Below, piece by piece: positions 1 to 64,000 of a stretch of DNA of 64,000 nucleotides (positions within the stretch are counted from its first letter, which is position 1; every line of letters starts with the position of its first letter). The stretch is taken from NCBI GenBank assembly GCA_002269645.1, contig NIVC01001165.1:379491-443490 (forward strand), read 5' to 3'. The translations under genes were made by a program, and so were the position numbers. The notes under the pieces were generated by a model. The model saw only the letters and a program-made list of their open reading frames with translations, was not told the DNA's origin and did not search any database. This DNA comes from Macrostomum lignano. Its lineage: Eukaryota.

Positions 1-620
1 ATCCCCAGCCAGTTTATCAGCACATCTGCAATACACCCCATGTGCGCGAATATCCCGTGAGATGAGCCACGCCTCAGGAGACTCTCATGGAATATTGATT
101 AACTATAATAAATTAATTAGCTTAATTAATTCGCATGGACGAGCAGGGATACATGAGTCCTGCGTGACAGCTGGGCCAGGTTAGACAATCTCGTACAGCC
201 CATTTTTTCAATGCGAGGTTAAATTTTCCTACCCAACAGACACAACAGCTGTTTATGAGCAAAAAAGCATCAAAAAGGCTTTTCCTGGGCCTGTTTAAAC
301 ACAGATTCTGCTGATTTTAAAACCGCTTTTAGCTGTCTAAGGATTAAGAAACTGAGCCAAAAGATATACAGAAATTCAAATATCTGTATATGGGAAATCT
401 GAATGCTTCGTCAGAGAATAAAAAGCATTCGTGACTTCTCGATTAAGGGCATGAACTGTTTTGATGTTTTCCATGGGCTCATATTTTCTGTTTATTATTC
501 TCTGAGTGCAATAGTCAGTTCTGTTTGGGCCTGCACTATTCTAGTCAACATGATTATTCCTTACTATCCATATTTATATCCATCCATATCTATTCCATAT
601 CTATCCACGTAAATATATCT

Positions 621-1160
621 CCATCCATCTCCATCCATCTCCATCCATCTCCATCCATCTCCATCCATCTCCATCCATCTCCATCCATCTCCATCCATCT
701 CCATCCATCTCCATCCATCTCCATCCATCTCCATCCATCTCCATCCATCTCCATCCATCTCCATCCATCTCCATCCATCTCCATCCATCTCCATCCATCT
801 CCATCCATCTCCATCCATCTCCATCCATCTCCATCCATCTCCATCCATCTCCATCCATCTCCATCCATCTCCATCCATCTCCATCCATCTCCATCCATCT
901 CCATCCATCTCCATCCATCTCCATCCATCTCCATCCATCTCCATCCATCTCCATCCATCTCCATCCATCTCCATCCATCTCCATCCATCTCCATCCATCT
1001 CCATCCATCTCCATCCATCTCCATCCATCTCCATCCATCTCCATCCATCTCCATCCATCTCCATCCATCTCCATCCATCTCCATCCATCTCCATCCATCT
1101 CCATCCATCTCCATCCATCTCCATCCATCTCCATCCATCTCCATCCATCTCCATCCATCT
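621..1160. repeat. 10-bp tandem repeat (CCATCCATCT)n, about 54 units
   Basis: Near-perfect array read directly; explains the ORFs at 525-1403. Confidence 0.98.
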
Positions 1161-1257
1161 CTCTACCTACGAGCTTATACCCATTTAGATCGCGTTTCTC
1201 AATTATCTTTCTGTATTATAATTAGTATTAGAAACCAAAGTGAACCCCAAAACGCAC

Positions 1258-1393
1258 CTGTGCCGGCCTGCAGCTGGTCGAACACCGGGCCTCGCCGATA
1301 CCGCAGTACCTTCAGTCGCACTGTGCTGCCAGTGCGTTTCAGTAATTCAACCGCCTCGTGGTTGCTCCGGCCGTCTAGGCTTTGGTTGTCAAC
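1258..1393 (-). CDS. MPDZ: Multi-PDZ scaffold exon (C-terminal half of PDZ3)
   Basis: cgcgcag|GTT...ACA G|gtgcgt; translates VDNQSLDGRSNHEAVELLKRTGSTVRLKVLRYRRGPVFDQLQAGT. Phase 0 matches the 4726-4817 exon. MPDZ vs PATJ not resolved. Confidence 0.85.
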
Positions 1394-1770
1394 CTGCGCG
1401 TAGGAAACCCGGGGTGTTGGCGCTTCAAGTTTCGCAATAAATCTTCAGTCCCGCTGCAGTCTATCTCGAGGGAAGAACGCACTGCTGTCTTCAGTTTTTT
1501 AGTATGTTTTGCTCATGCACAGCGTGGCCTGCGCACATCTGGCCCAACCCTGCCGTCCCACCAGCCCAAGTTTCGTTCTGTCTCGCCGTCTGTGCAAACT
1601 GCCGATCTTCGCCATCATTGGCCGGGCAAGGGAGTTCTATATTTTTGAACAGAGAGTCTGGACTGGTTGCGGAGCTCTGACAACTAGCTTTTACCAAATA
1701 AATTTCTGCAGATGTTATTATGATCCGAACGCATTTGAGAATTTAACCATATCCTATGTACAAATTAAAG

Positions 1771-2625
1771 CTGTGGCGTACGAAGGAGTTATAATTTGAG
1801 GAAGGAGCGCCCTTAAGGGGCGCCAATATTTGGTGTCTTAGTGGGTGCTCCACTGTCTCTTGGTGGGCGACCCTGTCTGTTGGTGGGCGCCCCTGTCTAT
1901 TGGTACTGGGCGTCCCTGTCTATTGGTACTAGGCGTCCCTGTCTCTTGGTACTAGGCGTCCCTGTCTATTGGTACTGGGCGTCCCTGTCTATTGGTACTG
2001 GGCGTCTCTGTCTATTGGTACTAGACGTCCCTGTCTATTGGTACTAGGCGTCCCTGTCTATTGGTACTAGGCGTCCCTGTCTCTTGGTACTAGACGTCCC
2101 TGTCTCTTGGTACTAGGCGTCCCTGTCTATTGGTAATTAGGCGTCCCTGTCTCTTGGTACTAGGCGTCCCTGTCTCTTGGTACTAGGCGTCCCTGTCTAT
2201 TGGTAATTAGGCGTCCCTGTCTATTGGTACTGGGCGTCCCTGTCTATTGGTACTGGGCGTCCCTGTCTCTTGGTAATTAGGCATCCCTGTCTATTGGTAC
2301 TAGGCGTCCCTGTCTCTTTGTACTAGACGTCCCTGTCTATTGGTACTAGACGTCCCTGTCTCTTGGTACTAGGCGTCCCTGTCTCTTGGTACTAGGCGTC
2401 CCTGTCTATTGGTAATTAGGCGTCCCTGTCTATTGGTAATTAGGCGTCCCTGTCTTTTGGTTGGCTCCCCTAGCCCCGACTTCTACGTCGGTGGATGCCA
2501 CGTCCAAAAGGTGGCAACAGCTGACACTCCTAACTTTTATCAAACTTGGTTGCGCAAATTTTATTTTACGGCAACTGTGGGAGGAAGCAGACCGCTCGCG
2601 CCACCCGCCTATGCGTACACCACTA
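1771..2625. mobile_element. Non-autonomous hAT-type MITE enclosing a minisatellite
   Basis: Imperfect TIRs CTGTGGCGTACGAA (1771-1784) and TGCGTACACCACTA (2612-2625); flanks AATTAAAG (1763-1770) and AATTAGAG (2626-2633) form an 8-bp TSD with 1 mismatch. Confidence 0.6.
1865..2458. repeat. 23-bp minisatellite GGCGTCCCTGTCTATTGGTACTA
   Basis: 23-bp period verified (2041 vs 2064); about 26 diverged units. Confidence 0.95.
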
Positions 2626-3652
2626 AATTAGAGTAACCTCGTGGGCATTAATTAATGTTTAAGCTGAAAAACATCGCCCTACAGTCCAGATTTCTAACGC
2701 CAGTCTACCCTGGCTAAGACCAATCAAATAATGGGTGAGAGGGGCAGACAGTGTAAGGCCTGCAGTGAATCTGTTTGCAGTCCGGCGCACCCAGAGACCC
2801 AGCGCGGGGCCCAGCTTCTTCTCGTGTGCACACAGAAACAGCAGGCAGGCGAATCAAGCCAAGGAAGGGGGCGCAGAGGCCTCTCAAAGTGTCGAGACTT
2901 TTGCAGCATGGCTTTGGGCGGCAAGGGGATTTTGGGATGAAGATAGGATCGCCAAGCGGCTTGCTTCCTTGGCGCAGATTCCTTTTTCGATCTTGCCGAT
3001 TCCTTCCTTCCTCCTCCCCTTCCTTCGGTTTGTCTTCCCCGCCTGGTCGGGCCGCCACTTGACGAGGCCCAGCGGCTCGTCAAGTTTTCAACTGGGGGCT
3101 CTCGGAAGACTGCTGGAAGAAGAACTGCTTGCTTGAAATATTGTCCATTAAGCTTTTGCCCAAATATTTGATGTAGCTTAGAGGCTGGGGAAACAGTTGA
3201 AACCTCGGAGCTAAAGACGGCTGAAGAAGTCCATGCATGTACTTTGTGAAAATTCTGCCCAGCTGGGCCACTAAAAAGCTAACGATATGTATCGTAGATC
3301 GCTTTATAGCAGGCACTCGTGCGGGTCTAATAATTTCTTTAAAGCAAAATTTTTCCTACTCAAACTCGGCAAGCTTAATTAGCGGATCTGGCTGGCTGGG
3401 AGGCGGAATTAGCAGAAATTCGATCATAATTAAAATTTATACGGATGACTTTTCCATCTCTGTGAGCCCGCCTCTCTCCCTTTGATCGGATTCTTGCTAC
3501 CCTGGCGTCTCATTTTTTACAGATTTTTTTGCAGCCTCTCCTTGCTGCGAGTAATTAGTCCCGGCCTCCACGTATAGGATCTCGAATTCTCAATTTGCTG
3601 AGAGCAGCTTCATCATTAACCTGGCATTCAAAGCGAAATTCGAGCGTGGCGT

Positions 3653-3666
3653 GTCTCCATGGCAAC
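3653..3666. promoter_or_regulatory. Candidate RFX X-box
   Basis: GTCTCCATGGCAAC resembles the RFX palindrome GTTGCCATGGCAAC with one perfect half-site; no TSS evidence. Confidence 0.3.
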
Positions 3667-3680
3667 TGACGGATCCATTC

Positions 3681-4166
<486 letters not shown>

Positions 4167-4725
4167 CCAATAATATTTTTGATCCATCTATCCATATTAT
4201 CGGGTGGTATCCCATATAAGATAGAATTTGCTTTGAATAAAGGGCCTGTTTTTAATTTCCGTTTATCAGCAAGACACTCCGCGGGCTGTTTTTGCCGAGC
4301 TAATCTCAATCGCTCAGCTACCTGAGCTCAAATCGCCTCCCCAGTGTGAAATTAGTGTAGCTGTCGGATAGCAAAATTTCTTTTGAAGTCACGGCAGGCC
4401 CTGCGTGCCCGCATGAGATCCGGTCGTTGCTTTCGCGTGCGCAAACTCCCTGCTCAGGCCGCCAATCTCAAATCCCTCTTCAGTTTCTTTGTCCCACCCC
4501 TGGCGCTTTGTCCCTTCTCCCCTGGCTACAGTTGTTGTCAACTCTCATCCCAGCCCAGCTCATCCGAGCACTTCATTAAACAGACATTTGACCGAAATAA
4601 TGGCGCGTGACACTTGTAGCACTTGTACCGCGTGGAGCTCTGCTTGATTTGACTAACCGCGACCAGCTCTGCTTAACTTGGACTTCTAGATGGAAATTGG
4701 ATTGAGTAAAACTAACTCGGCTCAC

Positions 4726-4817
4726 CTCAACAATTCTGTCGTTTACTTTGAGTCGCCCGTCTCGGCCCGCTGCGCTCTCCTCTGCGACACTCTTCACAAA
4801 AATGCCGTTCACTTTGC
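4726..4817 (-). CDS. MPDZ: Multi-PDZ scaffold exon (middle of PDZ3)
   Basis: ctgcag|GC AAA...GAG|gtgagc; (S)KVNGIFVKSVAEESAAGRDGRLKVNDRIVE. Phase 1 in and phase 0 out, consistent with both neighbours. Confidence 0.88.
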
Positions 4818-4850
4818 CTGCAGTGAGTTGGTTGGGTGAGCTGGCTGATT

Positions 4851-5958
4851 CTCAGGTGACAATGGGACAGTGCTCAGTGTGTTTATTGATGCTGCTCAGG
4901 TGACAATGGGACAGTGCTCAGTGTGTTTATTGATGCTGCTCAGGTGACAATGGGACAGTGCTCAGTTTGTTTATTGATGCTGCTCAGGTGACAATGGGAC
5001 AGTGCTCAGTATGTTTATTGATGCTGCTCAAGTGACAATGGGACAGTGCTCAGTGTGTTTATTGATGCTGCTCAAGTGACAATGGGACACTGCTCAGTGT
5101 GTTTATTGATGCTGCTCAGGTGACAATGGGACAGTGCTCAGTGTGTTTATTGATGCTGCTCAGGTGACAATGGGACAGTGCTCAGTGTGTTTATTGATGC
5201 TGCTCAGGTGACAATGGGACAGTGCTCAGTGTGTTTATTGATGCTGCTCAGGTGACAATGGGACAGTGCTCAGTATGTTTATTGATGCTGCTCAAGTGAC
5301 AATGGGACAGTGCTCAGTGTGTTTATTGATGCTGCTCAAGTGACAATGGGACAGTGCTCAGTGTGTTTATTGATGCTGCTCAGGTGACAATGGGACAGTG
5401 CTCAGTGTGTTTATTGATGCTGCTCAGGTGACAATGGGACAGTGCTCAGTGTGTTTATTGATGCTGCTCAGGTGACAATGGGACAGTGCTCAGTATGTTT
5501 ATTGATGCTGCTCAAGTGACAATGGGACAGTGCTCAGTGTGTTTATTGATGCTGCTCAAGTGACAATGGGACGGTGCTCAGTATGTTTATTGATGCTGCT
5601 CAGGTGACAATGGGACACTGCTCAGTGTGTTTATTGATGCTGCTCAGGTGACAATGGGACAGTGCTCAGTGTGTTTATTGATGCTGCTCAGGTGACAATG
5701 GGACACTGCTCAGTGTGTTTATTGATGCTGCTCAGGTGACAATGGGACAGTGCTCAGTGTGTTTATTGATGCTGCTCAGGTGACAATGGGACACTGCTCA
5801 GTGTGTTTATTGATGCTGCTCAGGTGACAATGGGACACTGCTCAGTGTGTTTATTGATGCTGCTCAGGTGACAATGGGACAGTGCTCAGTATGTTTATTG
5901 ATGCTGCTCAGGTGACAATGGGACAGTGCTCAGTGTGTTTATTGATGCTGCTCAGGTG
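4851..5958. repeat. 44-bp intronic minisatellite, about 25 units
   Basis: Unit CTCAGGTGACAATGGGACAGTGCTCAGTGTGTTTATTGATGCTG; period verified (4851 vs 4895); no spacers. Confidence 0.97.
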
Positions 5959-6002
5959 AGAGTAAGGTATCTACTCAGGTAGCTCGCATCAGCCGCACTC
6001 AC

Positions 6003-6213
6003 TCTCCAGCGTCTCGCCAACGTATCCAGCGATGGTGATGCCCAGACCCTGACTGCCCTTCTCCAGGTCGACCCACAGCACCTCCTCATCGGGTGACAGT
6101 CTGGACATTTCCTGCTCCTTGCTGTCGGCCTGTTCCTCTTCTGCTTCAGCCTGACCGTTGCTTGGCGATGCTTCCGGATTTTCAAAGCAGCTGGCCGGAA
6201 TGTCTTCCGGAGG
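6003..6213 (-). CDS. MPDZ: Multi-PDZ scaffold exon (linker and start of PDZ3)
   Basis: atttcag|CCT CCG...GAG A|gtgagt; PPEDIPASCFENPEAS...VLWVDLEKGSQGLGITIAGYVGETLE. GLGITIAGY is the MPDZ/PATJ PDZ3 carboxylate-binding loop. Confidence 0.88.
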
Positions 6214-6794
6214 CTGAAATACGAGTACACGATGTCCTTGTAAACGACTTCAATAGTGGCCGCCACCGGAAGATTACTGCGGACCACTTTGGGTGATAAG
6301 ATGAAGCAACAAATTCATACTCGATGCGTCAAAGGATCGTTCTATAACGCTCTGACGGGAAAAGTGCAGCCAAACTGACGGCTCAGCATGAAATGGCAAG
6401 ATGGCCAGATGATGGAGATTCGCTTGGCCCAGATTCTCTGAATAATTCCCCGCTCTTCGTCCTCCTCTGGGACTGTCTGATGCCCGCCTCCGCCTTCTCC
6501 CCCCCGGACCCGCTGAATCAGACCGCACAGCTTCTTTTCTCATCTTGCGCTTAAATTCAACTCCATCTCTCCTCTATTTCCCTCAGACCCCCTGTCTCGA
6601 AATCATCCGACTCGACTGTTCAAAAGCAGAAAAAGCTTTCAATTTTGCTTGAATCAGAACCGAGTTTTGCTCTGGGCAGCTCCGCGAATGCTTCTTCCCT
6701 TGCCTGTTGTCAGCTGAGCAGAACTCAGGTTTTGAAACTAATCTTTTTGTTTGAAATCAATAAATCAAAAGCATTAGGATGAGACAGATTTGAA

Positions 6795-7282
6795 TGGGCG
6801 GATTGGGATTGAGCGGACTTAATTGGATGGGGGCGGATTTGGATGGGGGCGGATTTGGATGGGGGCGGATTCGGATGGGGGCGGATTTGGATGGGGGGCG
6901 GATTTGGATGGGGGCGGATTTGGATGGGGCGGATTTGGATGGGGGCGGATTTGGATGGGGGCGGATTTGGATAGGGGCGGATTTGGATGGGGGCGGATTT
7001 GGATGGGGGCGGATTTGGATGGGGGCGGATTCGGATGGGGGCGGATTTGGATGGGGGCGGATTTGGATGGGGGCGGATTTGGATAGGGGCGGATTTGGAT
7101 GGGGGCGGATTTGGATGGGGGCGGATTCGGATAGGGGCGGATTTGGATGGGGCGAATTTGGATGGGGGCGGATTTTGATGGGGGCGGATTTGGATGGGGG
7201 CGGATTTGGATGGGGGCGAATTTGGATGGGGGCGGATTTTGATGGGGGCGGATTTGGATGGGGGCGGATTTGGATGGGGCAG
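6795..7282. repeat. G-rich 16-17-bp minisatellite GGATTTGGATGGGGGC
   Basis: Direct reading; G4-G6 runs in most units. Confidence 0.95.
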
Positions 7283-7314
7283 ATAATGAAGAAATGAAGG
7301 TCGGATTAAGATAG

Positions 7315-8052
7315 ATGGATTAGAAAGGTGTGTATTAGGACGGCGTGTATTAGGACTGTGTGGATTAGAAAGGTGTGGATTAGAAAGGTTTGGATTAGAA
7401 AGGTTTGGATTAGAAAGGTGTGGATTAGAAAGGTGTGGATTAGAAAGGTTTGGATTAGAAAGGTTTGGATTAGAAAGGTTTGGATTAGAAAGGTGTGGAT
7501 TAGAAAGGTTTGGATTAGAAAGGTGTGGATTAGAAAGGTTTGGATTAGAAGGGTTTGGATTAGAAAGGTGTAGATTAGAAAGGTGTGGATTAGAAAGGTG
7601 TGGATTAGAAAGGTTTGGATTAGAAAGGTGTGGATTAGAAAGGTGTGGATTAGAAAGGTGTGGATTAGAAAGGTGTGGATTAGAAAGGTGTGGATTAGAA
7701 AGGTTTGGATTAGAAAGGTTTGGATTAGAAAGGTGTGGATTAGAAAGGTGTGGATTAGAAAGGTGTGGATTAGAAAGGTGTGGATTAGAAAGGTTTGGAT
7801 TAGAAAGGTGTGGATTAGAAAGGTGTGGATTAGAAAGGTGTGGATTAGAAAGGTGTGGATTAGAAAGGTGTGGATTAGAAAGGTGTAGATTAGAAAGGTG
7901 TGGATTAGAAAGGTGTGGATTAGAAAGGTGTGGATTAGAAAGGTGTGGATTAGAAAGGTGTGGATTAGAAAGGTGTAGATTAGAAAGGTGTGGATTAGAA
8001 AGGTGTGGATTAGAAAGGTGTGGATTAGAAAGGTGTGGATTAGAAAGGTGTG
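7315..8052. repeat. 15-bp minisatellite GGATTAGAAAGGTGT
   Basis: Direct reading, about 48 units with GT/TT variants. Confidence 0.97.
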
Positions 8053-8642
8053 TATCGGCAAGGACGCATTGGGAAGGTGCAGTAGTAAAGTGCCTTCCGG
8101 TGATGGCAATATGTTTTATAAAGCAAGGCATCCAATAGTAAATCTCTTCTCAGTGAATTATACAGCTCCCTTGTGTTACTCATAAAAAGCGGCAATTCCC
8201 AAGCGACCTGTGGAGCCGGGGACGGAATCGAGACAGATACAATGGGAAAAAAAGCAGCAGCCTGCTTGCTCAGTACCTGATGAAGCTGCACAGCCTCCGT
8301 CAGCAGATTTTGAGCCGAGCTGTCTGAGCCATCGCAGACTCTGTGGTTGCTGCCGTGATGCGAGGCTGACTCCCGCCGGCTGCTGGCCACGCTGCTTTCC
8401 TAGAAAAAAATCAGATATAAAATGATGTACTTTAGCTACTCGGTTCGGTTGCTGCTACTTTTCTAAGTAGTATGTTTTATTTTTTACGGAATTGTAGGTA
8501 CAAATTTTCTATTCCATTTCTATGCCTTAACTATTAGTAGTGTAGAAATACGTATTGTATTTAATTTTCTTGACTTTATGTTAATGAGAAAATCAGGAAC
8601 GTTGTAAAATCTGCCACTGCATGCGTATCTGTGTGCGTCAGG

Positions 8643-8842
8643 GGACGCATGGACTCATGGACAGTAATGGACGCATGGACTCATGGACAGTAATGGACTG
8701 GACCATGGACTCATGGACAGTAATGGACGCATGGACTCATGGACAGTAATGGACTGGACCATGGACTCATGGACAGTAATGGACGCATGGACTCATGGAC
8801 AGTAATGGACGCATGGACCCATGGACTCTCGGACTCGTGGAC
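8643..8842. repeat. Short 26-31-bp tandem repeat (ATGGACTCATGGACAGTAATGGAC core)
   Basis: About 6-7 units built from an ATGGAC sub-motif. Confidence 0.85.
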
Positions 8843-9080
8843 ATGCAGGGGCAATTGATGCTGCCAGAAGTAGAATACTTATCTAACAACACGCAGTGCT
8901 ACAAAATTTAATGCTTTAAGCTTTTCAGCTTTCAATCCTGTGTACTTAAAATGCGCACATACTACTGGACGCTACTAGTAAGTAGTTAACGTTGAAATAT
9001 TGACGAAGACTAATTTATAACACCAAGCTGCCGTTTTGCAATAGGGTAGCCAGCCTAATTCTCAAGCAGGTCCAACTTAC

Positions 9081-9605
9081 TTGTCCTGCATCCACTGCGC
9101 CTACATCAGCAACAGCTGGGGCAGTCGCTGCCGCAGCCGCAGCTGCCGCTCCTGCTGAGTCGTCCACTGAGGGAGCCTCAGCCTGCTGCTCTTCCTGCTC
9201 CTCCTCCGCTGAAGCTGCAGCGCAAGCGTCCAGCGCGGCAACCAGAGCTTCCAGGTGGGCTTCGAGCTCCCCAGTTGGCACCAGCTGGCAGCAACGGCCG
9301 TCCACTCCGACGGTGCTCTCCGCTGCCGGGTCGTGAATCACCCTGGCCACGACCAGTCTGACTCGATCGCCGCTCTGGCGCAGCACGCTGGCAACCTGCT
9401 CGCTGTTCATGCCGCGAACGCTCACCAGCCCGATGCACAGCAGGTGGTCGCCTGATCGCAGCCGGCCATCCGTGTCCGCCGCGCCACCGGACAGAATCGT
9501 GCGGACAACCACACCGGTGCTCTTGCTGCCGATGATGCCGAAGCCCAAACCGGAGGAGTCGCTGATCAGGTCGATGACCTCGATCTCTGTCCAGTCTGTG
9601 TTCAG
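9081..9605 (-). CDS. MPDZ: Multi-PDZ scaffold exon (complete PDZ2 plus acidic/Ala-rich linker)
   Basis: ttcacag|CTG AAC...CAA|gtaagt; [42 protein letters not shown]...[21 protein letters not shown] closely resembles MPDZ/PATJ PDZ2. 525 nt, phase 0/0. Confidence 0.92.
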
Positions 9606-9612
9606 CTGTGAA

Positions 9613-9758
9613 TTGGTTGGTTGGTTGGTTGGTTGGTTGGTTGGTTGGTTTGTTGGTTGGTTCGTTGGTTGGTTGGTTGGTTGGTTGGTTGGTTGGTTGT
9701 TTGGTTGTTTGGTTGGTTGGTTGGTTGGTTGGTTGGTTGGTTGGTTGGTTGGTTGGTT
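9613..9758. repeat. (GGTT)n microsatellite abutting the PDZ2 exon acceptor
   Basis: Direct reading. Confidence 0.97.
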
Positions 9759-10679
9759 GATTTGTAAGGTCACTCCGCAGCCTAACTAATCCAAAGGTCA
9801 ATCAATATTTGTCTTCAGTCTAAAAAGTTAGCAGCCAATCTTTTCGCTATACAAAACTACATTTTCCAAGTTTGCAACTCAAACTACACAATCAACAAAA
9901 AATGACTGTCGGAAGTTGCCTCCCCCTAATCCGCTCCAATCAGCTTGATTGCTCTACTAACCTCCGTTGTCTGCTTTATAATTCATGTTAGTAAAACTTT
10001 GCACCGGCCATACTGTTAGTCGAGAACAGGGGCAAAGCACAGAACCCATGCCCAATCACGCACTAGCGAATGCCGCTCACCCATTAGCCAGTCTAAGAGC
10101 AGAAATCTAATTGGAAATGTCAATCAGTGCTTGCGGTGAAAAAAAACTGGGCAGGCCCTTTGAAAATGCCTGCAGTTGACAGGCTGGCAGATTTATAGTA
10201 TCTGTCCATGTTTTGGCCCTGCCTGTACTCTCTGCTTGAGTTACTCAGTTCAGCATCGTCCAGCAGTTTGTCCAAAGACAATTAGCAGCACACGGACGGC
10301 TGTACAAGGGACCCCTAAGCCCGAGACGCTAAGCCAGCAGCTCAGCCAAGGTCGGAGCCTCAATTCGTGCGTGCGATTTATGCAAATTTCAACTCTTGCC
10401 AATTTTTTCTCTTGCCAAATTTGAACCGATCCGGCGACTCCACAGAGCCGCGCTGTTCTCACCGCGGTTCTCTGCGATGGACTGACGCGCTCCGCACTTC
10501 ATGCCGACTTTTTAGTTATTTAATCAACTAAGTCAGTAAAAGTGCATTGACCGGATTAGCTTATAGGTCCTACTAGAGCAGGTTCTGATCCATATAGAGT
10601 GCAGAACGCAATAACAGCTGATGCCACTTTAGACACTTTAGAACCGAATGACATTTAATTTTGCACCTGGACTCTAATC

Positions 10680-12200
10680 TGGACTCTAACTTTAACATTT
10701 GGACTCTCACTGTAGCATCTGGACTCTCACTTTAGCATCTGGACTCTCAGTTTAACATCTGGACTGTCACTTTAGCATCTGGACTCTCACTTTAGCATCT
10801 GGACTCTCACTTTAGCATCTGGACTCTCACTTTAGCATCTGGACTCTCACTTTAGCATCTGGACTCTCACTTTAACATCTGGACTCTCACTTTAACATCT
10901 GGACTCTCACTTTAGCATCTGGACTGTCACTTTAGCATCTGGACTCTCAGTTTAACAGCTGGACTCTCACTTTAGCATCTGGACTCTCACTTTAGCATCT
11001 GGACTCTCACTTTAGCATCTGGACTCTCACTTTAGCATCTGGACTCTCACTTTCACATCTGGACTCTCAGTTTAGCATCTGGATTCTCAGTTCAGCATCT
11101 GGACTCTCACTTTAGCATCTGGACTGTCACTTTAGCATCTGGACTCTCACTTTAGCATCTGGACTCTCACTTTAGCATCTGGACTCTCACTTTAGCATCT
11201 GGACTCTCACTTTAACATCTGGACTCTCACTTTCACATCTGGACTCTCACTTTAGCATCTGGACTCTCACTTTAGCATCTGGACTCTCACTTTAGCATCT
11301 GGACTCTCACTTTAGCATCTGGACTCTCACTTTAGCATCTGGACTCTCACTTTAGCATCTGGACTCTCACTTTAACATCTGGACTCTCACTTTAGCATCT
11401 GGACTCTCACTTTAGCATCTGGACTCTCACTTTAGCATCTGGACTCTCAGTTTAACATCTGGACTCTCACTTTAACATCTGGACTCTCACTTTCACATCT
11501 GGACTCTCACTTTAGCATCTGGACTCTCACTTTAGCATCTGGACTCTCAGTTTAACAGCTGGACTCTCACTTTAGCATCTGGACTCTCACTTTAGCATCT
11601 GGACTCTCACTTTAGCATCTGGACTCTCAGTTTAGCATCTGGACTCTCACTTTCACATCTGGACTCTCAGTTTAGCATCTGGATTCTCAGTTCAGCATCT
11701 GGACTCTCACTTTAGCATCTGGACTGTCACTTTAACATCTGGACTCTCACTTTAACATCTGGACTCTCACTTTAGCATCTGGACTCTCACTTTAGCACCT
11801 GGACTCTCACTTTAACATCTGGACTCTCACTTTCACATCTGGACTCTCAGTTTAGCATCTGGACTCTCACTTTAGCATCTGGACTCTCACTTTAGCATCT
11901 GGACTCTCACTTTAGCATATGGACTCTCACTTTAGCATCTGGACTCTCACTTTAGCATCTGGACTCTCACTTTAACATCTGGACTCTCACTTTCACATCT
12001 GGACTCTCACTTTAGCATCTGGACTCTCACTTTAGCATCTGGACTCTCAGTTTAGCATCTGGACTCTCACTTTAGCATCTGGAATCTCACTTTAGCATCT
12101 GGACTCTCACTTTAGCATCTGGACTCTCACTTTCACATCTGGACTCTCATTGGAATACCTGGACTCTCATTTAAACACCTGGACTCTATCCATTGAACTC
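10680..12200. repeat. 20-bp minisatellite GGACTCTCACTTTAGCATCT, about 75 units
   Basis: Exact 20-bp period; internal 600-bp duplication of variant units. Confidence 0.98.
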
Positions 12201-13917
12201 CTGGACTCTCACTTAAACACCTTTTTACATAATTGAAAGCAATTTTTTCAGTTCTATGCAGAGTGCGAAGCAGAATTAGAAATTATGCTCTGCAATAGGA
12301 GCACATGGAGAGCAGTATAGTACTGAACATCTGTGAGGCTGTATATTAAGGAAGCTCATTTTCACAATGCCGTCGCTTCCGCTCCGGGATTGATTCGGCG
12401 AGATCCGGGAAGGGCTTAGGCCTCGCTTTCTTTCACCCGCCTCATTTCTCTCTTCCCTCCATTTCGCCTTCCTGCGAACGTGATGAGGAAGATCGAGGAT
12501 CTCTGCTCGCCCAGAATCTTTCCCATGTCTTCATCACTCCAGCCTCAGCCGAGGTAGTGCTGTTGTCGTTTTCAATTACCAATTGATGCGGCTTAACAGA
12601 AGAGGGGCGAGGCTGGAGGATTGAGAGGAAAATGAGAGAGCTGGGTGGCGAGAAGGATGCTGATGTCTAGAGGAGCTAAACTGGAACTATTAGCGCTGTT
12701 TCTATCAACCAAGCCGGGTCTTTAATTAATTTTTTCAACTAAAAAGGCAGGAAACTTGCTTATTAAAAAACTAGAGACCAACGGGCAGCATGAAATAGGA
12801 AGCTCGCACAGCAAGGAGGCAGTAAATAACTGCATCCTTAGCTGCCTTTACCCCGCAATCCATCCAATGGCTCCTCCTTGCAGTTATAATATACACTTTT
12901 TGCCGAAGCATTCTCGCAACCTCCGCCCCGCGAAAGCTCAGCAAAGTCGCTAATTGTCACTAATCCGCGAATTTTTCTGAGAAGCGCAGAGACAGGAAAG
13001 AGAGAGAGAGATGAAGGGCCTGAGCACTAGTTCAGCTAGTCGTGTCTTCCGACTCAAGCCCATGGCAACTACGGATATACGGGAATAATCTTTCTGGTGC
13101 GTTATTTCGTAGAAGCTCTCACATTTTTGCTCCTGGAGTTCGCGGCTGGCTCGGGCCTACAGTGTAGCATTGCTACAGTTTTATGGGCCCGGCCAGTTTA
13201 TCAGCGCGTCGGCTTGCTTTCTAGCTGAGGTTGGGGAGGGGGTGCCGCGGAAGTAGTCAAAGCAGGCAATTCGTTAGGGAACTCCCGGCCTATTCGGTAA
13301 CCGAATAGGAAAGCTGCGACGTAGCTATGAACCAATTCTAATACATTCATACTAGGATAAGCCTCGATGCTTGTAGAGCTACTCACGGATTACGCGTACA
13401 CCTCCGACAGCAAAAAATATAGTAGTCAGTAATTGTTTCATAACACATTTTTGATACATAAAATGCCACCCACTGCAGCCTATTTGACTCCCGGCTTGAC
13501 ATCTGAATAAACATTTTTGACTAGTTCCCGCTCAAAGTACTAAATTTTAGTGATGAAAAACTTGAATCTTAAACAACGCATTCAGCAACATCGTGAAACA
13601 ACCAACGCCGAGGCAATTCTGCCCATTTCGCCGACTCCTAAGCACCAATACTGTACGCAGGCACCCACTTATACATACGCTCACACAGGGTGTACAGCGG
13701 CCCTGACTTTATAATCGTCAGGCATGTACACTCTCTCTGTGCTTTGGGGAGTTGACCCTCTCGGTCAGTTCTCAGCCAAGCTCCGAATGAATGTGACCGC
13801 TCACGGAATCGAACCAGGGTCTCCCGCTGGTCTCCCGCTGAGCTGCTCCGTCCCTTGTTCGGTTTCGGTTATTTTAGTCGTGTTGCTTTTTATACCTCTT
13901 ATATAAAGGTTATATAC

Positions 13918-14343
13918 CTCAGCGCACTCGCAGGGAGTGGCCCGACAGTCGCGCCGTCGCAGCACGCACTTCGGCCGAGTGTGCCGGATCTTCCTGAAGC
14001 CCTCCGAGGTGGTCGTGATGATCGAGGAGCTCGGCGAGGACAGGCCACAGTCCGGCTCTGCTTTGCTAGCGACGGTGGCTGCCCCTGGCGCGTCTGACTC
14101 TTCGTTGGGGATCTCCTCGAGTCGTTTGGGTCGCAGTTTCATCTGAGCACTCGAGCTTGGTGTCTCCATGGTGACAGTCAGGATTGACTGGCGTCGACGT
14201 TCGACCTCTCGACGCCGGTGCCAGAGCAGCCCCATGGCGGCCACAGCGCTGACCCCAGCGACATCGTTGACGTCCTCGGCCAGCATGGATCGCTTGCGAC
14301 TGGCAGCGCCGGCCTCGGGCGAGGGAGCGCCGTGGACAGACAT
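13918..14343 (-). CDS. Candidate low-complexity coding exon, possibly an alternative 5' exon of the PDZ gene
   Basis: Open GC-rich frame MSVHGAPSPEAG...CECAE ending GAG|gtatat in phase 0, compatible with the 9605 acceptor. No recognisable domain. Confidence 0.35.
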
Positions 14344-15841
14344 GGCGAATCGCCTCCGAGCATCTCCTGCTGCTGATTCTTCTTTGAGGGGCCGCCAAAG
14401 CGGCGAGAAAAGCAGTGCAAATTTGTGCGGGCAAAACACAGAGAAGAAACCGCAGATGAGGCCCAGAGAGTGGCAGCCTCGGACTCAGCGAATCACAGCT
14501 CTGCTCGGTTGAAGCGATGAATGAGCAGTTCAGTTCGAATGCAGCCGAGCGTGCTCATTGCTGCTCAATCTGCCAATCTTATTATCCTTCAATTCTTTAG
14601 TGCCGATCGTTTGGGCCTCGCAAAGTTGCTTTCTTGTTGTTTTTTTGCCAGATAATCTGCCAAGGCAACGGAAGATTCTCGGGCTTGTTCTCAACTTTCT
14701 ACTCAGGTTTAGCCGGATGAGGCCGAGCAAAACGGCAGGACGAGAAAGCCGATGCGATGAAAATTCTGCTTGGTAAAATAACGGATGAGCGAGCAGAGAA
14801 TGGCTGAGTCAAGGAATTGAATTCGTCCCAGGCCTCTTCAAACCGCTGGGTGGCCGGCGAATCCATATTGGCTGCTCGGGATTCAATTCGGCTGAAGATG
14901 CTTGCTCCGAATTTATCGATTGTTACTCAGAGCAGCGCGAGACTCGGTAACGTCTCTACGTCTGGCTGCGATGGTGGATGTTGGTGTACAGGGCGAACCA
15001 GACAGAGCCGTCAGAATTTTCCGAACAGCTCTGAAGCCTGTCGCCAAAGTTCTTTGTGTTAGCATGTTCGCAAGAAGTTCGCGAGAGTCGAACTCACTTT
15101 GATTTGGCACAATGGGGCCAATCATCAGGCCATTTTTTACCCAAGCTCAAAATCAATACGGCTATGTTGCGTTCGCTGCAAATGCCTTGAAACGTGTTCA
15201 TGTAAGCCTAAATCCATTGAGGCGGCGTCAGTGTTGTCTGCCTGTTCAGAAACGTTATTAATGTCCGTTATCGCCTACTGCTAGTAAAAAGTTTTAAATT
15301 TCTTGCATCCGAAAGTCTGCACAGCACATAACCAGGAACAGATTGATACAATAGGAATTTCGAAAAAGCATAAAATTCCGAAGGTGAACAGAATCTGCAG
15401 ACCTTTGGTCCACAGTTTTTTGTCTGTCTTTCTCAGCAAATAAGTTTTTGCTCAGATTCGATTGTTTGATCGGGAAACGATTGCCTTCCAGTGGATTGAA
15501 CTCCCTGCAGCTAACAGCAGGCCCGAGGGGCAGTAAGGGCCCGTCAATATTTGCCTGCACTCGTCATCTTTGGCTTCCCAGCTTCAGGGATTCAAGTCTG
15601 CTCTCAAAACCCTGCTGTCTTGAGTCTCGCGGAGCGCATCCCGCTGGCAAACAGGCCTGGAGTCCTCCCATTACACATGGCCTGTCCTGCTCATTTGAAT
15701 AATGCCAGACCCCTCCCAGATTTGATGGGGCTCGCCAGCCAAGCCTGGTAAAGTTCTTTTAACAAAATCTTAATTGGATCTTTTGATCTGATCTTTGCTG
15801 CGATTTGCTTGCGTTCTTTGGGCCCCCGATCTGAGATCTGA

Positions 15842-16592
15842 GATGAACTCACTCATGAAGTCACTCATAAACTCACTCATGAACTCACTCATGAACTCAC
15901 TCATGAACTCACTCATGAACTCACTCATGAACTCACTCATGAACTCACTCATGAACTCACTCATGAACTCACTCATGAACTCACTCATGAACTCACTCAT
16001 GAACTCACTCATGAACTCACTCATGAACTCACTCATAAACTCACTCATGAACTCACTCATGAATTTAATCATGACCTCACTCATGAACTCACTCATGAAC
16101 TCACTCATGAACTCACTCATGAACTCACTCATGAACTCACTCATGAACTCAATCATGAACTCACTCATGAACACACTTATGAACTCACTCATGAACTCAC
16201 TCATGAACTCACTCATGAACTCACTCATGAACTCACTCATGAACTCACTCATGAAGTCACTCATGAAGTCACTCATGAACTCACTCATGAACTCACTCAT
16301 GAACTCACTCATGAACTCACTCATGAACTCACTCATGAAGTCACTCATGAACTCACTCATGAACTCACTCATGAACTCACTCATGAAGTCACTCATGAAC
16401 TCACTCATGAACTCACTCATGAACTCACTCATGAACTCACTAATGAACTCACTCATGAACTCACTCATGAACTCACTCATGAACTCACTCATGAACTCAC
16501 TCATGAACTCACTCATGAACTCACTCATTAACTCACTCATGAACTCAATCATGACCTCACTTATGAACTCACTCATGAAGTCACTCATGAAC
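15842..16592. repeat. 12-bp minisatellite ATGAACTCACTC
   Basis: Direct reading; open on both strands (MNSL / MSEF). Confidence 0.97.
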
Positions 16593-16959
16593 TCCTTCAT
16601 TGGTATCGCAAAGCCCCGACTTCAATACCCGGAACGGATTAGTATGGGTATCTGGCCACTAGTCATAAAAATAATAACCTCAGACTCGCAGCCCTGTCTG
16701 CTCTTCATCTTGAAAGAGGAAAGTCATGAATAATGAAGAGCTGATGAAGCATCCTTACTTGCTTTATTTCTAATTTTCCTTTTTCATATACGCATCGAAG
16801 CGCAGATTGTGAGGATCGTGACCCACAGTGATCCTTAGTATTTCTCATTACGATGCTCCAGTCATTCTTTTCAATTTTCGTGTGACAAAATTTTCCATAA
16901 ATGAGTAAAAATGCGGGCTTCTCGAAGCTGGGAAAAGTGGACAAAGGACACAGGGAACT

Positions 16960-17552
16960 GAGTAGAAGGGCGAAGGAAGGGGATAGGAAGGAAAAGGGAG
17001 TGGGGAGAGGAAAAGAGAGGAGTGGAGAGAGAGGAGAGGGAAGAGAGAGAAGGGGAGAGAGGAGACGGGGAGAGGAGAGGGAAGAGGGAAGAGGGAAGAG
17101 GGGAGAATGGAGACAGGAGAGGGAGAGAAGAGAGGGAGAGAGGGAGAGGGAGGAGAGAGGAGAGATGTAGAGGGAAAGAGAAGATGAAGAGAGGAGAGGG
17201 GAGAGGAAGAGGGAAATTGGGAAGAGCAAAATGGAGTGGCAGAGAGAAGGGAGAGTGGAGAGGGAGGGGTGAGGGGAGACAGGAGAGGGAGAGAGGAGAG
17301 GGAAAGAGGAGAAGGGAAAGAGGAGAAGGGAGAGGGGAGAAGGGAAAGAGGAGAAGGGAAAGAGGAGAAGGGAGAGGGGAGAAGGGAAAGAGGAGAAGGG
17401 AAAGAGGAGAAGGGAAAGAGGAGAAGGGAGAGAGGAGAAGGGAAAGGAGAGAGGAGAGAGAGAGAGAGGAGAGGGAGAGAGGGGAGAGAGGACAGGGGAG
17501 AGGGAGAGAGAGAGAGGAGAGTGAGAGAGGACAGGGGAGAGGGAGAGAGGCG
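16960..17552. repeat. Purine-rich (GA) low-complexity tract
   Basis: Almost pure G/A, with an internal GGGAAAGAGGAGAA repeat. Confidence 0.9.
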
Positions 17553-18091
17553 AGACTGATTATCTATATAAATTCCAGTTATCCAGGGACAAACCGCTGG
17601 TACTCAAACAGCGGGCAGATGCACCGAGCGCATCAAGTGCATTCGTGAGAAATTTGATTCTTTCCGATATCAGGATGATATCTCCTTACTTTTTGGTGAA
17701 TGTGAGTGTAAGGCTGGACTGAAGGGAGATTTCGCTGTCCCTGGAGACATGCACTTATGGAAAGCAGATATTTTTTAAGCTCATGCATCCTATTCTGCAC
17801 GGGAGCTCCCCGTGCTCATTGGAGCGGCTGCTATGGGAGAAAATTCAATAATGCTTGACTGGGATGCATTGGCGCGTTTCAACGATTGGGGCGCGACTCG
17901 GAATTTGAGCACACCGAAGCGAGCTAACTGGGATGAAGGAGTGTCTTCTACTGCCACGGTGAGTACTCGGGAAAATACTTTTGTACAGCATTGGCGCCTC
18001 GACTTTTAAGCAGCGGCTTGAGCACTAGTGAATACACATGTAGTTGCATGTACTATTGGCTTTGAATTATAACACCCACTGAGAATTGACA

Positions 18092-19064
18092 GGGTGAGAA
18101 CAGGCATGCTAAGATTAGACATGGTGAGAACAGACATGCTGAGAACAGACATGCTGAGAACAGACATGCTGAGAACAGACATGCTGAGAACAGACATGCT
18201 GAGAACAGACATGCTGAGAACAGACATGGTGAGAACAGACATGTTGAGAACAGACATGCTGAGAACAGACATGGTGAGAACAGACATGGTGAGAACAGAC
18301 ATGGTGAGAACAGACATGGTGAGAACAGACATGGTGAGAACAGACATGGTGAGAACAGACATGGTGAGAACAGACATGGTGAGAACAGACATGGTGAGAA
18401 CAGACATGGTGAGAACAGACATGCTGAGAACAGACATGCTGAGAACAGACATGCTGAGAACAGACATGCTGAGAACAGACATGTTGAGAATAGACATGCT
18501 GAGAACAGACATGCTGAGAACAGACATGTTGAGAATAGACATGCTGAGAACAGACATGCTGGGAACAGACATGCTGAGAACAGACATGTTGAGAACAGAC
18601 ATGCTGAGAACAGACATGCTGAGAATAGACATGCTGAGAACAGACATGCTGAGAACAGACATGTTGAGAATAGACATGCTGAGAACAGACATGCTGAGAA
18701 CAGACATGCTGAGAATAGACATGCTGAGAACAGACATGCTGAGAACAGACATGCTGAGAATAGACATGCTGAGAACAGACATGCTGAGAACAGACATGCT
18801 GAGAATAGACATGCTGAGAACAGACATGCTGAGAACAGACATGGTGAGAACAGACATGGTGAGAACAGACATGTTGAGAACAGACATGCTGAGAACAGAC
18901 ATGCTGAGAACAGACATGCTGAGAACAGACATGCTGAGAACAGACATGCTGAGAACAGACATGCTGAGAATAGACATGCTGAGAACAGACATGGTGAGAA
19001 CAGACATGTTGAGAACAGACATGCTGAGAACAGACATGCTGAGAACAGACATGCTGAGAACAGA
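18092..19064. repeat. 15-bp minisatellite ATGCTGAGAACAGAC
   Basis: About 64 units in zoned variant blocks. Confidence 0.98.
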
Positions 19065-19594
19065 AATCTCCCCAGAAAAGGCGGCCAGTTTTAACTGCAC
19101 TTGGCGGATCGCACTCGACCGCGGCGTGGCCACGGACACTTTCTATCCCATGCAGCGAGAAGCAGTGCTCAAGTAAAAGTTCCCCTCCCCCAGTGGGCTC
19201 TGGCTAAGGGAGGGAGAAGAGCTGAGCAACTCAAATTGCTTCCACGATGCGCTGCTTCTCTGCCTGAACCCCCCTGACACTGATTGATCGCCCCCACAGT
19301 GTCTGGAATCCCGCAGGATCCGCTCTCTCTCTCTCTCTCTCCATCCCATCTCGAATTTCTGTTTCCTGCTTACTTCCAGCAGTCCGCCCTCCATTTCCTC
19401 TTGTCCACTTCCTCAACTGCTTGCCTCGGAAGTCTTCTTTTACAGTTTCAATTTCTGGCTTTTTTTATTCCGATTTTATTGTTGCTGTGCCCAGATTTGC
19501 TTGCTCTGAGATGCTCATAATTATTTAAGATCAATTGATTATTTTTTGTTTTAGGAGTTTATCTAATCCTTATTGTCCCTCTTCTCTCCGGCAC

Positions 19595-20135
19595 TCTTCT
19601 CGCCGTCACACTTCTAGCTGTCACTCTTTTTTTCCTCACACTTCTCGCCGACACACTTCTCGCTGTCACACTTCTCGCTGTCACACTTCTCGCTGTCACA
19701 CTTCTCGCTGTCACACTTCTCGCTGTCACACTTCTCGCTGTCACACTTCTCGCCGTCACACACTTCTCGCCGTCACACACTTCTCGCCGTCACACTTCTC
19801 GCCGTCACACTTCTTCTCGCCGTCACACTTCTCCCCGTCACACTTCTCGCCGTCACACACTTCTCGCCGTCACACACTTCTCGCCGTCACACACTTCTCG
19901 CCGTCACACTTCTCGCCGTCACACTTCTTCTCGCCGTCACACTTCTCGCCGCCACGCTTCTCGCCGTCACACTTCTCGCCGTCGCACTTCTTCTCGCCGT
20001 CACACACTTCTCGCCGTCACACTTCTTCTCGCCGTCATACTTCTCGCCGTCACACTTCTCGCCGTCACACACTTCTCGCCGTCACACACTTCTCGCCGTC
20101 ACGCTTCTCGCCGTCACACTTCTCCTCGCCGTCAC
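19595..20135. repeat. 15-18-bp minisatellite CTTCTCGCCGTCACA(CA)
   Basis: Direct reading. Confidence 0.95.
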
Positions 20136-20602
20136 TCTACTGTCTCACTGTCACCAGCGTTTGCTTTCAGTTATTTTCCGTTAATAATAGCCACATTAAC
20201 AACAACTAACCGCTTGCAAATAAAAGTACAAATTTATCAGCCAGTGACTTCTTTCTGGTCAGGAAAGGTGCCAATGGCACTCCTGCAAGCTGTCTGCAGA
20301 AAGATTTCCAATACCTAATTTGTTTTTTTCTGGCAAGAAAGCAAACCCAAGTCGCGCTGACTGAGAGTTTGATGCCTGAATCAGGATCTGGTATTTGAAG
20401 ATAGGAAGAAGTGATAAGCGCTATCCGCCTGGCGCACACCTTGCCAGCCACTTCTGGCTCTGGCGAGGCCCCGAAAACACTGCGTGTGTTTTTTCACACG
20501 ATGCGAGAGCGCTGCAATCAGGCTGAAGCTTTCAGGACTGGCTGGGGATGCTGAGGCTGATGAAGTGCAAATCTGCACTTTAGGGAATTCTGATTTGGGT
20601 AT

Positions 20603-20932
<330 letters not shown>

Positions 20933-21606
20933 GTGTCCAGAAATAGATCCATCCATAAAGCTGCTTTCAATCTATAAAAATACATTTTCACCCCAGGTGC
21001 CCGGCAGCTTAGCACCCCACAGCTGGCTTAAACCGCCTGCCTAATCTGCCGTCTTCCCTCGGCAGTTGCCTGAAACTTCCACCTGAAAGCCGCATTGGAA
21101 CAGAAAACGATTTTGGCGAAGAAAAATATAGTAATGGAACACGCATTCAGCCAGCCCAGAGAGGACTTTCGAGGCGGAGCTGATAATGGGACACGAACTG
21201 GGAAGGCCATCTTCCCGCTTCTTCCGCTTGCCTTCCCATTTTAACTCCCCACCTGAGCTACCCCTAAAGCTCGAGAGCATTATTGAATTCATCGAGCCGA
21301 GAGCGGGAGAAGGCGGGGTCGCTGTGAGAGTCACTTTTCTTTGCTGGCATCTCGAGGGTTGCTCACCAATTCAATGGCAGAGGCATTTTCTGACAATCAA
21401 TATTCACACAAAAAAGAGAGCTCACCATGATGAGGCGGCGCTTTCACAGCAGCTTCCGACACTCAGTGCTCGGCGAGAGAATGGCGCCTCTGGAAATGGG
21501 CAAAGGTTTCGAACGGACTTCTGTCAGATAATTTTGACTTGCTTCAGTAGACATGCTAAATGCGCACGAGTCACTCAGAATTTTTGCCATAAAAATTTCC
21601 AAAATT

Positions 21607-22495
21607 GCGACACATTTCTGAGCCACAACCGTATCAAAATGTGAAACATTTCTGGGTCACAACCGTATCAGAATGTGACACATTTCTGGGTCACAACCGC
21701 ATCTGGATGTGACACATTTCTGGGTCACAACCGCATCTGGATGTGACACATTTCTGGGTCACAACCGCATCTGGATGTTACCCATTTCTGAGCCACAAAC
21801 GCATCAGGATGTGACACATTTCTGGGCCACAACCGCATCTGGATGTTACCCATTTCTGAGCCACAACCGCATCAGAATGTGACACATTTCTGAGCCACAA
21901 ACGCATCAGGATGTGACACATTTCTGGGTCACAACCGCATCTGGATGTTACCCATTTCTGAGCCACAACCGCATCTGGATGTGACACATTTCTGGGTCAC
22001 AACCGCATCTGGATGTTACCCATTTCTGAGCCACAAACGCATCAGGATGTGACACATTTCTGAGCTACAACCGCATCAGAATGTGACATTTCTGAGCCAC
22101 AACTGCATCAGGATGTGACACATTTCTGAGCCACAACCGCATCAGGATGCGACACATTTCCGAGCCACAACCGCGTCAGAATGTGACACATTTCTGGGCC
22201 ACAACCGAGTCAGGATGTGACACATTTCTGAGCCACAACCGCATCAGGATGTGACCCATTTCTGATCCACAACCGCGTCAGAATGTGACACATTTCTGAG
22301 CCACAACTGCATCAGGATGCGACACATTTCCGAGCCACAACCGAGTCAGGATGTGACACATTTCTGGGCCACAACCGAGTCAGGATGTGACACATTTCTG
22401 AGCCACAAACGCATCAGGATGTGACCCATTTCTGAGCCACAACTGCATCAGGATGTGACATTTCCGAGCCAAAACCGCATCTGGATGTGACACAC
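21607..22495. repeat. 34-bp minisatellite ATGTGACACATTTCTGAGCCACAACCGCATCAGG
   Basis: Period verified (21673 vs 21707); about 26 units. Confidence 0.95.
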
Positions 22496-25400
22496 TTTGT
22501 TCCTCTAAAGTACTAGCATACGTACGCTCGTAACAAAAACCCCGAATAAGTTATTTGAAAACGCATGAGAATACGCCTTCGCCATATTACGAGTAATTGT
22601 GCCCTTTATTATGTACTGGAGACAATATCTACATTTGATGCAGCCATTCACTGCAGACGCAAAAAGATCGCTCAAATTAGAACCTTCAACGCGCATCTGC
22701 AGCGATCTGTCAATTTCTGGCAACCCGGAAAACTTGGCCAACGCTAGTTGCGCTGACTGGAAGCCCAGCGCAAGCTGCGCAACTATCCAATTAACTGCAA
22801 GAAGATCCAAAAATCCCCATTCCTAGAAATCCCCTCGAACAAGAATCCCTGAGCCTGCGCAATTGAAGCGCCTCTGCTGCAGGATGCCGCCATCCAGAAA
22901 ACGGCACCCAAGGGAATTTTGCAACAAACAGGCGATCGAACCTGGTGCTGCTGCCACTGTTCAACAAGATTCTTCCTGATTCTTCCTGCGATTTCACGCA
23001 CAAAATCCGCACGGGGGGGTTGCTTTGGGCTTAACAATGTAAACTTGAACTTGTGCGACTATTGGTGGCAGTCATTCATGTTCAACTAAGCGAGAAGTGC
23101 CTCGCGCTCCGACATGATCCGCGTGTTAAGCTGAAATGACACGGCCAGACAGGCTCAGAGCCGAATCGTCACGCCTCAGAGGAAAGCCGATATGTGTGTT
23201 GTTGGGGAAGCCTCATCAAAGCGGTCGCCTCCATCTGTATTCTCTGCATTCTCCTCTCCCGCGTGGCCCCTTCAAAGAACGCATGAATGCCATCGACGGG
23301 CACTAATCTCTGTGAGAAAAGCCAGATTTCATTCATCCATTTGGGCGAATGATCTGGGCCAGAGAATCAGCCAGTGGTCAGTCTTTCACACGCCAACCTG
23401 CTGGTGCCTGTTGGGAATTATTGAAGCCAGAAGTGCTGCGCTGCTTCTGATCAGAAATGATCACAGTTGCAGAAGTCCGTCATGCGATGGGAGAAGGAAG
23501 ATATGAAAATAATGAAAATAATGGCAGGCGAGACAGGATTGGGATGGGACTAAAATGACATGAAGTTGAAGTACAATGATATTTGGGGATGAGATAGCAT
23601 TTACACCGAGATAGAAGAGCTGAGAACAAAGGAACAGATGTGACTAAGATGCAAAGCGGATGTGGAAGGCACTGCGAAGTTTTATGAGCGGAGGAACAAC
23701 AGACGCCTCTCGCCGCTGACTTTGCCAGCCATTTTTGCAGGGTGAGAGGCAATCAGCGCCTCGTGATGCAGCCTCTCCCCGTCATCGCCTCTCAGGTTGT
23801 GAAGTCAGGGAAATTCTGCAATACCCTATCCCTCAACTACGACGTATACGTAACCCAGTGCTGAAGACAAACGTTCGTACGTACTGAATTGTACTTGTAC
23901 TAAAACTGTCACCCAAACTGACTTTAGCCTAGCAAAAGTCAAACCTCACCCCGCCTGGACGGGAGCTACTATAGCGTATATCGTGTTTATATATACTGCT
24001 GTTGGAAAGCCACTTCGTAGGCAAACAGAAAAGAATCTCTGAGTGTCATTTTCACAGCTTGTAGGGGAGGCAGAGTTTTACTGTTGATTAATTTATGTTG
24101 CACCTACGACTGCTCTGTGGTTGGTCGGCTTGAGCAATACAAGCTGGTGTGAGATTAGCTAGCATTGTGAGCTGGCTGACACACTGATCCTGACATCAGA
24201 ATGGTCGTAAAGTTAATTATGATAAATCTAAGCGTTAACGCAGACACCTTAAAGTACATCAAGTACGTTTAAGTCTCACGCGCCAGCAAATTCTTTAGCT
24301 CGGAGACGGCCAGTCTGACTATCTCAAGCGAATCCTATTAATGCTTTGCTGCTATAATATGTTCACTAATAAGTTCACGGGGTTCACTTCCATGCTCCAG
24401 TGGGCACTCCACTGTAATTAAGTCTTTTAGCTCTTTGTAGTCGGCCCAAACGCGAGACAGAAGTACATTTTTTATCTTCACAAAGCCTACGCGCCATAAA
24501 GGACCTCCTTCCTTGCAGTCTGTCAGATTGAAAAATTCCCAACCGGCATCGGGGTCAAAGACGGGAGGACTCGGATTTGGAAATTCCCCCAATTTTCAAG
24601 TCTAGATTATTAGAAGATTAAGAATGGACGAAGAAATCTAGATAAGAAGAGCTGGGGACGAGAAAAGTGAAGGCAAAAAAGTGAAGGCAAAAAAGTCGCT
24701 TTTCTCGCCCAGGCAAAAAAGTGAATTTCCTAACAGGGACTTGGCGTGCGCCTCGACTTGGCAAGTCAGCAACTTTCCACGCGCCCGGATACAAATTGAA
24801 TCCGAAAGGTTCTAATTGGAACTTCTGATTCTCCATACTGCCTTGTAGGCTCTGCAGGTTGCGTGCGCGCTCGCGAACGTCCACGCGCCTCTGTCGCTAT
24901 GGATTTTTACGGCTCCCGAGCTGGCTGTATGAAACCGACTTGATTCAAAAAAAAATTTCCTGCTTTTTTTCCATTTGAGTTACGATGAAATTGAATTCAT
25001 TGAATTTATTGTTAAACGGGCGAACGTGTCGCGACAGCACGCAGACGTTTTGGTTCTTCCAGCAGGTTTCTCGATTCTCGATGCTTTGCTATTCTTGTAC
25101 ACACTGCTGTTCAACAAGATAGTCCGGCCTTTATCATCGAGAGCTCAGTACTAATCTAATTCCCAGTCTCTCCTTTGCTATAATTATAGAGGCCCCGGCT
25201 CTTACTTATTGTGTTCTCAAATGTCTGCGTATCTTTCAAAAGAAAGAGTTGCGACAAGAAGCTTTAATCTTTACACTATCCAACGTCAATGGCGACTTTG
25301 TTGGAGAAAATTAGTTAGTAACCAAAGCTTGAGAACATGCGGTGCTTGACCACTCTTACCTCGTTTGAATAGCATTCGGACAATGCCATCAAGGCGCTCA

Positions 25401-27827
25401 AGCCTCAGAGACGGCGGATCAAGGACTCCAGGAGGTTCTTTGGAACTCAACTCAACTCTCTGATGCAACGAGCCTGACGTTTAGCTTCTCGTGCTGCAGC
25501 TTATTCGGTTTTTATGTAATGCTCCCAGAGTTGAAAGGTCAAAGCGGGTCAAAGCAAAAAGCCTCGTTCCCGTCCGCGGATGAATTTCAACAGAAAAAAT
25601 TAGCCGCTGTCCTCCAAGCAGACGTTTTTGCCTGCCAGCTGATCAAATTTTCTCTGGCTCAAGCAGACTGGACATGCAGCAGCACTGCACGCGCCAATTT
25701 ACTGACATACACCAGCGGGACAGTTGCCAAAGCGCAGAGATGCCTTTCCGCTGGGCGTGCGTGAGCTGCCAGTCGTTAATAGACACGCAGGGAGTGGAGG
25801 GGAGCAAAGGGAGAAGAGGGTCAGAGGAGGGGACTGAGCAGCGGGGGCTGCACTGCCGCACTGTCGGAGGTTGCTTGGGGGGGAATCGACTGACAGGGGG
25901 GTTGAGGATTGGCTTCCCCACAAAGCCCACAATTGCCGATCCCACCCCCACCCCTGGTCCGCCGTTCCCGCGCAGCCAACCCCCACAAAATCTCCCCACA
26001 CTCTCGCCTGCCATGCGGCCACACCCCGGGTCTGCCCACTTTGGGTAAATCGGGGTCGCGGCCGTTGGGAAGAGAGGGCTGGGGGGGGGGGAGGCGAGGC
26101 CAAGGGAGAGAAACTGTGTTCAATGCATGCATGGCTGGGGCGTATAAAAATATCCCATATCCCCGATACCAGGGGCGCGTCAGTGCGCAGGGGGGGGGGG
26201 CACAGCCTTGGTGGTATAGTGCACTGGGCGAATCAATACAGAGAGACTACTGGGGGCAGAGGTGGAGGGAGGCGGTCGGGCCTTCCAGGCCTGCAGGGAC
26301 CAATAATCTGTGCGGTAATCCACCCAGCTGTGCGGCTAGAAACTAAGATAGAAATATTGAGGAATAAATAAAAATTGCAGGCGCTAATTATGTGTTAACC
26401 GATACTGTTTATTACATATATACTTAGCAGTCTATGCACCAGTGAGCAATCTCTCTTGGACAGTTCTGAAATAAAAGATACGAGAAAACTGATCGTGGTA
26501 GCTTTAATCCGTCCAAACCTCGACTTAACCTGCGTCACTCGCAAAGATTGAGAGACTTTACCTGCACTCTCAAAAGTGGCGACAACAGCTACGGAATCTT
26601 CTCTGATGTTGCTGAGTACATGTATATATAATATAGCCAGGTCACAGGCTTGCCTGCAATGCAATCGCATCCTAACCAGTCATGGATTCTTCCGGAGACA
26701 CATCTCGTTGCAAACCGGTTGACCTCCCACCTGTCCTTTCTGTGGCATGCATGCAGGAGAGGAAACCGCGGAGCAGATCATGTCACCTTATGCCCTTACT
26801 TCATTAAGGCGTGGCACAAAACACCTCGGCCAACCCCCCCCCCCCGGATGGACGAGCTGACCATCCTCGGACAACATCCGTGACCTTCTCGTGCCTTCGT
26901 CCGAGATACCGGCCGAGAGATGAGGGTCGACGATGTCTCCTCAATGAACCTGCTGACCACCAGGGTTAAGCACTGGTTTATTTTACTTTGGGGTTGCCTG
27001 CGCCCCCCGTCAGTACTACATGTAGTAGTAGCTAGTGCATGCAACCGCACGCGGCAAGTTGGATCTTTACGCATGCATACACACGCACACACACACACAC
27101 ATATGAATGCAAATTTATGCCATTTTTAACCCCATGAACTCAACACAGCTCGATCCAGCGCTTATCATCATCAGTATGCAAATTTGCGAGCTCAATTTGG
27201 CATGCTGAGCAGCCATATACAGTGTACCAAATGCATCTCGTTTGAGTTGACGACATTAGTATTCTATTGCAATCTCTAGAGCGTTATGGACATTCATTCA
27301 AACATAAAAACCTTAGAGATTTAGTATATTTGGATTACAGGCGGTAATAGCCATGTAATTTTTATATTGCATGGAGACTTTCAGTTATTAAGGCTTGCGT
27401 ATACACAGTATAGAAAGTGGAATGTGCAATGTCTCCTGATTGACATGTGTTGGACTATATATAATGAGCAAAACCAGCTGTTGAGGAGAGAACGTCTGAA
27501 AATTCGAGATCTTCAATAGCCAACATTGGAGAGTTTTTTAACAGGCAGTCAATCAACTGAGAATTTGAGCTGGCCTTCTTAAATGCAGAAAATTGCCTGT
27601 CAAAGCATGAGGCATATTCTTATTTTGCCTTGAATACTCGCACTTTTGAGTATAATATAAAACACGAGTAAAGGAAAAGCAGCCACTCAAGGTAAACCAC
27701 GATTCCAGATATGATATTGGACAGAAATCGAAGAAGCCGTTCATCCAACCAACATATTTGAATTTATAAAATCATTTGTGAGGTCCGCGAGTGTTCTCCA
27801 TAGGCAATTAATTTTTACTTGCGGTTA

Positions 27828-28552
27828 TTTAGGTTTGGAGGCGATTATTGTTGTTTGGAGGCGATTATTGAGGTTTGGAGGCGATTATTGTTGTTTGGAG
27901 GCGATTATTGAGGTTTGGAGGCGATTATTGATGTTTGGGGGTGATAATTGAGGTTTGAAGGCGATTATTGAAGTTTGGGGCGATTATTGAGGTTTGGGGA
28001 CAATAATTGATGTTTGGCGGCGGTTATTGAAGTTTGGGGCGATTTGAGGTTTGGGGACAATAATTGAGGTTTGGAGGCTCTTATTGAAGTTTGGGGGGCG
28101 ATTATTAAGGTTTGGGGCGATTATTGAGGTTTGTGGGCGATTATTGTTGTTTGGAGGCGATTATTGAGGTTCGGAGGCGATAATTGAGGTTTGTGGGCGA
28201 TTATTGTTGTTTGGAGGCTCTTATTGAAGTTTGGGGGGCGATTATTAAGGTTTGGGGCGATTATTGAGGTTTGTGGGCGATTATTGTTGTTTGGAGGCTC
28301 TTATTGAAGTTTGGGGGGCGATTATTAAGGTTTGGGGTGATTATTGAGGTTTGTGGGCGATTATTGTTGTTTGGAGGCGGTTATTGACGTTTGGAGGTGA
28401 TTATTGAGGTTTGGAGGCGATTATTGAGGTTTGGAGGCGATTATATTAGGGTTTGGAGGCGGTTATTGAGGTTTGGGGCGATTATTAAGGTTTGGGGACG
28501 ATTATTGTTGTTTGGAGGCGATTATTGAGGTTTGGAGGCGATTTGAGGTTTG
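27828..28552. repeat. About 20-bp degenerate minisatellite GGCGATTATTGAGGTTTGGA
   Basis: Direct reading. Confidence 0.93.
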
Positions 28553-29523
28553 GACACCATTCTTAAGACCTTAAATAAGATTTTAGGCCAGAAAGATATT
28601 CATGAACTAAAAGTGCTAATTAATCCATGTAACTAAATTGGAAGTGGGGTTCACGTAAATATTTATTTATCTCGTAAATAACGACGTAACGACGTAAATA
28701 ACGACACTCACATACTGCATGTACTCGTACATGTACATGATAGGTTTTGAAAGCGTTTAAGTTGCACAATACACGCGTCTGTACATTAATTTGTTACATA
28801 CTGCATCTACATGCACGCGAACTTAATGTGATGATAAAGGCAGTAATCAGCTAAATTTAGCAAATGGCCCTCTCGCTTAGTCTCCGTCAAGCTCGTAAAC
28901 GCTTTAAATTGCAACTTCAGCTACAAAATTGCTCAAAATATGCCAAACCGGAAGTACATGCCAACGCCAATTCTTACTGGTGCTTGTTGGAATTAAACGT
29001 TTTATAATTATCCCAAAAATGATACGAATGATTATAAAAGGCACATATCTATTAAGACAAACAATGCAGGCTTTGGAAAACAATAATGTGTGTAGTTTCA
29101 GCAAGCCCTCCGCAACCGACTACTGCCTTAATTAATAAGGTGATAGTAGTATTAATTGAAAAACGCTTCATACTATTCTCAAGTTACTGCATGGAATCAA
29201 TAATGAATAGAATAGCTTAAAACAGTTAGAAACAGAAATTATATTATTGTAAAATTTTGTATTTCCTAGGTTTTGGATTCAATATTTCAGGCTGCATATG
29301 CAGATAAATATGGCATTGATGATCAGTGATTGCATAATTTGATCTTGGGCAGTGAAGATTCATCATTATTTTAATTTAGCATGCACAGCATGCTAATCTG
29401 TTATAATTTTTACAGAATGAATCAGGTTTCATGCAGGTATAATCCCATTTCAATGCATACTAGTTCCTACATACACACCCTGACAGTGCGTACAAGTTTG
29501 AGTCTTCGCAGTAAGAGGAAAAT

Positions 29524-29665
29524 GGGGTTGTAGCACTGGAGTCACAAGTCGCGACTGGAAGGTCGAGGGTTCGATTCTCGACCAACTCGGAACAAGTTGT
29601 CTTTGAGCAAGACGCTCAACTCTGCATTGCCCAACTGTAAAATGGGCGCCAGCATTAGCTGGGGG
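29524..29665 (+). mobile_element. tRNA-derived SINE, family A (forward, degenerate head)
   Basis: GGGGTTGTAGC head, B box GGGTTCGATTCTC, and a central TTTGAGCAAGAC...CTGTAAAATGGGCGCCAGCATTAGCTGGGG segment resembling conserved metazoan SINE cores. Confidence 0.7.
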
Positions 29666-29670
29666 AAAAG

Positions 29671-29778
29671 GGGGGCCGTAGCCCAGCGGTAGCGCAGCTG
29701 CTCTGGTGTGCCAGCGACCCAGGCTCGATTCCAAGTGCAGTCACATTAATTTGGGGCTGAATTGGAATCTCGGCTTGG
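29671..29778 (+). mobile_element. tRNA-derived SINE-like element, family B copy 1
   Basis: A box TAGCCCAGCGG, B-like box GGCTCGATTCC; near-identical to 29996-30110. Confidence 0.65.
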
Positions 29779-29784
29779 CTCCTC

Positions 29785-29994
29785 TGTTTAGGTCCAAGGA
29801 CTGGGGGTCGCAACAATCACACTCGATTACCCCAGCTAATGCTGGCACCCATGTTACAGCTGGGTGAACTGAAGCAATGCAGAGTTAATTGTTTTGCTCA
29901 AAGCTACAAATCGTTTCGAGTGGGTTCGAGAATCGAACTCCCGACCGTTTATAGTCGCAACTCCGCGACGCTCTGACCACTAAGCTACAACCCC
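29785..29994 (-). mobile_element. tRNA-derived SINE, family A (reverse copy)
   Basis: Minus strand GGGGTTGTAGCTTAGTGGTCAGAGCG...GAGTTCGATTCTC...CAGTTCACCCAGCTGTAACATGGGTGCCAGCATTAGCTGGGG. Confidence 0.75.
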
Positions 29995-29995
29995 G

Positions 29996-30110
29996 GGGGG
30001 CCGTAGCCCAGCGGTAGCGCAGCTGCTCTGGTGTGCCAGTGACCCAGGCTCGATTCCAAGTGCAGTCACATTAATTTGGGGCTGAACTGGAATCCCGGCT
30101 TGGCTCTGCT
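29996..30110 (+). mobile_element. tRNA-derived SINE-like element, family B copy 2
   Basis: Direct copy of 29671-29778 with a few substitutions. Confidence 0.65.
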
Positions 30111-30687
30111 CGTGCAATTAACGGCCTTGAGAGCCAACCCCCCAAGGCGCAGGGAAGTGTACATGCCTAACGATAATATAAAGTTAGGGCCGCTGTACAC
30201 TCCTGTGTGAGTGTGTGCCTGCGTACGTATCCGCGCGCTTGTGTGCCTGCTCAGGGGAGTCGGTGGAATGGGCAGTAATGCCTCTCGCCGGTTGTGTGCC
30301 TATGTCGCTTAAAGTGCGCCAGGGTGCACGCAACCCCCCTGCCTCTAATAAAATGGCTGGGGCAATTGAAATTGCGTGTGTGCCCCCTCCAGTCCTTGGA
30401 CTGAACAGCCGTACGCAGCCTTCAGATGCGCCGCGCAATAGCTGCGGCTGAGCTGTCGGTTGCACATTTGGCCCAATTGGGACAGCTGTAGTCAATTAGT
30501 AGTATTATTAAAGAAAAGTAGGCCGACTCAATTCCACTTAGAAGTGCAGTATAATTACAAAATTCAATAGAAAATGCAACAAACACAAAACGCAACGTTT
30601 ATTCACGGCAAGATACTTCAATATACGTATGTACATTTTGTAAGAGAGCAGAAAACACTGCCAAATAACAAAGTCCTATCACAGCTG

Positions 30688-31290
30688 TCAATCATCCTGC
30701 AGCAGTTTATCCAAATCATCGTCCAGTTCGCTCAAGTCGCGAGTCCGCCTGAGTTCCGGTCGGGAATCCGGCAGAACCAGGGGCGGCGGAGGCGGCGGCA
30801 AAGGCGCGGGGACTGGCGGATGCTGCGCGGCCGATGATGGAGCAGCTTCATCGAGTTCCTGCTTAATAGTAGGAGCCTCAGGAGTCTCAGGAGTCTTTAA
30901 CTTCAGCCTCGGTGGAGCAACCGCAGCCACGCAGTCGAGATCCAGCCAATCGAACTCATCATCAGCTTCCTCATTGACAACAATCAGCTGATCATCTTCG
31001 CTGTCAGATGGCTCGTCATCGCCGCTGGCTGGAGACGTCTCAAGGTCAACTGGGTCCGTCTCTGGCAGGCAGTCTGGGAGCGACTCCGCGCCCAGCAGCT
31101 GCAGGTAGGCGTCGGCCAGGGCTGCCTCCCGGTCCTGCGCGGAGGCTTCCGAAGAGGAAGACGTCACACTGCTGGGATGTTCCGAGGGCTCGCGAACTGA
31201 GGCCAGGCCGATTGCGGCGCCAAGGAGGCTGGGATCTGGCCAGAGAGGATGAAGCTGGTGGACGGAACGCGTGCCTGATGAGTCCAGCGC
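30688..31290 (-). CDS. Terminal exon of an uncharacterised acidic/Pro-rich protein
   Basis: atcccag|GCG CTG GAC... open to the stop at 30688; ALDSSGTR...TIKQELDE...LDKLLQDD*; phase 0. Confidence 0.65.
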   Translation of the reverse strand, partial: ALDSSGTRSVHQLHPLWPDPSLLGAAIGLASVREPSEHPSSVTSSSSEASAQDREAALADAYLQLLGAESLPDCLPETDPVDLETSPASGDDEPSDSEDDQLIVVNEEADDEFDWLDLDCVAAVAPPRLKLKTPETPEAPTIKQELDEAAPSSAAQHPPVPAPLPPPPPPLVLPDSRPELRRTRDLSELDDDLDKLLQDD

Positions 31291-31399
31291 CTGGGATTCG
31301 GGGGAATTTTAAGTGCTGCCATTAGAGACCATTCTCAAAGACCTCACTTTCAGAGGAATGGCTGGGGATGAAACAGATTATCTGGGATGAATTGGGGTT

Positions 31400-32040
31400 C
31401 CCTGGGGTGGATACTGGGATTCCCTGAGGTAGACAAATGGATCAACTCGAGTTGATATTGGAAATTTTCCGGAGAGGATATGGGGAATTCTCTGGAGAGG
31501 ATACAGAGATTTCCTGGTATGGATATGAGGGATTACCCGAAGTGGATACGGGGGCTTCCCTAGAGAGAATACGGGGGATTCCCTTGGAGTGGATACGTGG
31601 GATTTCCTAGAGAGAATACGGATGATCATCTGAAGTGAATACGGGGAATTCCCTAGAGAGAATACGGGGGCTTCCCTAGAGAGAATACGGGGGATTCCCT
31701 TGGAGTGGATACGTGGGATTTCCTAGAGAGGATACGGAGGATCATCTGAAGTGAATACGGGGAATTCCTTAGAGAGGATATTGGGGATTACCTGAAGTGG
31801 ATACGGGGATTCCCTAGAGGATACGGGGGATTCCTTAGAGAGGATACGGGGAATTCCTTAGAGAGGATACGGGGAATTCCTTAGAGAGGATACGGGGGAT
31901 TCTCTACAGTGGATATGTGGGATTCCTTAGAGAGGATACGGGGATTCCCTACAGTGGATATGGGGATTCCCTAAAGTGGATACGGGGGATTCTCTGGAGT
32001 GGATATGGGGGATTCCCTAGAGTGGATACGGCGGATTCTC
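31400..32040. repeat. Degenerate about 20-bp intronic minisatellite (GGATACGGGGGATTCCCTAGA core)
   Basis: Direct reading; about 115-120-bp higher-order duplication around 31545-31790. Confidence 0.85.
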
Positions 32041-32082
32041 TGGATTTATGACACCACATAGTGTTCATGACAATGAGTTCAC

Positions 32083-32374
32083 CTGTGGAGACACCTGGTG
32101 CTGTAATGGAAGTTTCTGCTGCTGTTGTTGGCCAAGCTGACGAAAAGCAGACTCCTGCAGCAGGGCATCAAAGTGGCGACCATGAGGCACAGCTCCGGGG
32201 CCACCAGATCTGTCAGACTCATCATCCAATGGTTCTGGACTAAGATCTCTGGGCACCTGTTGTGGTGCAACTTTGCTTGGCTTTCGCGGCTGTCTCTGTT
32301 GCTGCTGCAGCTGATTGCGGTTTGGTCTATCTGGCCGCCTGCCTGACTGGTGGTGCTTTGGCATTGCACCGGCT
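32083..32374 (-). CDS. Upstream Q-rich exon of the same uncharacterised protein
   Basis: PKHHQSGRRP...QQQQRQPRK...KLPLQHQVSPQ|gtgaac; phase-0 donor fits the 31290 acceptor. 5' boundary uncertain. Confidence 0.5.
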
Positions 32375-35300
32375 CTGCTTTCACTAATTTAGGTCAAGTT
32401 GAGTACTGTAAATAAGCACCAGGGTGCATTGTTCATTTGTTTACGAACAGGCCAAATGCTGATAATAAGAAAAATGATAATGATAATAATATTAGAATAG
32501 AAGAACGTGGCAAAGAATATGTGGTAGTTGGGGCTATCACTTTTGACATTTCAAATTTCAGATTTTTTGCAAAACGAACTTTTCTAATCACTTTTTGGGA
32601 CCTTGAGGCCATCGAATGGACTTTATGATGCCATATGACATCATCCCGGATGGTCTCTGGTCAGGAGCTTCCATTCCTTGCTGCTGAAGTTCTCCTTTCC
32701 TTGTTTGGACCTCGGAGCCTCACAAATGGATCCCCCCTTTTTGTATGTATTGCTCAAACTGAAACTTATTTAACCCAAATCATATTTACACAATAAGCCA
32801 ATGAGCATCCATTTATTCTTGATTATTCAAGAAGCTGGATAGCATTATTATAGTTGTGATAGCATTATCCTACTCTAAGTAAGCATAAAAGAAAGTGAAT
32901 ATACATTAAATTAGTGTCTGAGGACATAAAAAACTATGCTAACAACCAGCTAAACTGTAATTTTATCTTATCTTCCCCTGAAATAGAAGATCCTAATAGA
33001 CAGAGTAACCTATCAAATTTTATAACTTAATTGCAATAGATTTTTAGCTTGAACTGCATAAACTCAAATGCAGATAGCAGTTCAAATATTTTAAAGCCAT
33101 CCCATCTCATTGCTATTAACTTGCAAATTCAGTTTTTTTTCCTATCTACTCTTGTCTGAAATAATCTTTCTATATATAGGATGTTATATTTTTGAAAGAA
33201 AAAGATAACAAAGAGCTAGGCTAATAGGATTTGAAGTATTTTAGTTGCTACATTGGCTGCAGTGGCTTATAGCACTTGTTTACCTTCTTGAAAATTAGCT
33301 GTAAAATCTTAATACAAAAAATCATATCATATCATATCATATCATATTGAGTTCTTAAGAACCATAGACTAAAAAATAAGCTTAGAATTATAAGGAAGTG
33401 TTTAGTATTATCAGATTAATTGATTAAATGCACAAAATATTATTATACCTAAAACTCTTTAGTAGAGCATTTTCAATTTTAAAATGTCTTTTAATGATCA
33501 ATACATACTTTAATTAATATAATGTTAATATTAATAATAATATCTAGATATTCAAAATAAAATTAACTTAATTATTACGATTCATAAATTAATAAAAAAT
33601 AATACTAGGCTATGGCTGACATTAGCAGGGGGCCCTTGTCTTTTAATAGTAAAAAATACTAAAATTAGGAGCTAACCACTGTTGTATAGGCTTTGTATTT
33701 ATGTTTTTTTGTTAGTTATAGTTGTCGGTCTCATTTTTGTATGTCGAAGATATGTACATCTCTGGGCCTTGCCCCCCCCCCCATTATTGCTTAGTGTACA
33801 TGCAATCTCAGCCCCACCCCATCTTTTGTGTGTCATTTAGCAGTTAAACATGAAAGGATCAATAGCTTAAATTTGTTTGTGAGAGCGCATTGTGGCAATA
33901 GTCAAAACCTTGCCAAGATTTTGGGCAAAAGGTTCTTTGTCTTGAGAACATCTCAAGGTGCTTAGGCCTCAGGTAAAGTAAAGAGTCATAAATTGAATTA
34001 AGGATTTAAGGCTAAAATGAAAACTAGGCTTAGTTATACTTTCAATAAAAAATATAAAAAATTATCATGAGATTTTCTTTTTAAACTGCTAGTGATAATC
34101 ACTAGAATATTTATTACAAAAAAACACACCTACATTAACAAGAGTGTTAATTCAGTTTATTTAATTTTTTATTTGGTTGTGATTTGATTTGAGCACTATT
34201 GCACACTAAAGGCCTATATGCAGCACACCAACACCACGCAGCCTGCAGCAGCATGCAATTTGCAAGTCAGTGGAAATGGCTCCCCACTGTGCTGTGCACG
34301 GCGCAGATATTTCTAGGGCCATCCACATAGGAATTTTCACCAAAAAGGGCATCTATGAGACAATGGGAATATTATAGAATGGAACATGTAAACCTTGTAA
34401 ACTATGTAAATGTAAATTAGCCTATCATTCATTTAACAGGACATATTGTAGCATCTAGCAGGCTTTGAAGTTGAGTATATAGGCCTAGCCTATAGTTTTT
34501 TGTCAATGCTTGCTTATTGCTTAAATATTATATTAGTATTATATATTATAATTTATAATCAAATTTTGATGCATTTAAAATTTATTAGGCCTGGTTTAAA
34601 TATTCAAGCTGTGACGTCATAGAAGCAAAATACGATAGATATTGTTACAAATTATTCTGGAGTCTTAGGCTTGTACACTGGACTGTACTGTACTGTATAG
34701 AGACACAAATGTATTAGATTTATCAGTTGCCGAAATAGTTTTCGAAGAAAACAGTCAGTTTGAATTTATATAGTATCCACGTAACACCGTTATGCATTAA
34801 ATAATTGTTAATTGTTTTCATGGTTGCCGTACCAGCTGTTTGACGGCCAGTTTTTATTAAATTTCAGCAATATTCAACCCTTTCTTGTTACCCCGCTTAT
34901 TTCTTTGATCCGACAAAATGTGGATTCCCGGTTCACAGTACCAAGTACTTATATGTACTCGGATCGCATGTAACAAATGAACGGTAGAGTTGCTACCGTT
35001 GTCACCGTTTGCATGTAATGGCATATAAGAGTATAAACGCAATTTAATCCCATTACAACACAATACTCGAGAATATAATGAGCTGCACATAACAGACTGA
35101 ACTGCTGTAATTTTTTAAAGATTTAGATGGATTTTACAGTTTGCATTTTGTACATCATGGCGTAATACATGTCATGACGTAATCATGACGTTTGTTTTTT
35201 TAATATTTCATTTGTTAATTCAAAATCCACCCCATTTATCAAACAACCCGGCCAGCTTTTCTTTTCTGTGGGCCTACAGCTGTATGCCCCAATCCAGCTT

Positions 35301-37365
35301 ATATGCATTTTCTCTCTCCTTCCCCTGAACCAGCCTATCAGCAGCTTTGATTCTTCGCTGTGCGCTGATTGGCTTGCTGTCGTCTGCTCTCTGCCACCCC
35401 ATTTTGGTCTGGTACTTATTTTGCCGCATCTAGCTTTAGCACTGGCTAGGGGCTTTAGCACCAGTGGGCTTAATTAGCACCATGAGGCTTTAGCAGTTAG
35501 CACCCATGCAGGGACGCCAGCACCAGAGGGCGCGTGTACAATGAGTAAGAGAGCTGCGTATACATGCAATTAATACATGCAAAAAAGACGAAAATGCAGG
35601 CGGTAAAATCTACCTGCTGTATGTGCTTTGTGTGCAATGCCACTAGCATGCATGGTTTGCGTACACTTCATATCCTTGAACGTATTTCGACAACATGTAG
35701 GATTTTATGTTAAGCAATTAGAACACTAAACCTTTTGATAAAACTGTTACAGCAACAACTAAAAAAATATGACTACACATACATAGCGGCCATATTCAGA
35801 ATCGACATGCATACGTGTAGCAACTGCAGGACATTTTTAATGCCGTTCGGAGTTCCCGCAAATGCAGCTGTTTTTACTTCGCTATTATAATCCTCGCTAA
35901 ATAAAATCCAAACATCCAAACCCCGTCCCTAAAGGGTCTGCAAACTCACGAAAAGCTGCATGGTTGAGTAGTGCGTGGTTGTACTGACTGTCATGAGGAT
36001 TGCGAAAGTTCAGTACCTCTTTTAGGACAGGCGCCCTATATAGCTGCATCTGATTAATGAACTTTTTGTCGGCTAAGTTCATAGTGCATGGATCGCTACA
36101 AGTTTATGCAGTACACGATTGTCCTACAGGTCGAAAAACAAGGATCACAATCGTACAGCAATCGGCATCGTTGTATTAGTTAGGTAAACCGACAAAACAC
36201 GGAAATGATGCATGGAACAAGAAGCGTGCAATAAAAGTGCAACTGCCGAACTGTCTCTCCACTTTTCTCTGGCTCTTTCTTTTTCGCTGTAATTTTTTTC
36301 TTTTAACGATTTTTCGTTACAATATTACCAATTTAGATGCCCACGTACCCCCCACCCAACCGAATCTACGCGACCTATCGACATAAATACAGCAACCAAC
36401 TTATTGCCTGTCTTCACAAATTTACACCTGTTGCAAACAGGATGCAACTTACTGAGTAAAAAATATCGGCTTAATTCTTGGCTAAAGTATAAGTACTCGT
36501 GTACTTCTGTGCTAAACAAGCTATAAAATTGAGTCGTGTCAAAGCAGGCCGTTTTGCCAAACGCAGACAAAGGACAAATAACTACTTGAAGTACATTGGT
36601 GGGCGGCTCAAATTCTTGCATGCAGACAAGTGTGCTTTGAGAGCACCACCTCGCTATAATTCGAAAAAAAGATTAAGAGAAGAAGACGAGACAGGACCAG
36701 AAAAAATACAGTGAGTGAGCACAATGAAAATTTACTCAGAGCGCGTCTCCGTTTCCATGCCGCAAATATCCATTGCTCTGTGTGGCACGAACTGCGACGC
36801 AGAGTTTGGCACGTACAATCGCTCTGCAATCTCACCCATTCATTTCTGTCTAAACCCTTCTGCGTACACGCTTTCCGTCCATTTGAGCATAGCGGAGTCG
36901 ACGGAGTGCCATTCTTTGCATTAGACGGCGCAGCGGAACAAGGCTGAGACAGACGGACAGACAGAGCAAGAGAGGGAGCCGCTCACCCAAGCCACAGCGG
37001 TCAGGCACACAGAAACAGAACTAGAGGGGGGGAGGCCGTGAGAGAGCTATAGAGAAAATCTTACAGAGCTCCCTGTTCACCGGCCTCAGCTCAGAGTGAG
37101 TTCCCGTCTTCCCCGCTAAACCCTTACTCTTCTCATCCCCTACAAATTCCTGTCCCGGCAACTCCCGGTACTCAGTGCAGCCGAGTCAGCCCCAGCGATC
37201 CACCCCAAACGCATTCGTACCACCAGGCACAGGAGTGTTATTTCTAGCCTAAACATGGATTATCCCCAATCATAAGCTTTGTGATTGTGCACGATTTTTT
37301 CCGCTGCCTTTCGGTAACAGCAGTCGCAAACAAACGTCCTACCCGAGGGGCTCTGGCTGCAAGCC

Positions 37366-38499
37366 ATGCTCTGCCTAGACGAAGGAACGCCAGTAGTGAT
37401 GGCACTCTGCCTCCTGGGCGCGGTACTCTTCATCGTTGGCGGCAGCTTCTGGGGCAGCGGCGACTACAACGATGATAGGCAGAAAACCGTCAGCGGCATC
37501 GTGATGTTTTCCTTGAGTATTCTGCTCCTGTGTCTGGCTGGTTTCGGCTGCTGGTGCAACAGGTTCTTCTGCACGCCCGACAGGAAGTCCCGGATCGCTT
37601 TGAAGTTGTACGGCGCGCGACCGTCGATGCCGCCAGCGGATGACCTGCCGGAAGACGCTGCCACAACCAATTCAAACAGGGGAGACGGCGGCTCTGTGCT
37701 GGCCGAGTCAGTAACGGAATCCCGAGCAAAGGATCCCGACTGGGAAGAGTACGCTGGCACAAGTTCCTACCGCAGCTTCCGGTCTGGAAGGAATTCAACA
37801 CGTGGCAAGTCCCGAAGAGCCAGCTTCCGACGGGACAAGGTGACGCCCTCAAGTTCGGAGCCCGGCCAGTGGCACAGCAACGGCCGAACACAGCGCCAGA
37901 AGCTGCCAACTCCGCCGGACATGACGCCGCCGCCACTGCCGCCCCACCCGGCAACTGATTACGACATCACAATTGAAAGCAATCACAGAATGGTACCGGT
38001 TGAATTCGCCTTACCTAATCAGCAGTTTATGTACAGCAACAACCACCAAACAGATCAAAGAAGCCATCAGAATATTGTCCGACCGATGACATCGGTGTCA
38101 CCAGAACAGGACATTAGCTCAACCAGACAGCCGATGCCATACACGCAGCAGCAACAACAGCAGAGACTGCTCGAATTCAACGCTAGAAGCGACAGACGAA
38201 ATGTCGAAGAATATCAGCAGCGAAGCTGCGACTCTCCTCAGTACCGACAGACGGAGGACAGCAGTCGATACTTGCAGCAACAACAGCAGCAGCCCAGATA
38301 CATTCAACAGCCTTTGAAAGTGACGCCACACATATCTGTCAACAACTATAGCAGCCGTGCTGGTTCTGGTGACGCAATCAGTCAAGCGAGAGTCATTGAC
38401 AACGATGTGCGCGTAAGTGGCGCCGGAGTCGGCAGATCGACTCATCGACCGGATGGTTCCAACGATAGCCTTCGAATTGGCGGTTCATTGAACACGTAA
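37366..38499 (+). CDS. Intronless 377-aa membrane protein: two N-terminal TM helices and a long disordered tail
   Basis: Long ORF; hydrophobic VVMALCLLGAVLFIVGGSFW and VSGIVMFSLSILLLCLAGFGCWC; Pro- and Gln-rich tail. Confidence 0.8.
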   Translation: MLCLDEGTPVVMALCLLGAVLFIVGGSFWGSGDYNDDRQKTVSGIVMFSLSILLLCLAGFGCWCNRFFCTPDRKSRIALKLYGARPSMPPADDLPEDAATTNSNRGDGGSVLAESVTESRAKDPDWEEYAGTSSYRSFRSGRNSTRGKSRRASFRRDKVTPSSSEPGQWHSNGRTQRQKLPTPPDMTPPPLPPHPATDYDITIESNHRMVPVEFALPNQQFMYSNNHQTDQRSHQNIVRPMTSVSPEQDISSTRQPMPYTQQQQQQRLLEFNARSDRRNVEEYQQRSCDSPQYRQTEDSSRYLQQQQQQPRYIQQPLKVTPHISVNNYSSRAGSGDAISQARVIDNDVRVSGAGVGRSTHRPDGSNDSLRIGGSLNT

Positions 38500-40439
38500 C
38501 AGGACACTTGAAAGGCAACACTTTTTCAAAGTATGTAAATTCATTCACAGTTGAGTAAAACACTTGTTGTTTTATAGACCTATTTACGAGTCGTATTAAC
38601 ATGAAACTGATTTGCTCTACGTTACTTCAGATAGAGTTGATGATCCTGACAGTCACAAACGGGATTCAGTGGTGTGTCCAGTTCAAGAAGACTTCAGACA
38701 AGCGTAACCCCACACTCCGTAGTAGCCTGTAGATAGAAACATACAATTTCGTTCGGGGCATGACTAGATCATTTGCTATAGCAACTGCTACTGGACACAT
38801 CTACCTGTCGTTCTGGTGGCTCAGCAAGACAAGAAGTGCATCCAGGAAGAGTACTAAATTTTAGGCCAATAGAAATACCCAGCTTTTTTAACGTGTCCTT
38901 GTAAAGCTTTACATTTTCCAGAGTGTACAAGTCTTTTTTCAGGTGCGTCCTTGATCGTCTTTGGTGATGGAAAATTATGATCATGTTGCTTGCGCGATAC
39001 TGTAATCCTCTGGTGCGGCGCCAACCATAAAAAAAGTATTTTTCCGAATATTTCGAATTTCTCACCTCCTCCGAAAGTCGTTCGACGTCGTTGTCTGTAC
39101 AATTGTTACCAAAATACCAATCGTTTTATCGACATCGGCGGACGTCGGAATATTAATGTGTCTCTGAAGCTCACTAGCATATATCTATTTGATATGAAAA
39201 ATTGTTTATCTATTTTTTGCGGGACTCTGGCTTCGTCTTTATACTTCGTAGCTTCTCTGTTTATCGCAATACATGACAAATTATTACTACATATCTATAT
39301 GCGTGCCTGTTCACGAAAAATCTATATTAACCAGACAACGCCCTGACCTATTGATTTATTTATTATAATATGACGTTGCTACAATTCTATTGGTTTTATT
39401 CTGGTTAAATTTTATTTAGCTAGCTACAGTTTTGTTGTATCCATACTGCCGGTCAGAACCATTGTTAGCTACGGTTTTATGCTTCCACAGGGCTCAATAA
39501 TACTCAATATATGATTTTTTGAATTCGGGATATCTATCTATTGGTTCGCATTTCTGCCCAGACACCTGAAATAACATGATAACTAATTTCTGTAATGTTT
39601 CCCACAATATGAATCCGCTTTTTTAGAATATGTTTTTATTTCGCTGATACTTTTTATTATTTATCAACTTTATTGACTTTTTGACTTTAGTATAAAGCTG
39701 ATAACGCCCCCGCACAACAAAACTATTTTGTGTAAGCTAGTAAAATACACAACGGTATACCTTCGTGCCTCAAATAGAAATAATTTATTTAAAGTTTTTC
39801 TGAGTTCCATCTTGTTAATTCAAGAGTACAGTAAGCTCTACGAGCATAAAGGTGATCAATTTGAATTGGAAATCTTGGATAAGAGATCTTCGAGTTTATT
39901 AAATATTATAATCATAAATATACGAGTGAGCCTATCTGCAGCCTGTTTGTGTGCATTTAGTATAATAATTATATCATTTACTACTAATACTCGTAATATA
40001 AAGATTACCTAGACTATATTTACCCTCGTGAATCTACCGTAAAACCTATTCCATAATTGAGATTGTCAGATTTACGACCAATTTTAGTTAGTTCAGTTAG
40101 AGGAAAGTTTAGCTGCAGACAGACTGCAGTTGCATTGATTTATAATATTAATTATGGTACGACAGTAAGCACGTCATTATATTGTAAATATTTTTTCGAA
40201 TGTCAATGTCAGGCACAAATAAAGGCAATTTAATGACAATAAAAAATGATAATTGTTTTTGATAGCGATAAAATTCCTCAAGATGCCAATGCAAGAAGAT
40301 AGCAGAGAGGCAAAGTCCGAAAACATGGTGCTAGATAATATAGGGTATGTGCGATGCGTAAACACAGTTACCCGATACAAACTAAACCTACTATCATTTA
40401 AACTGCTGAAATCAGTTCTTGACCTCAATAGCAGAGCCA

Positions 40440-41714
40440 TCACTTGCCCTTGTCAATGAGCACCCTGCCAAACACTGACTTGGCCTTGGTGGCATTCCCT
40501 GGCGACAGGCGGCTGAGCAGCCGCTGGCAGGACTCCAACTGGCCGTTCAGCGCCACGTTCTGGCGCACCTTCTCGGCCATGTCGGCCTTCCAGTCCTCCA
40601 GCTCGGCCTTCATGCACACGTTCTGCGTAACGATCTCCCGTATTCGAGTCGCCTCGTCCTCGTGACGCCGCTCCAGCTTGGCCACGGACTCCTTCAGTCG
40701 GCTGCACTGGCGGCAGTCCCGACAGGTTGCAGCCGAAGCCGGCTCCGCATCGTCAGGTATCTCCTCCGGCTCGCCGTCGACCTCAAAGCTCTCGTCCGCT
40801 GCCCTGGCATCGGCGGCTGCTCGCTCCGCGTCTGAGGGAACCTCACCGCGGAGCAGCGACAGCTCTTCGAAGATCTGCGACGCTGCCGAGTTCAGCAGGT
40901 CGTCAGCGTAAAGACGGCTGTGCAGCCGCTCCACGGCTGACCGAAGCTCCCGAGTCGCCGTTCGCAGCTGCTGATTCTCCAGAGTGAGCTGCGCGCCCAG
41001 CTGCCTGTACTGACTGTTCTCCCGCATCAGTTCCGTCATGCGCGACTGCAGCTCCGCATTCTCGCGCACCAGCTCGCGATCAAAGCCGGCAGATGAGTCG
41101 AGAAAATCGGCAGCGCTGCCGCTCACATTGAAGTCGTCGTCGTCGTCCTCCTCCTCGTCATTGTCGCCTTCCGGTTCATCGGCCGCCTCTTGGTCCTCTT
41201 CATCGTCGTCCAGGCTCACTTTCTCGTCGAACTCGCGATTCTTCATTTTCTCAGCGTGCAGCTGCTGCTCCAGGCAGTGGATGGCGGCCGACTTCTCCGT
41301 GACAGCCTCCTGCAAATTGGAGACCAGCAGCTGCTGCTCCGGTCTGCCAGAAATAGCGCCACTGTTGTGGCTGGAGCTCAGCGAGGCTTTGGCGCTGTGC
41401 CTGGAGCTGCTGGACCGCTGCTGCAGGCGGATGCTTCGAAGCGACAGTTCACGAATTTTCAGCTCCTCGGCCTGGGTGTGCAGCCGCTCCCTCAGCCGGC
41501 TGTTCTCCTCCTCGAGCGAGGCTATCTGAGTGGCCTGCTGCACCGACTGCTCCTTCAGCGTGTCCAACTGCTCAGAGTAGAACTCCTCGTAAGTTGTCGA
41601 GATGTCGCCCAGACTCTCAACCAGGAAGACGCAGAGCTTGGCCATGGATTTGAAGTCGGCCTCGCTGCCGGAGGTCATGACTCGCTCGACCACCGATGTG
41701 GCGACCCAGTCGGC
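40440..41714 (-). CDS. Exon 2 of an uncharacterised coiled-coil protein (about 476 aa in total)
   Basis: ctgacag|GCC GAC TGG in frame with the 417-aa ORF; heptad-like E/Q/L-rich segments and an acidic tract. Confidence 0.8.
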   Translation of the reverse strand, partial: ADWVATSVVERVMTSGSEADFKSMAKLCVFLVESLGDISTTYEEFYSEQLDTLKEQSVQQATQIASLEEENSRLRERLHTQAEELKIRELSLRSIRLQQRSSSSRHSAKASLSSSHNSGAISGRPEQQLLVSNLQEAVTEKSAAIHCLEQQLHAEKMKNREFDEKVSLDDDEEDQEAADEPEGDNDEEEDDDDDFNVSGSAADFLDSSAGFDRELVRENAELQSRMTELMRENSQYRQLGAQLTLENQQLRTATRELRSAVERLHSRLYADDLLNSAASQIFEELSLLRGEVPSDAERAAADARAADESFEVDGEPEEIPDDAEPASAATCRDCRQCSRLKESVAKLERRHEDEATRIREIVTQNVCMKAELEDWKADMAEKVRQNVALNGQLESCQRLLSRLSPGNATKAKSVFGRVLIDKGK

Positions 41715-41744
41715 CTGTCAGTGAGGACTGACCATTTTTCAACA

Positions 41745-42245
<501 letters not shown>

Positions 42246-42341
42246 CTAACCTCCAGAGCTTAGAAGTCGTGAAATATTCGTATTATTATAAATACAACAT
42301 CCTCTTAGAAGTACATGGCATTTCAGTGTCCAGGCACAAAC

Positions 42342-42497
42342 CTGAGAGCCTGGCGGATATTCCTCAACTGAACGACGCAAGTAGCGTTGTAGGTGAACTT
42401 CGATCTCTTCAACTAGGGCTGTTAATTCCTCTGAAACGACCTCGGCAATCTGCTCCTCTTGCTGTGTCTGCTTCTGTTTCTCTGATGAGTTATCCAT
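42342..42497 (-). CDS. Exon 1 of the coiled-coil protein
   Basis: ATG GAT AAC...TCT CAG|gtttgt; 52 codons, phase 0 matching the 41714 acceptor. Confidence 0.65.
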
Positions 42498-43427
42498 CTT
42501 GGCCAAGAGTTTGTTGCTGATTGAAGCAGACGCTGAGCTAGGAAGTCTATTCTGCTTGCAGCTACGAACAATGCGAGGCTTGTAACTAACTATTATAACT
42601 CGCTTGTGGCCGTGGTGAGGAACTGGTCTAGGAATTTCACGGCATCGGGAGGGGTGGGGTAAATAGCTGGCAGCAAGGCTGTACAATAGAAAAATAGGGG
42701 AGAGAAGCGACGGGAAGGTCGGTTGGGTCTTGGAGAGGAGGCCTGAGTCTGAGCTCAGGTAAGGTTGGAAAGAGGAAACAGTCCTAAAGTTTGTACTCAG
42801 GAGCTCAATTGGGCTATAGACTGAGTACATTAAATGCTTTGAATTCCTTTCTTTCTATTAGGCTTTCTAATTTTTTTACACTATGCTCAGTTCTGACAAT
42901 AAAAACAACACGTTGAAGGTCCGTTAAATTAAACCACGTGATGACTTACAAATCTGCGAAATTGTCTCCAAGATTTTGTAAACGGTCTGATTACGAGTTG
43001 CAAAAAGCTTGTATGCAAAAATTAAATGCTGCGACCTGCGGTCACGCGCGCAGAAATTCAATTTTTACTGCGCGCGGAGGCAAAGCCGTGCCTTGTGGGG
43101 ACATCAACTGGTGCAGCACGAGTGCACCGGCACTTAACAGCTCGCCAGTCCAGCTGGGGGTTCGGATGCACCCTGCTCAGGTTTGAAACGAACTCACGCC
43201 ATTGCGACTTTCATTATTGGACGGCATGCCCCCACCCAGTGCGAGCTCTACATAAGCCGGTGCAGCTCACAGCCCACATCGCTTCTGACTTGGCTGCGTC
43301 CACACACTGCGAGACGCATCAGAATTCCATTGTGCAAATCAAAGCAATATAAAGTTTAAAGACATTCAGGCCTTACACTTGCATCTAAAGCCTTGCAGCT
43401 TTTTCAGTTGCGAGTTTCTGCAGCGTT

Positions 43428-44931
43428 AGAATGCATGAGGGGGCTTCTGGGACAATTTTTAACGTCCTCCATAATCCCATTAAATCCATCCATATTATCC
43501 CCGACAGAATCAGAAAAAAGGGGGGCCGCACTTGCTCCGAAAACTTCGAACATAATCCTCCTAAATCCATCCATATTATCCCCGACAGAATCAGAGCATA
43601 GCAGGTGTCCTACATAATCCACTGACATCCACCCTTAGCATCTTCGAAACAATCAGAAAATAATCTGCATTTATCTCCCCACATTCAATTCGCAACGCGA
43701 AACCAGATCCTCAGCGCAGGGTGCTCATCCTCCGAAAAAAAATTAAATTCTCAATAAAAATGCTTCCAGTTGTCTCTCCAGGTTATTATTAAAAAGCGCA
43801 CGAGCCTAATTACAAGAGTAAGTACCGATGCAAACTAGAATGCAGTGAGTACATGAGAAAATATTGGCCCGACCACACAATAAATTTCCCTAATAATAAT
43901 CTAGCTCTCCAAAGCCACTGGTTTCTTAAGTATGGAGTAACCTACGTAAAAGATTACGACAGCTACTATAACTTTGCAGAAATCATTAGGCAATTGTAAT
44001 TTCTTCTCACATTCTCTCAATGATTAACGTCAATACAAACTCTTCACCGTTGAAATCAACACCCACCCCATCTTCAGTCTCAAACTGTAGCACAATCTCG
44101 TGAATCTCCTTATTACTCAATACAACTCTTTTCACTGGATTTGGTTTCTCTACCACCATCTGTCCTCCAGCTACAGAGTTGGAAATGTTGTACAAAATAT
44201 TCGTTCGCTTTCCCTTAAATACCCAATCAAGACTGAGATTACTTCTGATTAGAATATTCAAACCCTTTACAATGTCTGCAATATTGGGTGCTAAGAACAA
44301 ACCGCTTACACTTTCCCGGGCCATGCTAGCGGCCCCCGACGCTTGAGTGGCGGTCCGCGCTGTGGATTCTGCCTTAGAAACTTTCTTCTCGAATCCCAAT
44401 TCCCTATACCAAGTGTCATCTTTAAACTCAACCTCCGCATCTTTGTGAACTTGCATGACCACTCTCATTACAGTGAGATCATAGGCTAGTTTGACAGGGA
44501 ACAGTTCTGGCTGAATCAGATCAGGTGTCTCAAAATGGCCTCTTTTAGTAAAGACGTTTTCTAGAAAGTAATTGTAGGTATCCACACTTTGCGTGCTCAC
44601 AGGGAATACCACAGGTTCTGCTGCCGCACCTTTCCATTTGTAATAAAACTTATTATTTGCTGCTGTCACATTGGGAACGTTTGACCAACCAGTGAAATCG
44701 TTAAGATAGACATGCTAATTAGCACCTGGATCCAGGCGAATCGCCTGCTCTAATTTTTGAACAAATATCCCGTTTGAGTCATTAATTCGCCCAGTTATTG
44801 TAATACGAATGCTCTCCTTGGAGTGAGAAATAATATTGTTTAGTCTTTCAGCAATCGCTTCCATTTTTCACCCATAAATAAATTATTTAAACTTTACTGG
44901 ATGTCCCAGAAGCCCCCTCATGCATTCTACT
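43428..44931. mobile_element. Mini-Polinton/Maverick (non-autonomous, 1,504 bp)
   Basis: Perfect 27-bp TIR AGAATGCATGAGGGGGCTTCTGGGACA (43428-43454 and 44902-44928); right end extends ACT (5'-AGT); 6-bp TSD AGCGTT (43422-43427 and 44932-44937); empty site readable in the paralog at about 52988. Confidence 0.85.
44007..44864 (-). pseudogene. Polinton/adintovirus-type minor capsid (penton)-like gene with one premature stop
   Basis: ATG at 44864 is in frame with the 220-aa ORF; TAG at 44715-44717. Motifs AIRLDPGAN*HVYLNDFTGWSNVPNVTAANNKFYY, NILYNISNSVAGGQMVVEKPNP and TEDGVGVDFNGEEFVLTLII follow the Polinton penton pattern (recognised by eye). Confidence 0.75.
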
Positions 44932-46206
44932 AGCGTTGGCTCTGCTGTTTTGCTCGCTGGCAGCCGGCCAGGTCTCCCAGTGCGCTCCCGCTGACTCTCC
45001 GCGGCTCCGCTTCGTGGCGCAGCTCAGCGTGAACGGCTGCGCGCTGTTCGTGCACGACACGGGAGCGAGCGACGGTCCGCACTTGGCAGTCGAGCCGCTC
45101 ATGTGCGTGACGGACAGCGTTCCGATATTGATGAAGGATGCTGGGATGCTTGCAGAGGCTCAGCGTCAACTGCGGCATCTGTCACCGAGGTCTGTGAACT
45201 TCGTCACGGTGGCAACGTTTAAAAGTTGACAAATGTGACTTTTAATGTGTCACATCTGTTGCACGTCTTATCAGGGACGATGTCTCTTCTGAAAGACATG
45301 GCATTTCTGGCTCAATCGTCAACCAAACAGTATTCGCGTACCAAAATTTCGAGATTTTGGATGCATTCGAAATACTTTTTTGTTATTTTAAATGCGTGCT
45401 CATTTGTATTTTTGTTCTTTTCATTCCTTCGTAGCCCTGTGCCGTTTAAACAAGTAATTGACGACTTCCAGGACTGCTGTGCTGGCGGAGCCCGCTGACC
45501 TGTGGCGACACGTGCAGTGGCGGGTGACGTCGCTGGTTGCTAAGCAGTGCCTCTCCAAGTCCAGCCAAATCACTTCATCATGGAGAATGAAACCACCTGG
45601 AAGAGCAGACAGCTGCTTCAGTCTGCAGTCCTGCGCCAGGCTGCAATGCGCCTCTGCTCAACGCACAGCGAACTCTTCCAGTGCGGTTCAACTGCAGCCA
45701 GATGGTCGCTGCTTCGTGAAGTTTCAGCAGCGACTTACTGGCAGTGTGAGTTTCCAACGAAACTGGACTGAGTACGAGACTGGCTTCGGTGACGGCACTG
45801 ACTTCTGGATCGGTGAGTGGCTTGTCAATTGGTGTGCGTCAGGAACCGAAGCAGGTCTTATCAACTGCCATAAGTGTCATTAAGGCCGTACAATTAATAA
45901 CGTTCGTTGGTTGGTGGCTCTGTAAATTAATAGCTAAACTTTTTCTTACATCTTTTCCAGCTTTTCGAAACTTGTATGCCTTCATCTTAAAAATCTGTAT
46001 TTATATTTTATATGTGTAACTATTCCTCTGTAGGCTTTGCGCTGAATTGGATGTCATGATACAACCAAGTAATTATTCGTTCGACGCTCGTATCCAACAA
46101 ACAACAGCAACAACAACAAAGTACGCAGCCCAGCATGCAAGTCACAGTTAGAGCAGGACATGTCAGATGGCGCGTCCCAGATCTTAAGAGCAGACGAAGT
46201 TCGCCC

Positions 46207-46495
46207 TGTTGGCAGTGTCGGGCTCCCAGCGTCGCATAGTATACATTAAATTATTAAGCTGAATAAATGAAAGTTTATTGAAATAAAGTCATGACAGAAC
46301 TTTATTGTGGCACAAAAGCACGAAAAACATTACAGGCTAGAAACCTGCCTTATATTGAAACTATTTGTTATCGATTGACTGACCCACCGCAACCCCCAAC
46401 CCGCGCTAGCAAAGTACATGCAGCGAGAGAGAGAGTCACCAAAACAACCTAACCCAACCCCCGCCCCCGGCGCGCACGCAGGCCAAGCTACCACA
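46207..46495 (-). mobile_element. Probable 3' LTR of the Gypsy element (about 289 bp)
   Basis: On the minus strand a purine tract GGAGGGA is followed by TGTGGTAG and the segment ends ...CTGCCAACA; contains AATAAA. The distal boundary is uncertain because no second LTR is available. Confidence 0.55.
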
Positions 46496-46637
46496 TCCCT
46501 CCATGCCAAGACAAAAGCAACAGAACTTGCAACAAAAAAAGAAAAACCCTCCACCAAAGAAAACAATCAGTCACTGTCAGATAAGTTCACTCGTAGGTCA
46601 GTCGCCCTTGTGGTCCTCTCTGAACGCCGCAGCATCT

Positions 46638-46669
<32 letters not shown>

Positions 46670-49600
46670 GGCGGCTGCGGCGGCGGCGGCGCTTCAGACG
46701 TTGTCACCGACGGAGACAGCTGCCGTGGCCCCGCCCCGCCTGACTGGCCCAATCCTGCCGCTTGCTCAGGTGGGATGATCGCCGGCAATAGGTGGTCGGC
46801 ATGCCGCCGCACGATACGCTCGTCGGGCAGGCGGCACTCGTAGGACAGCGGCCCGGTCCGCCGGCTCACGGAGGCCGGCGCCCACTTCTTCGGACCATTG
46901 AAGTGGCACCAGGACACCGTCGCCTTCTTCGAAGTTGCGATCCCTGGCTCGCAGGTCGTGGTACTCCTTTTGCGAGTCCTGACTGCGCCTGACTGTAGCA
47001 GAGACATCGGGCCGCACGATGTTTAGAAGCGTCCGCAGCTGCCTGCCCATCATCAGCTGGCAGGGTGGAGCACTGGTTGTGCTGTGCGGAGTGACCCGGT
47101 AGGTCAGCAGGAACCGAGCTAGCCGAAACTGCAGGGACGCGGGCCGCCCCTTCGCCAGGGCCGCCTTCACCGTCTGGACCGCTCGCTCGGCCAATCCGTT
47201 GGACGATGGATGATATGGAGCCACTTTGATGTGCCGGATGCCGCTACTGGCCAAGAAGTTGCTCATCTCTTGGCTCACGAAATTCGGACCGTTGTCGCTC
47301 ACTACGACCGCTGGCAATCTCAGCTGACTGAAAGTCCTTCTCAGCCGATCGATTGTGGCAGCACTGGTGGCGGACTGGCAAATGTGGACTTCAATCCATT
47401 TCGAATGAGCGTCCACCAATACTAACAGCATTTTTCCCTCGACTGGTCCAGCGTAGTCCAGGTGGATCCGGGACCACGGTTTGTCCGGACACGGCCACGG
47501 CTGCAGGAGGGTTGGCAGCGGGCAGTTCTGATGACGCTGGCACTCGCCACAGTTCTGTGACAGCTGCTCGATGTCCCGGTCGAATCCGGGCCACCAGAAA
47601 TATCCTCGGGCCAGGGACTTCATCCTTGAAGCTCCTTGGTGGCTCTGATGTAGATAGTCGAGCAGCGCTTGTCGTCCCTGAACCGGCACAATCACACGGT
47701 TGCCCCACAGCAGGCAGCCGTCCTCCAGGCTCAGTTCTGCCGCCCTGACCGCATACGGCTGCAGTTCCGCATCCAGCCGAGCACGAACCGCAGCACTCGA
47801 CTTGTCCAGCCGCGAACCTGAGCAGGCGTCACGGGTCCCTAATTGAACGCATCGATGAGCAGCACTACCTCAGCCGGTGAGAGCGTCTCCACTGTCTTCG
47901 TCGGCAGCGGCAGCCGACTCAGCGCGTCAGCCCGCAGCAGCGAAGTTCCCTTGCGATACTGCAGTCGATACGAGTAGTTCGAAAGCAGCAGAGCCCAGCA
48001 TTGGATCCTCGCTGAAGCCAGTGGTGGCATGGCTTTGCTCTCGTATAGCAGGCCCAGTAGCGGCTTGTGGTCGCTCTTGAGCTCGAAGGTTTTGCCATAG
48101 AGGTAGGCGTGGAAGTGCTTGATCCCAAAAATGATCGCCAGGGCTTCCTTCTCTGTCTGCGAATAGTTCCGATTCTCTCGGCGAGCGATCGGAACGCAAA
48201 GGCAATCGGCCTTTCAAGGCCATCAATCCGGTGGCAGATAACGGCCCCGACCCCGCATGGCGAACTATCGCACTCCAGAATCACCTCCTTTTTGACGTCG
48301 AAATGGACAAGCGCCAGCAAGCTCAGTATCAGCTCCTTGCTGCGCCGGAAAGCATCGGACTGTGCTTCGCCCCATCGCCAGACAGTTCCTTTCTCGAGAA
48401 GCCGGTGCAGAGGAGCCAGAACGCTGGACAGGTTCGGCAGAAATCGGCCGTAATAGTTGAGGAGGCCCAAGAAACTCCTCAACTGCGTGACGTCCTTTGG
48501 CATCGGCGCGTCAACGATCGCGTTGACTTTGTCACTCATCGGATGCAGGCCCTGGACGTCAATCCGATGCCCCAAATAGGTCACCGAATTCTCCATGAAG
48601 CGGCACTTGTCAAGCCGGCACTTCAGCCCAGCATCCTTCAGGCGCTGCAGGACGATCTCCAGATTCTCGAGGTGCTCAGCATCATCGGCGCCGGTCACCA
48701 GCACGTCATCAATGAAGGTTGCCGTATGCTTTGCGCCTTGCAGCAGGCCGTCCATGGTCCTCTGGAAGATTCCAACTGCTGGTGAGATTCCAAACAGTAG
48801 TCTCGTATACCTCAGCAAACCCTTCGAGGTGTTGATGGTTCACAGGCGCTGGGACTCTTCATCGAGCGGAAGCTGCATGTATGCCTGGCTGAGGTCCAGC
48901 TTGGTGAACTTTTGGCCGCCGGTGAGCTTGGCGAACAACTCCTCAATCCTTGGCAGCGGGTAGAAGTCCATCTCCACATCCTGGTTTACCGTGCACTTGA
49001 AATCTGCGCAGATTCTGATGGAGCCGTCCGACTTCAGCACCGGCACGATTGGGGACGCATACTCCGAATCGGAGACCGGCCGCAGGATGCCCTGCTGAAT
49101 CTCCCGCTCGAGCTGCTCTTCCACCTTGGACTTCAAAGCGAAGGGCACCTGCCGCGCCTTTATGAACTTGTGTCGCGCCCCAGGCTTCACTCGCAGTTTC
49201 AGAGGTTCACCCGTGTAGCAGCCGAGGCCACTCGAGAAAACGGGGCTGAACCTCTCTAGTAACTTCTGCACTTGCTGATCCTTTGGAGCCGACGCTTCGG
49301 GCAGCTGCTTGACGCTCCCCCAATTTAACGGCAGCGCAGCCAGCCAGTTCCTACCGATGAGGCTGGAACTGGATCCAGATACCACTAGAAGAGGAAGAAG
49401 CTGCGCTGCTTGGCTTTACCTGGAATCTCTGCAGACACGCTGATCTGACCAATCCCGCTGACTGGCTGTCCGCAGTAGTTCCGCAGCCGAATCGGGGTCC
49501 GCTCGAGCTCAGGAGCCCCGCCCAGCAGGTCGTGATAGGCTCTAGCCGATATCAGCGATACAGCCGCGCCCGTATCGATCTCCATCTGGCAGGACACTCC

Positions 49601-50378
49601 GTTGAGCAGGACCATGGTGATGTACGGCGGCACTTTGGCAGCTGCACTGGGCAAGGTGTTCAGGGAGCCGCAGTCTTGGCTTTCCTCCTCCACGGCGGCG
49701 ACTTGCGACCGCGGCTCAGCTCCAGCCGAATCCGCGCCTCCTAGACAGGCTGCAGTGGTGTGCCCCATCTTGCCGCACTTGAAACAGACCTTCTTCATGA
49801 ATGGGCACTTCGCCGCCAGGTGTTTTGCAGACAGGCACCTGTAGCACCTTTTCGCTGGTCGCTGAGTCGCTACCACATTGGTCTGGCCGACTTGGTCTAC
49901 CGATGCTGCCGAGGCGGCTTGCGGAGTTCCTGCGGACTAGTCCTTGACCAAGTTGCAGTCCTTGGTTGCCAGCTCCACCGCCTGGGAGATCGCCAGTGCT
50001 CTGTCCAGGTCCAACTCTGTCTCGGACAGGAGTCTGCGCTGTATGTGATCATCCTGGATGCCAAGCACCAGACGATCTCTCAGCATGATGCTCAAGCTGT
50101 TACCGAAGTTACAGTGGACAGCCAAACGCCGCAGTGCCGCCAAGAAGTCGGCCACGGACTCCGAGCTCTCTCGAACGCGCTGGTAGAAGTGGAAACTTTG
50201 CACGATCTCTGACGGCTTCGGGTCCCAGTGATCGTCAAGCTTTTTGCAGATGTTAGCGAAGGAAGCCTCTGAAGGCTTAACTGGGGCCAGAAGACTGGTG
50301 ACAAGCCTATAGGTGTCCTTGCCGCACAAGCTGAGGAATGCCGCTCACTTCTTCTCTTCGCTTTCGAGTTCGTTTCAC
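46496..50378 (-). mobile_element. Ty3/Gypsy LTR retrotransposon internal region, Mag/K02A2.6-like, with stops and frameshifts
   Basis: gag (LRDRLVLGI, two CCHC knuckles), protease (MEIDTGA), RT (FIDDVL), RNase H (ECDSS), integrase (HLDYAG, SDNGP, HPSSNGLAERAV). 5' LTR absent. Confidence 0.93.
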
Positions 50379-50407
50379 CAAGCGAGCAACTTTACCTGAA
50401 AAACAGC

Positions 50408-50870
50408 ATGGCTTCCAAATGCTGTGTTATTGACTGCAATTCCGGCTATGCGAATGCAGCACCGACAGGGAAGCAAATTATCTTCTATTCCTTTCCAAAA
50501 GACACTTCATTGCTGCAGTGACGGCTACATGCCATTCCGAACAAAAGTCAAAGTGAATCAGCATTTTAAATGTTCCAACACCTATCATGGTAAGCAGTTA
50601 AAAAAGCCTGAATGCCCGCCGATTACAAGAGAACTCTGGCAACTTGAACACCTACTAGCATTCGCCGAGTTTATAAAAAAACTGGCGCTCAGGTGCAGCA
50701 GGAAAGAACTGCTTGACGAATGAAACAGTCGGTAGCTTCATTTAGACGTGTTCTGCGATTCCGAAACTTTGCTTAAGACTACTTGCTACGGTGTACTTTC
50801 AGTATGCTTTGTTTGGAAAGTTTTCTTCGGATCCCATCCAGAGGCAGTTCGGAAGGTACTGTGACGATTA
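50408..50870 (+). mobile_element. Internally deleted THAP-domain / P-element-like transposase remnant
   Basis: 50408 reads MASKCCVIDCNSGY...FYSFPKD...*RLHAIP (THAP start); 50803 reads YALFGKFSSDPIQRQFGRY, resembling the THAP9/P-transposase C-terminal catalytic-region motif. Confidence 0.6.
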
Positions 50871-52958
50871 TCCGGCAGACTCGAAATTAATTGATAAAGA
50901 CAAACACGACAGAGGCAAATTTTGTAGCGGTAGCACTTGATGATAGTAGTGAATGATGCGGGCGGTGGCCGCAGTACGTATTTATTGTAACCGTATGAGT
51001 GGATAGTTAGGGCTCGTTATTATTAATTCCGTCTGGGTAGCTAATAGAGATAGGTCAGAGTACTTGCTGAATCAGTAAGAAAAGCACTGGGCGGCTACGC
51101 AACAATAAGATAGATGATAGGCGATAGATCGAGTCGATGAGCCTGAGGCAATGGCGACGATGTGATGGCAGTGATCGCGTGGTGGCGGTACTCGTAGCGA
51201 GAACCCGTTGCAGACGGTAGAGGTGGCGTGGTCGAGAATTGACGGTGGCAGTGGCGTGACTGAGACTTGGCAGAGGCGTGGTTTAGAACCGTGGCGAAGC
51301 GAGGCGGAGAGAGAAGGCGGGTAAACAAGCCAACAATGGGTTGAAGGAACGAAGGGCAGCCGGGGGCGGTCTAACCCCGAGTGCCCCCGCCAGACAGGAC
51401 TGATAAAGAGCGGACTGGGTGTGGGTGCGCGAGGAGAACTTAATTTCAGGCTAACATAATTTATGCGCGGCTTTTCTATTGGCCGGCGAGAAAAACAGGA
51501 ATTATCGATCGCATACTGTACTTAGGCTTTACAAACGTAAGCAAGTTGTTTAAAATTCTTTGGACGCTACTTTAAGCAGCCGTGAGAGTACGAGACCATT
51601 AAATTAGCAATATTATAGATTGGTACTGTATGCTAAAACGGCCCTTGACGGGGCCACCTAAGCTGACAACGTCACACCACCGACAGATGTCAGGTGGTCA
51701 ATACTACATCAACTCGAAAAAAATTATTCAGTCTAAAAATAAGATTAGAGTGATGTCGCTTGCATCCATTTCTTATATCCATTGCCTGGCCTTGCGACAT
51801 AAAGACTCAGGCTGCCTGAATGTCATGTTTTACATCTCAGGATATCTGTCAAAGTCCTCTGGTAAACGCTGTCATCATAAGTATCGACAGTTTCTGGTCA
51901 GCGAAAATAACTTTCCAGCATTGGAAATGCCAACTGAAAATTTAGACCTGAGGCCGGTAAACTCCGGCCGCGAACCTCTATCCGGCCCTCGGGTCCTTTG
52001 AAACTTCAATGGCAATTCGGCCCGCTCAAAGTTGATGTTGATGTCTCTTCTAAGTTCTCTCCTTTTGTTTCTCTTATCTACTCTCTCATCTCCTCACCTT
52101 TCTTCTCTTCTCTCATTTCTCTCCTTTCTTTTCTCCTCTCACCGATCTTCTTTCTTCTCTCTCTCTCACCTTCTCTCATCGCGTCTCCCATCTCGCCTCT
52201 CTTCTGTAATCTCGCTTCTCCTCTTTATTCTTCTCTCTCCCCATTCCCTCACCTTTCCACTCTCACCTGGGTGGGTCTTGGGGACGAGTTTGGCCGGTTG
52301 TTCCGCCCCCATTTGGAAGTGTCACTTCCATATGTAGAGTATTCCCTGCTTAGCGTAAAGAGGTGTATAAAATACACCATAAACCGCCAACGAAAAAAAA
52401 TCCGGAAATATTTTCCGGCAAGGAAACCTTAGAAGTTCCTCATCTAAAGCAACCCGGCTGTCGCAAGAAACCAGTATTGTATAGAATTATCTAAAACCAA
52501 ATGCCCAAGAAAACACTGCGTATGCTGTGGATTGACATAATCTGAAAACACAAACTTAAACACAGTTCGCACTGAAGACTGCAAAATCAAAGCCCGAAAT
52601 TCCGAAATGACATCCAGCACAAACAGAATTTCTTGCAGCAAGGCAGGTAAAAATGAGGCGCTGCATGGCGCAAAGGTTGCGAGTGACGCATGCAGAACCT
52701 CGGGATTCCAGACACTGTCTGGCAGAGAGTGCATTTAGTCACGGGATTCTGGCCAACCGAATCCCCAGCTGAGGCAAACAGTCTGATGTAAATGGCAAAC
52801 CGCGTTACGCGTCTGGAATGCGAAGTGCAGCCTGCAGTCACGTGAAATTTATGCCATGGGCAGGGAATGCTTCATCTGTATATAAATGCAGCCATTTTAC
52901 AGAATGCAGCTGCAATCCTCAGCTTACCGATACAACAACGAAAGGTGAACTTGACTCG

Positions 52959-54100
52959 ATGCAGCTCTTTCAGTTGCGAGTTTCTGCAGCGTTGGCTCTG
53001 CTGCTCTGCTCGCTGGCAGCCGGCCGCCAGGTCTCCCAGTGCGCTCCCGCTGACTCTCCGCGGCTCCGCTTCGTGGCGCAGCTCAGCGTGAACGGCTGCG
53101 CGCTGTTCGTGCACGACACGGGAGCGAGCGACGGTCCGCACTTGGCAGTCGAGCCGCTCATGTGCGTGACGGACAGCCTGAGAGGCATTGTTCCCCGATT
53201 CGACTTCATCACACAGCAGCTGTACTTCAGCGTCCCTGTATTGATGAAGGATTCTGGAATGCTCGCAGAGGCTCAGCGTCAACTACGGCATCTGTCACCG
53301 AGGTCTGTGAGCTTCGCCACGGTGACCAACATCAGCGTCTCAGCCGACAGCCGCTCATCGGTTCGGGTTTTGGGCTTCCCGTGGACTCCAAATGAGTCAG
53401 TAGCCACTCTGAGACTCGGCTTCGGAGAGAAGATCACATATGAAGCCCTAAATCTACGAGCAAGCATGCTGGGACTGGCGAATATCGACCAATTGACCAA
53501 AGTTTTTCTGTTACCAAACACTCATATAAGCAGACGAAATAAAATTGAAAATTCAACAATCGAGACTCTAAAAAATGTAAAACTCTCAGCTACTCTTCTG
53601 TCGAATGGCTGTTTCCATGAGGTTCAGAGCCGCATCATGCTGCAAAACGACAGCTTCATCGAAGTCGGCTTGTACAGGAAAAAATTCTTACCCGTGTGCC
53701 AACAGCTGCGGTTCAGTCGGTACGTCAAACTCGAGAACTGCTCTGTCCGAGTGCACCAGAGACTCGACATCAAGGGCCACTTCCTCATTGAGCCTCTGCT
53801 GTGCCACAACATCTCCAGCTTGAGCAGCGAGTCAGTCAGGTATGACTACAGCCGAGACATGCACTACCTGAAGCTGGATCTAGTGCTGCAAGATGAGGCC
53901 ACACGCGATTCTGTGAGGACTCAGTTGGCCGACTTGTCGCCTCGCTCGGTCGACTTCATGCGGCTGTGGACTGCTGAGAGATCAGTGAGCTCTTCGTTGA
54001 GTGCTCGGTTTGAGGTCGGTCCGCTGATGGCGTCGACAGACTGGAGGTCCGCTCAGCTGCGGCTGCTCTGCGGAAACTGGACGGAGTGCCGCGATCTCAG
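52959..54100 (+). CDS. Fibrinogen-related protein exon 1: signal peptide and two copies of an unrecognised about 120-aa domain
   Basis: MQLFQLRVSAALALLLCSLAAG...; donor AG|gttggc in phase 2; 7 N-glycosylation sequons. Confidence 0.88.
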
Positions 54101-54491
54101 GTTGGCTGACATTTTCTAAGACATGTGGCAGAAGGTCTGACAATTCGTTCACCGTAATCAAAAACTTTAGTGCTGCTTTTGAGCTGCTCTTTTCTGGACT
54201 GCTTCTTACAGCTTTAGGGAGACAAAAATACTTTTTTAGCATGAGTTTGGAAGCAGAGGATATTTGATTAGGTAAGTTTTAGCTGGCTCGAATTCCTGAC
54301 GTAAATATCGCATAAGCACACATTGCACAGTTGTAAAGTTTATACGAGCGTAAAATAATTGAATGTCTGCGGCATCACTACATTCTAATATCATATACCA
54401 GGCATTATTGGCTTTAAAAACTTGCTCTGACTTTTTCTGTTTCATTCCTTCGTAGCACAGTGCCGTTAAAAAAGTAATTGACGACTTCCAG

Positions 54492-54829
54492 GGCTGCTGT
54501 GCTGGCGGAGCCCGCTGACCTGTGGCGACACGTGCAGTGGCGGGTGACGTCGCTGGTTGCTGAGCAGTGCCTTTCCAAGTACAGCCAAATCACTTCATCA
54601 TGGAGAATGAAAGCGCTTGTAAGCGAGAGCTGCTACAGTCTGAAGTCCTGCGCCAGGCTGCAATGCGCCTCTGCTCAACGCACAGCGAACTCTTCCAGTG
54701 CGGTTCAACTGCAGCCAGACGGTCGCTGCTTCGTGAAGATTCAGCAGCGACTTACTGGCAGAGTGAGTTTCCAACGAAACTGGACTGAGTACGAGACTGG
54801 GTTCGGTGACGGCACTGACTTCTGGATCG
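54492..54829 (+). CDS. Fibrinogen-related protein exon 2: Cys-rich segment and start of the fibrinogen C-terminal domain
   Basis: ttccag|G...ATC G|gtgagc; IQQRLTGRVSFQRNWTEYETGFGDGTDFWIG is the canonical FReD signature. Confidence 0.92.
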
Positions 54830-55435
54830 GTGAGCGGCAGTTTTGAGTCAACTAATGTTGTGTGACGAGAGAGGTAGCAGATTTTGTGAATCTTATATTG
54901 AAATGCTAGTTGACTCATAAGCTTTCAAATGACAAAAGATGAATTGAAAGGTTAGCTTCTCGGCTAATTAAAGGAATGTTAACTTTCAGTTGCGCCATGA
55001 CTGCAATGCTCTACATTGACCTTTCCCGCCTTATTGGCGTTTCGGGCTCTCGGCTGGCTTCAGTGAGTCAGGAGGCTACTGTCATTATTTTCAACGAGCT
55101 CACCAAAAGATATTGATGAGATTCTCTAGTCTCAGGAAGTTTGGGATAATTTGCTCTAGTCTGTCTTTTACACGGCCAGGACCCCTAATAGCAAAAATAG
55201 TGTGTTTCAGTTAGCAAAAAAGTTTATCCAGGAGTTGTCAATGAAAAGGATTTGGACTCTCCATCCAGACAACAAAATTTTCGAAAAATAGAAGTCCCAA
55301 AACTAATCTGACGCGAAAAGCAGTAGAAAGCAGTTTAGTCCATTACCAGCTGTTCGAACAAAAAACTTGGGCTTGCTGTGTTGGCCATTACAGTGCATTT
55401 GCTGAAATGAAGCAGCACCAGCCAGAGCAGCAACA

Positions 55436-56952
55436 AACTTCATTGTGCATTCCCAAGTTCGGCACTGTAGCACTCCTAGACTCCTAGGCATTACCCTGGA
55501 CCGTACGCTCAGCTTTAACGCGCACGTCAACGACATCTGCAGCAGAGTCCTGTCCCGCTGCCGCATGCTGTCCTGCCTCGCGGCTCGGGACTGGGGTTGG
55601 CGCAAGGAGCGCCTTCGCGGCGTCTACCTGGCTATGCAGCAGAGCCTTCTTAACTACGCGGCCCCGGCTTGGCAACCTTGGCTTTCCAGCTCCTCCTTCG
55701 AACGCCTTGAGCGCGCGCAAAACCAGGCCCTCAGAATCGTCACGGGCTTGCACCGCTCGGCGCCGCTTGACGCTGTGCACCTGGAGGCCGGCATCGGCAG
55801 CTACAGGAACACCAGCGACCGCCTTTGCCTCATCGCCAGGGAACGCGCGCTCAGGCTGCCCAACGACCATCCTCGCGCCATCGCCCTCTCGGGCACCGTG
55901 CAACACCGGCTCGCCCGCAGTAGCTGGAGACTCCGCTCGGCTCAGCTCGCCAATGGCCTTGGCATTGATCTCACGCCGCGTTTGCCGCTCACACCGGCCT
56001 TTCCATGCCCCTGGCTGGACCAACATCTCCCGGCGATCCTAGCTGACAATCCTTTGCCTCCGGCCACCACGCCCCCGTTGGAGCGCTGTCTTGCCGCTCT
56101 TGACGTCATCCGGTCTCACCCGGCTGAGCTCGTCATATACTGCGACGGTTCGGCGGCCGGCGGCTCCGAGGCTGGCGGGGCGGCCGCTGTGGTCACCATC
56201 GGAGACCCGGCAGTCCCGACGAACGTAAAAGTCCGCACGGCCGCTGGCAGCCGCTACACCAGCTCCTTTGAAGAGGAACTCCGCGCTCTGGTCCTAGCGC
56301 TCGACTACCTCCGCTCGCATCCCACGCGCTCTGCCATCATCTGCTCTGACAGTCAGTCTCTTCTGCGCGCCCTTCAGCGTCCCTTCAGCCGCCTGGCCTC
56401 TTCTCTCCGCTTCCCGCACAACTGTCGCGCCCTCCTGTGGGTCCCGGGTCATGTCGGCATTCCGGGCAATGAACTCGCGGACCGCGCTGCTAACTCCGCT
56501 GCCGCCATCGCCGATGAAGCACCGCGCCCCAGCATCAGTTTTCCCACTGCCGCCTCGGTGATCCGCCGCACTCTGGCGGACAAGCCGGTCACCCACGCGA
56601 GATCTCGTCTCACCTACGCCTCCGCCGACGCCGACAAGGAACGTCGGCTTATTACTAACCGCAAAGACGCTCTCCTTCTTGCCCGGCTGCGCTCCGGCCA
56701 CTCCAGCCTCTTCGGAGCCTTCCGCGCCCTCATGGACCCCACGGTGGATCCGACCTGCCAAAAGTGCTCCCTCGAACCAGACACCCTTGAGCACTGGATA
56801 GCGTGCCCTGCTCTCGAGGCCGCCCGCCGTCGCTTCATTGGAGCTCCGATCTCCCTCAGCAACTTGTCCGATTACCCTGATGGTTTGGTCGCGCTGGCCA
56901 GGTTCTGTATGGATCCTGGGCGCGTTTGGGTCATCTAACAACAACAACAACA
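55436..56952 (+). mobile_element. 5'-truncated RNase H-bearing non-LTR retrotransposon (I-group-like) in FREP intron 2
   Basis: Uninterrupted 497-aa ORF: RT thumb (LLGITLDRTLSF), RNase H (YCDGS, SDSQS, WVPGHVGIPGNELAD), C-terminal CQKC..H..C finger; (CAA)n tail; 12-bp TSD AGAGCAGCAACA (55424-55435 and 56953-56964). Confidence 0.92.
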
Positions 56953-57562
56953 AGAGCAGCAACAGTCATGGCTTCATCAGCCGACTCAGTTCTTCAGCTG
57001 CTCTTTGCAACTGACTGACTGTTAAATCATTTTTACATTTTTCATTTTCAGCTTTGAAGCTTAAATTATTTTTTCCGTCGTATTATATATAGTATCGACT
57101 TTTTGAGACGATAAACACTGCTGTACTTCGTCTTCCGATGCGAAGATCTGCTTCCCACTGGTCAATCAACATCCCCATCCCCGCAAAAATCGGTGCATAT
57201 AGAAAATTTTGCGTTTATTTCTATGCAGACCAGTAAGCTTGGTCATGCAGCCAATTCTTTAACTAAAAAGTTGCACTGTCTATGGTATGTATAAGATGAA
57301 TGGCCTCATGACAGCCTTCTGATATATGCATGAAGTGCATGTATTGCATAGTTTGTAAAAGTCTGACTTGCGTGAAAGTTTTTCAAAGAATTCCGCTTGC
57401 GTAAGCGGCTCAAAATGGATCATTTAACCTTGCAATAAGCCTATTTATCTTTAATATCTGCTTTATTAAAACGCGTATTTAGTTTTTTTACATTTTCGTT
57501 AACATATGAATTGCGACGAGCCGAGCAGAAGTGACTCAGACTCAGCCGCTCTCCTCCCGCAG

Positions 57563-57978
57563 GTCTCTCCGCCATCCACTCGCTCAGCCAGGGCGGCGCC
57601 ACCCTCAGAGTGGAGATGAAGCTGTGGAGCGGCTCTGAGCTGCATGCGGAGTACGCAGGATTCCAGGTGGGAGACGCCAGCACTGGGTATCGGATGACGT
57701 ACCGAGAGATGCTGAGCCACAGGTCCAGTGTCAGCTGGAATGCTCTGGAGCTCAGCAAAGACATGCGGTTCTCCACGATGGACAGGGACAATGACATATG
57801 GGGTGCTTCGTGCTCAAGCCGTTATGGAAAAGGAGGCTGGTGGTTTAAAGACTGCCATCAATGCAACCCTAGCGGACGCTTTCCTAGGCGAGACACACCA
57901 GATTCCAGATATATGGTCTGGTACTCTGGCTCTTTCTGGCTGTCTCTTCGTGAAATGTGGCTGCTGCTGCAGATTTGA
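57563..57978 (+). CDS. Fibrinogen-related protein exon 3 (rest of FReD); spliced CDS 1,896 nt, 631 aa
   Basis: cccgcag|GT CTC in phase 1; FSTMDRDND...SC...GGWWFKDCHQCN. Confidence 0.92.
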
Positions 57979-58279
57979 GCAGCAAAATTGAGCAACTAAA
58001 CAACGCACTTTGCTTATTAAAATAAACCTTTCATCGAATCGGATTTTAACTAAAGTGTTTTTTTCAGCAATAACAAGCATGCCTTTGCAAATATGTAACT
58101 ACAAAACAATGCAGTCTAAAATTTCACTGATTGCAAGAGTTTTAAAGTTAGTGACAGAAACTTTTAAATTTGCGAGGTTAAACTCAATAAACCAAAGTTA
58201 ATAGAGGCAAACTATTTTCAACAATAAACTAACAAGAAAAGGTTAGCAACTAATCTACCAATCTACTGCTCTAACTGTC

Positions 58280-58725
58280 CTGTGTTTTTTGTTCTATCAG
58301 TACTGTGCTGTCTGTTCTATCAGTATTGTGCTGTCTGTTCTATCAGTACTGTGCTGTGTGTTCTATCAGTATTGTGCTGTCTGTTCTATCAGTATTGTGC
58401 TGTCTGTTCTATCAGTATTGTGCTGTCTGTTCTATCAGTATTGTGCTGTCTGTTCTATCAGTATTGTGCTGTCTGTTCTATCAGTATTGTGCTGTCTGTT
58501 CTATCAGTATTGTGCTGTCTGTTCTATTAGTATTGTGCTGTCTGTTCTATCAGTATTGTGCTGTCTGTTCTATCAGTACTGTGCTGTGTGTTCTATCAGT
58601 ATCGTGCTGTCTGTTCTATCAGTATTGTGCTGTCTGTTCTATCAGTATTGTGCTGTCTGTTCTATCAGTATTGTGCTGTCTGTTCTATCAGTATCATGCT
58701 GTCTGTTCTATCAGTATTGTGCTGT
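58280..58725. repeat. 23-bp minisatellite TATCAGTATTGTGCTGTCTGTTC
   Basis: Period verified (58384 vs 58407). Confidence 0.96.
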
Positions 58726-58999
58726 TTTTTAGGTTTTTTTCAGAGTTATGACATAATTTATGCAAGCAGACGCGCTCCATGGAACTTCACTTACCTGTGG
58801 GTCATTTCGGAGCCGCACTGAGTTGTCTGAGTCGCAACGCAAGACGCATCGGGGGAGCAAAGTCTTCAGTTTAGAGTTCGCCTGCCAAGGCCTCATCAGG
58901 GCTGCTGAAAACACCGCTTCCATGACAGAAAGCCCAGCTCGCATTGCTGAGATTGACCCGAGTCCAGCACGCGCTGGTATTGCAAATCTGACGACTGCT

Positions 59000-59830
59000 T
59001 GCTGGCATCCAACCGCAGAAACACAGGCGAGTTGACGTTTAACAGTTTCACACTTTCACACGCTGCTTCACGTTGGTGAATGATGCCTTGACAGCCACTC
59101 TGTAGTCAAACACGCGCTCCACTTTACGAAGTTCCTGCAGAGGCCGCCAATTTTCAGCAAAGTTGGGAAGAAGTCGCCTTCAGAGCTGCAAAATCCCCAC
59201 ACCGGTCGAGATCCTTCCTGCTTCTCATAGCTTCTACATCCTAAATCATCTGCACCAATCCCGGATCCGGCCTTATCCTCTCCTCATCGATGATGTGGCC
59301 CAGGAACTTCAAACTGCTGGCCTTTTTAATGCACTTCGCTTTGTTGATTTTCACATTAGCCTCTCTCAGTTTGTCCAGCATTTTCTCTCCGATATTCTAA
59401 AGCTCCGCCTTCGACACCGCTCCACGAGCACATCATCCTAATGTACGATGACACTTAGGTTGCTCACCCAGCAGCTTCTTCATCTCGCGCTAAAACACTG
59501 ACGAAGACAACTTGATGCCGTACGGCAGCCTGTTAAAAGGGTAGCAGCCGAAAGGTGTGTTGACGGTGGTGATGTTCTTTGACTCATTTTCCAGCGGAAC
59601 CTGCTAGTAAGCGTTAGACAAGTTCACTCGGCATAACAACATCATCTTGTTTGCCGTGTTTGAGAATGCTGTCTCGATTGACGGAATCAGATACGTCTGA
59701 TCCTGCAACCACTTATTGATGGCAGCTTAGTCTCCGCAGATCCTCACGGAAATCTTTTCGGACTTCATCGTCACTGCTATTGGACTGTCCCACTTTTCAA
59801 CAGGATCTCGCCAACTGCTCCCTTGATGAC
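59000..59830 (-). mobile_element. Heavily decayed second Ty3/Gypsy RT remnant
   Basis: SPIAVTMKSEKISVRICGD*...NLSNAY*QVPLENESKNITTVNTPFGCYPFNRLPYGI, then KFLGHIID after frameshifts. Confidence 0.85.
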
Positions 59831-60044
59831 CAACAAGCTCTCGTAACTGTTGCTGCTGGAAAGCTGGCATCATCCGAATGGTGAGCAGGGAGCGAGCTGA
59901 GAAGATCTCAGCTGAGTAACCCAAGTTCTGCTCGTCTTAGATGACTGGCAGCTCCTCCGCCGCAACGAAGCGGCCATCAGAGCCAGTCTTCACCAGGCAT
60001 TCCGGCATGACCGTCCTACACAAGCATCTGAGACTTTTGTTTAT

Positions 60045-60533
60045 TTTATTTTAGTTTTTTGTATTTTAGTATAGTTTATTAGTTTAGTGTAGTATAGTAT
60101 AGTATAGTATAGTTTAGTTTAGTTTAGTTTAGTTAAGTATAGTTTATTTTAGTTTAGTTTAGTTTAGTTTAGTATACTATAGTTTATTTTATTTTAGTAA
60201 GGTATAGTTTAGTTTAGTTTAGTTTAGCTTAGTTTAGTTTAGTTTAGTTTAGTTTAGTATAGTATAGTTTAGTTTAGTTTAGTTTATTTAAGCTAAGTAT
60301 AGTTTATTTTAGTTTAGTTTAGTTTAGTTTAGTTTAGTTTAGTTTAGTATACTATAGTTTATTTTATTTTAGTAAGGTATAGTTTAGTTTAGTTTAGTTT
60401 AGTTTAGTTTAGTATAGTATAGTTTAGTTTAGTTTAGTTTAGCTTAGTTTAGTTTAGTTTAGTTTAGTATAGTATAGTATAGTATAGTTTAGTTTAGTTT
60501 AGTTTAGTTTAGTTTAGTTAAGTTTAGTATAGT
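60045..60533. repeat. (AGTTT/AGTAT)n pentanucleotide array, the likely 3' tail of the adjacent LINE
   Basis: Reads (AAACT)n on the LINE sense strand and begins about 100 bp after the LINE stop codon. Confidence 0.9.
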
Positions 60534-63500
60534 ATTGACTTAAACTTGACTCAGCTGCAGGGCTTTCCCGGGGGGACACAGCGGGAAGGCGCGAGCGCCC
60601 ATTCCGCTAATCCCTGAACGGCCGACGCGTCGCTATGGACGAAGGGTTGGCGCCGCCCAGGGAGGTCCCCCAGTGTCGCCAGCAGCTATGGTGCTCTTTG
60701 GAAAGGAGAGTTCAGCCCTGCGGGTGGCCCGGAGGTAGCGCATGAGCTGGTTAAAGTTTTCGGGTTTGCACGCTTCAGTAATAGATGTGTGTGGCCCGAG
60801 GTAAGTGAGTCTGGCTCGCGTAAAGGCGGGACAGATGCTGACGAAATGCTCAGCGGTTTCGTCACCTGAGTTACAGAAACTGCAGATGGCGTTGGTGGCG
60901 TTGCCCTGCAGGTACTGGTGCCTAGAGAAGCAGCCGTGACCTGAGAGGGTCATGGTGGTAGCCTGCATGTCTCTGCGTGAGAGGCACAAGAGGAGCTTCC
61001 GGAGCTGGTGAGAGGGTTGAGGGACAGCGCCTCTGGATTGCCTGCAGTTCGTGCGGTTCGCCCAAGTCGAGCGGTGCTGAGTCCTGATCCACGCTTTGAT
61101 GCGCGAGTCGATGACACAGCCAGGAATCGGGACAAGGGGTTCGGGACCGAGAGAGGAGCCGGAGGCGCCAACTTTCGCAAGGGCGTCAGCCAACTCATTC
61201 CCTCGGATCCCCACATGCCCCGGAACCCACTTGAGGGTGATTTTGTTGGTGGAGCCCAACATGTTGAGGATTTTGATACAGTCGAGGACTTTAGCAGAAT
61301 TGGTGCTGCAGCCGCTGATGGCGTGCAAGGCAGCTTGGCTGTCCGAATGGAAAGTGATGTTATTACCGGTAACGCCAGTGGCGAGGAGCTCTGCGGTGCA
61401 GGAGCTGATGGCAAGAACTTCATTTTGGAAGACACTAGAGTTGACCCCAGTGTACTGAGCTTGGGCTGCGATAACCCTCCCGTTCAGGAAGATTCCAACA
61501 CCAAAACCGGTGTTGTCTGACTGCTTAGAACCATCGGTGTAGCAGTGAAGCTCACCAGGGTTCCAGTGGTCATAGAGAGTATCTCGCGAGTCGATAGCTA
61601 CGGAGTAGCGTTGTCTCAGGTTGAGCGTTGAGGCAATGCCATCGGTGAAGACCCGATTGGCCTGACACTCGTTGAGGATGTTGATGCACAGGTCGCTATG
61701 CGGGACGAGGTTCCGCTTAGCAAGTGCCCTCATGTAAAGGAATTTGACACCGGCATAAAGTAAATGCCCGGTCGTTCTAGCCGCCTCACCCCTGACGAAG
61801 AGGTCAAGAGGCGGTAGATTAAGGAAGGCCCCCATGCCGGCAAAAGGCGTGGACCTGGTGGCGTTGCAGATAAGCCTACACGCTCTGCCCTGGATCGTGT
61901 TGAGCAAATCTGCCTGGGTAGCGCTAACCCAGACAACCGAGGCGTACGTAATTGCAGGTCTAACTACGGAAGTGTAGATCCACCAAAGCCGTTTTGGGGA
62001 TAGACCCCAAAAAGTGTCAAATGCTCGACGGAGCTGGGCCAGGATGGCTGAGGCACGCTTGGCTTTTGCTTTCACGTGGAAGGACCAGTTGAGCCGGTGG
62101 TCAAGTATGACCCCGAGACATCTGGTCTGGTGCGCGAAGGCAATATCTCTGCCGTAAAGCTGCAGAGGTCGTATGTTCCAGCGTATTCTGCTGGTGAACA
62201 TAATGGCAACAGTTTTGGGCTCAAAGAGTTCCAGACCGTTGTTATTGGCCCAGGATTCTGCTGCGCGGATAAAGCTCTGCATCAGATCCCTGAGCGTGCT
62301 GGAGGACGGCCCAGCCACAATGGCAGTGACATCGTCAGCATACCCGACTTTGAAGACGGGATCAGGTCGGGAGTCACCCAGAAGAGCGTCCATGACCAGG
62401 TTCCAGAGCGTCGGGGTGAGGACTCCGCCTTGGGGTCCACCCTTACAGACTCTGGCGGAGGCAGTTTGCCCAAGAAGTTGGGCAGTGACCGTACGGTTAG
62501 AGATCATGTACATGATCCACCGTATGAGGGTAGCGTGAGCTTTGCGATTTTGAAGGTCCCTCTAAAACGCTTCAAAGATAACGTTGTCGAAGGCGCCAAC
62601 AATGTCGAGAAAAAGAGCCAGGGCGTTACCGTCACCCAGTACCGCCCGTTCAATCTTCTCGACAATCGCATGCAGGGCGCTGTCAGTCGACCTCCCGGTA
62701 CGAAAGGCGTGCTGATGATTGCTGAGAGGCATTGCTGTCAGCTCGCAAGAAAGCAGCCGCCAGAGAATAAGCCTCTCAGTGAGCTTAAGCATTGCTGACG
62801 TTAAGCTAATTGGCCTAAAGGCCTTGACGCTCTGGTAGTCACCCTTCCCAGGTTTGGGAATAAAGACTACCCGAGCTTCAGTCCAGCATTTGGGAACGTA
62901 TCCCAGCTGGATAGAGGCCCGCATAAGATTGCGGTGAGTCTCAGGAACGAGGGTATCTTGGCTGCTTCACGAAGGAGAACAGGGTAGATACATGTACCAT
63001 CAGGTCCAGGAGATTTGAAGGGTTTGAAGGTTCTGACCGCACGAGCGATTAGGTCTTCAGTGACAATGCCCGCCGCTAGGGTGGCTCCATCCATTGAGTG
63101 GTTAGGTTCCGATCTAGCGGTGGGTACCCTCGGGAAGAATGTGCTGAGCATATGCTGAAGCACCTCTTCAGGGTCTTTAGTAAGAGAGCCATCATCTTTT
63201 TTGATCATGGCTAATTTGGACATTTTGTCCATTGTAAGGGCCTTTACAAGCCTAGAAGTAGGTCTGTCTTGATCCAATTCATTGCAGAATTGGCGCCATT
63301 TACATTCCTTGGCCTTGCGCACTTCAGATTTGAAGTTGCGGGAGGCTTGCCGGAAAAGCTCCATGTCCTCCGGGTTTCCGGTCTTCATGGCACGGCAATG
63401 AAGGCTTTTGGCCTTCCGCCTGAGTTTCCCCAGCTCCGGGTTCCACCACGGCGCCGAGGTCTTGCCTTTGTAGGCGCGAGCAGGACAAGCCGCTTCGTAG

Positions 63501-64000
63501 GCTGCAATAATGCAACCTGTCAGCGTCTCAGCCATATGATCCACATCCTCGCAGGTCTCAATCGGACGTAAGTCCGTGAGTTCCTGCAGGTGCAGATCAA
63601 GGGCAGCCTTGTAGGCCGCCCAATCAGTGTTGCGGATATTGCGCCTCCAAGTGATCAGAGACTGGGTTTTAGTGTCCGCGATATTAAAGGCGATAAAGCA
63701 GTGGTCAGACAGGGAGGGCTCGTCAGACCAGACTCTCCACTCCTTAACTCTGTCAAAGAGTCTTGGGGTAACAAGTGTGGCGTCAAGGACCTCAGTCCAT
63801 CTGCCATTGTTAAAGGTAGGAGTGCTACCGCGGTTGCAGAGCATGAGGTTTGTGTTAAAGATAAGGGCCAGAAGCTCCTCCCTCTAGTATTGGTGTCTTT
63901 GCTGCCCCAGTGCTTGTGTGCGCGTTGAGGTCGCCCCTAAGCACAGCTCAGCGTTCTGGGACTCGCAGTACTGCGCAAGGCGCAGTAGACTCTGGGGAGC
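60534..64000 (-). mobile_element. Non-LTR retrotransposon, LOA/Lian-like (APE-RT-RNase H-zinc finger), mutated, running off the window
   Basis: APE end (NRGSTPTF, SDHCFI), RT (FLDIVGAFDNV, PQGGVLTP, GYADD), RNase H (YTDGSK, WVPGHVGIRGNELAD), CSFC..H....C; frameshift near 62925 and in-frame TAG at 62562-62564. Confidence 0.93.

Follow-up and report, generated by a model that had tools for sequence, protein, structure and literature searches.

Polintons (Mavericks) carry a 6-bp target site duplication (TSD), an AGT-type terminus and long terminal inverted repeats (TIRs), as described in PMC4028283 and PMC8097293, and the family reported here has the same features. In the survey of PMC8097293, 96% of 3,511 vertebrate Maverick loci were degraded. 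Internally deleted TIR transposons have been proposed, for Ac, P and Tc1, to arise by abortive gap repair and by microhomology-mediated joining (PMC3814204). The window (the whole stretch of 64,000 nucleotides of Macrostomum lignano DNA analysed) contains a 1.5-kb copy with AG..CT simple-repeat termini, TIRs and a 6-bp TSD, as in Polintons/Mavericks; however, an autonomous member would have pPolB and rve integrase in 12-25 kb, whereas this copy has only the penton gene and four codons of the major capsid protein (MCP) gene in 1504 bp. It is a derivative and not an autonomous Polinton/Maverick member.

Insertion site and extent of the 1.5-kb element

The features of the locus, in window coordinates, are as follows.

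43393..43427, plus strand: beginning of a host gene copy of the fibrinogen-domain family (11-12 codons), signal-peptide-like
43422..43427, plus strand: left TSD, AGCGTT, present once in each of the 21 paralogous loci with an empty site
43428..~44003, no strand assigned: whole TIR of the Polinton family, ~580 bp here and ~620 bp in the long copy on contig C1, without the terminal AGT
44007..44864, minus strand: 285-codon gene for the penton (minor capsid protein with a single jelly-roll), interrupted by a stop at codon 50
44887..44903, minus strand: last four codons and stop of the MCP gene, cut by the deletion, identical to the 3′ end of a 428-aa double jelly-roll (DJR)-like ORF
44902..44903, no strand assigned: deletion join with TG as 2-bp microhomology, ~13.9 kb of parental sequence being lost
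44902..44931, no strand assigned: stub of the second TIR, its outermost 30 bp, ending in the complete ...TACT terminus
44932..44937, plus strand: right TSD, AGCGTT
44932..45880, plus strand: continuation of the interrupted host gene copy, with a shortened first exon and the first fibrinogen-C exon
52988..52993, plus strand: empty site AGCGTT in the tandem paralogue

The insertion target was the first exon of one copy in a tandem fibrinogen-domain gene family. The beginning of the gene was judged by eye, from the translation of the paralogue, to resemble a signal peptide, and the start codon of the interrupted copy reads TTG, whereas the paralogues have ATG. Downstream of the element, the host copy matched bp 52988-53324 and bp 54432-54838 of the paralogue, and a Pfam Fibrinogen_C domain was located at bp 45458-45880 (E 9e-9); in the paralogue, the ATG lies at bp 52959 and Fibrinogen_C at bp 57535-57975 (E 6.8e-22). 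The interrupted copy is without a segment of ~0.9 kb that the paralogue has between both matched blocks.

A 6-bp TSD, AGCGTT, as given in the preliminary description, was present on both sides of the element and only once at the empty sites. Examination of 30 loci similar to the right flank revealed that 3 were filled and 21 had an empty site (AGCGTT in 19 and AGCGTC in 2), while 1 differed upstream and 5 had no match to the 20-nt anchor; the empty site that had been read in the paralogous gene was recovered as a single AGCGTT at bp 52988-52993. The TSD, both termini and the empty site in the paralogues agree with the earlier claim that the unit was integrated by its ends.

The terminus of the family reads AGTAGAATG..., and the right end is complete (...TTCTACT at bp 44931). 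The left end is without the first three terminal bases (AGT), as is that of the homologous contig C2158, and the element therefore spans bp 43428-44931, 1504 bp; the extent first reported, bp 43422-44937, belongs to a real element, but it included the TSDs. The inverted repeat at bp 43428-43454 and bp 44902-44928 was identical at 27 of 27 positions (BLAST E 6.6e-8 within the window), so that the perfect 27-bp TIRs described earlier are correct as to identity, but they are a remnant of a TIR of ~620 bp and not a full TIR. The short perfect repeat results from the overlap of one whole TIR with one 30-bp stub. This whole TIR, which contains internal repeats of ~62-81 bp at bp 43461-43657, matched both ends of a 15.4-kb copy on contig C1 (element positions 3-624).

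Penton gene and parent Polinton family

One minus-strand frame (bp 44864-44007), with its ATG located 38 bp inside the right repeat and a GC content of 0.42 versus 0.48 in the window, corresponds to the single AT-rich gene noted at this position before. Since a Pfam search with the 220-aa part after the stop gave no family, the identity of the product was sought in its fold. Sequence searches for relatives gave 17 and 95 unnamed matches, and the protein, with X at the stop codon, was modelled from an alignment of 81 rows containing 80 relatives from both searches, fragments and some matches being left out. The model (pLDDT 91.2, pTM 0.82) was almost all beta, and it showed a single jelly-roll base with an inserted domain, as in solved pentons. 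Foldseek, in line with the earlier call of a penton, placed the mavirus penton at ranks 1-6 (E 8.9e-10 to 5.1e-9), followed by the adenovirus penton base and Sputnik, and a comparison with viral models gave adomavirus LO5 and putative minor capsid proteins among the matches. VIA-align gave Z 13.0 for the PBCV-1 capsid chain (rmsd 7.0, 255 aligned), Z 12.8 for the mavirus penton (rmsd 7.3, 231 aligned), and Z 11.9 and 11.7 for two further matches, whereas unrelated folds reached 6.3 at most. By its fold, the gene at bp 44864-44007 is correctly called a penton gene. Its start lies 22 bp after the MCP stop in the window and in long copies alike. In run X11, possibly RNA, the penton contig differed from the window copy.

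The TIR core had 528 matches genome-wide versus 0 in the control; halving this number gives a family size of roughly 260 copies. Six exact 21-nt searches identified 490 termini (489 listed), a census of exact termini only, and facing pairs were called by adjacency, so that copies with two degenerate ends fall outside it. There were 108 facing pairs, with 68 spanning 13.5-17.5 kb (median 15,962), 26 longer and 14 shorter. An exact 6-bp TSD was present in 6 of the 9 long pairs checked, and a copy of 15,423 bp on C1 had TIRs of 620 bp that were 97.9% alike. A full-length family with the same TIR, of the kind that the preliminary description had proposed to look for as a helper, is thus present in the genome.

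The long copies contained DNA_pol_B_2 (E 2.9e-8), rve (E 1.2e-9), Pox_A32 (E 2.7e-6), the adenain-like protease Peptidase_C5 (E 1.4e-4) and a DJR-like MCP (E 3.1e-5, below the curated cut-off), as well as a parvovirus-type PLA2 domain (E 1.2e-13), a pX-like domain (E 2.6e-7) and pPolB of the PF03175 type. The set of pPolB, integrase, ATPase, protease and DJR MCP was found across several long copies, many of the ORFs being broken. In the 15.4-kb copy the integrase is located at 2.3-3.1 kb and MCP and penton at 12.6-14.8 kb, the MCP of a long copy being the 428-aa DJR-like ORF with the penton directly after it. With a size of 15-16 kb, within the 15-20 kb of the class, long TIRs and a 6-bp TSD, the parent family can, on these sequence features, be assigned to Polintons/Mavericks as defined in PMC4028283 and PMC8097293; the Polinton origin claimed for the window element is supported, as copies with the same terminus carry integrase, pPolB, protease, ATPase, MCP and penton. 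Of 28 other top-scoring loci, some of them copies of one site, 22 had a penton frame without interruption, and the pN/pS of 0.24 among 19 long copies (171 pairs; 3 same-site duplicates left out) suggests that the penton is under purifying selection in the parent family.

Internal deletion and the origin of the short copies

The window element was colinear with one end of a long copy over the whole TIR, the penton, the 22-bp spacer and the last four MCP codons; after the MCP remnant, the sequence continues, from a shared TG onward, as the outer 30 bp of the far TIR. Among the best 40 of 761 genome matches to the element, 37 stopped at query position 1474-1476, which is the join, and at 23 of the 25 loci readable at the join the match was followed by one shared MCP sequence, while the remaining 2 were the window insertion. 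The penton is the sole gene, as had been stated, accompanied by the last four MCP codons, and this content follows from the parental gene order, because the penton is the last gene and adjoins the surviving TIR.

When the whole genome was searched for the join, up to 2 mismatches being allowed, it was found at 3 places, on contigs C1165 (the window), C136 and C2158, versus 0 in the control. All three copies had the same flanks and the same TSD and thus represent one insertion in three homologous contigs. In run X5, one contig of the C136/C2158 type bridged the join (bp 44845-44956), and in run X1 a contig covered bp 43320-43456 without difference, although only 29 of its letters lay within the element, fewer than the 31 required; among the contigs of four runs, the empty site was found as a joint in three runs, as predicted from the paralogues. 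Because the join is present in three contigs and is bridged by a contig of an independent run, it is not an assembly artefact.

The three short copies were 2.7-3.1% apart over the element and 4.6-5.4% from two long copies compared. The penton is broken in each of them, by the stop in the window, a frameshift in C136 and an insertion of ~2.5 kb in C2158, and C136 has additionally lost 425 bp including the left end. Penton pN/pS was 0.39-0.62 among the short copies, higher than in the long ones. In one of the three comparisons between short copies there was an excess of synonymous change (10/24, p 0.024; others 0.18 and 0.11), a test in which transition bias is uncorrected and the pairs are not independent. 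Within the gene alone, the window copy had 24 differences from the long copy L011 versus 24-26 from its own homologues. Overall, the element is dead, a product of internal deletion that derives from an abundant Polinton family and is present at a single insertion site. The preliminary description had named a unique copy equal to a full-length element minus one internal deletion as the finding that would speak against its own reading, and such a copy is what was found.

We consider it quite probable that the deletion took place in an integrated Polinton. On this reading, the retroviral-like integrase of a ~15-16-kb Polinton inserted it into exon 1 of a single fibrinogen-domain gene copy, generating the 6-bp TSD, and one deletion with 2-bp microhomology then removed ~13.9 kb, from the MCP end to 30 bp inside the far TIR. 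Such a deletion would have occurred inside the chromosome, by end-joining or by abortive gap repair of a break. The short remnant has since come to stand in three homologous contigs and has gone on decaying there, and it is now presumably inert except for inactivating the host gene copy. It had been suggested earlier that the unit may have been mobilised at its present size, which is not supported; the intact TSD is uninformative on the size at integration, since both it and the ends are unaffected by an internal deletion. No homologous copy of the window site with a long element was found, all three contigs carrying the deletion, and no long allele was present among the best 40 of 205 flank matches. 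As all three contigs share the deletion, the case for its occurrence in place is an indirect one.

All 14 short pairs of the family were read. Of the 66 remaining unpaired termini belonging to the window's subtype, 65 were followed inward for 3 kb, with 15 stretches read further; ~190 unpaired termini of the other subtype lie outside this survey. Including the window element, 11 closed, TSD-flanked short derivatives were obtained, 7 with an exact TSD and 4 with 5 of 6 bases, having sizes of 0.64-0.72, 0.70, 0.87, 1.50, 2.45, 3.3-3.5, 3.6, 6.1, 8.7, 11.3 and 12.5 kb. They had eleven different joins at eleven sites, none being found at two sites, and five of them stand in three homologous contigs. 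Derivatives of less than 8 kb consisted of TIR only or of end-near sequence, namely the integrase region (2.45-, 3.3- and 6.1-kb copies) or the MCP/penton region (3.6-kb copy); none of the eight kept a central gene alone, and the genes were often fragments. Candidates on C105 (3.8 kb) and on C1024/C1547 were dropped, as they had no TSD. Contigs C45 and C114 share a flank; C45 continues as a long copy with insertions, and in C114 the 9 kb that follow element position 13781 are free of Polinton sequence, reflecting a large insertion or loss. A search for a long allele at the C544 site of the 3.6-kb copy met a tandem array as flank, which no second contig matched over its full extent. No other derivative had the join of the window, and neither independent short copies of it nor a set of elements with the same TIR and different single genes, both named as checks in the preliminary description, was found, the other short copies being heterogeneous deletions at single sites. 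The spectrum of short copies, as read from their sequences, points to independent central deletions and not to a satellite family or a segmented genome.

It was also noticed that the four derivatives of 1.5 kb or less each had one arm of only 26-88 bp, for which p is ~0.0007 under a uniform join (post hoc). Random deletion alone does not account for such arms in all four. The short arms may represent a minimal terminus or one-sided gap repair. Near-palindromes are unstable and can lose one arm, which is another possible source of these arms.

An alternative, which we regard as rather unlikely, is that the element was a defective genome, deleted by a template switch during extrachromosomal protein-primed replication, integrated once in trans by the integrase of a helper, and then decayed. 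Since no long allele was seen at the window site, some small probability has to be left to a deletion preceding a single helper-driven integration, and a long allele was likewise found at none of the four other short sites present in several contigs. Both termini were kept, and the arms of 26-88 bp could be a minimal origin. In addition, an element of 11.3 kb at one site (C276/C1652/C3945, TSD TAGATG), with a penton/MCP end on both sides, arms 99.7% identical and neither integrase nor pPolB, has the shape of a copy-back genome; its join was present at one site only among the best 40 of 329 candidates. Polintons without polB that are still mobile have been described in insects (10.1101/2025.02.07.637071). 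Against this, each structure was found at a single site, whereas defective genomes mobilised in trans would be expected to recur often, and a repair in place for which the identical far TIR served as template could yield the same structures. Intact vertebrate Mavericks, as reported in PMC8097293, are also constrained in size (12.7-24.6 kb), and the left end is without the terminal AGT in two contigs, perhaps owing to later slippage in TAG-TAG. It is accordingly doubtful, although conceivable, that the family throws off deletion-type and copy-back defective genomes which are integrated in the germ line by the integrase of a helper with no more than 26-30 bp of one TIR.

In-place deletion is also preferred to the mobility at the present size that had been suggested earlier. 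A family of mini-Polintons, mobile but non-autonomous (MITE-like, satellite or defective-interfering), spreading at 1.5 kb with a helper and supplying or competing for the penton, would fit the intact TSD and ends and the abundant long family with the same TIR, and the name Polinton-1N1_DR in PMC9341505 indicates that non-autonomous Polinton families have been named. However, the 3 matches to the join represent one site, the penton is broken in all of them, and no pair of 1.0-2.5 kb was present among the 108 exact-terminus pairs; when the window's subtype was followed inward from 65 unpaired termini, the one facing terminus met within 3 kb belonged to another site and another structure. This possibility is highly improbable and largely refuted in the present assembly. 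That the element is one segment of a multipartite Polinton with genes split over elements with the same TIR has next to no probability, because with 68 long pairs segmentation is unnecessary, and although short derivatives with other genes exist (integrase region; MCP and penton region), the 11 heterogeneous derivatives keep only end-adjoining sequence, often fragments, each at a single site, and no recurrent, complementary segments of conserved size with intact genes were found among them. Taken jointly, with neither a recurrent join nor complementary segments, a mobile satellite or multipartite segment as proposed before is very unlikely.

Significance and comparison with known systems

As it stands, the window element is an ordinary find, a decayed member of a class of endogenous virus-like transposons that is already known. 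The family to which it belongs, with its ~260 copies and a penton apparently under purifying selection, is of some use, and the joins of its single-site derivatives record how Polintons break. If the derivatives were made before integration, they would provide sequence evidence for defective-interfering Polinton genomes and for a Polinton integrase acting in trans, subjects for which our literature searches found no dedicated paper, and the short copies would be fossils from which the smallest terminus sufficient for replication and integration could be read. An origin in place, through gap repair, would be a hint of Polinton excision from chromosomes.

The best structural matches of the window penton were the pentons of mavirus, Sputnik, adenovirus and PBCV-1 (VIA Z 11.7-13.0), which differ from it in having 9-12% identity and an rmsd of ~7 A over the whole chain. 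Literature searches on non-autonomous or defective-interfering Polintons revealed no description of a penton-only mobile element, nor is one shown by the present data. The parent, of 15-16 kb, resembles the Polintons/Mavericks described so far in having pPolB, rve integrase, A32 ATPase, adenain-like protease, DJR MCP and an adjacent penton, whereas the window copy has the penton only and none of the enzyme genes. In the family described here the penton lies downstream of the MCP, a point of difference, and the terminus is AGT-AGA, whereas (AGT)2 or (AG)3 is listed for vertebrate Polintons in PMC8097293. Like alpha adintoviruses, as described in 10.1101/697771, the parent has a PLA2 domain, a pX-like domain and a PF03175-type pPolB, traits by which it may be of the alpha-adintovirus type; PLA2X is one protein in those viruses, whereas here the PLA2 domain and the pX-like domain lie in separate ORFs, each from a different copy. 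As in Ds of Ac, deleted P, mPing, Made1 and Gnome, in the account of PMC3814204, the ends and the TSD were kept, the centre was lost and a short microhomology is present at the join; those families were amplified at short size, whereas the window element represents one insertion site.

Divergence around the window element

The 1504-bp Polinton in the window (43428-44931), an internally deleted copy that keeps the penton gene, was compared over window 40001-46900 with C136 and C2158, two homologous contigs having the same insertion and deletion join. The left flank differed by only 0.6-1.1%, whereas the element and its right flank differed by 2.8-3.4%; this step may mark a recombination or conversion switch near the left end. 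The short copy on C2158 had a further insertion:
L089 7778-10000 and L049 1-2061 (C2158): ~2.5-kb insertion within the penton gene

On the minus strand at window ~46500-50400, pol fragments of LTR-retrotransposon type (RVT_1, RNase H, integrase zinc finger and rve) apparently sit in the host gene copy interrupted by the element. The host genes form a tandem family. Their start resembles a signal peptide, the first exon (~386 aa) had no Pfam match, and other exons encode Fibrinogen_C:
Window 52959-57978: copy of this tandem gene family, with ~20 paralogues on C136, C1165, C1580, C3268, C3286 and other contigs

Reading by eye also located a non-LTR-like RNase H frame at 55406-56938. A long microsatellite array with a period of 4/8/12 bp occupied window 41641-42250, and an array of this type was also noticed near the long Polinton copy on C1.

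The Polinton family and its rearranged copies

Genome-wide, 528 TIR-core matches corresponded to roughly 260 copies, and the exact termini fell into two subtypes, AGAATG (140) and AGAAGG (350). Long copies show purifying selection on the penton gene, with a pN/pS of 0.24 over 171 pairs of 19 copies. Several copies were rearranged:
L043, L044, L095 (C124, C289, C3455), L092-L094 (C3907, C4364, C4682) and L101 (C32): gene-less, TSD-flanked remnants, 0.64-0.87 kb long, made up of TIR sequence alone
L050, L054, L055 (C273, C1391, C3468): one Polinton nested in another, at ~7170 of the host copy, in the pPolB region
L107 ~8797 (C3908:54800): Polinton end passing into tandem repeats of a short TIR piece, TGCCCTCATGCC-like

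Joins in the TIR-only remnants were markedly one-sided, with one arm of just 26-88 bp. The nested copy had the same flank on all of its three contigs, and the end at C3908:54800 was adjoined by two more termini of the same direction.

A Polinton-derived element with two capsid ends

C276:289398-300645 (L008, L035): 11.3-kb Polinton-derived element, TSD TAGATG, with homologous copies on C1652 and C3945

This element had the penton/MCP end of the Polinton at both termini, the arms being 99.7% alike, and one ATPase region in the centre; neither integrase nor pPolB was present in it. Its join was found at a single site only (best 40 of 329 candidates scored). This arrangement has the shape of a copy-back product.
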